Source: Myxococcota bacterium
GTDB lineage: Bacteria > Myxococcota_A > UBA9160 > UBA6930
Direction of reading: 5' to 3'
Assembly (NCBI GenBank): GCA_965223705.1
Contig: OZ245015.1
Location: forward strand, 1,696,001 to 1,760,000
DNA: 64,000 bases
Both the position numbers and the translations under genes were made by a program. Within the stretch, counting starts at the first letter, position 1; each line of letters starts with the position of its first letter. Shown here in pieces: positions 1 to 64,000 of this stretch. The notes under the pieces are model-generated. The model made no database searches and was not told where the DNA came from. It was given only the letters and a program-made list of their open reading frames with translations.

Positions 1-552
1 GACGCGTTGCTCGCTCAGATCGACCGGTTCGTGCGGCCAGGTCGAGGTGTGCCAGGACTTCCCGCGATAGTCGGCGAAGCCGGGGATCTCGGGGATGTAG
101 GGCGCCGAGAGGACGCCCGTCGCCTGGAGGAGAAAGCGCGCGGAAGCACGCTCGCCGCTTTCGGTTTCCACGGTCCAGAGGCGTTTCGAGGCATCGAAGT
201 GCGCCGATACAACGCGCGCGTTGAACTGGATATCGCGCCGAAGATCGAACTTGTCGGCGACGTGGTTGAGATAGCGCTCGGTTTCGGGCTGGGCCGAGAA
301 ATGCTCCTTCCATTCCCATTCGTCGAGGAGCTCTTTCGAGAAGGAGTAGCCGTAGCTGTAGCTTTCCGAATCGAATCGGGCGCCGGGGTAGCGGTTCCAG
401 TACCAAGTGCCGCCGACGCCGCTCCCGGCCTCAAAGCCTCGAGCGCTGAACCCGAGCTCGCGAAGCCGGTGGTGGAAATAGAGCCCCGAGACGCCCGCGC
501 CAATCACGATGGCGTCGGTGGCGGGCGGGTCGGTCGAAGGCGATGTCGTCAT
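1..552 (-). CDS. Baeyer-Villiger monooxygenase, N-terminal part (runs off left edge)
   Basis: Not in the ORF track. Manual translation from ATG 552 gives MTTSP..DAIVIGAGVSG..GGTWYWNRYPGARFDSES..YRGKSWHTSTWP (Rossmann motif and BVMO fingerprint); GAGGA SD upstream. Confidence 0.9.
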   Translation of the reverse strand, partial: MTTSPSTDPPATDAIVIGAGVSGLYFHHRLRELGFSARGFEAGSGVGGTWYWNRYPGARFDSESYSYGYSFSKELLDEWEWKEHFSAQPETERYLNHVADKFDLRRDIQFNARVVSAHFDASKRLWTVETESGERASARFLLQATGVLSAPYIPEIPGFADYRGKSWHTSTWPHEPVDLSEQRV

Positions 553-640
553 GCGGTTCCTCGGCAGGGTGATGGGCTTGGCCCTATTCTAGATGTTCTC
601 GCGAGGAGTGGTTTCCGACCCCGAGCGACGAGGAGGTTCT

Positions 641-1282
641 ATGCCCATGGTCATCGATCGCTTCGATCCGAGGCGGAGCGCCGTCATCGTGGTCGACATG
701 CAGCACGATTTCGTCTCCCCTGGGGCCGCGCTGGAGACTCCGATGGGAAGGGTGCTCCTGCCCACGCTAAAGCGACTCCTCGACCATGCGCGCAGCAGCG
801 GGATGCGCGTCATCTACACCGCCCATGTCCATCGCCGTGACGGCTCGGACATGGGTCGATTCGGAGAGATCTGGTCACCGATCGCACAAGGGACGGCGCT
901 GGTCGACGGTGAGGCGGGGGTGGACGTGATCGACGAGGTCGCTCCGCAGGAGGATGAGCCCATCATCAAGAAGCATCGCTACAGCGCGTTCTTCGGCACC
1001 GATCTCGATATGATCCTGCGGACGGCGAACATCGAAAACGTGATCATCACCGGCGTCACCACCGAGAACTGCTGTCACGCGACGGCGCGCGACGCGATGT
1101 TCCACGGGTATCGCGTCGCCTTCATCTCGGACGCCACAGGTACCTTCGACTATCCCGATATCGGTTACGGCGAGATCCCGGCGAGCGAGGTACACCGGGT
1201 TTCCCTCGGCGTCCTCGGGGTCTCGACTGCGCACGTGATGGATTGCGAGGAGCTGATCTCGCGGACGGCCGCCGCGGAATAG
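641..1282 (+). CDS. Isochorismatase-family cysteine hydrolase
   Basis: VVDMQHDF, KHRYSAFFGT and GVTTENCC motifs (D-K-C triad); AGGAGG SD before ATG 641. Confidence 0.9.
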   Translation: MPMVIDRFDPRRSAVIVVDMQHDFVSPGAALETPMGRVLLPTLKRLLDHARSSGMRVIYTAHVHRRDGSDMGRFGEIWSPIAQGTALVDGEAGVDVIDEVAPQEDEPIIKKHRYSAFFGTDLDMILRTANIENVIITGVTTENCCHATARDAMFHGYRVAFISDATGTFDYPDIGYGEIPASEVHRVSLGVLGVSTAHVMDCEELISRTAAAE

Positions 1283-1311
1283 GCGTGTCCTCCGGAACGC
1301 GCCGAACGTCG

Positions 1312-2514
1312 TTACCGCACGTCGTCCGTAAAGTTCGGAAGCACCTTTTCCGTCAGCAGCTCGAAATGACGCATCATCGCCTTTTGTGGAACCACTTCGT
1401 TGAAGGTGAAGCAGAACAGGTACTCCGCAGGGAGCTCTTCGAGCACGGATTCCAGTTTGCGATTGACGGTATCGGGTGAGCCGCAGATCGTGAGTCCCCG
1501 CTCCACCTGGGATTCGAAGGTCTCCGGAATCGTGCGGTAATCCTCGCCGTCGTTGGCGAGTGCCGCGTTGAAACCGAAGGGCCCGAAGAAGGGATGCCAC
1601 ACCTGCGCGCTTCCGTTGGCGCCGAGCTCGAAAGCTTCTTCGTCGGTGTCGGCGACAAGGATCTCGCGGGTGAGTCCCATGCGCTCACCGAACGCCAGGT
1701 TACGCCCCGCGTCGGCATGGGCCTCTTGACAGACGCGGAACTGCGCCGCGGCGAGGTCCATGTCGCAAACGATGGAGATCGGAACGACGTCGCGTTCCCC
1801 GGCCCATCGAATCGACGATTCGGAGAAGCTAAAGGGCTGAAAAACGGGCGGGTGGGGCTTTTGAAAGGGCTCTGGAACGATTCCGACCTCGGTGAGTATG
1901 CCGTTCGCGTCCACCCCACGACCGAGTTTCCGCGTGATGTCCTGCGCCGCCCAATGCGTGCGGGGCGGGGGGATCTCCCAGTGCTTTCCCTTGTGATGGA
2001 AACTGCTCTCCGTCCATGCCTTGATCACAATCTCGAAGTGTTCTTCGTACAGCTCTTTCTTTAGGGCTTCGTAACGCTCGGGGTCGCTCGTGCTGTCGGC
2101 GAGCGTTTCGTAGTGCTGCCCAAGGGTGTTTACCCAACGCGGTTGATAACCCCGAGCGAAGCCGGCAAAGGCGCGGCCTTGTGTCAGCTGATCGAGCATC
2201 GCGATGTCTTCGGCAACGCGCAGCGGGTTGTGGCACGGCAAGACGATGCCGAGTTGACCGACGTGAAGGTTCTTCGTCTGCTGCGCGAAGTAGAGGTCGA
2301 GCATGACCGGGTTCGTCGACACCTCTTCCCCTTCGATGTGGAAGTGGTGCTCGGTGCTCGCGTAGCCCCAGTAGCCGTGCTCGTCGCAGTATTGGAGCTG
2401 CTCGGTCAGGTTCCGCACCATGCGCTGGTAGAGGTCGGTGCGGCGTCCGGCCATCCCTTGTTGGAGTTCCGAGACGCTGCCGATCGTGGGTAGGTAGAAG
2501 ACGCCGACTTTCAC
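1312..2514 (-). CDS. LLM-class flavin-dependent monooxygenase
   Basis: TEHHF, HNPLRVAEDIAMLDQLTQGR, GFARGY, PFQKPHPP; GGAGG SD before GTG 2514. Confidence 0.9.
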   Translation of the reverse strand: MKVGVFYLPTIGSVSELQQGMAGRRTDLYQRMVRNLTEQLQYCDEHGYWGYASTEHHFHIEGEEVSTNPVMLDLYFAQQTKNLHVGQLGIVLPCHNPLRVAEDIAMLDQLTQGRAFAGFARGYQPRWVNTLGQHYETLADSTSDPERYEALKKELYEEHFEIVIKAWTESSFHHKGKHWEIPPPRTHWAAQDITRKLGRGVDANGILTEVGIVPEPFQKPHPPVFQPFSFSESSIRWAGERDVVPISIVCDMDLAAAQFRVCQEAHADAGRNLAFGERMGLTREILVADTDEEAFELGANGSAQVWHPFFGPFGFNAALANDGEDYRTIPETFESQVERGLTICGSPDTVNRKLESVLEELPAEYLFCFTFNEVVPQKAMMRHFELLTEKVLPNFTDDVR

Positions 2515-2554
2515 AGGGACCTCCTTGCAAAGGATCACCTTGCCCGGAAACACA

Positions 2555-2590
2555 CCCTCGTGGGTATGACAGGTGTCATACCCACGAGGG
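2555..2590. repeat. Perfect inverted repeat (16-bp arms), copy 1 of GGGTATGA-N6-TCATACCC
   Basis: CCCTCGTGGGTATGAC-AGGT-GTCATACCCACGAGGG in a divergent intergenic region. Confidence 0.85.
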
Positions 2591-2651
2591 CCTTAGCTCC
2601 GGGCCGCACCGCGCATCGCCTCAGTTCGAAGAGGGGCTACGCTCAGGGGCG

Positions 2652-3635
2652 ATGCTGGCCCAGCGGATCGAGCGTCTACAGCACCCGCTCGTGCGACGGG
2701 ACCTCACGCCGGATCCCCTCGAGGAAGGCGAGCTCCGGGTTCGCGTCGAAGCGTGTGCGGTGTGCCGGACCGATCTGCACTTGATCGACGGAGAGGTCGC
2801 GGTGCCGCACCTCCCCGTCACGCCAGGGCACGAAGTCGTCGGCATCGTCACCGAATCCCGGGCGCGAGACGTTCCGGTCCAAGTGGGGGATCGCGTCGGG
2901 ATCCCGTGGCTGGCGGGGACGTGCGGCGTCTGCCGCTACTGTCGGAGTGGTCGCGAGAATCTTTGCGACGCGGCTCGTTTCACCGGTTGCCACGTCGACG
3001 GTGGTTTTGCCGAAACCGCGAAGGCCGACGCGCGCTTCGTGTTGCCGATTCCGGACGACCTCGATGCCGCCCACGCGGCGCCGCTGCTCTGCGCTGGTCT
3101 GATCGGTTATCGGTCCTACCGCATGGCAGGGGATCACGCGTGCTTGGGGCTGTACGGCTTCGGCGCTGCGGCGCACATCGTTGCGCAATTGGCGGTTGCG
3201 GAAGGGCGCAAGGTGTTCGCCTTCACGCGCCCGGGCGATCGCGAGGGGCAGACCTTCGCTCGAGGGCTGGGCGCCGTCTGGGCCGGCGGTTCCGACGAAG
3301 CGCCGCCCGAGCCCCTCGATAGCGCCATCCTTTTTGCACCGGTCGGCGCCTTGGTTCCCAGGGCACTCGCTGAGGTGCGCCGAGGAGGGCGGGTCGTCTG
3401 CGCCGGGATCCACATGTCGGAAATCCCCGCGTTCCCGTACGAGCTTTTGTGGGGCGAGCGCCGCCTGCTCTCCGTGGCGAATCTGACGCGCGACGATGGC
3501 TTCGGGTTCTTCGACACCCTCGCGAAACACCCGGTGCAAACGCGAGTCACGACGTTTCCTCTAGAAGACGCCAATCGCGCTGTGGCGGCACTGCGTCGGG
3601 GAGAACTTCTCGGAGCCGCCGTGCTGATCCCCTGA
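2652..3635 (+). CDS. Zinc-dependent alcohol dehydrogenase family
   Basis: CRTDLH, GHE, structural-zinc CGVCRYCRSGRENLC, GLYGFGAAA. Confidence 0.92.
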   Translation: MLAQRIERLQHPLVRRDLTPDPLEEGELRVRVEACAVCRTDLHLIDGEVAVPHLPVTPGHEVVGIVTESRARDVPVQVGDRVGIPWLAGTCGVCRYCRSGRENLCDAARFTGCHVDGGFAETAKADARFVLPIPDDLDAAHAAPLLCAGLIGYRSYRMAGDHACLGLYGFGAAAHIVAQLAVAEGRKVFAFTRPGDREGQTFARGLGAVWAGGSDEAPPEPLDSAILFAPVGALVPRALAEVRRGGRVVCAGIHMSEIPAFPYELLWGERRLLSVANLTRDDGFGFFDTLAKHPVQTRVTTFPLEDANRAVAALRRGELLGAAVLIP

Positions 3636-3642
3636 GCTTTGC

Positions 3643-3987
3643 CTAGGGATCGTTCGAGGGACCGCCGGAGGCGAAGAACACCAACAACGTGATGTCCTCT
3701 TCGATTTTGAAGAAGGAATGCTCCGAGCTGGCCTGGACATAAAGGATGGAGCCGGGGCCGACCACACGCTCCTCGTCCCGAACCTTGACCCGGCCCCGCC
3801 CTTCGACGACGTAGTAGACCTCGTCCTCATCGTGAGGGCTTTGGAGATCCGTGGACCCAGCCTCGAGGTGGTAGATGCCGCAACTGAGCGCCGGAACCCG
3901 AAGGAATTCGCGGTAGGCGAAGCCTGATTTTTCGCGTTCGGCGATCTCGCTCGCGATATCGAAAGCCTTCCAGAGTTCTCCTGCCAT
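3643..3987 (-). CDS. Cupin domain protein
   Basis: PHDEDEVYYVVEG..GSILYV..EHSF cupin motifs. Confidence 0.85.
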   Translation of the reverse strand: MAGELWKAFDIASEIAEREKSGFAYREFLRVPALSCGIYHLEAGSTDLQSPHDEDEVYYVVEGRGRVKVRDEERVVGPGSILYVQASSEHSFFKIEEDITLLVFFASGGPSNDP

Positions 3988-4064
3988 CGCGTAAGCCTCC
4001 TCTAGCGCCCCCTACGGTACACGCAAAACCGCGGTCGCCGTCAACCTTGCCGAGCGCCGGGCTT

Positions 4065-4088
4065 CGGGTATGAGCGCGGTCATACCCG
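4065..4088. repeat. Inverted repeat, copy 2 of GGGTATGA-N6-TCATACCC
   Basis: CGGGTATGA-GCGCGG-TCATACCCG in a divergent intergenic region. Confidence 0.8.
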
Positions 4089-4153
4089 GCGGGGGGCGCG
4101 CCCGCACGCTTGTCCTACCGTGAAGCTACGCACGTCTGTCGAGGAGAAACGCA

Positions 4154-5755
4154 ATGGCCAAGAGCGATCACTACGACGCCATCATCATCGGAGCCGGCAT
4201 CTCGGGCATGTACATGAGCCACAAGCTGCGGGAGCTCGGTATGTCGTTCCGGGTCTTCGAGGCCGGCACCGGCGTCGGTGGGACGTGGTACTGGAACCGC
4301 TATCCCGGTGCGCGTTTTGACTCCGAGTCCTACTCCTACGCCTACTCGTTCTCGGACGAGATTCTCGACGAGTGGGAGTGGAGCGAGCATTTCGCCGCCC
4401 AGCCCGAGACGCTGCGCTACCTGAACTTCGTCGCCGACAAGCTCGATCTCCGTCACGATATCGAGTTCAGCACGCGCATCGTGGCCGCGAGCTATGACGA
4501 GGCTTCGAACACCTGGGAGGTCGAGACCGAGCAAGGCAAGCGAGCACGCGCGACGTTCCTGATCACAGCGATCGGTCCGTTGTCCGTGCCCTACGTCCCG
4601 GCATTCAAGGGCATCGATACCTTCAAGGGCCAGTCGTTCCATACGGGAAGCTGGCCGCACGAACCCGTCGACCTCCGCGGCAAGCGCGTCGGCATCATCG
4701 GCACCGGTGCCACCGCGGTTCAGGTGATCACCGAAATCGCGAAGACGGTCGGATATCTCACCGTGTTCCAGAAAGAGCCCAATTTCTGCGTGCCGCTGCG
4801 CAACAAGCCGATCGACGCCGAAACCCAGAAAGAGCTCAAGGCCAACGCCAAGAAGATCTTCGACCAATGCAAAGCGACCTTCGGCCAATTCATTCACGGC
4901 TTCGACGAGCGCTCCGCACTCGAGGTCTCACCGGAGGAGCGTGAGGCGTTCTTTGAGAAACTCTACGCGGAGCCCGGTTTTGCGCTGTGGCTCTCGAACT
5001 ATCACGACATTTTCTCGAGCCGCGAGGCCAACGATCTCATCACCGAGTTCGTCAGCGAGAAGATCCGCGAGCGGATCGACGATCCCGAGGTGGCGGCGAA
5101 GCTGATCCCCAAGGACCACGGCTTCGGTACGAAGCGCGTGCCGATGGAGAGCGGCTACTACGAGGTCTACAACCAGGACAACGTGCTGCTGGTCGATGTC
5201 AACGAGAACCCGATCGAGTACATCACCGAAAAGGGTGTCCAGTGTCGTGACGGCGAGTACGAGTTCGATCTCATCATCTACGCCACTGGCTTCGATGCCG
5301 TGACCGGCGGATTCATGAAGATGGATATCCGCGGCGTCGATGGACAATCGCTCCGCGACAAGTGGGCCGACGGTCCGCGAACCTATCTAGGGCTCCAGAC
5401 CGCGGGCTTCCCGAACCTGATGACCATCGTCGGCCCCCACAACGGCGGCACGTTCTGTAACATTCCACGCTGCATCGAACAGAACGTCGAATGGGTGGCC
5501 GATCTCCTGCGCTACATGCGCGACCATGACTACCACCGGATTTCGGCCACGCCGGAGGCCGAGGACGCGTGGACCGAGCACGTCTACGACGCGGTCAGCG
5601 AGACCCTGATTCCAGAGACGGATTCGTGGTTTATCGGCGCCAACATTCCGGGCAAGAAGAAGACCTTCCTCATGTACGCCGGCGGCATGCCGACCTTCCG
5701 CGAACGCTGTGACGAAGTCGCCGCGAACGGCTACGAGGGATTCGCGCTGGGATAA
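4154..5755 (+). CDS. Type I Baeyer-Villiger monooxygenase
   Basis: GAGISG, GGTWYWNRYPG, FKGQSFHTGSWP fingerprint, GTGATA, FGTKR, ATGF; GAGGAG SD. Confidence 0.95.
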   Translation: MAKSDHYDAIIIGAGISGMYMSHKLRELGMSFRVFEAGTGVGGTWYWNRYPGARFDSESYSYAYSFSDEILDEWEWSEHFAAQPETLRYLNFVADKLDLRHDIEFSTRIVAASYDEASNTWEVETEQGKRARATFLITAIGPLSVPYVPAFKGIDTFKGQSFHTGSWPHEPVDLRGKRVGIIGTGATAVQVITEIAKTVGYLTVFQKEPNFCVPLRNKPIDAETQKELKANAKKIFDQCKATFGQFIHGFDERSALEVSPEEREAFFEKLYAEPGFALWLSNYHDIFSSREANDLITEFVSEKIRERIDDPEVAAKLIPKDHGFGTKRVPMESGYYEVYNQDNVLLVDVNENPIEYITEKGVQCRDGEYEFDLIIYATGFDAVTGGFMKMDIRGVDGQSLRDKWADGPRTYLGLQTAGFPNLMTIVGPHNGGTFCNIPRCIEQNVEWVADLLRYMRDHDYHRISATPEAEDAWTEHVYDAVSETLIPETDSWFIGANIPGKKKTFLMYAGGMPTFRERCDEVAANGYEGFALG

Positions 5756-5796
5756 ACCGGGGCTCGTCCGGCGCGATCGCTTGCTACGATTCCGGC

Positions 5797-6630
5797 ATGC
5801 GAATGATCACGCTTGTTACTTTGATTTCGATAGCGCTCGTCGGTTCCGTGTCCGCTCCGTCCCGGGCCGCGAGCGGCAATTTCGCGGGGCTCGAAGATAC
5901 CCTCGCCCACGAGCGACGCGCCGACGACCGTGGACGCGACCTCTATCGGCATCCCGAGGAGACCCTGCGGTTCTTCGACGTCCAGCCGACGCACACGATC
6001 GTCGAGTACGCGCCGGGGCGCGGGTGGTACACGAAGATTTTGGCGCCCTACGTCGCACCGGCGGGCCGGTACATCGCCGTCAGCTTTGCGGGCGACGACA
6101 CGCCGATCGAACGCTTAAAGGAGCGGCTCGCGGGGTGGGATGAGGCGTTCCCCGGACGGGTCGCGGAGATGACCGGGCTTCCGGCCGAGCGCTTTACAGC
6201 GCACTTTGGCAACTCGATTCCGGAGGAGGCCCACGGCACGGTCGATCGCATCCTCGTGATCCGCATGCTCCACAACCTGTTGCGTTGGGATATCGCCGAT
6301 CAGGAGCTTCGGGCCCTGCGCAAGATGTTGAAGGACGACGGCCTGGTGGGCGTGGTGCAGCATCGGGCGAAGCCCGACGCGCCGTACCGTTACCGGGATG
6401 GCAACAAGGGTTACCTCCGCGAGCAGGACGTCATCGCGATCATGGAACTCCACGGCTTCCGTTTGGTCGACAAGAGCGAGATCAACGCGAACGCCGCAGA
6501 TCCGACGGATCACGAGTCGGGTGTCTGGACGCTTCCGCCGAGCTATCGCTTGGGCGAGACCGACAAGGACAAGTACGCGTCGATCGGCGAAAGCGATCGG
6601 GCGACCTTGCTCTTCGAGAAAGCCCCGTAG
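5797..6630 (+). CDS. Exported class I SAM-dependent methyltransferase-like protein
   Basis: Signal peptide; RDLYRHPEETLRFF, EYAPGRGWYT, SEINAN, IGESDR motifs. Confidence 0.82.
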   Translation: MRMITLVTLISIALVGSVSAPSRAASGNFAGLEDTLAHERRADDRGRDLYRHPEETLRFFDVQPTHTIVEYAPGRGWYTKILAPYVAPAGRYIAVSFAGDDTPIERLKERLAGWDEAFPGRVAEMTGLPAERFTAHFGNSIPEEAHGTVDRILVIRMLHNLLRWDIADQELRALRKMLKDDGLVGVVQHRAKPDAPYRYRDGNKGYLREQDVIAIMELHGFRLVDKSEINANAADPTDHESGVWTLPPSYRLGETDKDKYASIGESDRATLLFEKAP

Positions 6631-6631
6631 G

Positions 6632-7687
6632 CTAGAGAATCTCTGTCAGGGAGCGGATCAGGTCGAGCTGTTGCGCCGCATTGCGGCTATCGAGCCCGAT
6701 GAGCATCGTGAAGTCGATATCGAGCGACTGCCAGCGCGATAGCTGATCGCGCATGTGCTCTTTCGGACCGACCAGTGCGAGCTCGTCGATGAGCTCGACG
6801 GGAACCGCGGCTTCGGCATCGGCTTTCTTGCCGGCGAGATAGAGCTGCTGAATCCGATCGGAGGTCTCCTGGTAGCCGTAGCGGTCGATGGCGTTCTTGT
6901 GGAAGTTCTGATCCTTCGCTCCCATGCCGCCGATATAGAGCGCCAGAAACGGACGAACCCGATCTCGGCACGCGTCGAGATCTTCGCCGGGGACCACCGG
7001 CTGGAAGACGTAGATGTCGAAGTTGTCGAGCGACTTACCGCCGCCTGCCTTGGCGAAGCCGGCCTCGAGTTTCGGGCGGTAGACGCGGTCGAAGTGGATC
7101 GGCGAGAGAAGCATCGCCAACCATCCCTCGGCGATTTCAGCCGTTTGTTCGATGTTTCGCGGTCCTTCGGCGCCGATGACGATGGGGATGTCCGGGCGCC
7201 CATGCAGGATGCTCTTCAGCGGCTTGCCGAGGCCCGTCGCGTCCGCGCCCGCGTAGGGAATCCGATATTGGTCGCCGTCGTGGGTGAGCGGAGCCTTGCG
7301 CTCGAAGATGTCGCGCAGGATCCCGACGTACTCGCGCATCCGCGCGATGGGCCGTTCGTAGGATGCCCCGTACCAACCCTCGACGACTTGCGGCCCGGAC
7401 ACTCCGAGCCCGAGGATCATTCGCCCGCCACTCAGTTGGTCGAGCGTCATTGCCGCCATTGCGGTGGCAGCGGGCGTGCGCGCGGCGAGCTGCACGATCC
7501 CCGTGGCAAGCTTCATCTTCTTCGTGTGAGAGCCGATCCACGCGAGTGGTGTGAGCGCGTCTGAACCGTAGGCCTCCGCCGTCCACAACGAGTCGCAGCC
7601 CATCGCTTCGGCTTCCTGCACGTATCGGATCGGCGCGTCGATGGTCCGCCCGGAATAGCCCAGCGAAATTCCCAACTTCATCGTCAC
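6632..7687 (-). CDS. LLM-class, probably F420-dependent, oxidoreductase
   Basis: [43 protein letters not shown]. Confidence 0.9.
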
Positions 7688-7717
7688 GACTTCAAGTGAG
7701 CGACTCGCTCCTGCGAA

Positions 7718-8809
7718 TCAGGTGCCGCACGTCGCCGGTGGATCCTGGGTGACGTCGAGCGCGTTGCAAACGGGGGTCTCGGCTGTGGTTTTTAGTAGCT
7801 TGCGGGTCCATAGTGCGGAGCCCGGCATGGTGTTGCCGAAATTCGGCTGACCGGAGCCCAGGCTCTGGTTGTCGTTCAGGTCGCCACCGATAGCCATGGC
7901 CTGAACAAGATATCCGACCGAGGCGGATCGAAACGGTCCAAATCCGCCGATGGCCGGGTTGTACGCCGCCGGGTCGGTCAGCGCAAAGAGGCTCAGGTGT
8001 CCCACGAAGTACGGCGTTCCGCCGGGCCCATTCTCTCGGCGGACACTCAGACCAAAAATGTCCTCGAGGTTCACGACCGTGATGCAGTCGTACTTCAGCG
8101 TATTCGAAAGCGACTGTTCGTCGTCGTCGTACACCAGCCCGCCGACGGTCACCGGTGAGTTCCAGCCAATGCGCCCGTGGAGGGTGTAGAGAACCAGCTG
8201 AGCGGCGACGTCATCGTCCGGAGCGATGAAACTCGTCGCGAGCACAGCAGGCACCATCAGCGTGTTGTTCTGGTTCGTACCCTGAACCTGATGATGCCAG
8301 CCGTTCGCGGACATCGCGAGTCCCGCAAGAAAGTTGATGTAAGTGAAGTCGGCGATCAGGGAGTTCGTCGATCTCAAGTTTGCGGGGACTCCTGCGCCCA
8401 GCGTTGTGTGAAAGACGATGAAGCCGCCGCCGACAAGTGGGGCGGATCCGGAGGGAATGAACTGCGTTCGCACGATATTCAAGTTGCTCTGGGTGATATC
8501 GCTGCACTCGTACGTGACCTTCGCGCCGCCGACGCCGTCCGGTTCGAAGACGAAGTAGGTCGTCTCCATCGGTGAGAGCGGGCAGTCGAAGTCGATGCCT
8601 TGCCACTCCTCGTTCAACGCCGTCCAGTGAACGGTCACAGGCTCGGAAAGGGCATTGGTCAAGCTGACGACCGTGACGTCCCCGAGGCTCGCGAACCAGG
8701 GGGTCGAGACGACACTCCCCGTAGCCGAGTGATCCATCAGATCGAGGGCGGCGTGGCTCGTGTTGTGAACGAGGCAGAGCGCGAAGACGATTGCGGCGAT
8801 CTTCACCAT
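7718..8809 (-). CDS. Secreted hypothetical protein, possible cell-surface protein
   Basis: 363-aa ORF with signal peptide, AAGGA SD, beta-rich composition; no enzyme motif recognised. Confidence 0.7.
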   Translation of the reverse strand: MVKIAAIVFALCLVHNTSHAALDLMDHSATGSVVSTPWFASLGDVTVVSLTNALSEPVTVHWTALNEEWQGIDFDCPLSPMETTYFVFEPDGVGGAKVTYECSDITQSNLNIVRTQFIPSGSAPLVGGGFIVFHTTLGAGVPANLRSTNSLIADFTYINFLAGLAMSANGWHHQVQGTNQNNTLMVPAVLATSFIAPDDDVAAQLVLYTLHGRIGWNSPVTVGGLVYDDDEQSLSNTLKYDCITVVNLEDIFGLSVRRENGPGGTPYFVGHLSLFALTDPAAYNPAIGGFGPFRSASVGYLVQAMAIGGDLNDNQSLGSGQPNFGNTMPGSALWTRKLLKTTAETPVCNALDVTQDPPATCGT

Positions 8810-8935
8810 GGTTGGGGGTCCTTTCGCAACGAATGGTGCGATACCCCTACCATGTTCGCGCGAATCGCGTCCACATCAAAAATCGCGGGTCGCTTCGAGA
8901 TACACTGGCGCAAAGCTACAGACGAGGAGCCCGAT

Positions 8936-9817
8936 ATGACTTACGAAACGATCCTCTACGAGAAGAAAGACTTTCTCGCGACCGTCACGCTCAACCGCCC
9001 CGACAAGTTGAACGCGCTTTCGGAAACCCTACAGCTCGAGGTGCGGGACGCTCTCGAAGACGCCGGTTGGCGCGACGAACAGGTTCGCGTGATCGTGCTG
9101 AAAGCCGCCGGGCGTGCCTTCAGCGCGGGGTTTGACATCAGCGCCGATCAGGGCGGCAGCGCGGTCCAGTGGCGCGATTTTTTCATGAAGGGGAAGGGCT
9201 TTGCCGCATCGGCTTGGTGGGACGTCTTCTGGGGCAACCCCAAACCCATCATCGCGCAGATTCACGGCTACTGCATCGCGGGGGCGTTGGCCACCGCGAC
9301 CTTTTGCGATTTGCGGATCTGTTCGGAAGATTCCCGCTTCGGTGCGCCCGAGATCCGGATGGGGGGCCCGTACATTCCAGCCGTGTGGCCCTGGGTGATC
9401 GGTATGACGAAAGCGCGCGAGCTGCTCTACACGGGCGAGCTCATCGACGCGGCGGAAGCCAAGCGTCTCGATCTCGTGAACGATGTCGTCCCCGCAGAAG
9501 AGCTCGACGAGTTCGTCTACCGACGCGCGGAGACCATCTCGAGACTTCCCGCGGCCACGGTCGAGGGCAACAAGAAGCTCGTCAACATGTCCTACGAACT
9601 CATGGGCGTGCGCCAAGTGTTGGAGCGCTCGATGGAACTCGAGGCGATCGTACACGCCAGCGAGGAGGACGCTCCCGAGATCCGCGAGTTCAATGACATC
9701 CGTCGAGAGCGGGGACTCAAGGCGGCGCTCGACTGGAACGCCGGCCGTTTCGCCGAGAACGATGCGTGGTTCGCGGAGAGGACGAGCTCGGTCGTCGCGG
9801 GCTCGAAGAAGGAGTGA
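8936..9817 (+). CDS. Enoyl-CoA hydratase/isomerase family
   Basis: TLNRPDKLNAL, AFSAGFD, KPIIAQIHGYCIAG, FGAPE; GAGGAG SD before ATG 8936. Confidence 0.9.
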   Translation: MTYETILYEKKDFLATVTLNRPDKLNALSETLQLEVRDALEDAGWRDEQVRVIVLKAAGRAFSAGFDISADQGGSAVQWRDFFMKGKGFAASAWWDVFWGNPKPIIAQIHGYCIAGALATATFCDLRICSEDSRFGAPEIRMGGPYIPAVWPWVIGMTKARELLYTGELIDAAEAKRLDLVNDVVPAEELDEFVYRRAETISRLPAATVEGNKKLVNMSYELMGVRQVLERSMELEAIVHASEEDAPEIREFNDIRRERGLKAALDWNAGRFAENDAWFAERTSSVVAGSKKE

Positions 9818-9827
9818 CAGGCTCCGC

Positions 9828-11855
9828 TTATTTGGCGAGTGGGTCCGGTCGCAGCTGAATCCAGCCGACGTAGGACTGCTGGATCTCGGAGTGGATCAGC
9901 GGGTCCAAGCCGTTGTTGAACCAGAGTCCGCGCCCCTTCCAGCCAGTTTTCGCATCGTCGATTCGACCGTCGAGCCCGCGGGTGTAGGTGTTCAGCGGGT
10001 ACGGCACCCGGATCACCGTGAATTCCTCTGTCTCGGGATCGAACACGAGGATCGAGTCTGAGCCCGTCCCGTTCATCACCACCTTGTCGTGACCCATACC
10101 GAGGGTGTTCCACTGATCGACCCAGATGTAGTAGTGCATGTCGGCGCTGCCGGCTTCGGCCGGCAGGCCTCGCAGGCCTGGGCCCGGACTGCGCCACAGG
10201 GTCCAACCTTCCGGACACTGGTCGCCAATGCCCCACGTCTTCTTGCAGCGGCTTCGATCGAAACGCGCCAGGTGGCCGCTCCCGCCGAGAGAGGCCCAGA
10301 TGTTCCCCGCGCGATCGACATCCACACCGCGCGGTCCGGAGCCGGGAGCGGGAGGACGGTAGACCTCGTGGCGATCGGTCGCGGGGTCGTAGCGCATCAA
10401 CAACCCGGGGAACTCCAGGGGAGCGCCGAACTCCGCACCGGGGTGCGCTGTCCAGACCGAGCCGTCCGTGGGGTTGGGAATGACGCCGTAGTGGAAGCCC
10501 ACGATCGGTCGATCGGGTTCGCCGTCGCCGTCCGAGTCGACCACGACCTCGGACCAGCCCTGCGCTTCGCCGAGGCTCTCCGGGCGCGCCGGGTCGTACT
10601 TCGCCGGATCGAACCAGCCGACCACGTACGAATCGCCGCTCGTCCAGAGCACACCCTTTTCGTCGAACTGGAGGTGGTGCGTCCCGTAGCACGTATCGAT
10701 CAGCTCATAGGACTCGGTCTTCGGGTCCCAGTAACCGAGCTGCCGGTGGTGGTAGTTGTCGGCGATGACCGGCGCCTTGCGACAGAAGCTCGGAAGATCC
10801 TCACCCCATTCGCGCCGCACCTGAGTCGTCAGCCAAACCCGGCCTTCCGCGTCCATCATCGGATTGTGCGGATTCGCCGGATTCTGGTACTTGCCGGTAA
10901 ACCCGGTGATGCCCTCCTGTACGGGGCAACCGAGGGAGCCGAATCCGTAGGGTAGAGGTTCGCCGCCCGCGAGGGGCTTGTAGGTCTGGTCGCACCACGG
11001 TGTCGCGAAGGCCCCTTCGGTCGGGACCGGGATGCTTCGCACTCGGTGAGTGTCTGGATCGAGGACCAGCAGGTGATCGTTCCCGATGTCGACGCCGTAC
11101 ACCGGGCCTCCGGCGTTCACCGTTGGATCGCGCTTGTCGGTGGCGATCTCATCGTGGGCGTACGTGTAGCCGTCGCCCCAAGCCCACTGGGTAATGACAA
11201 CGTTGCGCTCGAGTCCCCGCGGCCGGGGCGGGGGCTCGGGCGTCTCGCCGTTTTGAATTCGTAGGCTCCAGGCCTCGAGGGCGTCGAGCAGTTGCTCGCG
11301 ACCGAGGTGGTCCGCGAACGCGTTCATGAAGCTCGCCTTGCGTAGCCCGAGATCGTACCCGGCCCGAGCGCGCCCCCGCGTCGTGGCCGAGCCGAGCTGG
11401 TGGCAGAGCTCGCACCCGAGCTTCATCTGGCTGGCGAAGGCGGCGCTCTTACCCGGTGGTTCGAAGAGCGAGAACCAGTAGTTCGCCGGGAAGATCCGGG
11501 CCGCCTCCCGGGGAGACGACGCCTTCTCGACCTTCAGCGTGACCGAGCTACCGCGCTTCACCGGCGTCTTCCCCGAATCCCGCAAGCCGTAACCGCGCAC
11601 CCACATCTGGAAGGTCGACTCCGGAAGATCGGGCACCACGAAGCGCCCCGCATCGTCGGTGACGACGATCTTTCGGTAGGGCGTCGGCAGCTCGGACGTC
11701 TCGGCGATCACCCACACACCGGCTTCGCCGTCACCCGCGCCGGAGACCACCCGCCCTTCGACATGCGTGGCGTCCTCCGCCGCCGCGAGAGCCGGCAGCG
11801 CGAGGATCGAGAGGGTCAGCCACAAGACGGCGTGCTCCGCGGCGAGCCGTTTCAT
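9828..11855 (-). CDS. Secreted protein: carboxypeptidase-regulatory-like repeat, CxxCH, Vgb-like beta-propeller
   Basis: Signal peptide; EAGVWVIAET..KIVVTDDAGRFVVPDLP..VRGYGL; CELCH; propeller-like repeats (HNPMMD, THHLQF, PRGVDVD). Confidence 0.75.
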   Translation of the reverse strand: MKRLAAEHAVLWLTLSILALPALAAAEDATHVEGRVVSGAGDGEAGVWVIAETSELPTPYRKIVVTDDAGRFVVPDLPESTFQMWVRGYGLRDSGKTPVKRGSSVTLKVEKASSPREAARIFPANYWFSLFEPPGKSAAFASQMKLGCELCHQLGSATTRGRARAGYDLGLRKASFMNAFADHLGREQLLDALEAWSLRIQNGETPEPPPRPRGLERNVVITQWAWGDGYTYAHDEIATDKRDPTVNAGGPVYGVDIGNDHLLVLDPDTHRVRSIPVPTEGAFATPWCDQTYKPLAGGEPLPYGFGSLGCPVQEGITGFTGKYQNPANPHNPMMDAEGRVWLTTQVRREWGEDLPSFCRKAPVIADNYHHRQLGYWDPKTESYELIDTCYGTHHLQFDEKGVLWTSGDSYVVGWFDPAKYDPARPESLGEAQGWSEVVVDSDGDGEPDRPIVGFHYGVIPNPTDGSVWTAHPGAEFGAPLEFPGLLMRYDPATDRHEVYRPPAPGSGPRGVDVDRAGNIWASLGGSGHLARFDRSRCKKTWGIGDQCPEGWTLWRSPGPGLRGLPAEAGSADMHYYIWVDQWNTLGMGHDKVVMNGTGSDSILVFDPETEEFTVIRVPYPLNTYTRGLDGRIDDAKTGWKGRGLWFNNGLDPLIHSEIQQSYVGWIQLRPDPLAK

Positions 11856-12673
11856 TTCGTGGCCTCCTCGGTGATGCGTTCGAGAAACGGCGCGAGATCG
11901 GGATACCCGGTGGTTTCCCAGGCCCCGTCGACCACGAGGTTGGCGCCCGAGACGTATCCCGCGTCATCCGAGAGGAGGAAGAGAGCTGCCGCCGCCATCT
12001 CCTCGGGTGTGCCGGAGCGACGCATGGGGATCCGCTCGTAGTACGCGTCGTAAACTCCGTCCACGGCGCGCAGGGGAGCCGTCATCGGCGTGTCCGTGAG
12101 GCCCGGCGATACCGTGTTGACGCGGATCTTGTTCGCGCTGAGTTCGAGCGCCGCGTTGCGCGAGAACATCTCGACCCCGGCTTTGGCGCAGGCGTACGCG
12201 ATGCCTCCGTATAATGGAACATGAGCGTTCAGCGACGCGATGTTGACGATGGAGCCGCCGTCCCCCTGGCGAATCATTTGTCGCGCCTGTTGCTTCACCG
12301 CCAGGAAGACGCCTTTCAAGCAGATATCGACGGTGTTGCTCCAATCGGATTCACTCAGCTCGGTGAGCGGTCCGAAGGCCGAAGCGCCGGCCGCATTCAC
12401 GGCGAGATCGATCCGACCGAAATGGCTCACCGCCGTCTCGACGAGCCCGCTTACCTCGGCTTCCGAGCGGACGTCGACGACGGCCGTTTCGACCTTCTCG
12501 CCGAGCTCCTCGCGCACCGCCTCGAGGCCCTCCTTGGACAGGTCACCCACGGCGACCGAGGCGCCTTCGGCGACGAAGCGCCGAACGCTGGCCAGCCCGA
12601 TGCCCGAGGCGCCCCCGGTCACGACAGCTACCTGGTTCTGGAAACGATTCTCGACGCGTTGCGTAGTACTCAT
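11852..12673 (-). CDS. Short-chain dehydrogenase/reductase
   Basis: TGGASGIG, NAAG, YACAK, PG, VDG; 4-bp overlap with downstream gene. Confidence 0.93.
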   Translation of the reverse strand: MSTTQRVENRFQNQVAVVTGGASGIGLASVRRFVAEGASVAVGDLSKEGLEAVREELGEKVETAVVDVRSEAEVSGLVETAVSHFGRIDLAVNAAGASAFGPLTELSESDWSNTVDICLKGVFLAVKQQARQMIRQGDGGSIVNIASLNAHVPLYGGIAYACAKAGVEMFSRNAALELSANKIRVNTVSPGLTDTPMTAPLRAVDGVYDAYYERIPMRRSGTPEEMAAAALFLLSDDAGYVSGANLVVDGAWETTGYPDLAPFLERITEEATK

Positions 12674-12729
12674 CCGACCTCCTGAGGGAAGTCTGTAGTG
12701 GGCGCGTCACCGACGCAAGCCGGCGAGAA

Positions 12730-13371
12730 CTAGCGGCGCTCGGGCAGTGGCCAATCGGGTCGACGCATGCGAAACACATCGGTCGTCGCGGCGTAGTCCG
12801 CCAGATAACCGAGGCGTGCGACCGGCTGGGTCTTCGAATAGTCGATCATGCCCTCGGTGATGACGGACTCATCGATATGGATCCCGATGACCTCGCCCAG
12901 AACGATCACGTTGGGAGAGCGGTCACCCCGCGCCTTGGTAGGGATGACCTGCACCAGTTCGCACTCGAAGTGCACCGGGCTCTCTTTGACCCTCGGCGCG
13001 TTCACGCGCTCCGCCGGTTCCGCCGTCAGGCCGGCGAGATCGAATTCGTCGACATCCATCGGGCATTCGGCAGACGTCATGTTCATCGCTTCGCGCAGCG
13101 CGAAGGTGACCAGGTTCGCGACGAAACAGCCCGAGCGTTCGACGTTGGCGAGGCTGTCCTTCGTATGGGCTTCCTCTCCAACGCCTCGGGCGCCCGACGA
13201 AAACATGACCTGCGGCGGGGAATAGGAAACGGCGTTGAAGAACGAGTAGGGCGCTAAGTTGGGCAAGCCATCCGGTCCGTAGGTCGAGATCCAACCGATC
13301 GGCCTCGGAGCGACCAGTGCCGAAAACGGATTGTGTTTGAGGCCGTGGTGCTCCTCGGTTTTCCAGTACAT
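12730..13371 (-). CDS. Flavin reductase-like protein
   Basis: PRPIGWIST, NLAPYSFFN, KDSLAN, DEF, ARLG; AGGAG SD before ATG 13371. Confidence 0.88.
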   Translation of the reverse strand: MYWKTEEHHGLKHNPFSALVAPRPIGWISTYGPDGLPNLAPYSFFNAVSYSPPQVMFSSGARGVGEEAHTKDSLANVERSGCFVANLVTFALREAMNMTSAECPMDVDEFDLAGLTAEPAERVNAPRVKESPVHFECELVQVIPTKARGDRSPNVIVLGEVIGIHIDESVITEGMIDYSKTQPVARLGYLADYAATTDVFRMRRPDWPLPERR

Positions 13372-13479
13372 GCTGCTTCTCCTGTGACCGCTACTCGACA
13401 GGGTTCCGGGGCCCCTCGATTCCGTCAACACCGGAGTCGATCCGCGGCATACTCTCCCCCGACTCACCAGGAGACGCAC

Positions 13480-13977
13480 TTGAAGTACCGATTACTCTTC
13501 GCTGCCGCCGTGCTGCTGAGCTCCGTGGTTTATGCAGCAGAGACGCTCCCGCACAAACCCGTACTGACGCTCGAAGCGGCAAAGAAGGCGGCCGATGCGT
13601 GCGAGGCGATGGCCAACGAGAAAGGGTGGAAGCTCAACATCGCGATTGTCGATGACGGTGCCCACCTTGTGCTCTTTCGTCGCATGCTCGGAAGCCCGCT
13701 CATCAGCGTCGATATCGCGATTCGCAAGGCGGAAACCGCGACGAAGATCCCGCGACCGACGCGCGCTTTGGCGGAGCGCGCCTACGGAACTGCCGACAAG
13801 CCCCCCGGTGCGCCTGGCATCGCGGCCCTCGGCGGGCTGACGCTTTTCCCGGGAGGCCTGCCCATCAAGCACGGCGACACGCCGATTGGAGGGATCGGGG
13901 TGAGCGGCGTGACGTCCGACCAAGACGAGCTCTGCGCGCAAGCGGGGATTGACGCGATTTCGAACCTTCTGCAGTGA
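13480..13977 (+). CDS. Exported GlcG/HbpS-family heme-binding protein
   Basis: Signal peptide; IAIVDDGAHL, IAIRKAETA, GGLPI..GGIGVSG..DE; AGGAG SD before TTG. Confidence 0.85.
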   Translation: MKYRLLFAAAVLLSSVVYAAETLPHKPVLTLEAAKKAADACEAMANEKGWKLNIAIVDDGAHLVLFRRMLGSPLISVDIAIRKAETATKIPRPTRALAERAYGTADKPPGAPGIAALGGLTLFPGGLPIKHGDTPIGGIGVSGVTSDQDELCAQAGIDAISNLLQ

Positions 13978-14390
13978 CGAAACCCAAGAATCTCAAGAAG
14001 TGGCTGGTCGCGATCGGGATCTTGTATCTCGTCTTTCCGCGAGATTTGGTCCCCGACTTCATCGGGAGGGGACTCGGCCTGATCGACGATGTGTTGCTGA
14101 TCGGCCTCCTGACCTACTTCTATCGCAAGCATCTGCGGAAATACATGGCGCGAGAAGCCGGAGACCGCGAAGGGAAGGAGCGGCATGGTGCGGCCGGGCG
14201 TCCTTCAGATCCATATGAGATTCTGGGCATCGATTCTTCGGCGTCCGCCGAAGAGGTTCACGCGGCCTACAAAGCCCGCATGCACGAATACCACCCGGAC
14301 AAGGTGGCGCACCTGGGTGAGGAGCTGCAGGAGATGGCGCACCGCAAGTCCGTTGAGATCCAACAGGCGTACGACCGACTGCGCAACTAG
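13974..14390 (+). CDS. DUF1232-like membrane domain fused to a C-terminal J-domain
   Basis: PRDLVPDFI..LGLIDD followed by DPYEILG..YHPDK. Confidence 0.85.
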   Translation: MTKPKNLKKWLVAIGILYLVFPRDLVPDFIGRGLGLIDDVLLIGLLTYFYRKHLRKYMAREAGDREGKERHGAAGRPSDPYEILGIDSSASAEEVHAAYKARMHEYHPDKVAHLGEELQEMAHRKSVEIQQAYDRLRN

Positions 14391-15472
14391 TTGTCGAACG
14401 CGGGAAGGATCTCTTTCGCGAAATCCGAGAAGGCTTCCTGGCAATGGTCCGCAGCGGGCATGATGTTGATTTCGCGGATACCGAGCTTCTCGATCTCGCG
14501 AATTTCGCTGATGATTTCTTCCGCCGAACCGACCAGAGCAACGGCCCGGATCGCCTCAGGGGTGACGAACACCTTCTCGTCGGGGACCAGATAGGTCGCG
14601 TGACCGTCGTGGATTTGGCGGAACCGCTTTTCGGGCGCCAGGCTGAAGTTTTCGACCCGTTCGAGATAGCGCTCCCAGCAGTTCGCGAAGTGCGGCGGAA
14701 TGAGCTCGTCGTTGCGGCCGGCCTTCTCCCAGATTTCGTAGAAGAAATGGAGCTCCGTGGTGATCCAGGCGCCGATCTCGTTGATCACCCGCTCGCTCGT
14801 CAGGTCTTCGCCGGCTCGTAGAATGCACGCGGCGGAAAAAAGCACCGTGTGGAAATCGTCGCCGAGCGTGCGCCCCGCTTCGCGCGCGCCCTCGTGGATG
14901 TGGCCGAGGTTGTGTTCGAGAGGTCCCGGCTCTTTGCCGATGGTCGTCCAACCATCGCCGTAGGCGCCCGTCGCCTGACAGGCTTTCGGGCCGTTGGCCG
15001 CGACGTAGATCGGGATCGGGTTGTCGAGGTTCACGAACTTCCGGTCACGATGCAGGAATTCGATTTCTCGCGTCTTGCCGCGATACGTGTAGTCGACGGC
15101 CTGGCCGTGGAGGAGCGCGCGCGTCACGCGCAAGTACTCGCGGAACTCGCTCGCGGGGATCGGATCCTGGCCCATCACGCGCATCGCCGTGTGTCCGGTT
15201 CCCATCCCCAGAAACACGCGCCCGGGCGCGAGTTGATTGATGGACCCGATGGAATGCGCTGTGACGGGCGCGATCCGGGTTCCGGCAATCGAGACGCCGG
15301 TTCCGATCTTGATCCGCGAAGTGTTGACCGCAGCGAGTGCGAGGATGGAGTAACAATCCGACCAGATCATCTGAGAATCGGGGACCCAGGCGCGATCGAA
15401 CCCGAGCTCTTCCACGAATGGGATGAGCTTCCAGTTGTCGATGTGGGGATTGATGATGGCACCAAATTCCAT
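14387..15472 (-). CDS. LLM-class flavin/F420-dependent oxidoreductase
   Basis: GFDRAWVPDSQ, TSRIKIGTGV, LAPGRVFLGMGTG, PIYVAANGPK. Confidence 0.88.
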   Translation of the reverse strand: MEFGAIINPHIDNWKLIPFVEELGFDRAWVPDSQMIWSDCYSILALAAVNTSRIKIGTGVSIAGTRIAPVTAHSIGSINQLAPGRVFLGMGTGHTAMRVMGQDPIPASEFREYLRVTRALLHGQAVDYTYRGKTREIEFLHRDRKFVNLDNPIPIYVAANGPKACQATGAYGDGWTTIGKEPGPLEHNLGHIHEGAREAGRTLGDDFHTVLFSAACILRAGEDLTSERVINEIGAWITTELHFFYEIWEKAGRNDELIPPHFANCWERYLERVENFSLAPEKRFRQIHDGHATYLVPDEKVFVTPEAIRAVALVGSAEEIISEIREIEKLGIREINIMPAADHCQEAFSDFAKEILPAFDN

Positions 15473-15555
15473 GCAGAGATTCCTCGTCAGCTTCGCGAGC
15501 TATATTACCATGATGAAGAACCCGACCACACACGCACTGGTGTAGGAGTATGTGG

Positions 15556-15969
15556 ATGTTCGGTACGTTTCGTGTGAAGAGCCTGATGACTCCGGACCCC
15601 CTGGTTCTCCACGACTACCAAACGCTCAAGGGCGCGCATGGCCTTATGAAGCTCGAGCGCATCCGACACTTGCCGGTTGTCTCGGAGGACGACGACGTGT
15701 TGGTCGGGGTCGTTACGCAGCGCGATCTGTACGCGGCGATGGCGACCAACCCCAACCAAAAGGTACGCGACGTCATGACGCCCGATCCGATCACAGCGCA
15801 CCCCGACACGACGGTCACGGAAGCTGCGGAGACGATGTTCAAGAAGAAGATCGGTTGTCTCCCGGTGATCGAGGACGGCCGGGTCGTCGGGATCCTTACC
15901 GAAGCGGATTTCGTCGCACTCATGGCTTCGGGAGATCTGCGCGATCGCGTGAGACGAGGCGCAGAGTAG
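15556..15969 (+). CDS. CBS-pair protein
   Basis: MTPDP..IRHLPVV..GVVTQRD and MTPDP..IGCLPV..GILTEAD; AGGAG SD. Confidence 0.88.
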   Translation: MFGTFRVKSLMTPDPLVLHDYQTLKGAHGLMKLERIRHLPVVSEDDDVLVGVVTQRDLYAAMATNPNQKVRDVMTPDPITAHPDTTVTEAAETMFKKKIGCLPVIEDGRVVGILTEADFVALMASGDLRDRVRRGAE

Positions 15970-15981
15970 AGGCAGCAGGCC

Positions 15982-17016
15982 GTGCCCCGCAAGAAGTCCG
16001 TCGCTGAGGTCGAAGCGATGCTCCGAGACGTCGCGATTCCGGACGCCGAGCTGCGGAAGTACCTGAAGGCCAACAAGACGCAAAGCCGTCCTTTCGAACC
16101 CGGGCTTCGATACGACGAAGAGCAGGTTGAAATCACCCACGCCGATCTGCCGCGCACCGAAGCGGGGGTGGTCGCGGGTTTTCTGAACGGTGTCTCCCGA
16201 TTTCGCCGCAGGGAGATCTTCCTCAATGCCGTGCAGGACCCCGCTACCCAGGATCGCAAGGTCCTGGTGACCGAGGGCGATTCGTGGTTCCAGTTTCCGT
16301 TCTTGCTCGAAGACGTCGTCGACCATCTGACCCCGCACTACAACGTGCTGTCGGTCGGGAAGGCGGGCGATACCACGGAGAACATGACCCTCAAGAGCCC
16401 CGAGTTTCTCGAGGCGATCGACCGCGCGGCTGAAATCATCGCGCGAGCGCCCGATGGCTTTGTCTTCTCGGCCGGGGGAAACGATTTCCTCGGACAAGTC
16501 GACGGCGAGCCGGTCTTCAAGATCATCCTCAGAGAGCAGCCGGCGGGGTCATCGTTCGATTCGGTGACTTCGTTCAATCTCCCCGAGCTCGACGCGCGCA
16601 TCGAGAGGGTCCGCCGAGGTTTTCGCTCGATGATCGCTGCGATCCGGCGTGACTATCCGAACCTGCCGATCTTCCTCCACGCATACGATCAGGTGTTTCC
16701 CTACGACGAGAACGACGCGCGTGACCGACGCAACCCGATCTACGCGGACAAAGACCAATGGGTCGCGGGCCCCATCGCGAAGCGCGGCATCACTGATCCC
16801 GTCGAACAGCGGAACGTCACAAACCATCTTCTCGGAATCTTGCGCGGGGTTCTCGATGATCTCGCGGCCACAAACGCCGGGGTTCACGTGATGGAAACGG
16901 GGCTGCCGCTCCAGGGAGACGTCGGTCTCTGGCACGACGAGATCCATCCGACCGACGAAGGCTTTCGACGGGTAACCGCCAAGTTCCGCGAGACGATCGA
17001 CGCGGTGCTCATGTGA
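15982..17016 (+). CDS. SGNH/GDSL-type hydrolase with N-terminal extension
   Basis: EGDSWF (block I Ser), SAGGND (block III), HDEIHP (DxxH). Confidence 0.75.
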   Translation: MPRKKSVAEVEAMLRDVAIPDAELRKYLKANKTQSRPFEPGLRYDEEQVEITHADLPRTEAGVVAGFLNGVSRFRRREIFLNAVQDPATQDRKVLVTEGDSWFQFPFLLEDVVDHLTPHYNVLSVGKAGDTTENMTLKSPEFLEAIDRAAEIIARAPDGFVFSAGGNDFLGQVDGEPVFKIILREQPAGSSFDSVTSFNLPELDARIERVRRGFRSMIAAIRRDYPNLPIFLHAYDQVFPYDENDARDRRNPIYADKDQWVAGPIAKRGITDPVEQRNVTNHLLGILRGVLDDLAATNAGVHVMETGLPLQGDVGLWHDEIHPTDEGFRRVTAKFRETIDAVLM

Positions 17017-17019
17017 CGT

Positions 17020-19128
17020 ATGCGCCAAGAAACCGACCGTATCGCCGAGCAGCTCGCAAAGGAGATCCCGGGGTGTGACGAACGCCATCTTCGCGGACTG
17101 GCCCGCGGTCGCTCGGGGCGGTTCCACGGTCGGTGGCTCAACGTGCTGCCGGATGAGGAAGACACGCGGGATTACCGCTACAGCGCAGGTCTCGGCCGCA
17201 TTCGGCCCGTCTTGCCCGTGCCGAGTATTCTCACCCCGGCACCGACGGAAAGTCGCGCGGCCCGAATCTTTCGACGGAAGCTCATTCGCGATCAGGGGGC
17301 GGAGGGCTCGTGCACCGGGCAGGCGCTGGCGGCGGTCATCGACATCCAGAACCTGTGGCGAAGGTTCGACCGGCCGACAGACTCACTCGACGCGCTTCAG
17401 CAGCGGACCGAATTCGCGGAGTGGGCCGACCGGCGAGCCTCCGCGCGCATGCTTTACGAAATGGCGCGCGCGCTCGATGAGGAGCCCGAGCACCGGATGC
17501 CGGGTTCCACGCTTCGCAACGCACTGAAGGCGTTTCGGCTGAACGGTTGTTGCCTTGACAAGAGCGCTCCCTACGAACCGTATGAGCCGGGTTGGCACCT
17601 CGGAATCGAACAGGCGAAGGAAGCGCGTTCGACGAACCTGAGTGCGTACTTCCGGATTGGCCAGAACATCAACGACTATCACGCGGCGCTCAACGAGGTT
17701 GGGGCGATCTACGTCTCGGCGATGATCCACGAGGGTTGGTATCAGGTCGGCGACCGCGAACCCCCTGCCGCGTCGGGCGGTACGCCGCTCGACATTCCGA
17801 CGCCGGGTGCGAACGAGAAACTTCGCGGAGCGCACGCCTTCGCCCTCGTGGGCTACGACGACGAGGGCTTCTTCGTTTTAAACTCCTGGGGCGCGTCTTG
17901 GGCCACTTCCATAGACGAGCGAACCGGTGAGCGTTTCGGTACCCCCGGCGTCGCGCGTTGGTCTTACGACGACTGGCGGGATCATGTCCTCGATGCCTGG
18001 GTGTTCCGATTGGGCGTCCCCACAGAGCGCGCCTTCCGCGCGCGGGGCGGCTTCGGGATCGATATCGACGCAGTTTCGGGGAAACGCCGGTCGCGGACGC
18101 CACGGGTCACGATCAACGGTCACTACCTCCACCTGAAAGACGGGCGCTACGTTACGACCGGACGCTATCCCAATACCCGAGAAACACTCGAAGACACCCA
18201 CGCGTTGCTGCGAGAACGCCTGCGGTCGAAAGCGAGCGGGCCGAGCTACGGTGACGTCCTCCTGTTCTTCATGAACGGGTTCAGCTCGCTCGACATCGAC
18301 GCCCCGCTCGTTGAAGCTTGGGTCCACCGCTGCAAAGAGCGAGAAATCTACCCCGTATTCGTGTTCTGGAACTACGCCGAACGGGCGCGTCTCGTGAACC
18401 TTCTCGAGGCGGATTTCGAAACCTATCGGTCGCGCTACTCGGGGTCGGGCGCCGCGCTCGCGAGGAAGCTCGAGCAGGGAATGGCCGACTACGGGCAGCT
18501 CTTTTGGGGGCACAGGGGGGAGCAGTGCGAGGCGATGTGCGGTGCGCCCGGTGATCCATTGCAAGACATCATGCGGCTACCCCTCTTCGCGGCGCTGATC
18601 CCCTTCCTCACCCTGGTGAAGAGCGGTCGGTGCCGATGTCATCTCGCGGCACACGGAGATGGCGTCTTCTTGCTCGAGCACTTCGCCGAGCGGTGCGCGC
18701 GGTTGCCCGAGTTTGCCGTCGACAACGAATCGCGCCATCACTGCAGCAGTGCCACCCTGTTCGCGCCGTTGTGCGACATGGAATACACGGAAAGTCTCGC
18801 GAGCCTGCTTCCCCAGGGCTCGAAGCAGCAAGTCGATGTGGTCACGCTCTCCGAGACCGACGAAGCGCGCGACCAGATGGGACCCTACCCGGGGACGCTC
18901 CCGCGGCTGGTCCAAAATTCTCGGTTTCCGGCGCGGGCGTCTTCGCCGAAGGACGAGCGTGTCTTGGGACTCTACGAAAATGCCAAAGCGAAGAAACGAA
19001 GCCCTGTCTATGACCATTGGACATGCCCGGAACACGGCACCCGCGAGCAGCGTTCGCACTTCGGCATGTTGAGCAACCCGTCTCTCGTGGACGCGTTCAT
19101 GGAGCGGATCATTTCGTCGGCTGGTTGA
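17020..19128 (+). CDS. Papain-like (C1) cysteine peptidase fused to a degenerate alpha/beta-hydrolase-like domain
   Basis: DQGAEGSCTG (Gln/Cys), GAHAFALVGY (His), NSWG (Asn); C-terminal HLAAHGDG..LFAP. Confidence 0.8.
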   Translation: MRQETDRIAEQLAKEIPGCDERHLRGLARGRSGRFHGRWLNVLPDEEDTRDYRYSAGLGRIRPVLPVPSILTPAPTESRAARIFRRKLIRDQGAEGSCTGQALAAVIDIQNLWRRFDRPTDSLDALQQRTEFAEWADRRASARMLYEMARALDEEPEHRMPGSTLRNALKAFRLNGCCLDKSAPYEPYEPGWHLGIEQAKEARSTNLSAYFRIGQNINDYHAALNEVGAIYVSAMIHEGWYQVGDREPPAASGGTPLDIPTPGANEKLRGAHAFALVGYDDEGFFVLNSWGASWATSIDERTGERFGTPGVARWSYDDWRDHVLDAWVFRLGVPTERAFRARGGFGIDIDAVSGKRRSRTPRVTINGHYLHLKDGRYVTTGRYPNTRETLEDTHALLRERLRSKASGPSYGDVLLFFMNGFSSLDIDAPLVEAWVHRCKEREIYPVFVFWNYAERARLVNLLEADFETYRSRYSGSGAALARKLEQGMADYGQLFWGHRGEQCEAMCGAPGDPLQDIMRLPLFAALIPFLTLVKSGRCRCHLAAHGDGVFLLEHFAERCARLPEFAVDNESRHHCSSATLFAPLCDMEYTESLASLLPQGSKQQVDVVTLSETDEARDQMGPYPGTLPRLVQNSRFPARASSPKDERVLGLYENAKAKKRSPVYDHWTCPEHGTREQRSHFGMLSNPSLVDAFMERIISSAG

Positions 19129-19148
19129 TAACCTGGCCAGACGTGGGT

Positions 19149-19847
19149 CTAGGGCCCTTCCGGTGTCGTCCACCCCTCGGGCAAAGGCGGTCCCATCTCG
19201 AGTGCGGCCGGTTTGGCTCCCGGAGTGATCGCGCGCAGGGGGACCTTCTCCGCGAGCGCTTCCAAGCCCTTGTCCACGTTCATCAGGACCGATTCCAAAA
19301 CTGCGCGTCCCGCGGCGTTCCGGTAGCCGGCCATCGTGACGGAGAGGTAGTTCGCAACGACATCTTCCGCGTTCTGACCTTCGGTACTGCGTGTCCCCGC
19401 GCGGTAGTCACGGAGAACGTTTGATTCGCCGCCGTCGTAGAGCGTGTAGCGGGCCTGGGTCAAGCACGAGTGGCTCGAGAAGACGGTCACCGACAGATCG
19501 CACTCGATGCGCTCAAGCTCGATGCGGACCGAGAGTCCCTCTTCCGCGATCTCGCGGGCTCGCGTCGGCGGTCCGACTTTGCTGGGTAGTGCCGCCATTA
19601 CAGCGTTCTCAAAGACCTCCGTCAGGTTTTTGATCTCGTACTTCGACGGGTTGAGCGCAGCCGTGGCTTTGTAATTCTTTGCTTCGGTCGACACCAAGAT
19701 CACCGCCGTCACGTCGCCCTGGGTTCGAGCTCGCCGGCCCTCCCACGGGTGGACCGTAGGGTGCGGCGTCTCGACAGGGTACGTGCAGGCCAAAAACAGC
19801 GGCAGCAGGATCAGCGAAAGGAAGGGGGCGCGAGAAAAGCACCTCAT
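19149..19847 (-). CDS. Hypothetical lipoprotein
   Basis: Signal peptide ending LFLA-C; AAGGAG SD; overlaps upstream gene stop. Confidence 0.65.
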   Translation of the reverse strand: MRCFSRAPFLSLILLPLFLACTYPVETPHPTVHPWEGRRARTQGDVTAVILVSTEAKNYKATAALNPSKYEIKNLTEVFENAVMAALPSKVGPPTRAREIAEEGLSVRIELERIECDLSVTVFSSHSCLTQARYTLYDGGESNVLRDYRAGTRSTEGQNAEDVVANYLSVTMAGYRNAAGRAVLESVLMNVDKGLEALAEKVPLRAITPGAKPAALEMGPPLPEGWTTPEGP

Positions 19848-20347
19848 GGCGTGGCTCCTTGTGTCGGGCCGGTCGGTGCCGGGTCGATCGGTAGCGGGTC
19901 GCGGGGCGGGTCCGCGATCGGGATATCTCCGCTCATCGCGTCGATCACCATGTAGTTCACATCACGGACAAGCTGATTCTCGTCGTACCGGACAAGGGCG
20001 CGCAGTTCGTCGCCGTCAGTCGCGCCTTCCAGTGGAGTTCCGACAAGTTCCCAAGCACCGAGCGTTGCGACATCGAGCGCCGCATGGGTGATGGCCCGGG
20101 CGGACTTCTCGCGAGTCGAGTAGCCCTGCCGAAAGACAAAGAGGTCGAGCAAGCCGTCATCCTTTTGCTCGGTATGAATCGGGGCTCCCAACTCCGCGAT
20201 GACTGCGAGGCGGGAAATCCCAGGGCGCAAAACGTCGAGGTCCTTCTTGTCGGGCTGCTGCGTCGCCATGTAGACGGAGCAGCCGCTCAACGCTACGACG
20301 AACGCTAAGCTGAGCAACCACAGAGAGGTGAAGAGAATGGCCTTCAT
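19844..20347 (-). CDS. Hypothetical lipoprotein
   Basis: MKAIL..VALSG-C lipobox; CSVYMA..PDKKDL, ELGAP, DVATLGAWELVGTP. Confidence 0.7.
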   Translation of the reverse strand: MKAILFTSLWLLSLAFVVALSGCSVYMATQQPDKKDLDVLRPGISRLAVIAELGAPIHTEQKDDGLLDLFVFRQGYSTREKSARAITHAALDVATLGAWELVGTPLEGATDGDELRALVRYDENQLVRDVNYMVIDAMSGDIPIADPPRDPLPIDPAPTGPTQGATP

Positions 20348-20720
20348 GCGCTTGTTTGTGGTCTTCATCGCATCATGCGTCGCGCTCGGGGGGCAGTTCG
20401 GCTGTGCCGCGATCATCAATGGTACCAAGCAAGAAGTCCTCTTTACGAGCGCTCCGAACGGTGCTGTCGTCGACGTGGCCGGTCAGATACGCAAGACACC
20501 GGCAACGATGACGCTCTCACGCAAGCAGACCTACCACGCGGTTTTCAAGCTCGACGGCTACCACACGGAGACGCGGCTCCTGAGCCGTGAGGTCTCTCCC
20601 TGGCTGTTTCTCGACCTCGGCCTCTATCTGGTCCCGGGGATTGTGAGCCTTATGCATGGCGGCGCCTACAAGATCGAGCCCAGCCTGATCCATGTGCATA
20701 TGTCTGAAATACGGGAGTAG
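20346..20720 (+). CDS. PEGA-like domain lipoprotein
   Basis: MRLFVV..QFG-C, CAAIINGTKQEV, SAPNGAVV..KTPA..LDGY. Confidence 0.7.
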   Translation: MRLFVVFIASCVALGGQFGCAAIINGTKQEVLFTSAPNGAVVDVAGQIRKTPATMTLSRKQTYHAVFKLDGYHTETRLLSREVSPWLFLDLGLYLVPGIVSLMHGGAYKIEPSLIHVHMSEIRE

Positions 20721-20802
20721 AGGCTCCCCGGGCGGCCTGCAACAAAAGTTGCACCCGTGACCCGATCAGCCGATCGTTGATCTCGCCGATAAGTTCTATG
20801 CG

Positions 20803-21285
20803 ATGGCGATGGCGATGGCGATGGCGAAACGTTTCGTAGCGGCCTCGGCTGTCGCGTTGCTCGGCTGTAGTCCGTCGCTCTCGCTAGACGGCGCTTGGCG
20901 CTCCGACCGTGAGCGGACGCTCGCCGAACTCGAGACCGCAGGGAGCTTTACCGACGAACAATGGGCGTTTCTGAGCTCGCCGGGTTTATTCGGACACCTG
21001 ATTGTCGTCTTTGAAGGGAATCGCGCGATCAACGTGTTCGAGGGCGAGTGCCACCCTTATTCGGAGTTCGAAGTTCTGGAAGACTCCGAAGACAGAAAGC
21101 TCATCCGCTATTTCGATTCGGGACTCGAGTCGGTGATAGATCAAGAGATTCTCCTCGAAGAGAACCATCTCTACATGCCGTTCGGGTCCTACCGCTTTCC
21201 TGTGCGGGAAGCGTTCACGCGGATTTCGGTCGAAGAGGCATTTCGCCTCCATCCTTGCCTAAGTGCAATCGAAGAAGGCACCTAA
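20803..21285 (+). CDS. Hypothetical lipoprotein
   Basis: ALLG-C lipobox, LDGAWRSD; starts within a (GCGATG)n repeat. Confidence 0.65.
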   Translation: MAMAMAMAKRFVAASAVALLGCSPSLSLDGAWRSDRERTLAELETAGSFTDEQWAFLSSPGLFGHLIVVFEGNRAINVFEGECHPYSEFEVLEDSEDRKLIRYFDSGLESVIDQEILLEENHLYMPFGSYRFPVREAFTRISVEEAFRLHPCLSAIEEGT

Positions 21286-21305
21286 CGGTCGCCCTGCGGC
21301 CCGCG

Positions 21306-21758
21306 CTACTCGTAATCGCCCGACGGATCGAACGACGCTCCCTCGGCCAAGACGCCGTGGCCGGGGACGTGATTGACCTCGAGGCGAGTTCCGACCGGAT
21401 CCTCGAATAGCACGGAGTAATAGCCCGGGGCCCAGCCGCCTTCTTCGGGCGCGTGCACCACCGTCGCGCCGATCTCGCGTAGGTGGTTGTAGACCGCATC
21501 GACGTCGTCGCGACTACGCGCTCGCCAGCAGTGGTGGTGGAGACCGACGGCGTTCTGAACGAACCGTTGCCCTTCGTACTGTGGATCGCAACGACCGATG
21601 GCCATCGCCGTTCGCCCTCCTACGAAGTACACGAAATCGACACCGTCGAACACCTGTTCCATTCCGAAAAATGGCAAGAGCTTCGTGTAGAACTCCCGGC
21701 ACGTTTCCCAGTTGCTCACGGTGATGTTGGTGTGAGCGACGCCGTTGATCTTGATCAT
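21306..21758 (-). CDS. VOC/glyoxalase family protein
   Basis: GVAHTNITVS, GLHHHCWRA, YYSVLFEDPVGTRLE. Confidence 0.88.
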   Translation of the reverse strand: MIKINGVAHTNITVSNWETCREFYTKLLPFFGMEQVFDGVDFVYFVGGRTAMAIGRCDPQYEGQRFVQNAVGLHHHCWRARSRDDVDAVYNHLREIGATVVHAPEEGGWAPGYYSVLFEDPVGTRLEVNHVPGHGVLAEGASFDPSGDYE

Positions 21759-21801
21759 TCGCGATTCCTCGTCAGGCTCAGGGCTGCGGTACGGTTTGCT
21801 G

Positions 21802-22272
21802 ATGCCTATTACCGGTTACGACCACGTCGCACTTCCGGCAAAGAATCCCGAAGCGCTGATCGCATTCTACAAGAAGCTCGGTATGCCCATCCTCTACGAG
21901 GAGCTGTGGCGCGCCGGGAAGACCCCGGCGTTTGCCGTTGCCGTGGGCCCCCACGCGAAACTCAACTTCCACGACCCCAAGTTGTGGCAAAACCCGCGTT
22001 TCGAGGCGCGGGGGCCGACGGCCCAACCGGGCTGCGGAGACCTGTGCTTCGTTTTCGATGGCACGATCGAAGAGGCCGAAGCGTTGATTCGGGAGGCGGG
22101 CGGAGAAATCGCCTACGGCCCGGTCGATCAACCCGGTGGCGCCGATGCTGGGAAACGCCGCGGGACGAGCGTGTATACGCGCGATCCCGACGGGAACTTG
22201 GTGGAGTTGATGACGTACCCGGCGGTGGGTCGGGGATCGATCGCGGAGCTGCTTCCGCGTGAAGAGCGGTAG
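21802..22272 (+). CDS. VOC/glyoxalase family protein
   Basis: DHVAL, PGCGDLCF, SVYTRDPDGNLVE. Confidence 0.88.
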   Translation: MPITGYDHVALPAKNPEALIAFYKKLGMPILYEELWRAGKTPAFAVAVGPHAKLNFHDPKLWQNPRFEARGPTAQPGCGDLCFVFDGTIEEAEALIREAGGEIAYGPVDQPGGADAGKRRGTSVYTRDPDGNLVELMTYPAVGRGSIAELLPREER

Positions 22273-22283
22273 GTCGGCGTCGG

Positions 22284-23015
22284 CTAACGGCGGGTTCGCG
22301 CTGCGGCTGCGTACCAGTTCTTGAATAACGCCTGCGCGTGCTGCTGCAGTGCGGGCAACGCATCCAAGGTGCTGTTCTGGAACCGCGTCAGACCGCCGCC
22401 GCCGGTTTCGCCAAACGTCTCGTCCAACATCGCGAGAGCTTCGTCGCTTTGGCACCAGGTGGGCAGCGTCTCGGTGTCGACCTCGACGTGATACTGAATC
22501 GACAGGGTGGCGGGACCGAGGGTCATTGCCTGAATCGCGCAGCGATCCGAGCGCGCCAACACCTCGGCACCGCTCGGCGGCGCTCCGACCTCGGCTTTGT
22601 GCCACTGAAGGCGGGGGCCGGGCTCGCAGCCCGCAAAGAACGGGCTCGTCATTCCGGCAGCGGTGGGTTCGACCCGAAAGAGGCCGATCTCGGGTTGCGG
22701 CGCCTCACGTACGCTTCCGTCGAGCGCGTCGGCGAGGAGCTGATGACCGAGGCACACCCCGAGGTAGGGGACTCCGGCGGCGACCACCTCCCGAATGAAT
22801 TGCTTCTCCGGGACGAGCCAGGGGTGCTCGTCTTCCTGCCACACCTGCATGGCGCCGCCCATGACCCAGACGGCGTCGCAGGCGCTTGGGTCGGGATAGT
22901 CCGCGGGAGCGCCGTCGGGACGCAGCGTCGTTGCGGTTGCGCCCACTTCCTCGAGAAGCCTGCGCAGGTACCACGGGTGCCCTGAATCCAGGTGTTGAAG
23001 AACGAGGACGTGCAC
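22284..23015 (-). CDS. Class I glutamine amidotransferase, probable gamma-glutamyl hydrolase
   Basis: MGG, GVCLGHQ (Cys), QYHVE (His-Glu). Confidence 0.88.
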   Translation of the reverse strand: MHVLVLQHLDSGHPWYLRRLLEEVGATATTLRPDGAPADYPDPSACDAVWVMGGAMQVWQEDEHPWLVPEKQFIREVVAAGVPYLGVCLGHQLLADALDGSVREAPQPEIGLFRVEPTAAGMTSPFFAGCEPGPRLQWHKAEVGAPPSGAEVLARSDRCAIQAMTLGPATLSIQYHVEVDTETLPTWCQSDEALAMLDETFGETGGGGLTRFQNSTLDALPALQQHAQALFKNWYAAAARTRR

Positions 23016-23040
23016 GACGGGAGAATGCCATACTAGGAAG

Positions 23041-24495
23041 ATGCAAGAGGGAAGTCTCGGAAAAACCCATTTCGTCGCCGAGCACGGGCTTTGGAGCCGC
23101 GCTCAGCACGAGGCGGCGGAGGCGGTGACGGAGCAAGTCGAGTCCCAGGGGTTGCGAAACATTCGGATCGCCTGGGCCGATCAGCACGGCGTACTGCGCG
23201 GGAAACACGTGATGGCGCCGGACCTTCCTTCGGCGCTTCAGGGTGGGGTCGATTTCCAGACGGCTACGCTGTTCATGGACACCGCGAATCATTTGATCGC
23301 GCCGATCTTCGATCGCGAGGCGGGGCTCGGCTTCGCCGCGCTCGCGGGCGGTCCGGACGCGATCTTGGTGCCCGATCCCACGACCTTCCGGATCCTGCCC
23401 TGGGCGGAAGACACGGGCTGGATGCTCGCGGAAATGCATTTGGCCGATGGTTCGCCGTGTCCATTCGATACGCGGCACATCCTGCGTCGCCAGCTCGAAG
23501 ACCTCGCGTCGGAAGGCATGAGCTACATCGCAGGGCTCGAGGTCGAGTTCTATATCACGCGGCTCGAAGACCGGAAGTTCGATCCCGCCCAGGCGGGCTA
23601 TCCGCCCGATCCGCCCGACGTTTCCGTCATCGCTCACGGATTCCAGTACCTGACGGAGGATCGGCAAGACGAAATCGACGACATCTTGCAGCCCCTGTCT
23701 CGAAACCTCGAAGCCATTGATTTGCCGCTTCGCACGATGGAAGACGAATGGGGTCCGGGGCAGTGTGAGTTCACATTCGACCCGCAAATGGGTCTCGATC
23801 CCGCGGATTCGATGGTGCTGTTTCGAAGCGCGACGAAGCAGATCTGTCGTCGCGCCGGGCTCCACGCCACGTTCATGACGCGTCCGGCACTCCCGAATTT
23901 CTTTTCGAGCGGATGGCATCTCCATCAGTCCCTCGCACCGCTCGGTGGTGAGGGCAACTTGTTCAGCGATGCCGACGAACCCCTCTCGGGCCTGGGCCGC
24001 TCCTTCGTCGGCGGTCTCCTCGAGCACGCCCATGCCGGATCGGTCTTCGCGACGCCCACCATCAATGGCTACAAGCGGTTTCGCCCGAACTCGTTCGCCC
24101 CCGACCGCGTCACCTGGGCCGTCGAAAACCGCGGCGCGCTGATCCGCGTGGTCGGAGGCGCCGGGGATCCCGGGTCGCACATCGAGAACCGCGCCGGCGA
24201 ACCGTGCGCGAATCCCTACCTCTATATGGCTGCTCAGATCGCCGCCGGGCTCGACGGAATCCGTCGCAAGCGGGACCCGGGCCCGCCCGAAGCCGCGCCC
24301 TACGAATCGGCCAAACCGAAACTCCCGGCGAGCCTGATGGACGCTCTCGGTGCCTTGCGCGAGAGCACTTTCTACCGTGCGGCTTTCGGCGACGCCTTCG
24401 TCGACTACTACTGCGCCGTCAAGCAAAGTGAGATCAACCGCTTCCTGTCCCATGTGACGGACTGGGAGCAACGCGAGTACTTCGAGGTTTACTGA
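23041..24495 (+). CDS. Glutamine synthetase-like gamma-glutamylating ligase (TdnQ/AtdA1-like)
   Basis: DQHGVLRGK, GLEVEFY, EWGPGQCE, SGWHLHQS, ENRGA, ENRAGEPCANPY; N-terminal FVAEHGLWS recalls aniline-pathway GS-like proteins. Confidence 0.85.
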   Translation: MQEGSLGKTHFVAEHGLWSRAQHEAAEAVTEQVESQGLRNIRIAWADQHGVLRGKHVMAPDLPSALQGGVDFQTATLFMDTANHLIAPIFDREAGLGFAALAGGPDAILVPDPTTFRILPWAEDTGWMLAEMHLADGSPCPFDTRHILRRQLEDLASEGMSYIAGLEVEFYITRLEDRKFDPAQAGYPPDPPDVSVIAHGFQYLTEDRQDEIDDILQPLSRNLEAIDLPLRTMEDEWGPGQCEFTFDPQMGLDPADSMVLFRSATKQICRRAGLHATFMTRPALPNFFSSGWHLHQSLAPLGGEGNLFSDADEPLSGLGRSFVGGLLEHAHAGSVFATPTINGYKRFRPNSFAPDRVTWAVENRGALIRVVGGAGDPGSHIENRAGEPCANPYLYMAAQIAAGLDGIRRKRDPGPPEAAPYESAKPKLPASLMDALGALRESTFYRAAFGDAFVDYYCAVKQSEINRFLSHVTDWEQREYFEVY

Positions 24496-24496
24496 G

Positions 24497-25009
24497 ATGA
24501 GCTGGCGAGGCGAAAAGATGGGCGGCATGACCGCCGAGGAGATGAATGAATTTCTCGCCGGCCCGTGGCTCGCACGGCTGGCCTGCTTGAAGCCCGATGG
24601 CGCGCCTTACGTCGTCCCCGTCTGGTACCACTGGGATGGCACCGCCTTCTGGGTGGTCGGGCGCGCGCGCTCGGAATGGGCGCATTACATCGCCGCCGAC
24701 CCCCGTGTGTCGATTGTGGTCGACGAACCCGATCCGCCGATCCGAAAAGTATTATGCGAAGGGACCGGCGTTGTCGTCGAGGCCGCCGTCGGCCCCGTCC
24801 TCGAGAACGGCGAAAAGTCGCAGTGGAATCTCATCGGAGAACGCTACACCGGACCCCGCTATTTGGGAGAGCGCGCCGAGGAATACCGCGGCGGCGTCAA
24901 CGTCGAACCATGCTGGACGATCAAGATCGTCCCGCAGAAGATCACGACGTGGCAGGGCTTCGGTTGGGCTCGCCGCTACTACCATCCGGAACTTCACGAC
25001 AAGGAGTGA
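24497..25009 (+). CDS. Pyridoxamine 5'-phosphate oxidase-like split-barrel protein
   Basis: ARLACLKPDGAPYVVPVWY, DPRVSIVVD. Confidence 0.82.
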   Translation: MSWRGEKMGGMTAEEMNEFLAGPWLARLACLKPDGAPYVVPVWYHWDGTAFWVVGRARSEWAHYIAADPRVSIVVDEPDPPIRKVLCEGTGVVVEAAVGPVLENGEKSQWNLIGERYTGPRYLGERAEEYRGGVNVEPCWTIKIVPQKITTWQGFGWARRYYHPELHDKE

Positions 25010-25013
25010 GATC

Positions 25014-26252
25014 GTGGAAAACGTCGCCATCACCGGTCTGGGTGTAATTTCGTCGATCGGCCAGAACATCGAAGACTTCAATCGGAACCTCGCAGCCCAC
25101 AAGGTGGTGGCAGGGCCCGTCCGCTGGAAGGACGACGACCACGAGAACATCTGGATGTCGCTCATCGAAGGGTTTGATCCCTTGGACTGGACCGAAGAGC
25201 GCGTCGTCCGGAACTCCACGGCATTTTCGCAATATGCTCTCGCAGGTGCCGTGCAGGCTGCGGCGGACGCGGGAATCGAATTCGATCCGTTCCGCACGGC
25301 CGTCGTCGTCGGCAGCGCGCTGGGTGGCGTCGACAGTTACGCGGTGGATCAGTACCGGCTCGATACCGAAGGCCCCGACGCCGTCGGCTCGAAGTTCATG
25401 GTGAACTCGCTCCTCAACATGCCGGCCGCACACATCGCGTTGCGCTGGAGTTTGCACGGGCCGCAATTGTCGATCGCTACGGCTTGCGCCTCTTCCCACG
25501 ACGCGATGGGCATCGCGGCTCGCATGATCGAGTCGGGTGAGGTCGATGTCGCGATCACCGGCGGCACCGATTGCGCGATCAGTCCGCTCGTCTTCTTCGG
25601 CGCCCGCAACAACAAGATGTTCACGCCGCAGCCCGATCCCTACAAGACGTGTCGGCCTTTCAACAAGGAGCGCTTCGGCGTGATGCTCGGGGAGGGTGCC
25701 GGCATGTTTGTCCTCGAACGCGCGGATCGCGCGCGAGCGCGCGGTGCCAAGATCTACGGAAGACTCCGTGGCTATGCAACGCTCGCCGATGGCTACCACC
25801 CGTCGTCACCCGAACCGGAGGGTCGGTACGAGCAACGTGTCATGGAGATGGCTCTCGAAAGCGCGGCGCTCCCTGACGGTGTCGACGCGATCGACGCGGT
25901 GGTGGCGCACGGGACGGGTACGCCCGCCGGCGATATCGCGGAACTCGCCGCCCTGAACCGGATCTACGGCAACCGTAAGAAGCCGATGCGCGTGATGTCG
26001 CCCAAGGGCAATTTCGGTCACCCCCACGGCCCCGCCGGTGCCCTCGGACTCCTCGTGGGCCTCTACAGCATGAGCGAAGGGGCACTGATGCCGACGGCCG
26101 GTACATACGACGAAAGTGAGCTCATGTCCGAGATCGGCAAGCTCCACGTACCGATCAACGAACCCGCGGAAGGGCAGATCGAGGCGCTGCAAGTCAATGC
26201 GTTCGGTTTTGGCGGACAGAACTCGTCGCTCGTGGTGACGCGCGAATCGTGA
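25014..26252 (+). CDS. Beta-ketoacyl-ACP synthase (FabF/FabB-like)
   Basis: VAITGLG, TACASS (Cys), GEGAG, HGTGT (His), KGNFGH (His), NAFGFGGQN. Confidence 0.88.
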   Translation: MENVAITGLGVISSIGQNIEDFNRNLAAHKVVAGPVRWKDDDHENIWMSLIEGFDPLDWTEERVVRNSTAFSQYALAGAVQAAADAGIEFDPFRTAVVVGSALGGVDSYAVDQYRLDTEGPDAVGSKFMVNSLLNMPAAHIALRWSLHGPQLSIATACASSHDAMGIAARMIESGEVDVAITGGTDCAISPLVFFGARNNKMFTPQPDPYKTCRPFNKERFGVMLGEGAGMFVLERADRARARGAKIYGRLRGYATLADGYHPSSPEPEGRYEQRVMEMALESAALPDGVDAIDAVVAHGTGTPAGDIAELAALNRIYGNRKKPMRVMSPKGNFGHPHGPAGALGLLVGLYSMSEGALMPTAGTYDESELMSEIGKLHVPINEPAEGQIEALQVNAFGFGGQNSSLVVTRES

Positions 26253-26647
26253 AGTCGGCAAACTCGGCGCGATCCGCGACGATGCCCGGCCGCGCGAAGC
26301 CCCTCGGTGCTTACCCCCACTGGAAGCGGATCGGCGAGTGGATCTACATCTCGGGGACAAGCGCGCGCCAGGCCGATGATTCGATTCGCGGTAGTGACAT
26401 CGCGTCCCAGACGCGCGGAGTCGTCGAGAACCTCCGCGCCATCTTGGCCGATGCGGGCGCCACCCTCGATGATCTGGTCGACGTCACCGTCTTTCTCGTC
26501 GATATGGCGGACTTCTCCGCCTACAACGAGGCATACGCCGAGTACTTTGGCCCGGATGGACCGACGCGCACGACGGTCGCTGTCCGGGCGTTACCCCGCC
26601 CCGACTTGTTGATCGAAATCAAGGCGGTCGCGCACCACGCGGACTAG
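26249..26647 (+). CDS. RidA family protein (2-aminomuconate deaminase-like)
   Basis: AKPLGAYPH..YISGTSAR, PTRTTVAV, IEIKAVA. Confidence 0.85.
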   Translation: MKSANSARSATMPGRAKPLGAYPHWKRIGEWIYISGTSARQADDSIRGSDIASQTRGVVENLRAILADAGATLDDLVDVTVFLVDMADFSAYNEAYAEYFGPDGPTRTTVAVRALPRPDLLIEIKAVAHHAD

Positions 26648-26780
26648 CGACGGGGGAGAGAGCTGCTGCAACGCGGCTGCGGGGCGCTGATACGTAGCCG
26701 GCAACTCCCCGCGCAACTGTGCGCAGTTTAATCTAAATCTCCATAAGTCACTGGAATTGATCACGTTTTTCCTGACAGCG

Positions 26781-26818
26781 TTGACAAATCGTACTTAACG
26801 TATACAATTGAATACGTT
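26781..26818 (+). promoter_or_regulatory. Sigma70-type promoter overlapped by a 22-bp palindromic operator
   Basis: TTGACA (26781-26786), 16 bp, TACAAT (26803-26808); AACGTATACAATTGAATACGTT (26797-26818) pairs at 10 of 11 positions. Confidence 0.75.
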
Positions 26819-26850
26819 TCCCGGTCAACCCGTCCAAGGAGGTTCGGTTC

Positions 26851-27351
26851 GTGGCTACCAAGAGTGTATTGAGCGTGCGGATCAATGAAGACGACGCCGA
26901 GTTCTTGGCGCGCCTTTCCATCGATGGCGCCACGACACCCAGCGAAAAACTCCGTGCGCTACTCGCGAACGAGCGACGTCGCCGGGAGGGGTACAAGAGC
27001 CACAGCCGAGTTGTCGGCTTGACCCGCGAGACCCTGGCTCCCGCACTCCGCGCAGTCGAAACAGCCGAGCGCAAAACAGGGAGCTACTCGGAGGTGATTC
27101 ACCTCGTCGCAGAGTGGTTACCCGACGCCTTCGCAACGTTCGTGACCGGTATGGCCGGGACACAACAGGGTGCAAAAAAAGTTGCACTCGCGCGGATGGA
27201 GTCGGATTTGGCCGATCTCATCGCGCGCCTCGCAGAATCAACATTTCGGCTTGGAGTGACGAAGAGTATTCGCGGTTGCGATCCCGAGGTGATCTCAAAG
27301 CGCATCTCCCCCCTCATCGAGCTGGTGGACGTCATTCGAGCCTCACGCTGA
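26851..27351 (+). CDS. Hypothetical protein, putative ribbon-helix-helix regulator
   Basis: AAGGAGG SD; N-terminal VLSVRI strand plus two predicted helices; first gene of the pspA operon. Confidence 0.6.
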   Translation: MATKSVLSVRINEDDAEFLARLSIDGATTPSEKLRALLANERRRREGYKSHSRVVGLTRETLAPALRAVETAERKTGSYSEVIHLVAEWLPDAFATFVTGMAGTQQGAKKVALARMESDLADLIARLAESTFRLGVTKSIRGCDPEVISKRISPLIELVDVIRASR

Positions 27352-27371
27352 GTGCTTAGGAAAGGAACCCC

Positions 27372-28067
27372 ATGTCTGAAGCCCTGACCGGAAAAGTCGC
27401 GCGCATCGTAAGTGGAAGCGTGCATGCGCTCGTAGACGCGATGGAGAACGCAGCCCCCGAAACCGTGCTCGAACAAGCCATTCGAGAAATCGATTCCGCG
27501 GCCGAGGATGTGCGCGTCGAACTCGGAAGCGAACTGGCGAAGAAACATCTGGCAAGCACGAGGCTTCTGGAAGAGAACCAACGCCACGTGGACTTGTCCG
27601 AGAAGATCGAACTCGCGCTCAAGGAGCAGCGGGACGATCTCGCCGAGGCAGCCGCTTCAAAGCAGCTCGACATCGAGGCGCAGATCCCGGTCCTCGAGCG
27701 GGCGATCGCGGACTGCGGCGACCGCGAAAAAGAGCTCGAAGGTTTGCTGTCGGCACTGGCCGCGAAAAAACGCCAGATGCACGACGATCTCGTGGAGTTT
27801 CGCGCGCACCAGAAAGCCGCGAAGGCCGATCCCGCGCCCTCTCAAGCGCGACCTAATTCATCGGCGGGTGGGTCGGCCGTCGAAATGCGCGTTGAGCGGG
27901 CCAGCTCTGCGTTCGATCGCGTGATCGAGGCGAACACGGGCGTCGGTGGCCGCGTTGCGCACTTGCAGACTGAGGCGCAGCTCGTAGAGCTCGAGTCGCT
28001 AGCAAGAAAGAATCGCGTACGGGAACGACTCGCCGCCGCCAAGGCCAAGATTGAGGCCGGCAGCTAG
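27372..28067 (+). CDS. pspA: PspA/IM30 family protein
   Basis: Amphipathic N-helix, ENAAPETVLEQAIRE, long coiled coil, C-terminal RERLAAAK. Confidence 0.85.
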   Translation: MSEALTGKVARIVSGSVHALVDAMENAAPETVLEQAIREIDSAAEDVRVELGSELAKKHLASTRLLEENQRHVDLSEKIELALKEQRDDLAEAAASKQLDIEAQIPVLERAIADCGDREKELEGLLSALAAKKRQMHDDLVEFRAHQKAAKADPAPSQARPNSSAGGSAVEMRVERASSAFDRVIEANTGVGGRVAHLQTEAQLVELESLARKNRVRERLAAAKAKIEAGS

Positions 28068-28099
28068 GGAGAACCCGCGACACCCGAACGGGAGAGACC

Positions 28100-28777
28100 A
28101 TGATTGAGCTATTCGGTGCGCCGCAGAATCTGCCGTTTGCAGCGGCACTCATCCTCATGGGTATTCTCGCGCTGCTCGAAGGCGTTGGTGCACTTGTCGG
28201 TCTGGGGTTCTCGGCGCTTTTCGATTCGATTCTGCCGGACTTCGACATCGATGCGGATGTGGACGCTGAAGTAGGTGGAAGCGTGGGGCCAGGCGTCTTG
28301 ACGGGTCCGCTTTCATGGTTGCGGGTCGGGCGCGTTCCCGTCCTGATTCTGTTCGCCGTTTTCCTCGCAGCATTCGGCTTGATCGGACTCGCAGGGCAAA
28401 CGGCTTTCTACCGCATCAGCGGCTTGATGCTTCCCGCCGCCATCGCGTGGATTCCCGCCACGCTCTTGGCCTTGCCGGTGGTGCGCGGCGTCGGAGGCGT
28501 TATCGCCAGGCTGCTCCCGAAAGAAGAGACAAGTGCTGTTTCGGAGAAGACGTTTGTCGGTCGAGTTGCTTCCGTCGTACTGGGAACAGCGGCGGTGGGG
28601 CAACCGGCCGAGGCGAAGCTACGGGATGAGCATGGGCGCACGCACTATGTGATGGTTGAGCCCGAATCGGATGACGATGAATTTTCCGCGGGCGATGCCG
28701 TGCTCATCGTGCGCGCCGATGGCGCTCGTTTTCGAGTGATCCGGCCGCCTACGGATTCTCTCCTTCCCACGTCGTAG
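28100..28777 (+). CDS. yqiJ: YqiJ-like NfeD-type membrane protein with OB fold
   Basis: NLPF, TM helices, WLRVGRVPVL, PAEAKLRDEHGRTHYVMVEP. Confidence 0.85.
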   Translation: MIELFGAPQNLPFAAALILMGILALLEGVGALVGLGFSALFDSILPDFDIDADVDAEVGGSVGPGVLTGPLSWLRVGRVPVLILFAVFLAAFGLIGLAGQTAFYRISGLMLPAAIAWIPATLLALPVVRGVGGVIARLLPKEETSAVSEKTFVGRVASVVLGTAAVGQPAEAKLRDEHGRTHYVMVEPESDDDEFSAGDAVLIVRADGARFRVIRPPTDSLLPTS

Positions 28778-28791
28778 TCAGGAGGTCGTAC

Positions 28792-30522
28792 ATGTTTGGG
28801 TTTGGTGACCTGTTTTTCGTTGGCATCGTCGGTGTAGTGGCGTTGCTATTTTGCGGCCTGGTGCTTGCGCGCTTGTACCGCAGGGCTTCGAAGGAGCTCG
28901 CATTCGTTCGCACGGGCTTTGGAGGGCAAAAGGTGATTATGGATGGTGGAGCCCTCGTATTCCCCGTACTGCACGAAACCATCCCGGTCAACATGAACAC
29001 CCTGCGACTCGAGGTCCGCCGCGCAGAAGCCGGCGCATTGATTACGCGGGATCGGATGCGGGTCGACGTGGGCGCCGAGTTCTACGTTCGTGTCAAGCCG
29101 ACCGAGGAGGCTATCGCCGACGCCGCTCAAACACTCGGCCGGCGCACACTCGACACAGAAGCTCTCAAAGAACTCGTCGAAGGTAAGTTCGTCGATTCGC
29201 TCCGCGCCGTCGCAGCTGAGATGGCGATGGAAGAGCTCCACGAGCAGCGCGTTGAATTTGTTCAGAAAGTCCAGGCGGCGGTCTCTGAAGACCTGCTGAA
29301 AAACGGCCTTGAGCTCGAATCGGTTTCGTTGACTTCTCTCGATCAGACCGACCGGAACTTCTTCAATCCGAACAATGCTTTCGATGCGCAGGGCCTCACG
29401 AAACTCACGGAAGAAATCGAAGCGCGTCGCAAACAGCGCAACGATATCGAGCGGGATACCGAAGTCGCAGTCCAGATGAAAGACCTCTCGGCCGAGCGAC
29501 AATCGCTCGAGATCAAACGCGACGAGGAGTACGCGCGTCTCGAACAGCAGCGAGAGGTGGAGGTGCGCCGTGCGGAGCAGGCCGCCGACATCGCTCGCGA
29601 GCAAGCCGACAAGAACCGAGAGGCGGAAGAGGCGAAGATCCTTGCCGAGCAGAAGGTCGAGCAAGCGCGCATCGACAAAGAGAGGCTCGTTCGGGAGAAA
29701 GACATCGAGCGGCTCCGCTCGATCGAATCCGCGGAGATCGACAAGATCAAAGCCGTCGAGCTTGCGGACCAGGATCGCTCCATCGCAATCGCTCACAAGT
29801 CTCGGGAGGATTCCGAAGCCCGGGCACACGCCGATGAGGCCCGCGCTAAGGCGGTGGAGGCGTCCGAAGCGGTGGACACCGTTCGGGAAAACGCGATCGC
29901 CGAGCGTCAGAAACTGATCGAGCTCGTCGAAGCACGAAAGCGCGCGGAGCAGCAGGCGATTCAATTGACGGTGGCGGCTGAGGCGGAGAAGCAGGCTGCG
30001 ACGGATCAGGCGGAGTCGATTCGCACTTTGGCGGAAGGTAGGGCGAGCGAACGTCAGATCGAGGCGCAGGCCGACGCCGAAGCCGAGAAGCTGCGCGCAG
30101 AAGCGGCGCGAGTCCGCTACGCGGTCGACGCGGAGGGCCAGAAGAACCTGAATCAGGCAGAGAATCTGCTCTCAGACGAAGTGATCGCGATGCGCGTGCG
30201 CCTAGCACTCCTCGAGAAGCTCGACGAGATCATCCGCGAGAGTGTGAAGCCCATGGAGTCGATCGAAGGCATCAAGATCGTGAAAGTGGACGGACTGACG
30301 GGTGCAAGCGGGAACGGTGCGGGCGATCCGGGGAACGGTCACGGCGCGTCGGCCGGGGATCCAAATCTCGCCGATTCGGCCGTGAATGCCGCGCTGCGGT
30401 ACCGCGCACAGGCACCTCTCCTCGATTCCCTGATGAAAGAAGTAGGAATCGATGGAGGCGATCTCAACGGTCTAACCGCGGCACTGACCAATGGGGGAGG
30501 CGCGGCATCGGATAGTGATTGA
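28792..30522 (+). CDS. yqiK: Flotillin/SPFH protein (YqiK-like)
   Basis: N-terminal TM, AFVRTGFGG, LITRDRMRVD, NNAFDAQGL, EA-rich coiled coil, SVKPMESIEGIKI. Confidence 0.92.
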   Translation: MFGFGDLFFVGIVGVVALLFCGLVLARLYRRASKELAFVRTGFGGQKVIMDGGALVFPVLHETIPVNMNTLRLEVRRAEAGALITRDRMRVDVGAEFYVRVKPTEEAIADAAQTLGRRTLDTEALKELVEGKFVDSLRAVAAEMAMEELHEQRVEFVQKVQAAVSEDLLKNGLELESVSLTSLDQTDRNFFNPNNAFDAQGLTKLTEEIEARRKQRNDIERDTEVAVQMKDLSAERQSLEIKRDEEYARLEQQREVEVRRAEQAADIAREQADKNREAEEAKILAEQKVEQARIDKERLVREKDIERLRSIESAEIDKIKAVELADQDRSIAIAHKSREDSEARAHADEARAKAVEASEAVDTVRENAIAERQKLIELVEARKRAEQQAIQLTVAAEAEKQAATDQAESIRTLAEGRASERQIEAQADAEAEKLRAEAARVRYAVDAEGQKNLNQAENLLSDEVIAMRVRLALLEKLDEIIRESVKPMESIEGIKIVKVDGLTGASGNGAGDPGNGHGASAGDPNLADSAVNAALRYRAQAPLLDSLMKEVGIDGGDLNGLTAALTNGGGAASDSD

Positions 30523-30525
30523 GGC

Positions 30526-32592
30526 TCAGGTCAAGCACGAATCGAACGCGTGGAAGGGCAACGGCGCAGCGAAGAGGTAGCCCTGAGCGCGGAAGATTCC
30601 GTTCTCGAGAAGCCACTGGCACTCCGCTTCGGTTTCGACGCCTTCGGCGACGAGGTCGAAACCCAAACGTCCCGCCATGAGACGCAGCGCGTGGGCGATG
30701 GTCTGGTGAAACTCGTTCTGATCGATCCCCGAGATGAACGAGCCGTCGATCTTGACCGTGTCCGCTTCGAGCCGGCTCAACGCGGCGAGATTCGAGTAGC
30801 CGATTCCGAAATCGTCGATGGCGATGCGGAAACCCATCTCGCGCAGGGGCTTCAACCGCTCCGACGCGAGGTCGAGGTTCTGCACGGCCCACGTTTCGGT
30901 GAGCTCGAGCTCGGTACGCGAGGGGTCGAAAGGTGCCCGTTTCAGGATCCCCTCGACTCGGTCGATGAAGCCCGGGTCGAGTAACTGGCGATACGACACA
31001 TTGAGTGAAGTGCGGATCGCACGCCCCGACGCCGTCCACGCGCGCGAATGCCCGACCACTTCGGAGAGCACCCATTCGCCGATGTCGACGATCAGTCCAC
31101 TCGATTCGGCAACCTCGACAAACGTCCCCGCCGACAGAAGCCCCTGGCTCGGATGTTGCCAGCGAACGAGCGCTTCGCCGCCGATCCAGGCGCGCGTCCG
31201 AAGGTCGACTTGGGGCTGGTAGTGGATCAGAAACTCGTGTTGATCGATCGCGCGATGCAAGTCGCGACGAATTTGCGAGCGGCCCTTGGCCCGCTCGCCC
31301 GTAGCTTCGCTGAAGAACCGGACACCGCCACCGCCCGCTTCTTTGGCGCGGTACATAGCCCGATCTGCGCAACGAATGAGCCGATCCGCTGCGTCCGCGT
31401 CACCCGGAGAGATCGCTACGCCGATGCTCCCGCTCACGCGGAGGGCCTGACCACGGTAGACAATCGCGCGCTCGATCACGTCGACCAAGGTTCGCGCAAC
31501 GATCTCGGCGTCTTCTGGACGCGTCAAATCGGACACGACCACGGCGAACTCATCGCCGCCGAGCCGAAATACGCGATCGCCGGGACGAATGGTTTCCTGC
31601 GCCCGCGCGGCGAACTCGACGAGAACCGCATCACCGGCCGCATGCCCCATCTCGTCGTTGATCGACTTGAAGCCGTCGAGATCGATGTAGAGCAGCGCCA
31701 TGGGCTGTTGGGTGTACGCCGCGCGCTCGATTCTTCGGGCGAGATCGGTTTCAAACGCGAACCGGTTCGGAAGTTTCGTGAGCCCGTCCTGTCGAGCCAG
31801 CTTCTTGAGTTCGTGATTGTGGTCGCGAAGCGCGCTTTCGGTCTTCTTGTTGATCGATATATCGACGACCGACCCGACGTAGGAGGTGAAGCTGCGATTC
31901 GGGGCCGGCACCGGCCTCGCCGTGCACTCGAGCCACTGTTCGCCGGTATCGCTCTGCGCGAGACGAAACTCGATCCGAAACGGTTCGCAATTCGCCACGG
32001 CTTTGTCGTAGGCGAGCCGAACGCCCGGGCGATCCATGGGATCGATCACCTCGAGCCAACCCTCGCCGAGCGCGTCGTCGCGGGACTGACCCGTGACCTC
32101 GGTCCACATATCCCCGAGGAACGTCACGGCACCGTCTTCGTCCGCGACGAACGCCGCGGCCGGTGAGTGCTTCGCGATGTTGTGGTACATCAAGCCAGCT
32201 TTTGCCAGCTCCTCACGGGTTCGAACGAGATCGCCGATTTCCGTAAGGGTGCCGACGTGACCGCCCGGCACGGCTGACGCCTGCCCGAGCACCCAGACGA
32301 CCGTTCCGTCGGGGCGTTGCATGCGGTATTCAGAAACAAACGGTGTGTTCTGCGTCGCGGCGGTGTACCACTCACGCGCGACGCGTTCACGGTCTTCGGG
32401 GTGAAGGGCGTCGACCCATCCCGATGCTTCAGCCTGGCTCGACGTCAAGCCGGTGATCCCACACCAGCGTTTATTGACGGAGACACATCGACCCTCCGCA
32501 TCCGTAGCGAAAAGGCCGACCGGGGCCGCATCGATCAGATCTTCCGGGTCGAGGCGCGCGTCTTCGATCACCTCATGCTGTTCGACATGCAC
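30526..32592 (-). CDS. PAS-PAS-GGDEF-EAL diguanylate cyclase/phosphodiesterase
   Basis: Two PAS/PAC domains (HPEDR, DPMDR), RPGD I-site plus GGDEF, EAL, DDFG, EGVE, QGY. Confidence 0.93.
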   Translation of the reverse strand: MHVEQHEVIEDARLDPEDLIDAAPVGLFATDAEGRCVSVNKRWCGITGLTSSQAEASGWVDALHPEDRERVAREWYTAATQNTPFVSEYRMQRPDGTVVWVLGQASAVPGGHVGTLTEIGDLVRTREELAKAGLMYHNIAKHSPAAAFVADEDGAVTFLGDMWTEVTGQSRDDALGEGWLEVIDPMDRPGVRLAYDKAVANCEPFRIEFRLAQSDTGEQWLECTARPVPAPNRSFTSYVGSVVDISINKKTESALRDHNHELKKLARQDGLTKLPNRFAFETDLARRIERAAYTQQPMALLYIDLDGFKSINDEMGHAAGDAVLVEFAARAQETIRPGDRVFRLGGDEFAVVVSDLTRPEDAEIVARTLVDVIERAIVYRGQALRVSGSIGVAISPGDADAADRLIRCADRAMYRAKEAGGGGVRFFSEATGERAKGRSQIRRDLHRAIDQHEFLIHYQPQVDLRTRAWIGGEALVRWQHPSQGLLSAGTFVEVAESSGLIVDIGEWVLSEVVGHSRAWTASGRAIRTSLNVSYRQLLDPGFIDRVEGILKRAPFDPSRTELELTETWAVQNLDLASERLKPLREMGFRIAIDDFGIGYSNLAALSRLEADTVKIDGSFISGIDQNEFHQTIAHALRLMAGRLGFDLVAEGVETEAECQWLLENGIFRAQGYLFAAPLPFHAFDSCLT

Positions 32593-32645
32593 GACGCTTG
32601 TCTGGAGAGCCGAACCGAGACGGGACCTGTTCTACAAACTTTCAT

Positions 32646-33290
32646 CTACGGAAATAGAGAGCGATTCCAGTAGCTGCGAATCTGTATGAACTGCAGGACC
32701 AGGACAAGGTTGGTCATCAGAAGAGCGGCGAGTGCAATCTGTGTGCGCGCCCCGAAGATCGCGACCACGGCGGCTGCGGCGAGGATAAGTCCGACGAACA
32801 CGGTGAGGGGCACGTGCAAGGCCATCCGTCCGAGAGCGTTGGGATGCGACTGCAGGAGCTCCGAAAAATATTCACGGTTCTCGTCGAGCGTGGACGCCGC
32901 CTTGAAGATCGTGGCGTTCGTGAGGGTCGCGACGACGAAGAGGCCCGCGAGTGTGAGGAGCCAAGGGAGCAGCCAGTCGGCTCCCAATGCGGAGGCCAAG
33001 ATGAATTCGAAGACTCCGAGCGCAAACGGAACGACGACGTCGTGCACCCTCGGGACCCATAACAGGCGCACCACGAGGCCCACGTAGGCGAGCCAGAGAA
33101 CGACGATTCCCTGGAAAGCGATTCCCACTTGCGCCCAACCGATCGCGGCGTGCAGCGTACCCTCCCACAAGAACGCGTGCTCTCTCACCGAACTCCACAG
33201 CACTTCGAGCGCAAGCGCTTGCACAATGCTCAAGAGGGTGAGAACCAGCGTCGGCGAGAGTTCCATCGCGCGATCTTTCGTGGTGCTCAT
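32646..33290 (-). CDS. Hypothetical integral membrane protein
   Basis: About 6 hydrophobic helices; GAGGA SD. Confidence 0.7.
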   Translation of the reverse strand: MSTTKDRAMELSPTLVLTLLSIVQALALEVLWSSVREHAFLWEGTLHAAIGWAQVGIAFQGIVVLWLAYVGLVVRLLWVPRVHDVVVPFALGVFEFILASALGADWLLPWLLTLAGLFVVATLTNATIFKAASTLDENREYFSELLQSHPNALGRMALHVPLTVFVGLILAAAAVVAIFGARTQIALAALLMTNLVLVLQFIQIRSYWNRSLFP

Positions 33291-33302
33291 CCGGTTCCTC
33301 TC

Positions 33303-34622
33303 TTACACCGCCGCGCTTCTTGCGCGGGAATCGCGGAGCCCGCGTTCAACGGCGGCACTGACGCGAGCAACGTCGCAGGCACGAAGCGTCGAGATCGTGA
33401 TTCGGATCGCCGGCGGACTGGCGAGGCGAAACCGCGCCCCAGCTGTCGCCGCATATCCCTCGGCCAGGAGTGCTTGCAGCACGGGCGCTTCTTCGCGTGT
33501 CGGTATCCACACGTTGAGACCCGACGCGCCGTAGGCGGCGATTCCCCGCTGTTCGAGGGCTCTCATCAACCGTTCGCGGCGCTCCGCGTATTCGCCACTG
33601 GCGCGCTCGGCTCGGGACCGGACTTCCGGATCGTTCCAAAGTTCGACCACGAGTTGTTGTAATAAATGGCTCACCCAACGAAAGCCGACGCGTTGGCGAT
33701 CATCGATGCGCCCGATGGTCTCACGATCCCCCGCCATCCACGCGACACGCAGGTCCGGAGAGAGGGCCTTCGAGACCGAGCGGACGACGGCCCAGCGAGG
33801 GGTGCCGCGTCTCACGAGTGAAAGCGCCGGCGCCCCGGCGACGAGGTTCGAGTGGTCGTCTTCCAGCACCAGCACGTCGGGGTAGCGTTTCAGGATTCCG
33901 CGCAGGCGCCGCACGCGCGACGGCGTGAGCGCTGCACCGTAGGGATTTTGCGCGCGGGGTGTGATCACCATCGCTCGCGCTCCGGCCTCGAGCGCACTCT
34001 CGAGTGAAGAGGGGAGTGGACCCGCGTCGTCGATCTTCACCGGTACCGGGGTAAACCGGAGCGCTTCGACCAGATCGAAGAGGTTCGCGAACCCAGGGTC
34101 TTCGACCGCAATACGATCGCCCGGTCGGAGGTGCGCTTGCAAGGCGCGATCGATGCCGTCGAGAGCGCCGCTCACGACGGCGAGGTGTTGGTGGGGGATC
34201 CCGTCACCGGCGAAGTCGCGTTGGGCAAGCTCGAGCAGGGCCGGATGAACGTGCTCTTCCGCATACAGGTGGGGTGAGGGGTCGATGCGCCCGAGCGCGG
34301 CGGCGAGAGGCGGCAAGAGTTCCGGGTCCGGATTTCCCGTCGCGAGATCGCGGACGCCAGCGGGAACCACGGGGCCCGCCGGCGTTCGCAACGATGGGAG
34401 TGCGCGCACCCGGGTGCCGCGCCGGCCGTCGGAGACGAGCAGACCCCGACTGCGAAGGGCTCGGTACGCGGCGTTGACCGTGGTGGGGCTCACGTCGAGC
34501 GAATCGGCGAGCTCGCGCACCGTCGGAAGCCTTGCGCCGGCGGCCAGCCTTTCACGGCGAATCTCCGCTTCGATGGAGGACACGATTTGCTGAACATTGC
34601 GGCCGCGGATATTATGTGACAT
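33303..34622 (-). CDS. MocR/GntR-family PLP-binding regulator (PtsJ-like)
   Basis: RLPTVRELA..VSPTTVNAAY HTH; aminotransferase-like domain with PRAQNP, EDD, SVSK. Confidence 0.92.
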   Translation of the reverse strand: MSHNIRGRNVQQIVSSIEAEIRRERLAAGARLPTVRELADSLDVSPTTVNAAYRALRSRGLLVSDGRRGTRVRALPSLRTPAGPVVPAGVRDLATGNPDPELLPPLAAALGRIDPSPHLYAEEHVHPALLELAQRDFAGDGIPHQHLAVVSGALDGIDRALQAHLRPGDRIAVEDPGFANLFDLVEALRFTPVPVKIDDAGPLPSSLESALEAGARAMVITPRAQNPYGAALTPSRVRRLRGILKRYPDVLVLEDDHSNLVAGAPALSLVRRGTPRWAVVRSVSKALSPDLRVAWMAGDRETIGRIDDRQRVGFRWVSHLLQQLVVELWNDPEVRSRAERASGEYAERRERLMRALEQRGIAAYGASGLNVWIPTREEAPVLQALLAEGYAATAGARFRLASPPAIRITISTLRACDVARVSAAVERGLRDSRARSAAV

Positions 34623-34647
34623 GACAAATATAGATTGTTACAGAACA
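34615..34647. promoter_or_regulatory. Two TGT-N6-ACA boxes, putative MocR operator
   Basis: TGTGACATGACA (34615-34626) and TGTTACAGAACA (34636-34647), 21 bp apart, in an AT-rich divergent promoter region. Confidence 0.6.
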
Positions 34648-34670
34648 AAAAGTACACTAGGAAACACGCG

Positions 34671-35336
34671 ATGAGCGCGCAACCGACGAGCGAACGCAGC
34701 ACCGTTCGCCGCGCCCCGGAGCGCGGCGTCTACGAGCGCGACCGCATCCACGCGATCCTCGACGAAGGGCTCGTCGCGCACGTGGGCTTTCAGACGGACG
34801 CGCAGCCATTTGTCATTCCCATGGTCTACGGGCGCGTCGGCGACACGCTGTACCTGCACGGTGCCTCGGCGAGTCGGCTGGTGCGCGTCCTCGGAACGGG
34901 GGTGCCGGTATCCGTGTGCGTGACGCTCGTCGATGGTCTGGTGATGGCGCGCTCGGCGTTCCACCACTCGATGAACTATCGCTCCGTTGTAGTCCTCGGC
35001 GAAGCACGTCTCGTGGAAGACGCGGAAGAGCGGCTGAAAGCGCTTCGCGCCATCGTGGATCAGATTTCACCGGAACGCTGGGATGAGGTGCGCGGGCCCA
35101 GCGCGAAGGAGCTCGCGCGTACTTACGTGTTGGCACTGCCCCTCGCAGAAGCGAGCGCCAAGGAACGACGCGGTCCTCCGGTCGACGACGAGGAGGACTA
35201 CGAAATCGCCGTGTGGGCGGGGGAGATTCCCTCGCAACTTTCCTTTGGCGATCCCGTCGACGACGGACGTCTGCAACCGAACACCGCTTTGCCGCCACAC
35301 CTCGCATCGTACGAGCGGAAGTCCCGCGAACCTTGA
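34671..35336 (+). CDS. Pyridoxamine 5'-phosphate oxidase-like flavin-binding protein
   Basis: RRAPERG, YLHGASASR, ARSAFHHSMNYRSV, WAG. Confidence 0.88.
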   Translation: MSAQPTSERSTVRRAPERGVYERDRIHAILDEGLVAHVGFQTDAQPFVIPMVYGRVGDTLYLHGASASRLVRVLGTGVPVSVCVTLVDGLVMARSAFHHSMNYRSVVVLGEARLVEDAEERLKALRAIVDQISPERWDEVRGPSAKELARTYVLALPLAEASAKERRGPPVDDEEDYEIAVWAGEIPSQLSFGDPVDDGRLQPNTALPPHLASYERKSREP

Positions 35337-36997
35337 GCCCGGGCGAGCAGGCTCCGGACACGATTCTTCTCGGCGGACGGATCCTCACCATGGATCCGGC
35401 GCGGCCCCGTGTGGGTGCCGTCGCACTCTCTTGCGGCAAGATCAGCGCGTGTGGCGAGCCGAACGCGGTGCTGGCCCTGCGCGAGGCGCAGACGGAGGTG
35501 GTCGAGCTGGGCGGGCGGCTGGCGATGCCGGGCCTCGTCGACGGTCACGCCCACCCGACGAAGGGTGCCCTGGCGGAGCTCTTCTCCTGCAAGTTCCCGT
35601 TCTCCGCCGAGCCGTCGGAGATTGCCGAAGCGGTGACGGCTTTCATCGCCTCGTACCCGGGCGACTCGTGGGTGGTCGGCGGCCGTTTCGGGAGCGGTTT
35701 CTTCGAGCGAAACACGATCGCGTCACCCCGCGCTTGGCTCGATGGAATCTCGGAGGGTCGGCCCGTCTATCTCCGCGACGATTCCGGCCACAACGGCTGG
35801 GCGAATACGGAAGCCTTGGTCCGACTCGGGATCGATCGGCGCACGGTGGACCCCATCGGGGGTCGCGTCGCGCGCGACGGTTCCGGAGAGCCGACGGGGC
35901 TTCTCCTCGAACAGGCCGACGCGGATGCGCGTGCGAAGATCCCCGATTGGTCCGCCGATCAGTATCGCGCTGCCGTAATCGCGATGACGAAAATCGCGAA
36001 TCGTTTCGGGATCACGGGAGTGGTCGACGCCTACGCCACCGAGCCGCTATTGCGCGCCTATCACGCCGTCGACGCGAGTGACGACCTGACGCTGTACGTC
36101 ACAGCATCCCTGTCGACGCCTTTCGGCCATCGCGAGACGCCGCTCGACTACGAACGGCTGGAGGCCCTTCGCGATAGGTATGCGTCTTCTCGCGTCGATA
36201 CGCGATTCGCCAAGATCTATCAGGACGGCGTGCCCACGGGCGCGCGTACCGCGGCCATGCTCGAACCGTACCTCCCCGCCGAGGGCCAGCCGGACGGCTT
36301 TCGCGGTCAACTTCACGTGGGCGAAGAGGTGTTGTCACGCGATATCGCGGAGCTCGAACGCCGGGGTTTTACCGTCAAACTCCACACTGCAGGCGACCGC
36401 TCCGTTCGCGTCGCCCTAGACGCCATCGAGGCCGCCCACGGCGCGACGGGGCGACGCGACCTTCGCCACGAGCTCGCGCACGCGGGATTGATCGATCCCC
36501 TGGACCTACCGCGATTCGCCGCACTCAACGTCGTCGCGGATCTGTCTCCCTATTTGTGGCATCCCTCGCCGGTACTCGATTCCATTCGATCGGCGATCGG
36601 ACCGCGAGCCGATTGCTATTGGCCGATTCGGTCGCTTCTCGAGTCGGGGGCACCGCTGCTCGCGGGCTCCGACTGGCCCGCAGCCGTCGCGTCAATGGAT
36701 CCATGGGTCGGGATCGAGGCGATGGTCACGAGGCGAGATCCCACAGGCCAAAGCACCGGGGCCTTGGGTCCCGAGCAGGCGCTCACACTCGAAGAAACCC
36801 TCGCTATCTTTACCCGGGACGGCGCCCGCGCCATGCGACGCGAAGAGATGACGGGAAGCATCGAGGTCGGCAAGTCGGCGGATCTCATCGTGCTCGACCG
36901 CGACTTGTTCGCCGTTCCGCCCACGGAGATCTCAGCGTCACGTGTCGACTTGACGTTCTTCGAAGGCGAGATCGTCTATCGACGCCCCGGATCCTAG
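35333..36997 (+). CDS. Amidohydrolase (YtcJ-like)
   Basis: PGLVDGHAH, KIYQDG, HTAGDR, HELAH, GSDWP, GSIEVGKSAD. Confidence 0.9.
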   Translation: MSPGEQAPDTILLGGRILTMDPARPRVGAVALSCGKISACGEPNAVLALREAQTEVVELGGRLAMPGLVDGHAHPTKGALAELFSCKFPFSAEPSEIAEAVTAFIASYPGDSWVVGGRFGSGFFERNTIASPRAWLDGISEGRPVYLRDDSGHNGWANTEALVRLGIDRRTVDPIGGRVARDGSGEPTGLLLEQADADARAKIPDWSADQYRAAVIAMTKIANRFGITGVVDAYATEPLLRAYHAVDASDDLTLYVTASLSTPFGHRETPLDYERLEALRDRYASSRVDTRFAKIYQDGVPTGARTAAMLEPYLPAEGQPDGFRGQLHVGEEVLSRDIAELERRGFTVKLHTAGDRSVRVALDAIEAAHGATGRRDLRHELAHAGLIDPLDLPRFAALNVVADLSPYLWHPSPVLDSIRSAIGPRADCYWPIRSLLESGAPLLAGSDWPAAVASMDPWVGIEAMVTRRDPTGQSTGALGPEQALTLEETLAIFTRDGARAMRREEMTGSIEVGKSADLIVLDRDLFAVPPTEISASRVDLTFFEGEIVYRRPGS

Positions 36998-37800
36998 CGG
37001 CCCGTCCACTGCGGTTCGCGCTTCTCGGAAAACGCTTTAGGACCCTCGCGCGCGTCTTCGCTCGCGCGGCGTCGCTCCTCCCACGCGTACTCCGCCTCGA
37101 AGGCCTCTCGGAGGCTCACATCGAGGCCTTCCATCGCCGCCTGTTTCGTCGCACGCACGGCCAGAGGCGCACAGCGAAGGATGTCGTTCACCCATGAGGC
37201 GACGCACGCGTCGAGCTCTTCCATCGCGACGACTTCGTTGACGAGGCCGAGCTCGTACGCGCGTGCGGCACTCATATGGCGACCGGTCAGCAGGTAGCCC
37301 ATGGCCACCTTGAGCGGCAGCTGCCGCGGAAGTCGGTGAACACCCACCGCACCGGCGATCAGGCCGCGCCGCGGCTCCGGAAGGCCGAGCTCAGCCGTCT
37401 CGGCGGCAATGATGAGATCGCAGGCGAGGGCGAGTTCGAGCCCGCCGCCCAGCGCGAAGCCGTTGACTCGCGCGATCAGCGGTTTGGCAAAACGCCACCG
37501 CATCGGAAGCGGATGGGTCTCGTCGGCGAGCCGCTGCCACGAACTCCGTTGGGGTTCGTCGGCCTCGCGCGCAAGCGCCCGGTGTTTGAGATCGGCACCC
37601 GCACAAAACGCGCGGTCGCCAGCACCCGTGATAACGGCGAGCCAGATCTCCTCGTTGCGTTCGACCTCATCGAAACGCTGGGAGAGCTCCCAGCGAAGTT
37701 GGGGGTTGAGCGCATTCATCGCTTCGGGGCGATTGAGGGTGATCGTGGCGACGTGTCCCTCGAGCTTCCACGTCGTCGTCGTGCCCAGCGGTTCGCTCAT
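36994..37800 (-). CDS. Enoyl-CoA hydratase/isomerase family
   Basis: TLNRPEAMNA, AFCAGAD, GGGLE, LPE. Confidence 0.9.
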   Translation of the reverse strand: MSEPLGTTTTWKLEGHVATITLNRPEAMNALNPQLRWELSQRFDEVERNEEIWLAVITGAGDRAFCAGADLKHRALAREADEPQRSSWQRLADETHPLPMRWRFAKPLIARVNGFALGGGLELALACDLIIAAETAELGLPEPRRGLIAGAVGVHRLPRQLPLKVAMGYLLTGRHMSAARAYELGLVNEVVAMEELDACVASWVNDILRCAPLAVRATKQAAMEGLDVSLREAFEAEYAWEERRRASEDAREGPKAFSEKREPQWTGR

Positions 37801-39158
37801 GACGGCGCACTCGCAGAAGCGCGACGGTAACCGCTGAACCCCAGGTTCTCGCGCAGGATCGAGCTGCGGTAGTCCTCCTGATGGAGACCGCGCCGCTGCA
37901 GCTCGGGAACGGCGATGCGCACGAAATCTTCGTACGTCCCCGGAACGTGGCTGGCTCCGATGACGAAGCCGTCGCAGGCCGACTCGCGAAACCACTGTTC
38001 GAGCTCGTCCGCAACGCGTTTCGCCGAGCCTACGAAGGTCGGCGCCTCGCGGATGGTGCCGCGCCGGCTGAATTCGATGAAGTCGTTCACCGTCGGGTGG
38101 CTCTTCCCGGAGAGGGTCATCACGCGATCCCGCAGCGCGTGAAGTCCCGAGAGGCTCGCAATCTCCTCGTCGCTGAACGGTTCGTCCGGGGCCTTGCTGC
38201 CGAAGTCGAAGTTCATGACTTCCGAGAGAAGCGTGAGCGAGTCGATCGGCTTCGCCAGACGCTCGATTCGAGCCATCTTGTCTTCGGCTTCGCTCTGCGT
38301 CTCCGCCACGACCGGGTGGATCAAGGGAACGACTCGAAAGGATTGCGGATCGCGCCCTTGCGCTTCAGCTTCGGCACGCATCTCCGCGTAGGCGTTTTGT
38401 CCGTAGGCCAACGTCGGGAAGATCGCGAAGATCACCTCACCCCAACGGACGGCGAACTGCCGGCCGCGGCCGCTTTGCCCGGCCTGGATCACGACCGGAT
38501 GGACTTGCGGCGTTTGTGGAACCGTAAAGGGACCGCGGGACCGGAAGTACGTGCCTTCGTGGTCCAAGCGACGGACTTTCTCCGGATCCGCGAAACGACC
38601 CCGCTCGCGGTCGACGACCAGGGCGTCTTCGGCCCAGCTGTTCCAGTGGCCGATCACGACCTCCATGAACTCATCGCAGCGGTCGTACCGCGTGTCGTGC
38701 GCAATCGCTTCGCGTCGCCCCATGTTGCGGGCTTCCGAGTCGTTGAGCGACGTGACGACGTTCCAAGCCGCACGCCCGCCGCTCATATGGTCGAGGGTCG
38801 AGAATTGGCGGGCGATGTGAAAGGGCTCGTGATAACTCGTCGACATGGTCGCGCCGAGCCCGATGTGTTCCGTGACCGCTCCGAGAACCGCGAGGATGGG
38901 GATGGGATCCATCTTGACGACCCGCACGCCGTGCTCCACCGCCGCCGCGTGGTCGGCGCCGTAGATGTCGGGCATCGCCAGCCGATCGTCGAAGAACAGC
39001 ATGTGGAACTTTCCCCGTTCAAGGGTCTTCGCGATGTGCTGGTAGTAGTCTGCGCGCAGGAAGTCTCGACGCGCCTCGGGGTGTCGCCACGAGCCGGGGT
39101 AGTTCGAGCAGTTTTGGGCCTGCATGAAGCCCACCAGGGCCATCTGCCGATGCCCCAC
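37797..39158 (-). CDS. NtaA/DszA-type LLM monooxygenase
   Basis: GSWRHP, LERGKFHMLFFDD, LDHMSGGRAAWNVVTS, QAGQS; start GTG 39158 or ATG 39143. Confidence 0.9.
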   Translation of the reverse strand: MGHRQMALVGFMQAQNCSNYPGSWRHPEARRDFLRADYYQHIAKTLERGKFHMLFFDDRLAMPDIYGADHAAAVEHGVRVVKMDPIPILAVLGAVTEHIGLGATMSTSYHEPFHIARQFSTLDHMSGGRAAWNVVTSLNDSEARNMGRREAIAHDTRYDRCDEFMEVVIGHWNSWAEDALVVDRERGRFADPEKVRRLDHEGTYFRSRGPFTVPQTPQVHPVVIQAGQSGRGRQFAVRWGEVIFAIFPTLAYGQNAYAEMRAEAEAQGRDPQSFRVVPLIHPVVAETQSEAEDKMARIERLAKPIDSLTLLSEVMNFDFGSKAPDEPFSDEEIASLSGLHALRDRVMTLSGKSHPTVNDFIEFSRRGTIREAPTFVGSAKRVADELEQWFRESACDGFVIGASHVPGTYEDFVRIAVPELQRRGLHQEDYRSSILRENLGFSGYRRASASAPS

Positions 39159-39223
39159 CGTCAGTTGCCAACGATCGGAACGCCGCGGTGGGCCAGTTCG
39201 TCGATCATGAAATCTCCTGCCCG

Positions 39224-39949
39224 CTAACCGAGAGGGTTTTCGCGTAGGAACTCCCGAACACGGGCGAAACCCGCTTCGACGTTCTCGGGCTCTTTCCACC
39301 GTTCGATGAGTTCCGCATTCCGTGCGAGCTTCGCCACCTCGCGCGACGTCGCTTGCGGGTGATAGGCGTCGTCGCCCATCAGGATGAGCAGCGGCGTCTC
39401 CATCTTCTGGACGTCTTCGGGGCTTGCACAGTACAAGAACTCGCCGCCGAACATCCGCGCTTTGTACGTGGCCCAGTCTTCGTCGGAGACGTCGGGGTGC
39501 TCCTCCTTCTTGTCGGCGACCCAGCCGTCGAACAGCTCGGCAAAGACGGGCCCGTTGTCGGGCGACGCGCCGATGGGTTGCAGCATCACCGCCGCGCCGG
39601 CACGCCGCGGAGCCTCTTTCAGGAAGCCGGCGATGAACGAGCCTCCGATACAGCAGCCGAGGAGATGGCAGCGATCGACGCCCAGGTGGTCGAGGAGCCC
39701 GAAGTGGTCCGCGGTGTAGCGCCCCCACCCCTCGTCCCCACCGATGGGTGCTTTCGACTGACCGGCGTTTCGCTGATCCATCGCAATGACCCGAAATTCG
39801 CCCGCAAGTCGCTCGATCGGGTTCCACGGCACGTTGCCCCACATGGGAATCGCGGAGCGCATGCCGCCCGGAGCGAACAGCAGAATCGGCTCGCCGTCTC
39901 CATGCACTTCGTAATAGATCTCTGCGCCGTCGCGCTCATACAAGGGCAT
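39224..39949 (-). CDS. Alpha/beta hydrolase with Cys at the nucleophile elbow
   Basis: PGG, MDQRNAGQS, GCCIGG, GDDAYHP; GGAGG SD. Confidence 0.85.
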   Translation of the reverse strand: MPLYERDGAEIYYEVHGDGEPILLFAPGGMRSAIPMWGNVPWNPIERLAGEFRVIAMDQRNAGQSKAPIGGDEGWGRYTADHFGLLDHLGVDRCHLLGCCIGGSFIAGFLKEAPRRAGAAVMLQPIGASPDNGPVFAELFDGWVADKKEEHPDVSDEDWATYKARMFGGEFLYCASPEDVQKMETPLLILMGDDAYHPQATSREVAKLARNAELIERWKEPENVEAGFARVREFLRENPLG

Positions 39950-40007
39950 CTCGGCCTCCTCGGTGGTGGCGGTTTACGCGCCGCTGGCTCCGTTCGTATC
40001 GTAGTCT

Positions 40008-40715
40008 ATGACGACGGAGGCCTCGATGAGACAAGGCACAGAGATCGCCTGCGCGGCGAGCGGCATCGGTTTCCTCGTGTTCTACATCGTCGGTTGGTGG
40101 TTCATCGCCGGGTTCGTGCCGCCCCACGCGCCGGTCATGGAAGCCGGTGAGCTCGCGGATCGGTACCGACAGAACACCGGGACGATCCGGTTCGGGATCA
40201 TGCTCGCCATGATCGGCGCGGGACTCGTGCTTCCCTTCGCGGGAGTGATCGCCGGAAAGCTCCGCCGGATCGAGCCCGATACTCACGTACTTGCGTTTAC
40301 CCAACTCGCAGCAGCTGCCGTCACTTCGGTGATCTTGCTGCTCCCGACCGTGTTGTGGACCGCCGCCGCGTTTCGGCCCGAGCGGAATCCGGAATTGATC
40401 CTCCTGCTCAACGATTTCGCTTGGCTGCTGTTGCTGATGACGTTCTCGCCATTCCTCGTCCAGTTCACGTGTATCGGCCTCGCGGTACTGTCGGACAGAA
40501 GCGAGCCTCCGGTGTTCCCGCGCTGGGTCGGCTACTTCAACATTTGGGTGGCGGTGCTGGCGGTTCCCGGAGGTCTTGTCACGTTCTTCAAGACGGGGCC
40601 GTTCGCCTGGAACGGTCTTCTCGCATTCTGGCTCCCCGTCGTTGCGTTCGTCATCTGGTTCGTGGTGATGTTCTTCGTGCTGTTGCGGGCGATCCGGACG
40701 AGGGCGCCAGCCTGA
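40008..40715 (+). CDS. Hypothetical integral membrane protein
   Basis: About 6 TM helices; AAFRPER, LNDFAW, FPRW, GPFAWNG. Confidence 0.75.
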   Translation: MTTEASMRQGTEIACAASGIGFLVFYIVGWWFIAGFVPPHAPVMEAGELADRYRQNTGTIRFGIMLAMIGAGLVLPFAGVIAGKLRRIEPDTHVLAFTQLAAAAVTSVILLLPTVLWTAAAFRPERNPELILLLNDFAWLLLLMTFSPFLVQFTCIGLAVLSDRSEPPVFPRWVGYFNIWVAVLAVPGGLVTFFKTGPFAWNGLLAFWLPVVAFVIWFVVMFFVLLRAIRTRAPA

Positions 40716-41293
40716 AGCAAAACCAGTTCGCGAAAGATCCGTCGAGCCACGTTCCGGGAGAGCCCGGGGTCTGGGTGTTCGTCTTCGGGGACATGCTGGT
40801 CTTCGCCTTGTTCTTCGGCGTCTATGCCTACTACCGCGCGCTCGACCACGAAGCGTTTCAGACCGCTCAGACGGCTGTCGACCAAGACCTCGGTGCCTTC
40901 AATACGCTCCTACTCCTCTTGAGTTCATGGTTCGTCGTTCTCGCATTGGCGGACGCCCGCGAGCACGAAGCTCGTTTCGCACCGCGCCTCTTCCTTGCGG
41001 CGCTCGGTTGCGGAATGGGGTTCGTCGTGGTGAAGGGCGTCGAATACGCCGAGCTTCTCACTTCGGGAGTCGGGATTACGACCAACGACTTCTTCACGTA
41101 CTACTTCATCTTCACGGGTCTTCACCTGGTGCATCTCCTGATCGGACTCGGTGTCCTGGTGTTTCTCATCGGTTGGGTCCGAAAACGCGGATCCGGACGC
41201 GACGACAAGTTCCTCGAGAGCGGTTGCATCTATTGGCACATGGTCGATCTCCTGTGGATCGTCCTGTTTCCCCTGCTGTACTTGATGCCATGA
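40712..41293 (+). CDS. Heme-copper oxidase subunit III family protein (NorE-like)
   Basis: PGEPGVWVF..DM..F, NTLLLLLSSW, FFTYYFIFTGLHLVH, YWHMVDLLW; probable CTG start. Confidence 0.85.
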   Translation: MKQNQFAKDPSSHVPGEPGVWVFVFGDMLVFALFFGVYAYYRALDHEAFQTAQTAVDQDLGAFNTLLLLLSSWFVVLALADAREHEARFAPRLFLAALGCGMGFVVVKGVEYAELLTSGVGITTNDFFTYYFIFTGLHLVHLLIGLGVLVFLIGWVRKRGSGRDDKFLESGCIYWHMVDLLWIVLFPLLYLMP

Positions 41294-41583
41294 GCGAGTT
41301 TCTGAAACACGTCCTCGGACAGCGCGTGACGTTCGTGTGGCTGGCCCTCGTCGCGGCGACGGCGTTTTCCTGGGCGATGGGCACGGGTGAGCCGGGGGAG
41401 GGCGGCCTCGGTCGCCCGGACGTCACGGCTCTCCTCATCGGCGTCGCGATGCTGAAGGCCCGTCTCGTGATCCGATTTTTCATGGAAGTCCGCGAAGCTG
41501 CGCTGCCGTTGCGCGTATTGTTGGACGTCTGGTGCGCAGGGGTGGGCGTTGTGGTCATCGCGCTCTTGTGGGGCGCAGCTTAG
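41290..41583 (+). CDS. Oxidase subunit IV family small membrane protein (NorF-like)
   Basis: WLALVAAT, AMLKARLV..FMEVR; ATGA overlap with upstream gene. Confidence 0.8.
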   Translation: MSEFLKHVLGQRVTFVWLALVAATAFSWAMGTGEPGEGGLGRPDVTALLIGVAMLKARLVIRFFMEVREAALPLRVLLDVWCAGVGVVVIALLWGAA

Positions 41584-41635
41584 GGCCTTGGTATGCTCGC
41601 CAGTCCACGACCCGCAGAGACGAAAGGAAATTCTC

Positions 41636-43237
41636 ATGACAGATCGCGTCGACGCCATTGTGATCGGAGCCGGAGTCGCCGGCCTGTATGCCCACTACAA
41701 GCTGCGCGAGCTCGGAATGACCGCCCGCGGTTTTGAGGCGGCGAGTGGTGTCGGCGGAACCTGGTACTGGAACCGGTATCCCGGCGCCCGGTTCGATTCG
41801 GAGAGCTACTCCTACCAGTATTCCTTCTCGAAAGACTTGATCGATGAATGGAACTGGTCGGAGGAATTCGCGGCCCAACCCGAAGTCGAGCGCTACCTGA
41901 ATTTCGTCGCGGACAAGTGCGACCTGCGGCGGGATATCGAGTTCAACGCCCGGGTTCGCACCGTCCGCTACAACGAAGCCGAAAAAATCTGGGAGGTCGA
42001 AACGGAGAACGGGCTGCGCGCCGAAGCGCAGTTCGTGCTCGCCGCGACCGGGCTGCTTTCAGCCCACCAATTCCCGGACTACGCCGGGGTCGAAGACTTT
42101 CAGGGCGAATCGCTCCACACCGCGCGCTGGCCGAAAGAGGGCGTCGATTTCTCGGGGAAGCGGGTCGGCATCATCGGTACGGGGCCGACGGCCGTTCAGT
42201 TGATCCAGACCATCGCACCCGAAGTCGGCCACCTCACCGTCTTCCAACGGACGGCGAACTGGTGCACGCCGCTGCGCAACCGCCCGATCGAACCGGAGCG
42301 CGGGCAGCAGCTGAAAGACAATGCGGAAGAGGTGTTTGAGACCTGCAAGCGCTCGTTTGCCGGTTTCATTCACGAGATGGACGAGCGCGCCGGCGAAGAC
42401 GTTCCCAAGGAAGAGCGGTGGGCGCACTACCAAGAACTCTACGATCGCGGCGGGTTCGCGCTGTGGCTCGGCAACTACTCCGACACCTTCACGAGCCAAA
42501 AAGTCGCGGATGAGATCGCGGAGTTTCTCGCGGAAAAGATTCGGGAACGCGTCCACGATCCGGAAACCGCCGAAAAACTGATTCCCAAGAACCACACGTT
42601 CGGGACGAAGCGAACGCCCGGTGAGAAGAACTTCTACGAGGCGTTCAACTACGACCACGTCGACTTGATCGACCTGCGCGCGACCCCCATCGAGCGGATT
42701 ACGGAGACGGGTATTCAGACGTCGGATCAGTCCTACGAGCTCGACGCCATCGTCTACGCGACGGGCTTCCACACGCTGACGGGTGAGCTTCTGCGTATGG
42801 ATATCCGCGGAGCCGACGGGCTCTCGCTCGAAGAAAAGTGGAAGGACGGTCCGCGGACAAACCTCGGTGTGCAGTTCGCCGGGTTCCCGAACTTTTTCGC
42901 CGTCATGGGTCCCCACAACCCCGCCGCTTTCTGCAACCTGACGCGCTGTCTCGAAAACAACGTCGAGTGGATCATCGACTGCATCGCGCACATGCGAGAG
43001 AAAGGCTTCACGACCATCGAGACGACCAGCGAGGCCGAAGATGCCTGGACCGAGCGCTGCCACGAGTCGGCACGCGGGCTCTTGATTGACGAGATGCGAG
43101 ACTCCTGGTTCTTCGGAAACAACAATCCCACGGGCGAACGGGGTCAGTTCTTGTTGTTCGCCGGAGGGGTCCCGGCCTACCGAGAGATCTTCGCCGACAT
43201 TGCGGCGAAGGGTTACGAGGGCTTCGAGCTGCGCTAG
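41636..43237 (+). CDS. Type I Baeyer-Villiger monooxygenase
   Basis: GAGVAG, GGTWYWNRYPG, FQGESLHTARWP, GTGPTA, FGTKR; AAGGA SD. Confidence 0.95.
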   Translation: MTDRVDAIVIGAGVAGLYAHYKLRELGMTARGFEAASGVGGTWYWNRYPGARFDSESYSYQYSFSKDLIDEWNWSEEFAAQPEVERYLNFVADKCDLRRDIEFNARVRTVRYNEAEKIWEVETENGLRAEAQFVLAATGLLSAHQFPDYAGVEDFQGESLHTARWPKEGVDFSGKRVGIIGTGPTAVQLIQTIAPEVGHLTVFQRTANWCTPLRNRPIEPERGQQLKDNAEEVFETCKRSFAGFIHEMDERAGEDVPKEERWAHYQELYDRGGFALWLGNYSDTFTSQKVADEIAEFLAEKIRERVHDPETAEKLIPKNHTFGTKRTPGEKNFYEAFNYDHVDLIDLRATPIERITETGIQTSDQSYELDAIVYATGFHTLTGELLRMDIRGADGLSLEEKWKDGPRTNLGVQFAGFPNFFAVMGPHNPAAFCNLTRCLENNVEWIIDCIAHMREKGFTTIETTSEAEDAWTERCHESARGLLIDEMRDSWFFGNNNPTGERGQFLLFAGGVPAYREIFADIAAKGYEGFELR

Positions 43238-43241
43238 ACGC

Positions 43242-44219
43242 TCAGTCTTCGTCTTCGATCGAAGGCACGAGTTCCATCACCGCGCGTCGAAACGACTCGC
43301 TTCGCACCGGCTTCGGCAGCGAAACGCTCGGTGCCGTGATCCGGACGGCGTCGAACGGTGCTCCGCCGCTGATCAGGATCGCCGGGGACAGGCACCCTTG
43401 AGCGCGCAGAGAGAGAAGCGCTTCGACGCCTGTCATGAGCGGCATGTGATGATCGACGACGAGAAGATCGGGCGGAGGGTCATCGCCCGACAAGGCGAGG
43501 CGGTGGAACTCGCTGCCGTTGGTGGCCTCGACGACGTCGAACCCCAGAGGCTCGAGCCATCGTTTGAGCAGCCTTCGGACCGACTCGTCGTCGTCGCCGA
43601 TCACTGCACGACGCCCCTCGCTTTGCCCGCGTTGCTGGGTCTTCATTTCCTTGACGCGGCGCTGTAGCCCCTGCCGGCTCATGGCGAGCATGCGGGCGGC
43701 TTCGCTGAAATTCCCGTCTGAAAGGGCCAGCGCCTGGTCGACGGCTGCGTTGCGCACGTCGCGAATCAGCTTTCGCAGCGGCACGCTGGGAACGGCTTGC
43801 CGGACGAGAGGCTCGATCGGTTTCGGTTCGGCGAGCACTTCGCGGATCACGCGCTCGAGCGCCGCCTGTCGGAACGGTTTGTCGATGAGATGGCGAACAC
43901 CGTGCGTCGCGAGATCGAACGCTTCCGTTCTTGTCGCATTCCCGGTAATTGCGATTACTGCCGGCGCCGGGCTCATGCGCCCGAGCTCGGATGCCAACTC
44001 GACCGCGGAACCGTCCGGCAACAACACGTCGAGTAACACGAGGTCGGGATGCCATTCAACGAGGGTGGCGCGGGCTTCCGCGATGCTGCCGGCCGCACGA
44101 GCCTCGTAGCCCCACGCTTTGAGCGCAGGTAACAAGCTGTCCCGCACTGGCGCGCTGTCGTCAACCAGAAGGACTTTGCGAGCTACGCGAGCTTCTGTGT
44201 ACGACCCATCCGAGGCCAT
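43242..44219 (-). CDS. Response regulator with REC-Fis HTH-REC architecture
   Basis: LVDDS..LLDVLLPDG..KP; GNFSEAARMLAMSRQGL; GDDD..VDHHMP..KP. Confidence 0.85.
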   Translation of the reverse strand: MASDGSYTEARVARKVLLVDDSAPVRDSLLPALKAWGYEARAAGSIAEARATLVEWHPDLVLLDVLLPDGSAVELASELGRMSPAPAVIAITGNATRTEAFDLATHGVRHLIDKPFRQAALERVIREVLAEPKPIEPLVRQAVPSVPLRKLIRDVRNAAVDQALALSDGNFSEAARMLAMSRQGLQRRVKEMKTQQRGQSEGRRAVIGDDDESVRRLLKRWLEPLGFDVVEATNGSEFHRLALSGDDPPPDLLVVDHHMPLMTGVEALLSLRAQGCLSPAILISGGAPFDAVRITAPSVSLPKPVRSESFRRAVMELVPSIEDED

Positions 44220-44363
44220 GCGAGACCGAGATTTACAGCACTACAATCCTCAAAGGTACGCCGCAAAAGTTGCAATTGATGTCAGTGTTTTTGAACAGGG
44301 TGTATAAGACGAGTAGAATCGAGCACTTAGGCAGTGGTAACGACGACTGAGGAATTTAAACGC

Positions 44364-46229
44364 ATGGCGATTCGAATCGACCCGAAGACGGGCCTGAAAA
44401 TCTTCAATACTCGCGCCGCAATCGCGAATGACAAGATCACGGGCAAAGGCTATTCGCCCGTCGAAGATCGGGCGTTGACGACGCTTCCGCCGCCGCCGGC
44501 GGGCGCGGTCTTCAACGCGGAAGAGCAGGCGAAATACCGCGCGTTCAAGGAAGCGCGCCGCGGCGCCGCCGACTACATGGCCATGGACGGGGAGTGGAGT
44601 GGCTACCTCGAGGACGTGTATTCCGCAGATCCGGTGCCGCGCGAAGCGCTCACCGACGAGTGCGAAGTTCTCGTGATCGGCGCGGGATTCGCCGGGCTCC
44701 TCCTCTGGCACAAGCTCAGCCGTGCGGGCTTTCACGACGTTCGTTTCTGCGAGAAGGGAGGAGACGTCGGCGGTACGTGGTACTGGAACCGCTACCCCGG
44801 AATCGCGTGCGACGTCGAGTCCTACAGCTACCTGCCGCTCCTCGAGGAGATGGAGTACTTCCCGACGATGAAGTTCGCGTCGGGTTTCGAGATCCTCGAG
44901 TACTGCCAAAGCATGGCGGAGAAGTTCGGCTTCTACGACCACTGCTTGTTCCATACGACGGTCGAAAAAACCGAATGGGACGAAGCGGAGGGTCGCTGGA
45001 CCGTGTACACCGATCGCGGCGACGCCATGCGCGCGCGCTTCGTGATCCTCGCGAACGGCATCCTCACGAGCCCAAAGCTCGCGCGCATCGAAGGGATGGA
45101 GACCTACCGAGGCGACTCGTTTCACACGTCGCGCTGGAATTACGATGTCGATCTCAAAGGGAAGCGCGTCGGCATCATCGGGACCGGAGCGACAGCGGTG
45201 CAGGCGATCCCAGAGCTCGCGAAGGTCGTCGGTGAGCTCTTCGTCTTTCAGCGGACACCTTCGTCAATCGATGTCCGCGACCAGCGCGCGACGACGCCCG
45301 AGGAGATCGAAGCTTGGGCGAAGGAGCCCGGCTGGGCGAAAGCGCGCCGTGCGCGTTTCGCGAAGATTTCCTCGGGGCGGACGGCGATCAAAGCGAACGA
45401 CGACTACCTGGCGGGCAAGGTCGCGGACTTCAAGGAACGCAAGAAGCACGACCGAGAGCTCACTCCCGAAGAACTCGTCCAGAAACAGCTCGATTCGAAC
45501 TTTCGCATCATGGAGCAGATCCGTGCGCGCGTAGACGCGATCGTCGAGGATCCGAAAACCGCCGAGGCGCTGAAGCCCTACTACCCCTACGCGTGCAAGC
45601 GGCCCACCTTCCACGACGAGTACCTACCGACCTTCAACCTCCCCCACGTCACCCTGGTCGACACGGCGCCGCGCGGCGTGAGCCTGATCAACGAGCGGGG
45701 CGTGGTTCACGAGGGGACGGAATATCCGCTCGACGTACTGATCTACGCCACGGGCTTCGAGTGGATGGCCACCTCCACGTTCAACATGGTCGTCGGTCGC
45801 GGCGGGCGCACGCTGAGCGAAAAATGGAGCAGCGAAGGCACGAAGACCTTTCTCGGTCTGCACAGCGAAGGCTTTCCGAACCTGTTCATCGTTTCCGGGC
45901 CCCAGGGCGGCGGCGGGAGCTTCAACTTCACGGACGCGATTGAAACCCACGGTGAATACATTTTGTGGATGCTCGAGGCGATGCGCGATCGCGGCATCGA
46001 CATCGTCGACGTCAAGAGCGCTGCGGAACAAGAGTACGCCGAGCACTGCCGCGTCGCGGACATCCGTACCGCGCCGCTCCGGGACTGCATCTCCTACTAC
46101 AACGGCCACGGGGAAGCGGAGCCGGGTAGCCTCGCGTACTACGGGGGCGGCCACTGGCACAAGTACCGAATCCGCGCGCAAGAGACGCTCGAGCCCTACG
46201 TCTTCGAGAGCCGCCCAAACACAGGTTGA
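44364..46229 (+). CDS. Baeyer-Villiger monooxygenase with N-terminal extension
   Basis: GAGFAG, GGTWYWNRYPG, YRGDSFHTSRW, GTGATA, CKRPTFHD. Confidence 0.92.
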   Translation: MAIRIDPKTGLKIFNTRAAIANDKITGKGYSPVEDRALTTLPPPPAGAVFNAEEQAKYRAFKEARRGAADYMAMDGEWSGYLEDVYSADPVPREALTDECEVLVIGAGFAGLLLWHKLSRAGFHDVRFCEKGGDVGGTWYWNRYPGIACDVESYSYLPLLEEMEYFPTMKFASGFEILEYCQSMAEKFGFYDHCLFHTTVEKTEWDEAEGRWTVYTDRGDAMRARFVILANGILTSPKLARIEGMETYRGDSFHTSRWNYDVDLKGKRVGIIGTGATAVQAIPELAKVVGELFVFQRTPSSIDVRDQRATTPEEIEAWAKEPGWAKARRARFAKISSGRTAIKANDDYLAGKVADFKERKKHDRELTPEELVQKQLDSNFRIMEQIRARVDAIVEDPKTAEALKPYYPYACKRPTFHDEYLPTFNLPHVTLVDTAPRGVSLINERGVVHEGTEYPLDVLIYATGFEWMATSTFNMVVGRGGRTLSEKWSSEGTKTFLGLHSEGFPNLFIVSGPQGGGGSFNFTDAIETHGEYILWMLEAMRDRGIDIVDVKSAAEQEYAEHCRVADIRTAPLRDCISYYNGHGEAEPGSLAYYGGGHWHKYRIRAQETLEPYVFESRPNTG

Positions 46230-46380
46230 CTCCCTGGAGGGCGCAAGAAAAACGCAATAGTTGCGCATGAAAGTTGTGATCGCGGTCACGAAACGCGCCT
46301 TCTCTGGCCTATAGTGGGTCTGTCGAACCATTGTTGAGGCGAAATGGGTCGCTACCGACGCATTCGATGCCTGGGTTGAG

Positions 46381-46455
46381 ATGGACGCCTTTTTCTTTGC
46401 CACGACCGCTGTCACCGTTCTCAGCCTGGCCGTTCTGCTCCTGCGCCTCGACTGA
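46381..46455 (+). CDS. Candidate 24-aa hydrophobic small protein
   Basis: MDAFFFATTAVTVLSLAVLLLRLD in an otherwise empty ~290-bp gap; weak SD. Confidence 0.3.
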   Translation: MDAFFFATTAVTVLSLAVLLLRLD

Positions 46456-46523
46456 CGGGCGATCGCGCGAAGGGCTCCCTGGGATAGGCTGGGTGAAACC
46501 CATTCCGCCCGGGAGCCCCAGCC

Positions 46524-47483
46524 TTGGACCGAAACTTCCAGTCGATCGAAACGAACGGCATCACCCTGCGCGTCGTCATCGAAGGCGACGGGCCTCTCGT
46601 CGTCCTCCTCCACGGATGGCCGCAATGCTGGTACCTGTGGCGGCACCAAATCGATCCGCTGGTTCGCGCTGGCTATCGCGTCGCGGTGCCCGACCAACGG
46701 GGCTACGGCGGAAGCGACTGCCCGGAAGACGTTGAAGCCTTCGGCATTCGCGAGCTCGCCGGCGACGTGCGTGGGATCGCAGAGGCCCTGGGCTACCGGG
46801 AGTTCGTCGTCATCGGGCACGACTGGGGCTGCATCGTCGCGTGGAACACCGCACTGCTTCACGCGGACGCCTGTCGCGCGGTCATGGGCTTGTCCGTCCC
46901 GTTCTGGCGCGTAGGCCCCGAGATCGTCAGCCCAGAGGGCATGGACGAGCAATTCTGGTACATCCGGTACTTCCAGGAGCCGGGCGTCGCGGAGCGCGAG
47001 CTCGATCGCGATCTCGGGAAGAGTTTGCTGACGATTCACGCGTCGCTCGCCGGCGACGCCGACCCGCAGACGGCGTGGATGCAACAGGGCGAGTTCCCAC
47101 GCGGCGCGGGGCTCCTCGACACATTGCCCCAACCCAAGGGAATCCCGGCGTGGATGTCGCAAGAGGATCTCGATACGTACGTCGAGATCTACCGCCGACA
47201 CGGGTTCCGCGGTGGGCTCAATTGGTATCGGAATATTCCGACGAACAGCGAGCGGACCCCCGAGCTCGAGGGACGGCGATTCGCGCAGCCGGCGGCGTTC
47301 GTCGCCGGACGGCTCGACAACGTGCTGCTCTACGATCCGGAATGGCGCGAACCCTTTGAAGCGAGCTTCGATGACCTTCGTTTCCTGACCCTCATCGACG
47401 GCGCAGGCCACTGGGTCCAAGCCGAGAAGCCCGAAGAAACCAATCGCGAGATTCTGCGCTTCCTGAAGAGCGTCGACGGATGA
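46524..47483 (+). CDS. Epoxide hydrolase-like alpha/beta hydrolase
   Basis: HGWP, DQRGYG, GHDWG, NWYRN, GHWVQAE. Confidence 0.92.
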   Translation: MDRNFQSIETNGITLRVVIEGDGPLVVLLHGWPQCWYLWRHQIDPLVRAGYRVAVPDQRGYGGSDCPEDVEAFGIRELAGDVRGIAEALGYREFVVIGHDWGCIVAWNTALLHADACRAVMGLSVPFWRVGPEIVSPEGMDEQFWYIRYFQEPGVAERELDRDLGKSLLTIHASLAGDADPQTAWMQQGEFPRGAGLLDTLPQPKGIPAWMSQEDLDTYVEIYRRHGFRGGLNWYRNIPTNSERTPELEGRRFAQPAAFVAGRLDNVLLYDPEWREPFEASFDDLRFLTLIDGAGHWVQAEKPEETNREILRFLKSVDG

Positions 47484-48796
47484 GTCTGTGGCAGAGCGCG
47501 GAGCGCGTAGCCGCGCAAACGCCTGAATCCCGAAACCGCTACGTCGACTTGCTTCGGGCGTTCTCGATCGCGTCCGTGGTGCTCGGGCACTGGATCATGG
47601 CCGCCCCGCGGTTCGCGGGCGGCCGCGCCGAACTCCTTCACCTTCTCGACGTCGTTCCCTGGTCTCATTGGCTGACGTGGGGCTTCCAAGTGATGCCCGT
47701 CTTCTTCTTCGTCGGCGGCTTTTCGAACGGGACATCGTGGGACGGGGCGAAGCGTCAAGGGCAGTCGTACGCCGTGTGGCTCGAGGCTCGTCTGCGCCGC
47801 CTCCTCGGTCCCGTCATCCCCCTCGTTCTCCTGTGGGCGGCCCTCGGACTTGCGGGAACACTGATTGGTGTGCCCGCGCCGATGATTCGGATCGGTTCGC
47901 AAGTGGCGCTCGTGCCGATCTGGTTTCTCGCGATCTACCTGGTGATCGTGATGTGCGTCCCGCTGACCCGCACGTTGTGGCACCGCTACGGGGTGGCGAG
48001 CATCGCGGCGCCCGCGCTGCTCGCGGTCGTCGTCGACGTCGTGTTTTTCAACACCGAGGCCCGCGGCCTCGGTTGGCTCAACTACCTGTTCGTATGGAGC
48101 GCGGTTCATCAGCTGGGTTATGCGTGGCAAGCGGGACTGCTGACGGCGTCGCGCGTCGCGCTCCTCTTTCCCGTCGGACTGGGGCTCCTCCTGGTTCTCA
48201 CCCAAGTCGGTCCCTACCCGACGAGTCTCGTCGGCGTTCCCAGCGAGGCGGTGAGCAACACCACGCCTCCGAAGCTCCCGCTGCTCGCTCTCGCGATGGC
48301 TCAGGTCGGGCTTCTGCTCACAATCGAAGCGCCACTGCGGCGGTGGCTCTCGCGACCACGGGTCTGGACGGCCGTGGTGTTGGTCAACGGGCTCATCATG
48401 GCGCTTTTCTTATGGCACAGCACCGCGATGATGCTGGTGATCGGGGCCGCCTTCGGCGCGGTGCCCACGGTGCTCGCGGTGGAACCGGGAAGCGCTGCCT
48501 GGTGGTTCCTTCGCCCGCTGTGGGTCGCGGTCTTCGCTGTTGCCACGCTACCACTGCTGCTGTTGTTCACGCGCGTCGAGCGCCGGATCGCCCGACCACC
48601 GGATCCGGCGATTCCCCTCACGCGACTACTCGCTGGAGCCTGCCTCCTGTGCGGAGGCTTGGCCTTGCTCGCGCTAGGCGGAGTGCAGGGGGGCCCGCTC
48701 CTGGGGCTCGACCTCGTAGCGGTCTGCCTGCCTCTCGTGGGGGGCACCCTGGCCGGTTTCGGTCCCCACGTCTTTTTCCGCCGTCGCTCGCACTAG
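47480..48796 (+). CDS. Acyltransferase-3 family membrane protein
   Basis: RNRYVDLLR..VVLGHW, QVMPVFFFVGG, multiple TM helices. Confidence 0.85.
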   Translation: MSLWQSAERVAAQTPESRNRYVDLLRAFSIASVVLGHWIMAAPRFAGGRAELLHLLDVVPWSHWLTWGFQVMPVFFFVGGFSNGTSWDGAKRQGQSYAVWLEARLRRLLGPVIPLVLLWAALGLAGTLIGVPAPMIRIGSQVALVPIWFLAIYLVIVMCVPLTRTLWHRYGVASIAAPALLAVVVDVVFFNTEARGLGWLNYLFVWSAVHQLGYAWQAGLLTASRVALLFPVGLGLLLVLTQVGPYPTSLVGVPSEAVSNTTPPKLPLLALAMAQVGLLLTIEAPLRRWLSRPRVWTAVVLVNGLIMALFLWHSTAMMLVIGAAFGAVPTVLAVEPGSAAWWFLRPLWVAVFAVATLPLLLLFTRVERRIARPPDPAIPLTRLLAGACLLCGGLALLALGGVQGGPLLGLDLVAVCLPLVGGTLAGFGPHVFFRRRSH

Positions 48797-48856
48797 CCCA
48801 CAAGAGCGCGGGCGCGCGTTAAGATGCGCGTCCACCCTAGCGAGTTGGAGCGATCT

Positions 48857-49861
48857 GTGGCGAATCTCCGTTTTGGTCTTTGGTACGACTTCCGCAATCC
48901 GCCGGCCTGGAAGCAGGACGGGACGAAGCTCTACCGTGAAATCATCGATCAGTGCGTCCGAGCCGAGGGACTCGGCTGGGACGACGTCTGGCTCTCCGAG
49001 CATCACTTCCTCGACGACGGGTACACGCCCTCCATGCTGCCGTTGGGTTGCGCGATTGCCGCGCGGACGGAGCGCGTCGAGATCGGGACGAGCGTCTTGT
49101 TGTTGCCCCTCCACGATCCTGTTCGCGTCGCCGAGGATGCCGCTACGCTGGACGTGCTCTCCGGCGGTCGGCTGCAGCTGGGCTTGGGCGTCGGTTATCG
49201 GGTCGAGGAGTTCACCGGCTTCGCGATCGATCGCAAAGAGCGTGCGAAGCGGATGGACGAAGAGCTCGAGATCATCCGCCGTCTATTCGACGGCGAGCGT
49301 CTGACTCACGAGGGCAAGTACTACACCTACCGCGACATCGAGCTGTTCCCGCAGCCCGTCCAGAAGCGAGCCAAGCTCTGGGTGGGGGGCTTTAGTGAGC
49401 CGGCGGTGCGGCGCGCAGCGCGTCTCGGCGACGGTTATATCGCGATCGGCCCGATGGCTCCTTTCGTCGAGATGTACCTCGATGAGCTCAAGAAACAGGG
49501 CAAAGACCCGGCTCAGCAAGAAATCGCCGGCGGCTTCCCGTGGCTCCACGTGTCGCGAGACCCCGAAGCGCGCTGGAAGGAGGCCCAGAAGCACTTCGAG
49601 TACCAGACGAACTGTTACGCGAAGTGGTTCACCGGAGCGGGCATGGACTTTTTCCATCCTGTGAGCTCGAGGCCCGAACTCGAAGAGCAGGGCACGAATA
49701 TCGTGACGCCCGAACAGGCGGTTCAGATGATCGAGGACTACGCGAAGGAAACGCAGATCACGCGTTTCTATTCCTGGACCGTGCCTCCGGGAATGCCGCC
49801 GTCGTGGAGCGATGAGCACATTGAACTCATGGCGAAGGAAGTGATTCCGAACTTTCGCTAG
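48857..49861 (+). CDS. LLM-class flavin-dependent oxidoreductase
   Basis: WLSEHH, PLHDPVRVAED, SGGRLQLGLGVGY. Confidence 0.9.
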   Translation: MANLRFGLWYDFRNPPAWKQDGTKLYREIIDQCVRAEGLGWDDVWLSEHHFLDDGYTPSMLPLGCAIAARTERVEIGTSVLLLPLHDPVRVAEDAATLDVLSGGRLQLGLGVGYRVEEFTGFAIDRKERAKRMDEELEIIRRLFDGERLTHEGKYYTYRDIELFPQPVQKRAKLWVGGFSEPAVRRAARLGDGYIAIGPMAPFVEMYLDELKKQGKDPAQQEIAGGFPWLHVSRDPEARWKEAQKHFEYQTNCYAKWFTGAGMDFFHPVSSRPELEEQGTNIVTPEQAVQMIEDYAKETQITRFYSWTVPPGMPPSWSDEHIELMAKEVIPNFR

Positions 49862-50460
49862 GTCCGGATCCTCGCATTTCGACTGCGCACGATGCTAAAG
49901 AGCCCGAGGAGGAGCACCGCGCTGACAAGGGCTAAGGCCGTCGGTGCGACCGCTGCGACACGCCGACGGATTGGCCCTTCCGACTCGATTCGGAACGAGG
50001 CTTCGCTCGTCCCCGGCGCGTAGGCCACGGTCTCGAGCTTGACGGTCAGGCGGTCGGCGCGGAACGAAGTCGTCGCGTCGAGTCCGTCGGAGAGCGTCGT
50101 AAAACCCGTGACGCCGTGTGGGCGGCCCCGCCAGTCGAGGCCCGTCAGATGGATCGTGAGTGTGCCCGGAGCGAGGACGGGGGCGCCCGTCGGGTTGTCG
50201 ATGACCAGGCGGAGCGTGTCGCCGGACACATCGACACCGAGCTGTGCGCCGCTCGCGCGATGGACGGTGGTGTGCCATTCCGGGTGGGGGCCGACGGTGG
50301 CTTCGGAACGAAGCAGGGTTGTCTTGCGATCCAGGAGGTTCGCGGTCACCTCGACTGTCGCGGTGTCGCCGTACAGCCGGTCTTCCCGAAGCACGGCGTA
50401 CCCCGCCCCAGCAGCGGCTGAGAAGACGAAGAGCAAGAACAAGCCAAGAACACGCAACAC
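49858..50460 (-). CDS. Secreted hypothetical protein with C-terminal TM anchor
   Basis: Signal peptide, beta-rich core, C-terminal hydrophobic helix plus basic tail. Confidence 0.6.
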   Translation of the reverse strand: MLRVLGLFLLFVFSAAAGAGYAVLREDRLYGDTATVEVTANLLDRKTTLLRSEATVGPHPEWHTTVHRASGAQLGVDVSGDTLRLVIDNPTGAPVLAPGTLTIHLTGLDWRGRPHGVTGFTTLSDGLDATTSFRADRLTVKLETVAYAPGTSEASFRIESEGPIRRRVAAVAPTALALVSAVLLLGLFSIVRSRNARIRT

Positions 50461-50535
50461 CGCCGCGGACCCCCATTCCCTCCGTGGGAAGTGGGTGCCG
50501 CTCGCGTCCGGGCAAGTGGCGGAAAAACCGCTCGT

Positions 50536-52641
50536 TTAGGCGCGACGGACCGGGCGGAGCGGGAGCTCTCGCGCCGGTTGTCCGGTCAGCGCTTGAAGCG
50601 CGTTGCACACGGCTGGTGCGATCGGCGGCGTCGACGGCTCGCCAACCCCTCCGAGCGGCGCGTCGCTGTCGACGATGACCGTCTCGATCTCGGGCATCTC
50701 ACGCATACGCAACACGGGGTAGCGATCGAAGTTGCCTTCCACGGCACGCCCTCGCTCGATGGTGATCTGACCGTAGAGCGCGGCGGAAAGTCCGTACACG
50801 ATGCCGCTTTCCATTTGGGCTGCGATGATGCCGGGGTTGATGGCCAGGCCACAATCGACGGCGCACACGACGTTGTGGACACGCACGGAGCGGTCGGCTG
50901 CGAGGGACACTTCGACGACCTCGGCCACGACACTTCCGAAACACTCGTGAACCGCGACCCCGCGCGCCCGTCCTTCCGCGACGCGTTTCCCCCAGCCCGC
51001 TTTCTCGGCGGCCGCTTCGAGGACGCGGCGGTGCCTCGGGTGATGCGACAAGAAGCGGTGTCGTAGCTCGACCGGGTCCTTGCCACCGGCGCGCGCGAGC
51101 TCGTCGAGGAAGCACTCGGTGACGTACGCGTTCTGCGAGCTCCCTACGGAGCGCCAAAAGTGGGGAGGGACCGGAACATCGGCGGCGTTGTAACGCACTT
51201 CGAGGTTCTGGATCGCATAAGGCAAGTTGGCAGCGCCTTCGACGGAGGTGCCGTCGACGTCGCCCTGGAGCCAGCCTTTGCTCCCCAGAATGCTCGGGCA
51301 CGCCAAACGGTGTTGCCAGGCAAGGGGCCAGCCTTCGGCGTCGAGGGCGCCTCGGAAACGGTGCGCCGATACCGGTCGATAGGCCCCCGCTCGCATGTCG
51401 TCTTCGCGCGAGTAGACGACCTTGACGGCACTTCCCGCGGCCCTCGAGCAATGCACGGCGTCCGCGACGAAATCGTTGACCGATCGGCGCCCGAAGCCAC
51501 CGCCCATAAACGTGGTGTGCACCGCGATGCGCTCCAGGGGCAGGCCCGTGATGGCGGCTGCGGTGTCTTGGGCACCTGTCGGCGACTGGGTCGGCGCGAA
51601 GAGCTCGCAACGATCCTCGGTGACGTGAGCGGTGCAGTTCATCGGTTCCATCGTCGCGTGGGCGAGGAACGGTACGTGGTAGGTCGCTTCGATCGGTGAT
51701 TCGGCGCGGTGAAGCGCCGCTGCGGCATCGCCTTCGCTTCGCACCACGCGACCGCCGGTGAGCGCGGCCGTGCACCGTTCGCGGATCTTCGCACTATCGA
51801 GCGCGCCGTGAGGCCCCTCGTTCCACTCGAGTACGAGCGCTTCGACGCCTTGGCTCGCCGCCCAGTAGTGGTCGGCGATGACCGCGACACCGGTGGGGAT
51901 CTCTTTCACGGCTCGGACGCCGTCGATCGCCAGGGCGCGTTTCGCGTCGAGGCTCTCTAGCGCGCCTCCAAAGCTCGGCGGATGTGCCACCCGCGCGGTC
52001 TTGAGTCCGTCCATTTGGACGTCGATCCCGTAGACCGCTTCGCCCCGGACTTTGACTTCCGAATCGAGGCGGGGGAGTGTGCGGCCGATCAATCGAAAGG
52101 TTTTCGGATCTTTGAGTTGAGGGCGCTTGGGGACCGGCAGCTCGCTCGCCCGCTGGGCGACGGCGCCGAAGGACACGCGGCGGCCCTGCGAGTCGATCAC
52201 GTAGCCCGCTTCGGCACGACACTGGCTGGCGGAAACGCCCCACGAGTCGGCCGCTGCCGCGACGAGCATCTCGCGGGCGGCCGCACCCGCCCGACGAAGT
52301 TGGTCATAGCCCTTGCGAACACTCGTGCTTCCGCCGGTGCTCTGTCGGCCGTAGCGCGCGCGATCGGCGGGCGCGTGTATCGAGTGGACGTTTCGCCAGT
52401 CGGCCTCGAGCTCTTCGGCGAGGATCATCGGTAGAGCCGTCAGAACGCCTTGGCCCATTTCCGCTTCCGGTACCACCAGGGTCACGCGATCGTCGGTACC
52501 GATTCGGATCCAGGCGTTGATTTCCGGCGACTCGACCGACGCGCCGTGTGACCTCGAGGCCGTCAGGGGAAAACCGATCGCCAGGCCGGCGCCCGTTGCC
52601 ACCGAAACGCCGAGAAACGCCCGTCGGGATAGGCCTGTCAT
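50536..52641 (-). CDS. iorB: Xanthine dehydrogenase-family molybdopterin subunit (IorB-like), Tat-exported
   Basis: SRRAFL Tat motif, EMGQG, TGGSTS, HATMEP, GGGFGRR, WRSV, GVGEP. Confidence 0.9.
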
Positions 52642-53102
52642 TCGGCGATCTCCTTGGCGGCGCGGTGTATGGCGCGGCGGATCCGGTTGTACGTGCCGCA
52701 TCGACACAAGTTGCCGGACATGGCTTCGTCGATGTCGCGATCGGTCGGCTGCTTGTTTCGCGCGAGGAGAGCGACCGCGGACATGATTTGCCCGGGTTGG
52801 CAATAACCGCATTGCGGGACGTCTTCGGCGATCCAGGCGCGCTGGACCGGATGCAGTTCGCCGGCGGAGAGGTCTTCGATGGTCCGGATCTCACGACCTT
52901 GCGCGGCCGCGACGGTCAGTTGGCAAGAGAAGGTCGGCATCCCGTCGAGGTGTACGGTGCACGCTCGGCATTGACCGACGCCACAACCGAACTTCGTTCC
53001 CGTGAGACCCAGGAGATCGCGCAAAGCCCAGAGGAGGGGCATGTTCTCGCTCGCCTCGACTTGCCGCTCCGAGCCGTTGATGCGGAGGGTGAAACGCGCC
53101 AT
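52638..53102 (-). CDS. iorA: 2Fe-2S small subunit (IorA-like)
   Basis: [26 protein letters not shown]. Confidence 0.92.
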
Positions 53103-53152
53103 GGCTTTCCTTTCGATTTCCCCGAGAAGGGTACCGGCCCCGGAGCGCGCCG

Positions 53153-53476
53153 CTAACGCGAAACGGTCAAGAAGAAGACCCAGAGCGCGACTCCGAGGAT
53201 GAGCGCCCAGGAAAGGCGACCCCGGCGGGAAGAAGCTCGGAGCGGCGTCTCATCCATCGCAACTGCGTCCGATCGGTCCTCGATGAGAAGCGCCCGCGCC
53301 CGGTCCGCGTACTCATCAGCGACTTGTACTTTGACGCCTTCGACGGCGTTTGCGTAGAGCCAGTAGGCACCGACCACGTATTCGTCTGCGACGAACGCGG
53401 GGATGCCTTCGCTCTCGAGGAATGCCCGGGCGACGTGGGCGCTCGTCGGCTCGTCAAAGCGGGCAACCGTCTTCAC
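53153..53476 (-). CDS. DUF2007-like protein with C-terminal TM
   Basis: [37 protein letters not shown] before GTG. Confidence 0.75.
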
Positions 53477-53516
53477 AGAACCTCCTCGTCGCGTTGCATA
53501 CGCGCCCCGAAGGGGT

Positions 53517-53759
53517 TCAGTTACGTCGACGTTTCTTCGCCCGGTTTCCGCTCTCGTGGGTGAGCTCGAGTGCTTTCTCGGCGACGGCCCGAGCTGCGGC
53601 TTCGGCACTTTCGAAGACTTCGTCGGCGAGCCGTTGCTTGGCCGTCTGCAGATCCCCCGCGCCGAAGGAGGTCTCGACCTTCGGTTTCAGCGCAAAGATG
53701 TGACCCATGTGCACGGACGCAGCGCGAAACGCCGGCGTGTCTTTTTCGCTCTCAGCCAA
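53517..53759 (-). CDS. Small hypothetical protein (80 aa)
   Basis: GGAGG SD before TTG 53759; helical, basic C-terminal tail; downstream of glnII. Confidence 0.6.
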   Translation of the reverse strand: MAESEKDTPAFRAASVHMGHIFALKPKVETSFGAGDLQTAKQRLADEVFESAEAAARAVAEKALELTHESGNRAKKRRRN

Positions 53760-53852
53760 TGGAACCTCCCGACTTCTTGCACAGACGCAAGAGGGCCGGA
53801 GCTCGGATGACCCGAACCCCGGCCCCAGCATACTCGGCGATGCCTGGCGGCC

Positions 53853-54863
53853 CTAGACGCCGGCCTCCTTCGTCGTCTTGACGATGGCAGCGGCGACCTT
53901 GTAGGGATCGGCGTTCGAAGCCGGCCGCCGATCTTCCAGACGGCCTTTCCAGCCGCCTTCGACGGTCGCGACGGGGATGCGGATCGAAGCGCCTCGGTCC
54001 GAGACCCCGTAACTGAACTGGTCGATCGACTGCGTTTCGTGGAGGCCCGTCAGACGTTGGTCGTTGTCGGACCCGTAGACCGCGATGTGCCGGTCGATGT
54101 TCTTCCCGAATTGCTCGCAGATTTTCGTGAAGGTGTCTTCCTTGCCCGACGTCCGCATGACTTCGTTCGAGAAGTTCGCGTGCATCCCTGAACCGTTCCA
54201 ATCGGTGGCGCCCAAGGGCTTCGGGTGCCATTCGATAGCGTAGCCGTGCGCTTCCGCGGTTCGCTCGAGCAAGTAGCGCGCGACCCAGGTTTCGTCACCG
54301 GCGCGTGCCGCGCCCTTCGCGAACACCTGGAACTCCCACTGGCCCGCCGCGACTTCCGCGTTGATGCCTTCGACGTTGAGGCCCGCTTCGAGACACAAGT
54401 CGAGGTGCTCTTCGATAACCGGACGACCGTACGCGTTGTCTGCGCCAACGGAGCAGTAGTAGGGACCCTGCGGGCGCGGGTAGCCGGCCCTCGGAAAGCC
54501 CGGTGGTAGGTTCGTCGCCGGATCCCACAGGAAGTATTCCTGCTCGAAGCCGAACCAGAAATCGTCGTCATCGTCTTCGATGGTCGCCCGGCCGTTCGAT
54601 TCGTGGGGTGTACCGTCCGCGTTCAGGACTTCGTTCATCACCAGGTATGAGTTCTTGCGCCCGGGATCCGGAAACACGGCCACCGGCTTCAGCAAACAGT
54701 CGGAGTCGCTGCCGTCCGCCTGCTCGGTGGAGCTTCCGTCGAAGGACCACATCGGGCAGTCTTCGAGCTTCCCGCTGAAGTCGGGTTCGACGCGGGTCTT
54801 ACTGCGCAGGGATTGGGTGGGCTTGTAACCGTCCAGCCAGATGTATTCCAGCTTGCTCTTCAT
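53853..54863 (-). CDS. glnII: Glutamine synthetase type II
   Basis: LEYIWLDG, LRSKT, FDGSST, GFEQEY, QGPYYC, DWNGSGMH, RLTGLHET, EDRRPASN; about 336 aa; GGAGGAG SD. Confidence 0.93.
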   Translation of the reverse strand: MKSKLEYIWLDGYKPTQSLRSKTRVEPDFSGKLEDCPMWSFDGSSTEQADGSDSDCLLKPVAVFPDPGRKNSYLVMNEVLNADGTPHESNGRATIEDDDDDFWFGFEQEYFLWDPATNLPPGFPRAGYPRPQGPYYCSVGADNAYGRPVIEEHLDLCLEAGLNVEGINAEVAAGQWEFQVFAKGAARAGDETWVARYLLERTAEAHGYAIEWHPKPLGATDWNGSGMHANFSNEVMRTSGKEDTFTKICEQFGKNIDRHIAVYGSDNDQRLTGLHETQSIDQFSYGVSDRGASIRIPVATVEGGWKGRLEDRRPASNADPYKVAAAIVKTTKEAGV

Positions 54864-54911
54864 GGTGTGCTGTGCTCCTCCACGTGCATGAGTCGATTCC
54901 GTCGAGCCAGA

Positions 54912-54928
54912 TGCAAGAGTCGTTCCGG
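54912..54928 (-). promoter_or_regulatory. Sigma54 (-24/-12) promoter of glnII
   Basis: Minus strand CCGGAACGACTCTTGCA = GG-N10-GC with TTGC. Confidence 0.7.
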
Positions 54929-54984
54929 CCCAAAGGGTGGCCTCGACGCGTGACCACACGTGAAATGCGGTGGGAAAGTGCCGA

Positions 54985-55055
54985 CGCCTGCTTATTGGGC
55001 ACCGCATGCTCGACAATCAGGCACCGGCGCGCTTGGGCAGCGGCAGAATGATGCA
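54985..55055. promoter_or_regulatory. Three NtrC-like 17-bp enhancer sites
   Basis: CGCCTGCTTATTGGGCA (54985-55001), TGCTCGACAATCAGGCA (55007-55023), AGCGGCAGAATGATGCA (55039-55055); GC-N11-GC pattern. Confidence 0.55.
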
Positions 55056-55082
55056 ACAGCGCCCGCATCGGGGTCAATCCGC

Positions 55083-56051
55083 TCAGCGGAGATCGCTTGC
55101 CCATGCCTGCAGACCGTGAACAAACTCCTCACTGCTCTGGATGCGCTCCTCGGGGTCCTTGGCCAACGCGCGGAGGGCGAGCTGCTCGAGCACTTCGGGG
55201 ACCTCGAAGTCCGTGAGTGTCGAAGGCGGGGGCGGCGGCGCTTCGAGAATCTGGTCCGTCATGCCCCGAACCGTCTCCGCCACGAATGGGGTGCGGCGGG
55301 CCAGGATCTCGTAGAGGACGACTCCCACGGTGTAGATGTCCGTGCGGTAGTCGATGGCGGGATCTCGGCGGATCTGTTCGGGGGACATGTACGCGGCCGT
55401 GCCCTGCAAATTGCCCTGGCCGGTGAGAGAGGTGGGCGCCGCTTCGTCGAGCGCCGGTTCCTCGGGCGGAAGATCGTCCGGGGTTCCATCCTCGTTCCAG
55501 ACCTTCGCCAGCCCCCAGTCCATCAGGACGACCTCGTTGAAGGGGCCGACCAAGACGTTTTCGGGCTTGATGTCGCGGTGAATCACCCGGTGGCTGTGGG
55601 TGTACTCGAGTGCGTAGAGAACCTCGAGGACGACGTCGACGAGCTGGGTCAGGTCGTAGCGCTCGCGGTACTCGGGTTCGAGAAGCTCTCGCAAGGTATA
55701 TCCGTGAACGAGCTTCATGGTGAAGTAGGGCTGTCCGCGGTTGTCACGACCGAGCTCGTAGACGGGCACGGTGTTCGGGTGCTGCAACATCGCGCTCACC
55801 CGGGCTTCTCGGACGAAGCGCCGCTGCTCGGTCGTGTCGTCGACGAACTCGGGCTTGAGCTTCTTGTAACAGACGATCCGACCCAGGAGCATGTCCTTAC
55901 ACGACTGAATGATGCATTTGCCGCCGCGGGCGATGGTCTTGAAGTAGGCGTAACGCGTGCTGGGATTGAGCTTCTCGGGAAGCGGACGATCCGTTTCTTC
56001 CAGGGTGACTCTGGCGTAGCGATCGTCCGGCTGCTCGGGGAAGCGCGTCAT
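55083..56051 (-). CDS. Hanks-type Ser/Thr protein kinase (kinase domain only)
   Basis: IARGG, VCYK, HRDIKPEN, DWG, GTAAYMSPE. Confidence 0.9.
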   Translation of the reverse strand: MTRFPEQPDDRYARVTLEETDRPLPEKLNPSTRYAYFKTIARGGKCIIQSCKDMLLGRIVCYKKLKPEFVDDTTEQRRFVREARVSAMLQHPNTVPVYELGRDNRGQPYFTMKLVHGYTLRELLEPEYRERYDLTQLVDVVLEVLYALEYTHSHRVIHRDIKPENVLVGPFNEVVLMDWGLAKVWNEDGTPDDLPPEEPALDEAAPTSLTGQGNLQGTAAYMSPEQIRRDPAIDYRTDIYTVGVVLYEILARRTPFVAETVRGMTDQILEAPPPPPSTLTDFEVPEVLEQLALRALAKDPEERIQSSEEFVHGLQAWASDLR

Positions 56052-56086
56052 ACGTGGAGAGTCTACTTTCAAACCCAGTGAGAATC

Positions 56087-57766
56087 ATGATTCGATTCGC
56101 AGCCCTTTGTTTGCTCGGAATGATCGCCCAGCCTTCGGGCGCTGTGGACGCGATCTATTCCGGCGGACGTTTTTTCACCGGGAACCCCGCGAAGGTCTGG
56201 GCCGAAGCCTTGGCGGTGTCCAAGGGCAAAATCGTCGCGGTCGGCGACGAAGCCTCGGTGATGGCGCTCGCAAAAGAAGGCACGCTGTTTCGCGACCTGG
56301 GCGGACGGATGGCCATGCCGGGTATCCACGACACGCACATGCACGCCGCCGTCGCGGGGCTGCAGAAACGCGTCGAGTGCGGTTTCCAGCCGACATCCCT
56401 CGAGCAAGTCACCACCGTTCTCGCGGGTTGTGTCGAAGATCTGTCGCCCGGCGCATGGCTGCGGGGCGGCGCGTGGAACGAGGGCTTGTTCCCGCCGGGC
56501 GCCGCTCCGAAGACTCTGCTCGACACCATCGCGCCGAATCACCCGGCCTTCCTGATGGACTGGTCCTATCACAACGCATGGCTGAACTCGGAAGCGCTCC
56601 GGCAACTGGGGATCTCGAAGGAAACGCCCGATCCGCCGGGCGGCGCGATCGTCCGCGACGCGGCGACCGGCGAGGCCACCGGCATTCTCCTCGACAACGC
56701 GGCGTATAACTACCTACGCAAACTCCCCGAGTACGATCTCGACGAGCGCACTCAGGCGCTCGCCTGGAGTCTCGAGCGCATCGCCGATTACGGCGTCACC
56801 ACGATGAAAGCCGCGCTGGTCACGCAATCCATCCTCGAGGCCTACGACGCACTCCGGCGGGAAGGAAAGCTTCCGGTGCGCGTCAAGGTGAGTCTGTCGT
56901 GGAAGAGCGCGTGGGCGAAGTCTCACGCGGCCGAACGCGACCTCATCGCCGATCGCCGCGCCTACGCACACGAGGGCGTCGACACGTCCTTCGCGAAGAT
57001 CATGGTCGACGGGATTCCACCGACGTACACGGCCGCACTACTCGAACCGTACGCGCCGAGCGAAGCTCACGGAAGCCATCACCGCGGAGAACTCATGCTC
57101 GATCCCGAGGAGCTCGCCGCCGATGTCATCCGTCTCGATGCCTCCGGACTGACGGTGAAGATGCACGCGACGGGCGATCGCTCCGCACGAGTTGCCCTCG
57201 ACGCCGTTGCGGCGGCGCGAAACGCGAACGGCGACAGCGGTCTCATCCACGAAGTCTCTCACGCAGGAATGATCCATCCCGACGACATTCCGCGTTTCAA
57301 GAAGCTCCGCGTCGCGGCCGAGATGTGTCCGATCCTGTGGTATCCGATCCCCGGTCTCACTTGGGCGAAGTGGCTCGGCGAAGAGCGCGCGAAGTTGTGG
57401 CCCGTGAGAACGCTTCTCGAGGCCGGCGTGCTCGTCATCTACGGCTCGGACTGGCCGGTGGTGCCCACGCCCAACCCGTGGCCGGGCATCGAGGCGATGG
57501 TGACGCGCCGCGATCCGGCGAGCTCCGACGGGCCGCAGGATTGGCCGGAGCAGGCGATCGACTTGGCATCGGCGCTGCGCATCTTCACGGCCAACGGCGC
57601 GATCGCGAACAAGGTCGGCGAAAGCTCGGGAATTCTCGCTCCGGGGCGCGACGCCGATTTCATCGTTCTCGACCGGCACCTCTTCAAGGTGCCGACGAGC
57701 GATATCGGTGATACGCGCGTGCTTCTTTCCGTGATCGGCGGCACAGTCGTCTTCGATCGACTCTGA
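56087..57766 (+). CDS. Exported amidohydrolase (YtcJ-like)
   Basis: Signal peptide; PGIHDTHMH, KIMVDG, HATGDR, HEVSH, GSDWP. Confidence 0.9.
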   Translation: MIRFAALCLLGMIAQPSGAVDAIYSGGRFFTGNPAKVWAEALAVSKGKIVAVGDEASVMALAKEGTLFRDLGGRMAMPGIHDTHMHAAVAGLQKRVECGFQPTSLEQVTTVLAGCVEDLSPGAWLRGGAWNEGLFPPGAAPKTLLDTIAPNHPAFLMDWSYHNAWLNSEALRQLGISKETPDPPGGAIVRDAATGEATGILLDNAAYNYLRKLPEYDLDERTQALAWSLERIADYGVTTMKAALVTQSILEAYDALRREGKLPVRVKVSLSWKSAWAKSHAAERDLIADRRAYAHEGVDTSFAKIMVDGIPPTYTAALLEPYAPSEAHGSHHRGELMLDPEELAADVIRLDASGLTVKMHATGDRSARVALDAVAAARNANGDSGLIHEVSHAGMIHPDDIPRFKKLRVAAEMCPILWYPIPGLTWAKWLGEERAKLWPVRTLLEAGVLVIYGSDWPVVPTPNPWPGIEAMVTRRDPASSDGPQDWPEQAIDLASALRIFTANGAIANKVGESSGILAPGRDADFIVLDRHLFKVPTSDIGDTRVLLSVIGGTVVFDRL

Positions 57767-57805
57767 GGGCTCAAGGCCTCGGCCGAGGTCTCCGATTCGA
57801 AGGCG

Positions 57806-58147
57806 ATGGTCGGAAGGTGCACTCGATTCCTGCTCGCGGGATGGCTCGCGCTCGCGTCGGCTCCGGCGTCCGCGCAGCAGGGAAAGTCCTGCGATACCGC
57901 CCGTGCGCAAAGCGTTCAGCTTCTGATCCTGGCTTCGTCTCAAAAGGTCGACGCCTATGTCAAAACCCTGAAAGGCGTCGTCGTGGTTCGGCGCGATCCG
58001 ACCACGGCGGTCCTCGACGACGGTCGGGTGATCACCTCCGACGTATCGGCGACGACCGACCACCTGAACGCCCTCGGCTGGGCCAACTTGCCGATCCAGG
58101 TGGTGGCTTCATTTCGCACGGCGCCGCAACGTCGCGCCAAGGGCTGA
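57806..58147 (+). CDS. Small secreted hypothetical protein
   Basis: Signal peptide with ASA cleavage site; GC3-rich codons. Confidence 0.6.
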   Translation: MVGRCTRFLLAGWLALASAPASAQQGKSCDTARAQSVQLLILASSQKVDAYVKTLKGVVVVRRDPTTAVLDDGRVITSDVSATTDHLNALGWANLPIQVVASFRTAPQRRAKG

Positions 58148-58243
58148 GGCTAGCGACCGCGTCCGGTCGGACGCGCCGACCCGGTCGGTTGCCGCCGAGT
58201 CATCTCCTGCGCTGTAATGGGTCCTCCACAAAAGGAGGGAGCC

Positions 58244-58783
58244 ATGCCGAAGCTCGCGGATTCTGAGCGCGACGCGTTTCTCGCGGAGCCCGGAACCATC
58301 ATGAACATCGCGACCGTCGACGCCGACGGTGCGCCGCTCGTTACCCCCATCTGGTACATCCACGAGGAAGGCCGCATCTGGTTCACGCCGCGGCAGCATT
58401 CCGAGTGGTTGAAACACATTCGGAATGACGCGCGGGTCGCGCTGTCGATCGACGAAACGGCGATTCCGTACCGGAAGGTGGTCGTGCGCGGTCGGGCGAC
58501 GGTCGACCACGAAGTCGGCAACGACGACGCTTGGCGCGACCGCTATCGCCGTATCGCCGAGCGCTATATCCCGAAAGACGACGCCAACGCCTACGTCGAC
58601 GGCACCGACGATCAACCGCGCGCCCTGTGCTCGGTCACGTTGTCGGACGCGGAAGTGCGAACTTGGCGAATGCCCGTCGACGACGAGCCCTACAACGGCA
58701 TCTGGGCCAAGCGCTACTGGACGGACAACGCGAAAGTGAATCAGCAAGCGCCGACGCTCTTCGACGAGAGCGTCAAGAAATAG
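58244..58783 (+). CDS. Pyridoxamine 5'-phosphate oxidase-like split-barrel protein
   Basis: IATVDADGAPLVTPIWY, DARVALSID; AAGGAGG SD. Confidence 0.85.
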   Translation: MPKLADSERDAFLAEPGTIMNIATVDADGAPLVTPIWYIHEEGRIWFTPRQHSEWLKHIRNDARVALSIDETAIPYRKVVVRGRATVDHEVGNDDAWRDRYRRIAERYIPKDDANAYVDGTDDQPRALCSVTLSDAEVRTWRMPVDDEPYNGIWAKRYWTDNAKVNQQAPTLFDESVKK

Positions 58784-59677
58784 GTGTCGACGACGTACAC
58801 CCTGATCCACTTCACCGAGGGTTTCGACGCCGCAGGCGTTGTCGGCTTCGCGCAACGCGTCGAGTCGTTGGGTTACGAAGGGCTGTGGATTCCGGAGCTT
58901 TCGGGGCGCGAGCCGATGGGCCTCGCGGGTTACTTGTTGGCGCGCACCACAGGCCTCAAGATCGGGATCGGAATCGCGAACGTGTACGTGCGCGATTTCG
59001 TCGCGGCGGCGCAAGCGCGGCAAACGCTCGCCGAGTTGTCCGGCGGCCGGTTTTGGCTCGGGCTCGGCGTATCCCACCCCTTGTTGGTCGAACCCCGGGG
59101 CCACACGTTCCGCCCGCCGACGAAGGCACTCGGCGATTACTTGCGCGGGATCCACGCGACGAAACCCGATGGGCCCGCTCCGAGTGAGCCGGCGCCGATC
59201 ATCTGCGCGGCGCACGGCCCCAGGCTCCTGGAAATCGCCCGCGACCTCGCCGACGGTGCCCTGTGCCTGAATCAACCGGCGGAGCACACGGCGCGGGCTC
59301 GGGAGATCCTCGGACCGGGGAAGCGCCTGGCCGTCGTCGTGCGGACCTGCATGGTCTCGGACGCGAGCCACGCCCGCGCCCTGGCGCGCCACGCGCTCAA
59401 TTTCTACGTCACGCTCCCCGCGTATCACCGAACCTGGAAGCAGGCCGGCTTCTCGGAGGCGGATTTCAGCGACGGGGGTAGCGATCGGCTCGTGGACGCG
59501 ATCTTCGCCTGGGGTGATGAATCCGCGATTCGGAAGCGAATTCAGGCCCATATCGACGCAGGGGCTGACGAGATCTGTCTCTACCCCGTGAATCCCCACG
59601 AGGAGCTGTCACCGGGCCAGGTGGGGGGATTAGAGCCCGACTGGGGGGTCTTGGAGGCCCTCTCACCAAAAAGCTAG
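58784..59677 (+). CDS. LLM-class, probably F420-dependent, oxidoreductase
   Basis: LWIPE..GREP, GIANVYVRD, GRFWLGLGVSH, AAHGPR. Confidence 0.88.
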   Translation: MSTTYTLIHFTEGFDAAGVVGFAQRVESLGYEGLWIPELSGREPMGLAGYLLARTTGLKIGIGIANVYVRDFVAAAQARQTLAELSGGRFWLGLGVSHPLLVEPRGHTFRPPTKALGDYLRGIHATKPDGPAPSEPAPIICAAHGPRLLEIARDLADGALCLNQPAEHTARAREILGPGKRLAVVVRTCMVSDASHARALARHALNFYVTLPAYHRTWKQAGFSEADFSDGGSDRLVDAIFAWGDESAIRKRIQAHIDAGADEICLYPVNPHEELSPGQVGGLEPDWGVLEALSPKS

Positions 59678-59728
59678 GCCGTGATCTGAAGTCCGCTCCG
59701 TTCCGACTCTCTCGTAGAAAGCGAGGGA

Positions 59729-59911
59729 GTGATGATCGGACAACCCGCACGAAGCCAGGAAACCCGCAGCACGCTTCTCGAACTCGTCGGCCGTTTGTTG
59801 GATCAGGGGGCCAGCGAAGAGGACGTCGTCGCACGGGCTCGCGAACTCATTCTGAGCGGGCAGCACGTGCTCACGGGGAATTTCCGCGGCGCGGTCGAGA
59901 GCTTTCGCTAG
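59729..59911 (+). CDS. Small hypothetical protein (60 aa)
   Basis: GAGGGAG SD; helical TLLELV..EDVVA..LTGNFRG; fills a gap between genes. Confidence 0.6.
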   Translation: MMIGQPARSQETRSTLLELVGRLLDQGASEEDVVARARELILSGQHVLTGNFRGAVESFR

Positions 59912-60411
59912 AAGTCGCCCCGCTTGATCGCATCGAACAACTTGCGCACGTCGTCGTTGCACTCGATGAGTTCCATGATCGCGCCGCACGCTGCTTCCGT
60001 GTCGTAGTACGCAAAGCGCGTGCTCGCTCCGAACGTGCCGGACTGGGCCACCTCGTAGCCGTTCGCGGCGTACGTCGCGGCCGCGCCATCGAAATCGTCG
60101 ACCAGAAAACCCAGATGATGGAGACCGGGCCCGCGGGCTTCGAGAAATTCCTGGTAGAGCGACGACCCGCTCAAGGGTTGTATGACTTCGAACTGTGTAT
60201 CGCCGGCGTAGGCCAGAGATAGATCGATCCGAAAATCCGCGGGTTGGCCCCGATAGGTCAAATCGTCGAAGCGGATGTCTTCGAATACGCGGAAACGGCC
60301 GGTGCCCATGTGATCGTGCAAGAAGCGCTGGGTGGATTCGAGATCATTCGTCACGAAGCAGATCTGATGGATTGTTTCGCCGATTCCAGCGATCGGGGTG
60401 GGGGTGGGCAT
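59908..60411 (-). CDS. VOC family protein (methylmalonyl-CoA epimerase-like)
   Basis: HQICFVT, QFEVIQP, GLHHLGF, FAYYDT, ELIE. Confidence 0.85.
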   Translation of the reverse strand: MPTPTPIAGIGETIHQICFVTNDLESTQRFLHDHMGTGRFRVFEDIRFDDLTYRGQPADFRIDLSLAYAGDTQFEVIQPLSGSSLYQEFLEARGPGLHHLGFLVDDFDGAAATYAANGYEVAQSGTFGASTRFAYYDTEAACGAIMELIECNDDVRKLFDAIKRGDF

Positions 60412-60415
60412 TGTC

Positions 60416-61180
60416 TCAGCGTCCTTTCCATTCGGGTTCGCGTTTCTCGGCGAAGGCACGGGCACCTTCGCGGGCGTCCTCCGTGTCTTGTAGCTCGAGG
60501 TAGAGCTTGCGCTCGAGACGAAGCGCGTCGGGCAACGGTCGATCCAGGCCTTCGGTCACCGCCCGCTTGATCGACTGGACCGCCAGGGGAGCGCTCTTCT
60601 CGATCTCACCCGCAATGGCCAGCGCCCGCTCGAGGTGTCCGTTCTTCGGTACGAGGTGGTCGATGAGACCCAATCGAAGCGCTTCTTCCGCACCGATACG
60701 AGAGCCCGTGATCAGCATTTCGAGCGCGCGACCGCGCGGGATGAGTCGCGGTAGGCGTTGGGTGCCCCCCGCGCCCGGAAGCCAACCGAGTCGGACTTCT
60801 CCGAGACCGAACTGCGAGTGCTCCGCCGCGACGCGGATGTCGCATGCCAGGGCTTGCTCGAGGCCGCCGCCGTTCGCGTGTCCGTTGATCGCGGCGATCA
60901 GGGGCTTTTCGAGCTCGTGCATGAGGGGGAACAATTCGCTCTGCGGTTCGGGCTCGTCCTCCCGTTGCACGTAGTTGGACTTGATGTCACTTCCGGCGCT
61001 GAACGCGCGGTCCCCGATCCCGGTGAGGATGCCGACGCGCAACGTCGGATCGTCGCGAAACTCCCGCCAGATGGCTGTCAGCCGTTCGTACGTCTCGAAA
61101 TCGCAAGCATTGAGCCGTTCCGGCCGGTTGATGGTGACGATGGCGATGCCGCCGCGACGCTCGAAAAGGACCTTGTCCAT
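60416..61180 (-). CDS. Enoyl-CoA hydratase/isomerase family
   Basis: INRPERLNA, AFSAGSD, GGGLE, GEVRLG..GGTQRLPR. Confidence 0.92.
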   Translation of the reverse strand: MDKVLFERRGGIAIVTINRPERLNACDFETYERLTAIWREFRDDPTLRVGILTGIGDRAFSAGSDIKSNYVQREDEPEPQSELFPLMHELEKPLIAAINGHANGGGLEQALACDIRVAAEHSQFGLGEVRLGWLPGAGGTQRLPRLIPRGRALEMLITGSRIGAEEALRLGLIDHLVPKNGHLERALAIAGEIEKSAPLAVQSIKRAVTEGLDRPLPDALRLERKLYLELQDTEDAREGARAFAEKREPEWKGR

Positions 61181-61266
61181 GATGCGATGCTACCAGAACG
61201 CGGCTCGGTCAATTTGAAGCGGGGAAGTGGGGTTGAGTTTCGAGGCGAGCGTGCGACGCTCGGCGC

Positions 61267-62328
61267 GTGGCCCAGCCGAGTGCACTCTCTTCCAAGCGGC
61301 ACACCGTGGCCGGTTGGCACGAAGTCCAGGAGCTCTTCCATGCCGAGGGCCTGAGTGACGGCCTGCCCGTCGTGCCCCCGACGCCGGACGCCGTTGCCGC
61401 TTGCCTCGAAGCGGTTCTCCTCCCGCCCGATCATTTGGTGGGCATCGAGCCGGTTCGCGCTCGCCCGGTGACGGCGGAGAAGCTCGCGATAAACGCCGTC
61501 ATGGCCGGCTGTTTGCCGGCGCACTTCGCGGTCGTGGTCGCCGCGATGACCGCCATGCTGCATGAGGGGTTCCTGTTGCACGGCGCGACGGCGAGCACCG
61601 GCGGGTGTGCGGTGCTCATCGTCGTGAACGGCCCCATCCGCCTCGAGCTCGGAATGGACGGCACGTTCAACGCGCTGGGCCCGACCGATCGCGCCAGCAT
61701 GTGCATCGGGCGCGCGATCCGCCTCGCGCTCTACAACGTTCTCGACGTACGCCCGGGCCAAATCGATCGCTCGACCCTCGGTCACCCGGGAAAGATCAGC
61801 TACTGCCTGGCAGAAGATGAGGACAACTCTCCTTGGCCGTCGCTTGCAGTCGATCGCGACATTCCGAACGACGTCTCGGCGGTGACGGTCATGGCCGCTG
61901 GCGCGCCGCGTCAGATCATGAACGAGTGGACGACCCGACCCGAGGAGATCCTCGATACGTACGTCTCCGAGATCCAGGCGAACATGCGGCATTATTCGAT
62001 CTGGTCGGGGAACTACGCATTGATCATGCCGCCCCAGCTACGGGCACACGTCTCCGCCGTGGGCTGGTCGAAAGCCGACGTGCGCCGCTACGTCTTCGAG
62101 AACGCACGCGTGTTTCGCCGAGAGTGGGCGGAGTGCGGGAAAGCAGCGGTCGTCGGCGATCGTGGAGATCGCGAGCACGCCGCACTATCCGAGGAGGGCG
62201 ACTTGCTGGTGATCGCCGCCGGCGGGCCGGCGGGGGGCTTCGGGGCGGTGATTCCTCCTTGGCTCGGAACGACCAGCCGGGCGCAAACGGTGGCGATCGG
62301 GGCGTGCGTCGATTGCGAGGTTCCGTGA
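61267..62328 (+). CDS. UGSC-associated conserved protein with C-terminal CxxC
   Basis: DGLPVVPPT, INAVMAGC, VVNGP, IGRAIRL, TLGHPGK; ends GACVDC; GTGA overlap with next gene. Confidence 0.8.
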   Translation: MAQPSALSSKRHTVAGWHEVQELFHAEGLSDGLPVVPPTPDAVAACLEAVLLPPDHLVGIEPVRARPVTAEKLAINAVMAGCLPAHFAVVVAAMTAMLHEGFLLHGATASTGGCAVLIVVNGPIRLELGMDGTFNALGPTDRASMCIGRAIRLALYNVLDVRPGQIDRSTLGHPGKISYCLAEDEDNSPWPSLAVDRDIPNDVSAVTVMAAGAPRQIMNEWTTRPEEILDTYVSEIQANMRHYSIWSGNYALIMPPQLRAHVSAVGWSKADVRRYVFENARVFRREWAECGKAAVVGDRGDREHAALSEEGDLLVIAAGGPAGGFGAVIPPWLGTTSRAQTVAIGACVDCEVP

Positions 62329-62852
62329 CCATCGAAGTGCTGGATCCCACCTACGAGCACGGCGGCGCGCGCTTCGCCCTGGCGCCGCGCCTCCCGACGC
62401 TGGCCGGCACGACGATCGCGTTCGTTTCGAACGGCAAAAAGAACACGCAACCGTTCTTCGACGCACTCGAGCGCGAGCTGCGCGATCGCTACGGCGTCTC
62501 CCGCGTCGTTCGACGCACGAAGGCGAACTACAGCGCGCCCGCGGAGGCTGAAGTGCTAACTGACGCCGGCCAGTGGCACGCGCTGATCGCGGGCGTGGGC
62601 GATTGAGGCAGCTGCTCGTCGTGCAGTCTGCACGACGCGGTCACAGGGGAAGGCTTGGGCCTCCCCTCCGTGGGCATCATGACCGAATCGTTCGTCAGCG
62701 CTGCACAACTCATGGCGCGAGCGCTCGGCGCACCGGACTACCGATTCGCGGTGATCGATCATCCGCTGAGTAGTGCGGGCGCCGCCGAGATCGCCGAGCG
62801 CGCCGCGCACGCGGCGGCCGTTGGCGACGCCATATTGCGGGGCCTGCGTTAG
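62325..62852 (+). CDS. UGSC-family selenoprotein (Sec at codon 94, TGA 62604-62606)
   Basis: Two same-frame ORF-track pieces are joined by a single TGA: VGD-U-GSCSSCSLHD..GLPSVGIMTESF..HPLSS; a hairpin follows the TGA. Confidence 0.85.
62617..62637 (+). promoter_or_regulatory. Bacterial SECIS-like hairpin
   Basis: CGTCGTGCA-GTC-TGCACGACG; 9-bp stem starts 10 nt after the UGA and the loop begins with G. Confidence 0.7.
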
Positions 62853-62887
62853 GGTTCCGGCTTGCAATTCAAACGGAGGCGGCCACC

Positions 62888-63496
62888 ATGCTCACCCTTC
62901 ACCACGCGCCGAACAGTCGAGCGGGGCGAATCGTTTGGCTTCTAGAAGAACTCGGCTTGCCCTACGAGCTGAACCGGATGGAGTTCCACCCGAGCGCGCT
63001 CAAGTCCGATGAGCACCGCGCGCGGCACCCACTCGGGCGCGTGCCCGTGCTGGAAGACGGGGACGTCACGATCTACGAGTCGGGTGCGATCGTCGAGTAC
63101 TTGGTGGCGCGGCACAGTGACGGTGCGCTCAAGCCCCCGGTTGACTCGCCGCTCTATCCCGAGTTTCTGCAGTGGTTCCACTACTGCGAGGGGATGGTGA
63201 TGCCCCCGATCAACACGATCGTCGTGCAGACCATTCTGCTCCCTCCCGAACGACGCAACGCGGAAGCTTTGGGGCAAGCCCAGCGGTTGCTCAGCAAGGC
63301 CATCGCGCCCGTCGACCACGCGCTCGAGGGGCGGGACTACGTGATCGGCGATTTCTCGGCCGCCGACATCATGTTGGGCCACGCGTGTTTCATGGCGAAC
63401 CGGTTGGGTTGTGTCGGAGACGAGATGAAAAACCTGAAGAGCTACATCGCTCGCCTCGAGAGCCGCCCCGCGTTCCAAAAAGGCATTGCTGCCTAG
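62888..63496 (+). CDS. Glutathione S-transferase family protein
   Basis: SRAGRIVWLLEELG, PLGRVPVL, ESGAI, FSAADI; GGAGG SD. Confidence 0.92.
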   Translation: MLTLHHAPNSRAGRIVWLLEELGLPYELNRMEFHPSALKSDEHRARHPLGRVPVLEDGDVTIYESGAIVEYLVARHSDGALKPPVDSPLYPEFLQWFHYCEGMVMPPINTIVVQTILLPPERRNAEALGQAQRLLSKAIAPVDHALEGRDYVIGDFSAADIMLGHACFMANRLGCVGDEMKNLKSYIARLESRPAFQKGIAA

Positions 63497-63500
63497 CGCA

Positions 63501-64000
63501 CTAGACCGCGTCGATGATCTCACCGAATTGCTCGATCACCTCGAGGCACTCCGCCTTTGAGGGGTAGTACCCTTCGGGAGCGCGGGGCGTTCGAATGTGC
63601 AGACAGATCCAATCGGGGTTCGCCGCTTCTCGGTAGCGTCCGAGGCGATCGATCCACTGCTCGCGCTGCCCCAAGCAGAGAAATGAGCTCTCCATCGAGC
63701 TTAGGAGCTCGTTGTCGAGCGCGGAGAGTTCCGTCACGTCACTCGCGAGACCGCGGGAACCGTAAAAGTTCACCTCGTTGATCCAACGGTAGGCGTGTCT
63801 TTCCCGCAGCTCGTCGGGCTCGCCGATCCATCCTTCGAGCGCCATCGCGACGGTCCAGTTCTTGCGGCCTCGCCGGTCCGCTTTCTCTCGCATTTCCGAC
63901 ACCAACGGCGCGTATTCCTCGGGCTTCGGCGTGAACCACGTCACCCAACCGTCCCAATCGAGCGCGCGCTCCAGAGGTTTGGGATCGAAGGCACCGATCC
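63501..64000 (-). CDS. LLM-class oxidoreductase, C-terminal part (runs off right edge)
   Basis: Frame open to the window edge: IGAFDPKPLERA..DGW, resembling LLM C-terminal halves. Confidence 0.6.
   Translation of the reverse strand, partial: IGAFDPKPLERALDWDGWVTWFTPKPEEYAPLVSEMREKADRRGRKNWTVAMALEGWIGEPDELRERHAYRWINEVNFYGSRGLASDVTELSALDNELLSSMESSFLCLGQREQWIDRLGRYREAANPDWICLHIRTPRAPEGYYPSKAECLEVIEQFGEIIDAV

Follow-up and report, generated by a model that had tools for sequence, protein, structure and literature searches.

A UGSC-family selenoprotein and its near-obligate partner protein as a candidate two-subunit reductase

Does a TGA that lies in frame between two listed open reading frames encode selenocysteine (Sec), and what might the resulting protein do together with its neighbours? 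The question was raised by a 64,000-nucleotide stretch of DNA, here called the window, from a Myxococcota bacterium whose genome (G000) is 95% complete. The first-pass annotation had proposed a selenol/thiol relay formed by a selenoprotein and an upstream partner, perhaps coupled to a downstream glutathione S-transferase (GST). The locus comprises the following features:

60416 to 61180, minus strand: divergent enoyl-CoA hydratase
61267 to 62328, plus strand: partner protein, 353 aa, 'Unknown_1' domain, no Pfam or NCBIfam family
62325 to 62328, plus strand: GTGA start/stop overlap of the partner and UGSC genes, from the sequence
62325 to 62852, plus strand: UGSC-family selenoprotein, 175 aa, motif U94-G-S-C97-S-S-C100
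62604 to 62606, plus strand: in-frame TGA, putative Sec codon, residue 94
62617 to 62637, plus strand: bacterial SECIS hairpin, 9 bp, GUC loop, from its fold and published constraints
62888 to 63496, plus strand: GST, 202 aa, Pfam GST, with its own GGAGG site

Reading frame, UGA codon and SECIS hairpin

The read-through frame runs as first annotated, from GTG 62325 through a single TGA at 62604-62606 into GSCSSCSLHD and on to a TAG ending at 62852, and the ORF list indeed splits it in two. Its product matches Pfam PF24696 over the whole length with 162.5 bits (cut-off 25), which confirms the proposed membership in the UGSC family. With NCBIfam, NF041046 is the sole family match; the score of 112.8 (E 1.3e-32) is below the equivalog cut-off of 125, and the other two UGSC copies in G000 score 106.8 (below) and 134.3 (above). 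UGSC motif, SECIS element and whole-length Pfam match are shared with the 'UGSC-containing protein' of Zhang and Gladyshev, and the window's locus is an ordinary member of this already known selenoprotein family. In PMC2398784, the family ranks as the fifth most abundant selenoprotein family of the GOS survey, with 255 sequences; PMC13188914 gives its function as uncharacterised.

All 79 close loci compared, which come from several phyla, carry TGA at the same codon, and full-length homologues with Cys in this position exist. One TGA was likewise present in each of 33 UGSC matches, from 29 of 41 kin genomes. The Sec machinery that the annotation had called for is encoded in G000, with selA, selB and selD above their cut-offs and a tRNA-Sec. 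Alternatively, the TGA could be a true stop or an error, leaving two small genes or a pseudogene: the gene is split in databases as well as in the ORF list, and the read-through is a prediction from DNA. Against this stand the conserved TGA, the Cys forms elsewhere, the full Sec machinery, SECIS codons that appear frozen (see below) and a single compact predicted domain that spans the TGA (pLDDT 94). A sequencing error, the refuting case that the annotation itself had raised, is opposed by contigs from four runs of one sample, possibly the source, in which no other letter occurred at the TGA. The true-stop or error reading is already contradicted, and its probability is vanishingly small. UGA 62604 is supported as a real Sec codon, at which SelB would insert Sec with the help of the SECIS hairpin.

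This hairpin starts 10 nt past the UGA and is perfect, as annotated, with nine Watson-Crick pairs (62617-62625 with 62629-62637) and the G-led loop GUC; the UGA-to-loop distance is 19 nt. It lies within the constraints for bacterial SECIS elements given in PMC13188914, which we applied by hand and by script (a stem of 4-16 bp, a 3-9 nt loop with G as its first or second base, a spacing of 16-37 nt and an energy under -7.5 kcal/mol). Of 20,000 TGA triplets drawn at random from each strand of contig C1, only 0.13% and 0.16% were followed by a perfect stem of at least 9 bp in this geometry. The folding energy is unremarkable, with z between -0.5 and -1.2 for segments of 44-100 nt; only a 31-nt segment chosen to enclose the stem reached -2.8. 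Codon choice in the hairpin is nearly invariant: Ser AGT and Leu YTG were found in 79/79 loci each (13% and 48% elsewhere in the same genes) and Ser TCG in 74/79 (23% elsewhere). Among 45 chosen sequences, 86.9% of stem cells were paired, compared with 7-46% for slid stems. Covariation was weak, as expected for a stem that is also coding: two pairs changed on both sides, which was equalled by 391/500 shuffles, the covariation score was equalled by 29/500, and the outermost pair was retained in 22/45 sequences.

Partner gene, gene linkage and neighbourhood

The upstream gene overlaps the UGSC gene by GTGA, which would allow translational coupling, and its product carries the terminal CxxC already described, in CVDCEVP (C347-x-x-C350, three residues before the protein end). 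Conserved in the partner are DGLP (31-34), C82, T111, R149, K176, C180 and E183, C82 and C180 being its family-wide cysteines. The terminal CxxC, in contrast, was found in 116/119 close homologues versus 4/71 distant representatives of 300-400 aa, and on sequence comparison this tail is subfamily-specific; the structure model is of low confidence here (pLDDT 44-79). The partner family is very large, with 7,803 members among 8,000 scored candidates and 4,398 clusters at 50% identity.

A functional tie between UGSC and the upstream gene, as first proposed, is borne out by adjacency, shared presence and fusion. UGSC lies downstream of the partner in 79/80 related loci, in 73 of these 79 within 60 nt. 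Both genes occur in the same 29 of 41 genomes and neither in the same 12, counts in which the kin genomes are not independent of one another; the two genes are non-adjacent in 8 of 28 positive relatives of G000. All three UGSC copies in G000 are paired with a partner. A UGSC part was present in 32 of 150 partner representatives, in both fusion orders and with one case doubtful, and a UGSC domain in 15 of the 16 plasmid loci read. A weak search for longer UGSC fusions gave two of 8,000 candidates. The segment AVNGVMAGC...NGP of the 'Unknown_1' domain in Figure S1A of PMC2398784 corresponds to about residues 74-135 of our partner, so that the link is already in print as a fusion, and the pairing has been partly published before. 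In that source 'Unknown_1' is fused only occasionally, in a small number of organisms, whereas in the loci compared here it accompanies UGSC almost without exception.

As annotated, the GST begins 35 bp past the UGSC stop, at 62888, on the same strand, and a consensus scan found no terminator on the plus strand and no promoter; co-transcription in this genome is thus possible. An alternative built on this arrangement would couple a selenol/thiol relay to the GST for electrophile or metalloid processing. Within fetched flanks of up to 6 kb, however, only one of the 80 related loci contained a GST, which shares 28% identity and lies at a distance of about 3 kb, compared with 1.6 expected from the GST density of G000. 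One of the 16 plasmid loci had a GST, on the opposite strand, and no GST match was found beside either of the two other UGSC copies in G000. Arsenic, mercury or tellurite genes were absent from the recurring neighbours, which offer no context of metalloid or electrophile resistance. The neighbourhood count largely refutes a GST-coupled relay, which we consider highly improbable; the GST is likely an incidental local neighbour and no component of the module.

Other neighbours vary widely, no single gene occurring in more than 21 of the 80 loci. The enoyl-CoA hydratase family lies near the module in 11/80 loci and is no fixed part of it. CoA-transferase III was found in 21/80 loci, with 25 ORFs versus about 6 expected from a background of G000 alone; 10 of them share the strand and lie no more than 110 nt away. 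The 16 plasmid loci had TRAP/TTT/TAXI transporters in seven cases and CoA-transferases in five, and trxB lay within the same gene run in three; two featured sulfur-related neighbours, i.e., phosphosulfolactate synthase in one and cysteine desulfurase, TusA and DsrE in the other. A Pfam scan of 19 chosen long partner representatives revealed two fused to redoxin/AhpC-TSA, two to the catalytic chain of ferredoxin-thioredoxin reductase and one to a piece of a pyridine nucleotide-disulphide oxidoreductase. The 80 close loci contained neither trxA nor trxB.

Predicted folds and kinship to protein B

The UGSC model is a five-stranded, flavodoxin-like sandwich. The top structure matches listed, of which the best reached Z 10.6 at rmsd 3.2 over 123 aligned residues, were domains of the flavodoxin-like, receiver and periplasmic-binding types, with no thioredoxin-fold chain among them. 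The predicted flavodoxin-like fold differs from the thioredoxin-like fold guessed in the 2008 paper of Zhang and Gladyshev (PMC2398784).

The second half of UGSC is homologous, by profile comparison, to the Sec domain of GrdB, GrdF, GrdH and PrdB, the protein B of glycine and proline reductases. With HHalign, the UGSC profile aligned to that of the Sec region in 102 distinct sequences of the GrdB family (96.6%, E 7e-10, score 65). In controls with shuffled, reversed, masked and other-family profiles, 30 column shuffles scored at most 18, and 91% was retained with the 7-residue motif masked. Against 33 PrdB-like sequences 68.6% was obtained, and seven other neighbour families gave at most 0.6%. 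Six sequences checked belong to the protein-B family by NCBIfam, and four of them weakly match the UGSC model (E 4.6e-5 to 0.01). The homology spans only about 90 residues, and the window's own protein reaches only 5.2 bits against the GrdB profile, so that the link rests on profiles. PF07355 and TIGR01918 did not match the window's protein, and a family listing of 115 UGSC members did not include PF07355. An ESM Atlas search with Cys-type UGSC gave no usable match when PF24696 was skipped and is uninformative on this link, which we did not find in the literature searched.

Protein B (TIGR01917, TIGR01918; PrdB, TIGR04483; PF07355) and UGSC thus share a region in which Sec aligns with Sec, the E-x-x-G-x-P and H-P-L elements, a two-protein design, dithiol recycling (predicted for UGSC) and UxxCxxC, a motif given for GrdB in PMC13188914. 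UGSC is shorter, with 175 aa compared with about 435 in GrdB and 240 in PrdB. Its pair is found in catabolic operons of Proteobacteria, Actinomycetota and haloarchaea, not in Stickland clusters. The partner is unrelated to the pyruvoyl proprotein GrdE/PrdA (PF09338): no Pfam match was obtained, and the partner profile was silent in the ORFs of 120 GrdB loci. GrdA and GrdE/PrdA were not found in G000, in a search in which control genomes gave no signal either.

For the partner, an ESM Atlas search returned unnamed clusters only, of low recognition value, and PDB sequence searches with partner, UGSC, both profiles and a PrdB-like profile found no relative. Its top Foldseek match is 7xky_A, the alpha subunit of a fumarate hydratase (E 2.5e-4, TM 0.30), which was also the sole match across both partner domains (Z 5.6, rmsd 5.6, 188 residues). 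This weak topology match to a class I (Fe-S) enzyme covers partner residues 85-347 and includes a shared chorismate-mutase-like C-terminal subdomain, but identity is 8-11%, with no sequence match, and the partner has only two family-wide cysteines. No chain among 48,161 reached a Z of at least 8, and the 7xky_A match does not exceed what chance arrangements can give. No solved structure is clearly related to the partner, whose modelled fold may be new.

The match would nonetheless suit another explanation, in which the pair is an Fe-S hydro-lyase or lyase like the two-subunit class I fumarate hydratase, with a cluster on C82, C180 and/or U94/C97/C100 that would activate a carboxylic acid. The CxxCxxC spacing, retained in 109 of 115 TGA-type sequences, would be compatible with this, as would the aconitase X that adjoins 2 of the 16 plasmid copies (both with a UGSC domain lacking cysteines). 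However, the third Cys is missing in 6 of the 115 and in Cys-type fusions, and a hydro-lyase needs no thioredoxin system, although such genes are fused or adjacent. We regard an Fe-S enzyme as quite improbable.

Candidate reactions of the pair

The resemblance of UGSC to the Sec end of GrdB, together with its near-constant association with the partner, points to a thioredoxin-fed, bond-cleaving reductase. We give somewhat less than an even chance to the reading, drawn from sequence relationships, that the pair is a two-subunit, thioredoxin-recycled enzyme which uses its selenolate for bond cleavage in small organic acids. Of the relay suggested by the first-pass annotation, the tie to the partner holds, whereas the CxxC is confined to a subfamily and the homology to GrdB/PrdB favours a catalytic selenolate over a plain thiol relay. 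Bond-cleaving chemistry is described for GrdB and PrdB, and a GrdB homologue is linked to C-F cleavage, in PMC10298544 and PMC10838667.

Gene linkage, fusion and co-occurrence suggest that UGSC and partner act jointly, putatively as a complex, in which substrate binding would fall to the partner and catalysis to the Sec of UGSC, as in protein B. By homology to GrdB/PrdB, the selenolate of U94, at a helix start, might attack a small organic acid at an activated carbon and displace a heteroatom group there (N, S, O or halide) to form a selenoether. C97, possibly aided by C100, could then break the Se-C bond, so that the reduced product leaves and a Se-S bond remains; a step of this kind has been proposed for proline reductase. 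From the fusions and operons, thioredoxin and thioredoxin reductase would re-reduce this bond, in the present subfamily probably through the flexible C347xxC350 tail of the partner. The substrate may be a carboxylic acid, often as a CoA thioester, an activation that would replace the pyruvoyl Schiff base used by GrdE/PrdA; this weakest step draws on neighbours only. Thiodiglycolate could be one candidate substrate; among the literature matches listed on its reductive C-S cleavage, none was relevant.

Alternatively, the pair could be a thioredoxin-dependent oxidoreductase acting on an S-S, S-O, S-N or N-O bond of a small molecule, the selenolate attacking sulfur or oxygen instead of carbon. MsrA and peroxiredoxins are models for such thioredoxin-dependent attack on heteroatom bonds. 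The UxxC at a helix start, the Trx, TrxB and ferredoxin-thioredoxin reductase fusions and neighbours, and the sulfur-related plasmid genes would agree with it, as would the fact that no pyruvoyl-type activator is known for the pair. The flavodoxin-like fold, the C-N bond cleavage of the closest characterised relatives and the recurrence of CoA-transferases and acid transporters speak against it, and we consider it unlikely. Returning to carbon-bond cleavage, a more specific version is possible though somewhat doubtful: UGSC and partner may constitute a widespread second GrdB-type selenium branch outside Stickland fermenters, in which a minimal protein-B active site, docked on a new-fold substrate subunit, would reductively strip CoA-activated organic acids of N-, S-, O- or halide substituents, using thioredoxin but neither a pyruvoyl cofactor nor GrdA/GrdC.

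To our knowledge, UGSC has figured since 2007 among the abundant selenoproteins without an assigned function. A fixed partner, a corrected predicted fold, bond-cleaving relatives and a named candidate electron donor turn it into a defined putative enzyme that can be assayed, and the Cys-type operons of the cultured, harmless strains Arthrobacter sp. ERGS1:01 (gene order trxB-trxA-partner-UGSC), Roseovarius sp. THAF8 (partner-UGSC-trxB) and Halalkalicoccus jeotgali remove the need for Sec expression.

Some fused UGSC domains (P0225 and copies on Vibrio and Sporomusa plasmids) lack U/C and both cysteines, from which it follows that parts of the family can do without the selenol. In a tree of 34 chosen UGSC domains with long branches, the three kinds in G000 and its kin form separate groups, and the window's UGSC groups with copies from Proteobacteria and Acidimicrobiia (support 100/99).

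Reading frame, hairpin and selenium machinery

The frame of the UGSC protein, which the ORF list breaks into two, reads exactly as the first-pass annotation had described it:

62325-62852, plus strand: UGSC frame with GTG start, a single TGA at 62604-62606 (residue 94), then GSCSSCSLHD and a TAG end; 175 aa

The upstream partner gene (353 aa) ends in CVDCEVP and overlaps the UGSC start by GTGA, a glutathione S-transferase (GST) gene starts 35 bp past the UGSC stop, and a hairpin of nine perfect base pairs, closed by a GUC loop, begins 10 nt past the UGA. This hairpin fits the bacterial SECIS constraints in PMC13188914, and an equally good stem follows only 0.13-0.16% of random TGA triplets of this genome (20,000 drawn per strand). 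Folding energies of wider windows around it do not stand out from those of shuffled sequences (z -0.5 to -1.2).

The read-through protein passed Pfam PF24696 with 162.5 bits (cut-off 25) and stayed below the cut-off of 125 for NCBIfam NF041046 with 112.8 bits. Among 41 related genomes, 29 contributed 33 UGSC matches, each with one TGA. Close relatives of the partner gave 566 confirmed loci; in the best 80 of these, a UGSC gene lies downstream of the partner in 79, the exception sitting at a contig end, and all 79 carry the TGA. Cys forms occur among other homologues. The hairpin codons are frozen in these 79 genes (Ser AGT in 79, Leu YTG in 79, Ser TCG in 74), against 13%, 48% and 23% for the same codons elsewhere in them. 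In 45 of 115 sequences, picked for variety, 86.9% of stem cells were paired versus 7-46% for slid stems, with weak stem covariation. The Sec machinery that the annotation called for is present in the source genome (95% complete), with selA, selB and selD above cut-offs and a tRNA-Sec; all five genomes sampled as sources of close loci also have selA, as do 38 of the 41 related genomes. At the TGA, no alternative letter appears in the contigs of four sequencing runs of a single sample, possibly the source sample. From this evidence we infer Sec incorporation: TGA 62604-62606 is a Sec codon, and the UGSC protein is a genuine selenoprotein whose family is already known. That the TGA is a true stop, as the split ORFs would have it, is virtually out of the question.

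In the four runs, 30-41 nt over the UGA and SECIS (62598-62638) had about five times the flanking contig depth; this exact stretch is probably shared with other organisms of that sample. At 61229, in the gap ahead of the partner start, a single base is missing from the contig of one run.

The partner protein

The tie between partner and UGSC protein is close to obligate. The two genes are at most 60 nt apart in 73 of 79 pairs, and the related genomes hold either both (the same 29 of 41) or neither (the same 12), although the genes lie apart from each other in 8 of 28 positive relatives. The UGSC part is fused to the partner in 32 of 150 partner representatives, one of them doubtful, and a UGSC domain was present in 15 of 16 plasmid loci read (24 records matched). 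Adjacency, co-occurrence and fusions support the functional tie first proposed for the two genes. All three UGSC copies of the source genome are paired with a partner, the other two on contig C1:

C1:321361-322946, minus strand: UGSC-partner pair with the order reversed, UGSC leading; motif UGGCTTGT
C1:2904784-2906884, plus strand: UGSC-partner pair whose partner carries a fused CPTC thioredoxin-like domain

In the third UGSC copy the frame shifts near residue 45 (C1:2906498-2906511); either the assembly carries an indel there or the gene is broken.

The partner is an uncatalogued family without a clear solved relative. Its relatives number in thousands, neither Pfam nor NCBIfam has a family for it, and no solved chain reached Z >= 8 against its model, which is confident (pLDDT 95.6) except for the tail and has a chorismate-mutase-like C-terminal domain. 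The sole match across both domains was the Fe-S fumarate hydratase alpha subunit, a weak one (Z 5.6, rmsd 5.6), and an Fe-S hydro-lyase is an improbable reading of the pair. Cysteines C82 and C180 are family-wide (102/106 each), and the terminal CxxC is found in 116 of 119 close homologues versus 4 of 71 distant homologues that are 300-400 aa long. Duplication of the partner domain in one 700-aa chain (P0147 and P0149; by length also P0158, P0167, P0201 and P0254), together with partner-UGSC-partner triplets on haloarchaeal plasmids, suggests that the partner may act as a dimer.

The partner segment AVMAGC...NGP corresponds to the "Unknown_1" domain, which PMC2398784 (Figure S1A) shows as a fusion with UGSC. 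UGSC was catalogued as a selenoprotein of unknown function in 2007 (PMC1976440) and still was in 2026 (PMC13188914). The mostly open-access literature searched yielded no report of Unknown_1 as an obligate UGSC subunit and no link between UGSC and the selenium-bearing protein B of glycine or D-proline reductase (GrdB/PrdB).

Kinship with protein B

The UGSC model (pLDDT 94) is a five-stranded sandwich with U94 at the helix start after strand 3. From the structure-match output its fold appears flavodoxin-like, contrary to the thioredoxin fold guessed in 2008; the matches listed were generic (best Z 10.6) and included no thioredoxin.

The likeness to protein B lies in the second half of the UGSC protein, which aligns to the Sec-bearing region there. 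The GrdB family was represented by 102 distinct sequences, fetched by a short motif, six of which were checked by NCBIfam. HHalign gave 96.6% against them (E 7e-10; score 65, while 30 shuffles reached 18 at most); with the motif masked, 91% remained. Against 33 PrdB-like sequences it gave 68.6% (28.8% with a smaller first set), and against seven other neighbour families at most 0.6%. One GrdB above the TIGR01917 cut-off matches the UGSC model with E 4.6e-5. Both proteins have UxxCxxC, a motif given for GrdB in PMC13188914, and its third Cys is retained in 109 of 115 TGA-type UGSC sequences. The UGSC protein is not a member of the protein B family, because it matched neither PF07355 nor TIGR01918, its partner is unlike GrdE/PrdA, the pyruvoyl partners in these reductases, and GrdA and GrdE/PrdA gave no match in the source genome (95% complete), nor in the control genomes. 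The pair may well work like protein B without belonging to its family.

The source genome also has four PrdB-like genes with in-frame TGA (C1:2137630, 2849232, 3212799 and 150128; L118-L121), without a PrdA/GrdE match (the control genomes gave none either); one reads U-P-L-D and lacks the second Cys. Such genes are common in the related genomes (27/41).

Proposed chemistry and gene context

In glycine and proline reductases, according to PMC10298544, a selenolate attacks an activated carbon to give a selenoether, which a thiol cleaves to leave an Se-S bond. A GrdB homologue was tied by transcriptomics to C-F cleavage of fluoroacetate (PMC10838667). By analogy, we tentatively favor a GrdB/PrdB-style selenoenzyme, which is plausible if somewhat short of probable: the UGSC selenolate would attack the activated carbon of a substrate predicted to be bound by the partner, a thiol would cleave the selenoether to an Se-S bond, CoA activation would often stand in for the Schiff base, and thioredoxin would recycle the active site. 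Some fused UGSC domains lack Sec/Cys and both cysteines, which counts against every selenol-based reading. In the fusions L278 (Sporomusa), L288 (Vibrio) and P0225, Met or Ile replaces Sec and no cysteines are present; the Sporomusa and Vibrio plasmid copies adjoin aconitase X and DUF126.

Among 19 long partner representatives scanned, fusions were to redoxin (two), the ferredoxin-thioredoxin reductase catalytic chain (two) and a disulphide-oxidoreductase piece (one), and the N-terminal CPTC domain of another partner copy in the source genome has a sub-threshold redoxin match. Of the 16 plasmid loci, three include trxB in the gene run of the module, and two further ones have an unnamed FAD oxidoreductase (~305 aa). 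All 80 close loci lack trxA/trxB and 78 of 79 have the partner CxxC tail, which suggests that the tail may serve as redox shuttle. A reductase of S-S, S-O or N-O bonds is a less likely reading, though one to be kept in mind. A small CxxC domain of NifU-like appearance, without Pfam match, is fused to Cys-type UGSC or to the partner (P0131 C-terminus, P0156 N-terminus).

The favored GrdB/PrdB-style reading involves CoA activation, and CoA-transferase III occurs in 21 of 80 close loci, in 10 of them no more than 110 nt away and on the same strand; other neighbours are SDR (18), enoyl-CoA hydratase (11) and acyl-CoA dehydrogenase (8). Of the 16 plasmid loci, 7 have TRAP/TTT/TAXI transporters and 5 have CoA-transferases. 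CoA-transferases and transporters near the module point to organic acids as the putative substrate class, no particular acid being singled out.

The GST does not belong to the conserved unit. A GST was found in the fetched flank of one of 80 close loci, with 1.6 expected from the source-genome GST density; in 71 of 79 the flank extends 700 nt or more past UGSC. Among the 16 plasmid loci a single one carries a GST, on the opposite strand. The neighbourhood survey advised earlier thus gave no recurrent link; at 35 bp distance the GST may be co-transcribed in this genome, but the coupling once suggested is very improbable.

Upstream, the stretch 58217-60465 contains genes for F420-type PPOX and LLM (TIGR03620, above cut-off) oxidoreductases and one of the VOC family; none of them recurred in the leading clusters of neighbours around the module. 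On a Neorhizobium plasmid (L289), genes for malonyl-CoA decarboxylase and malonyl-CoA synthase are followed directly by a UGSC-partner fusion that a frame change breaks in two.
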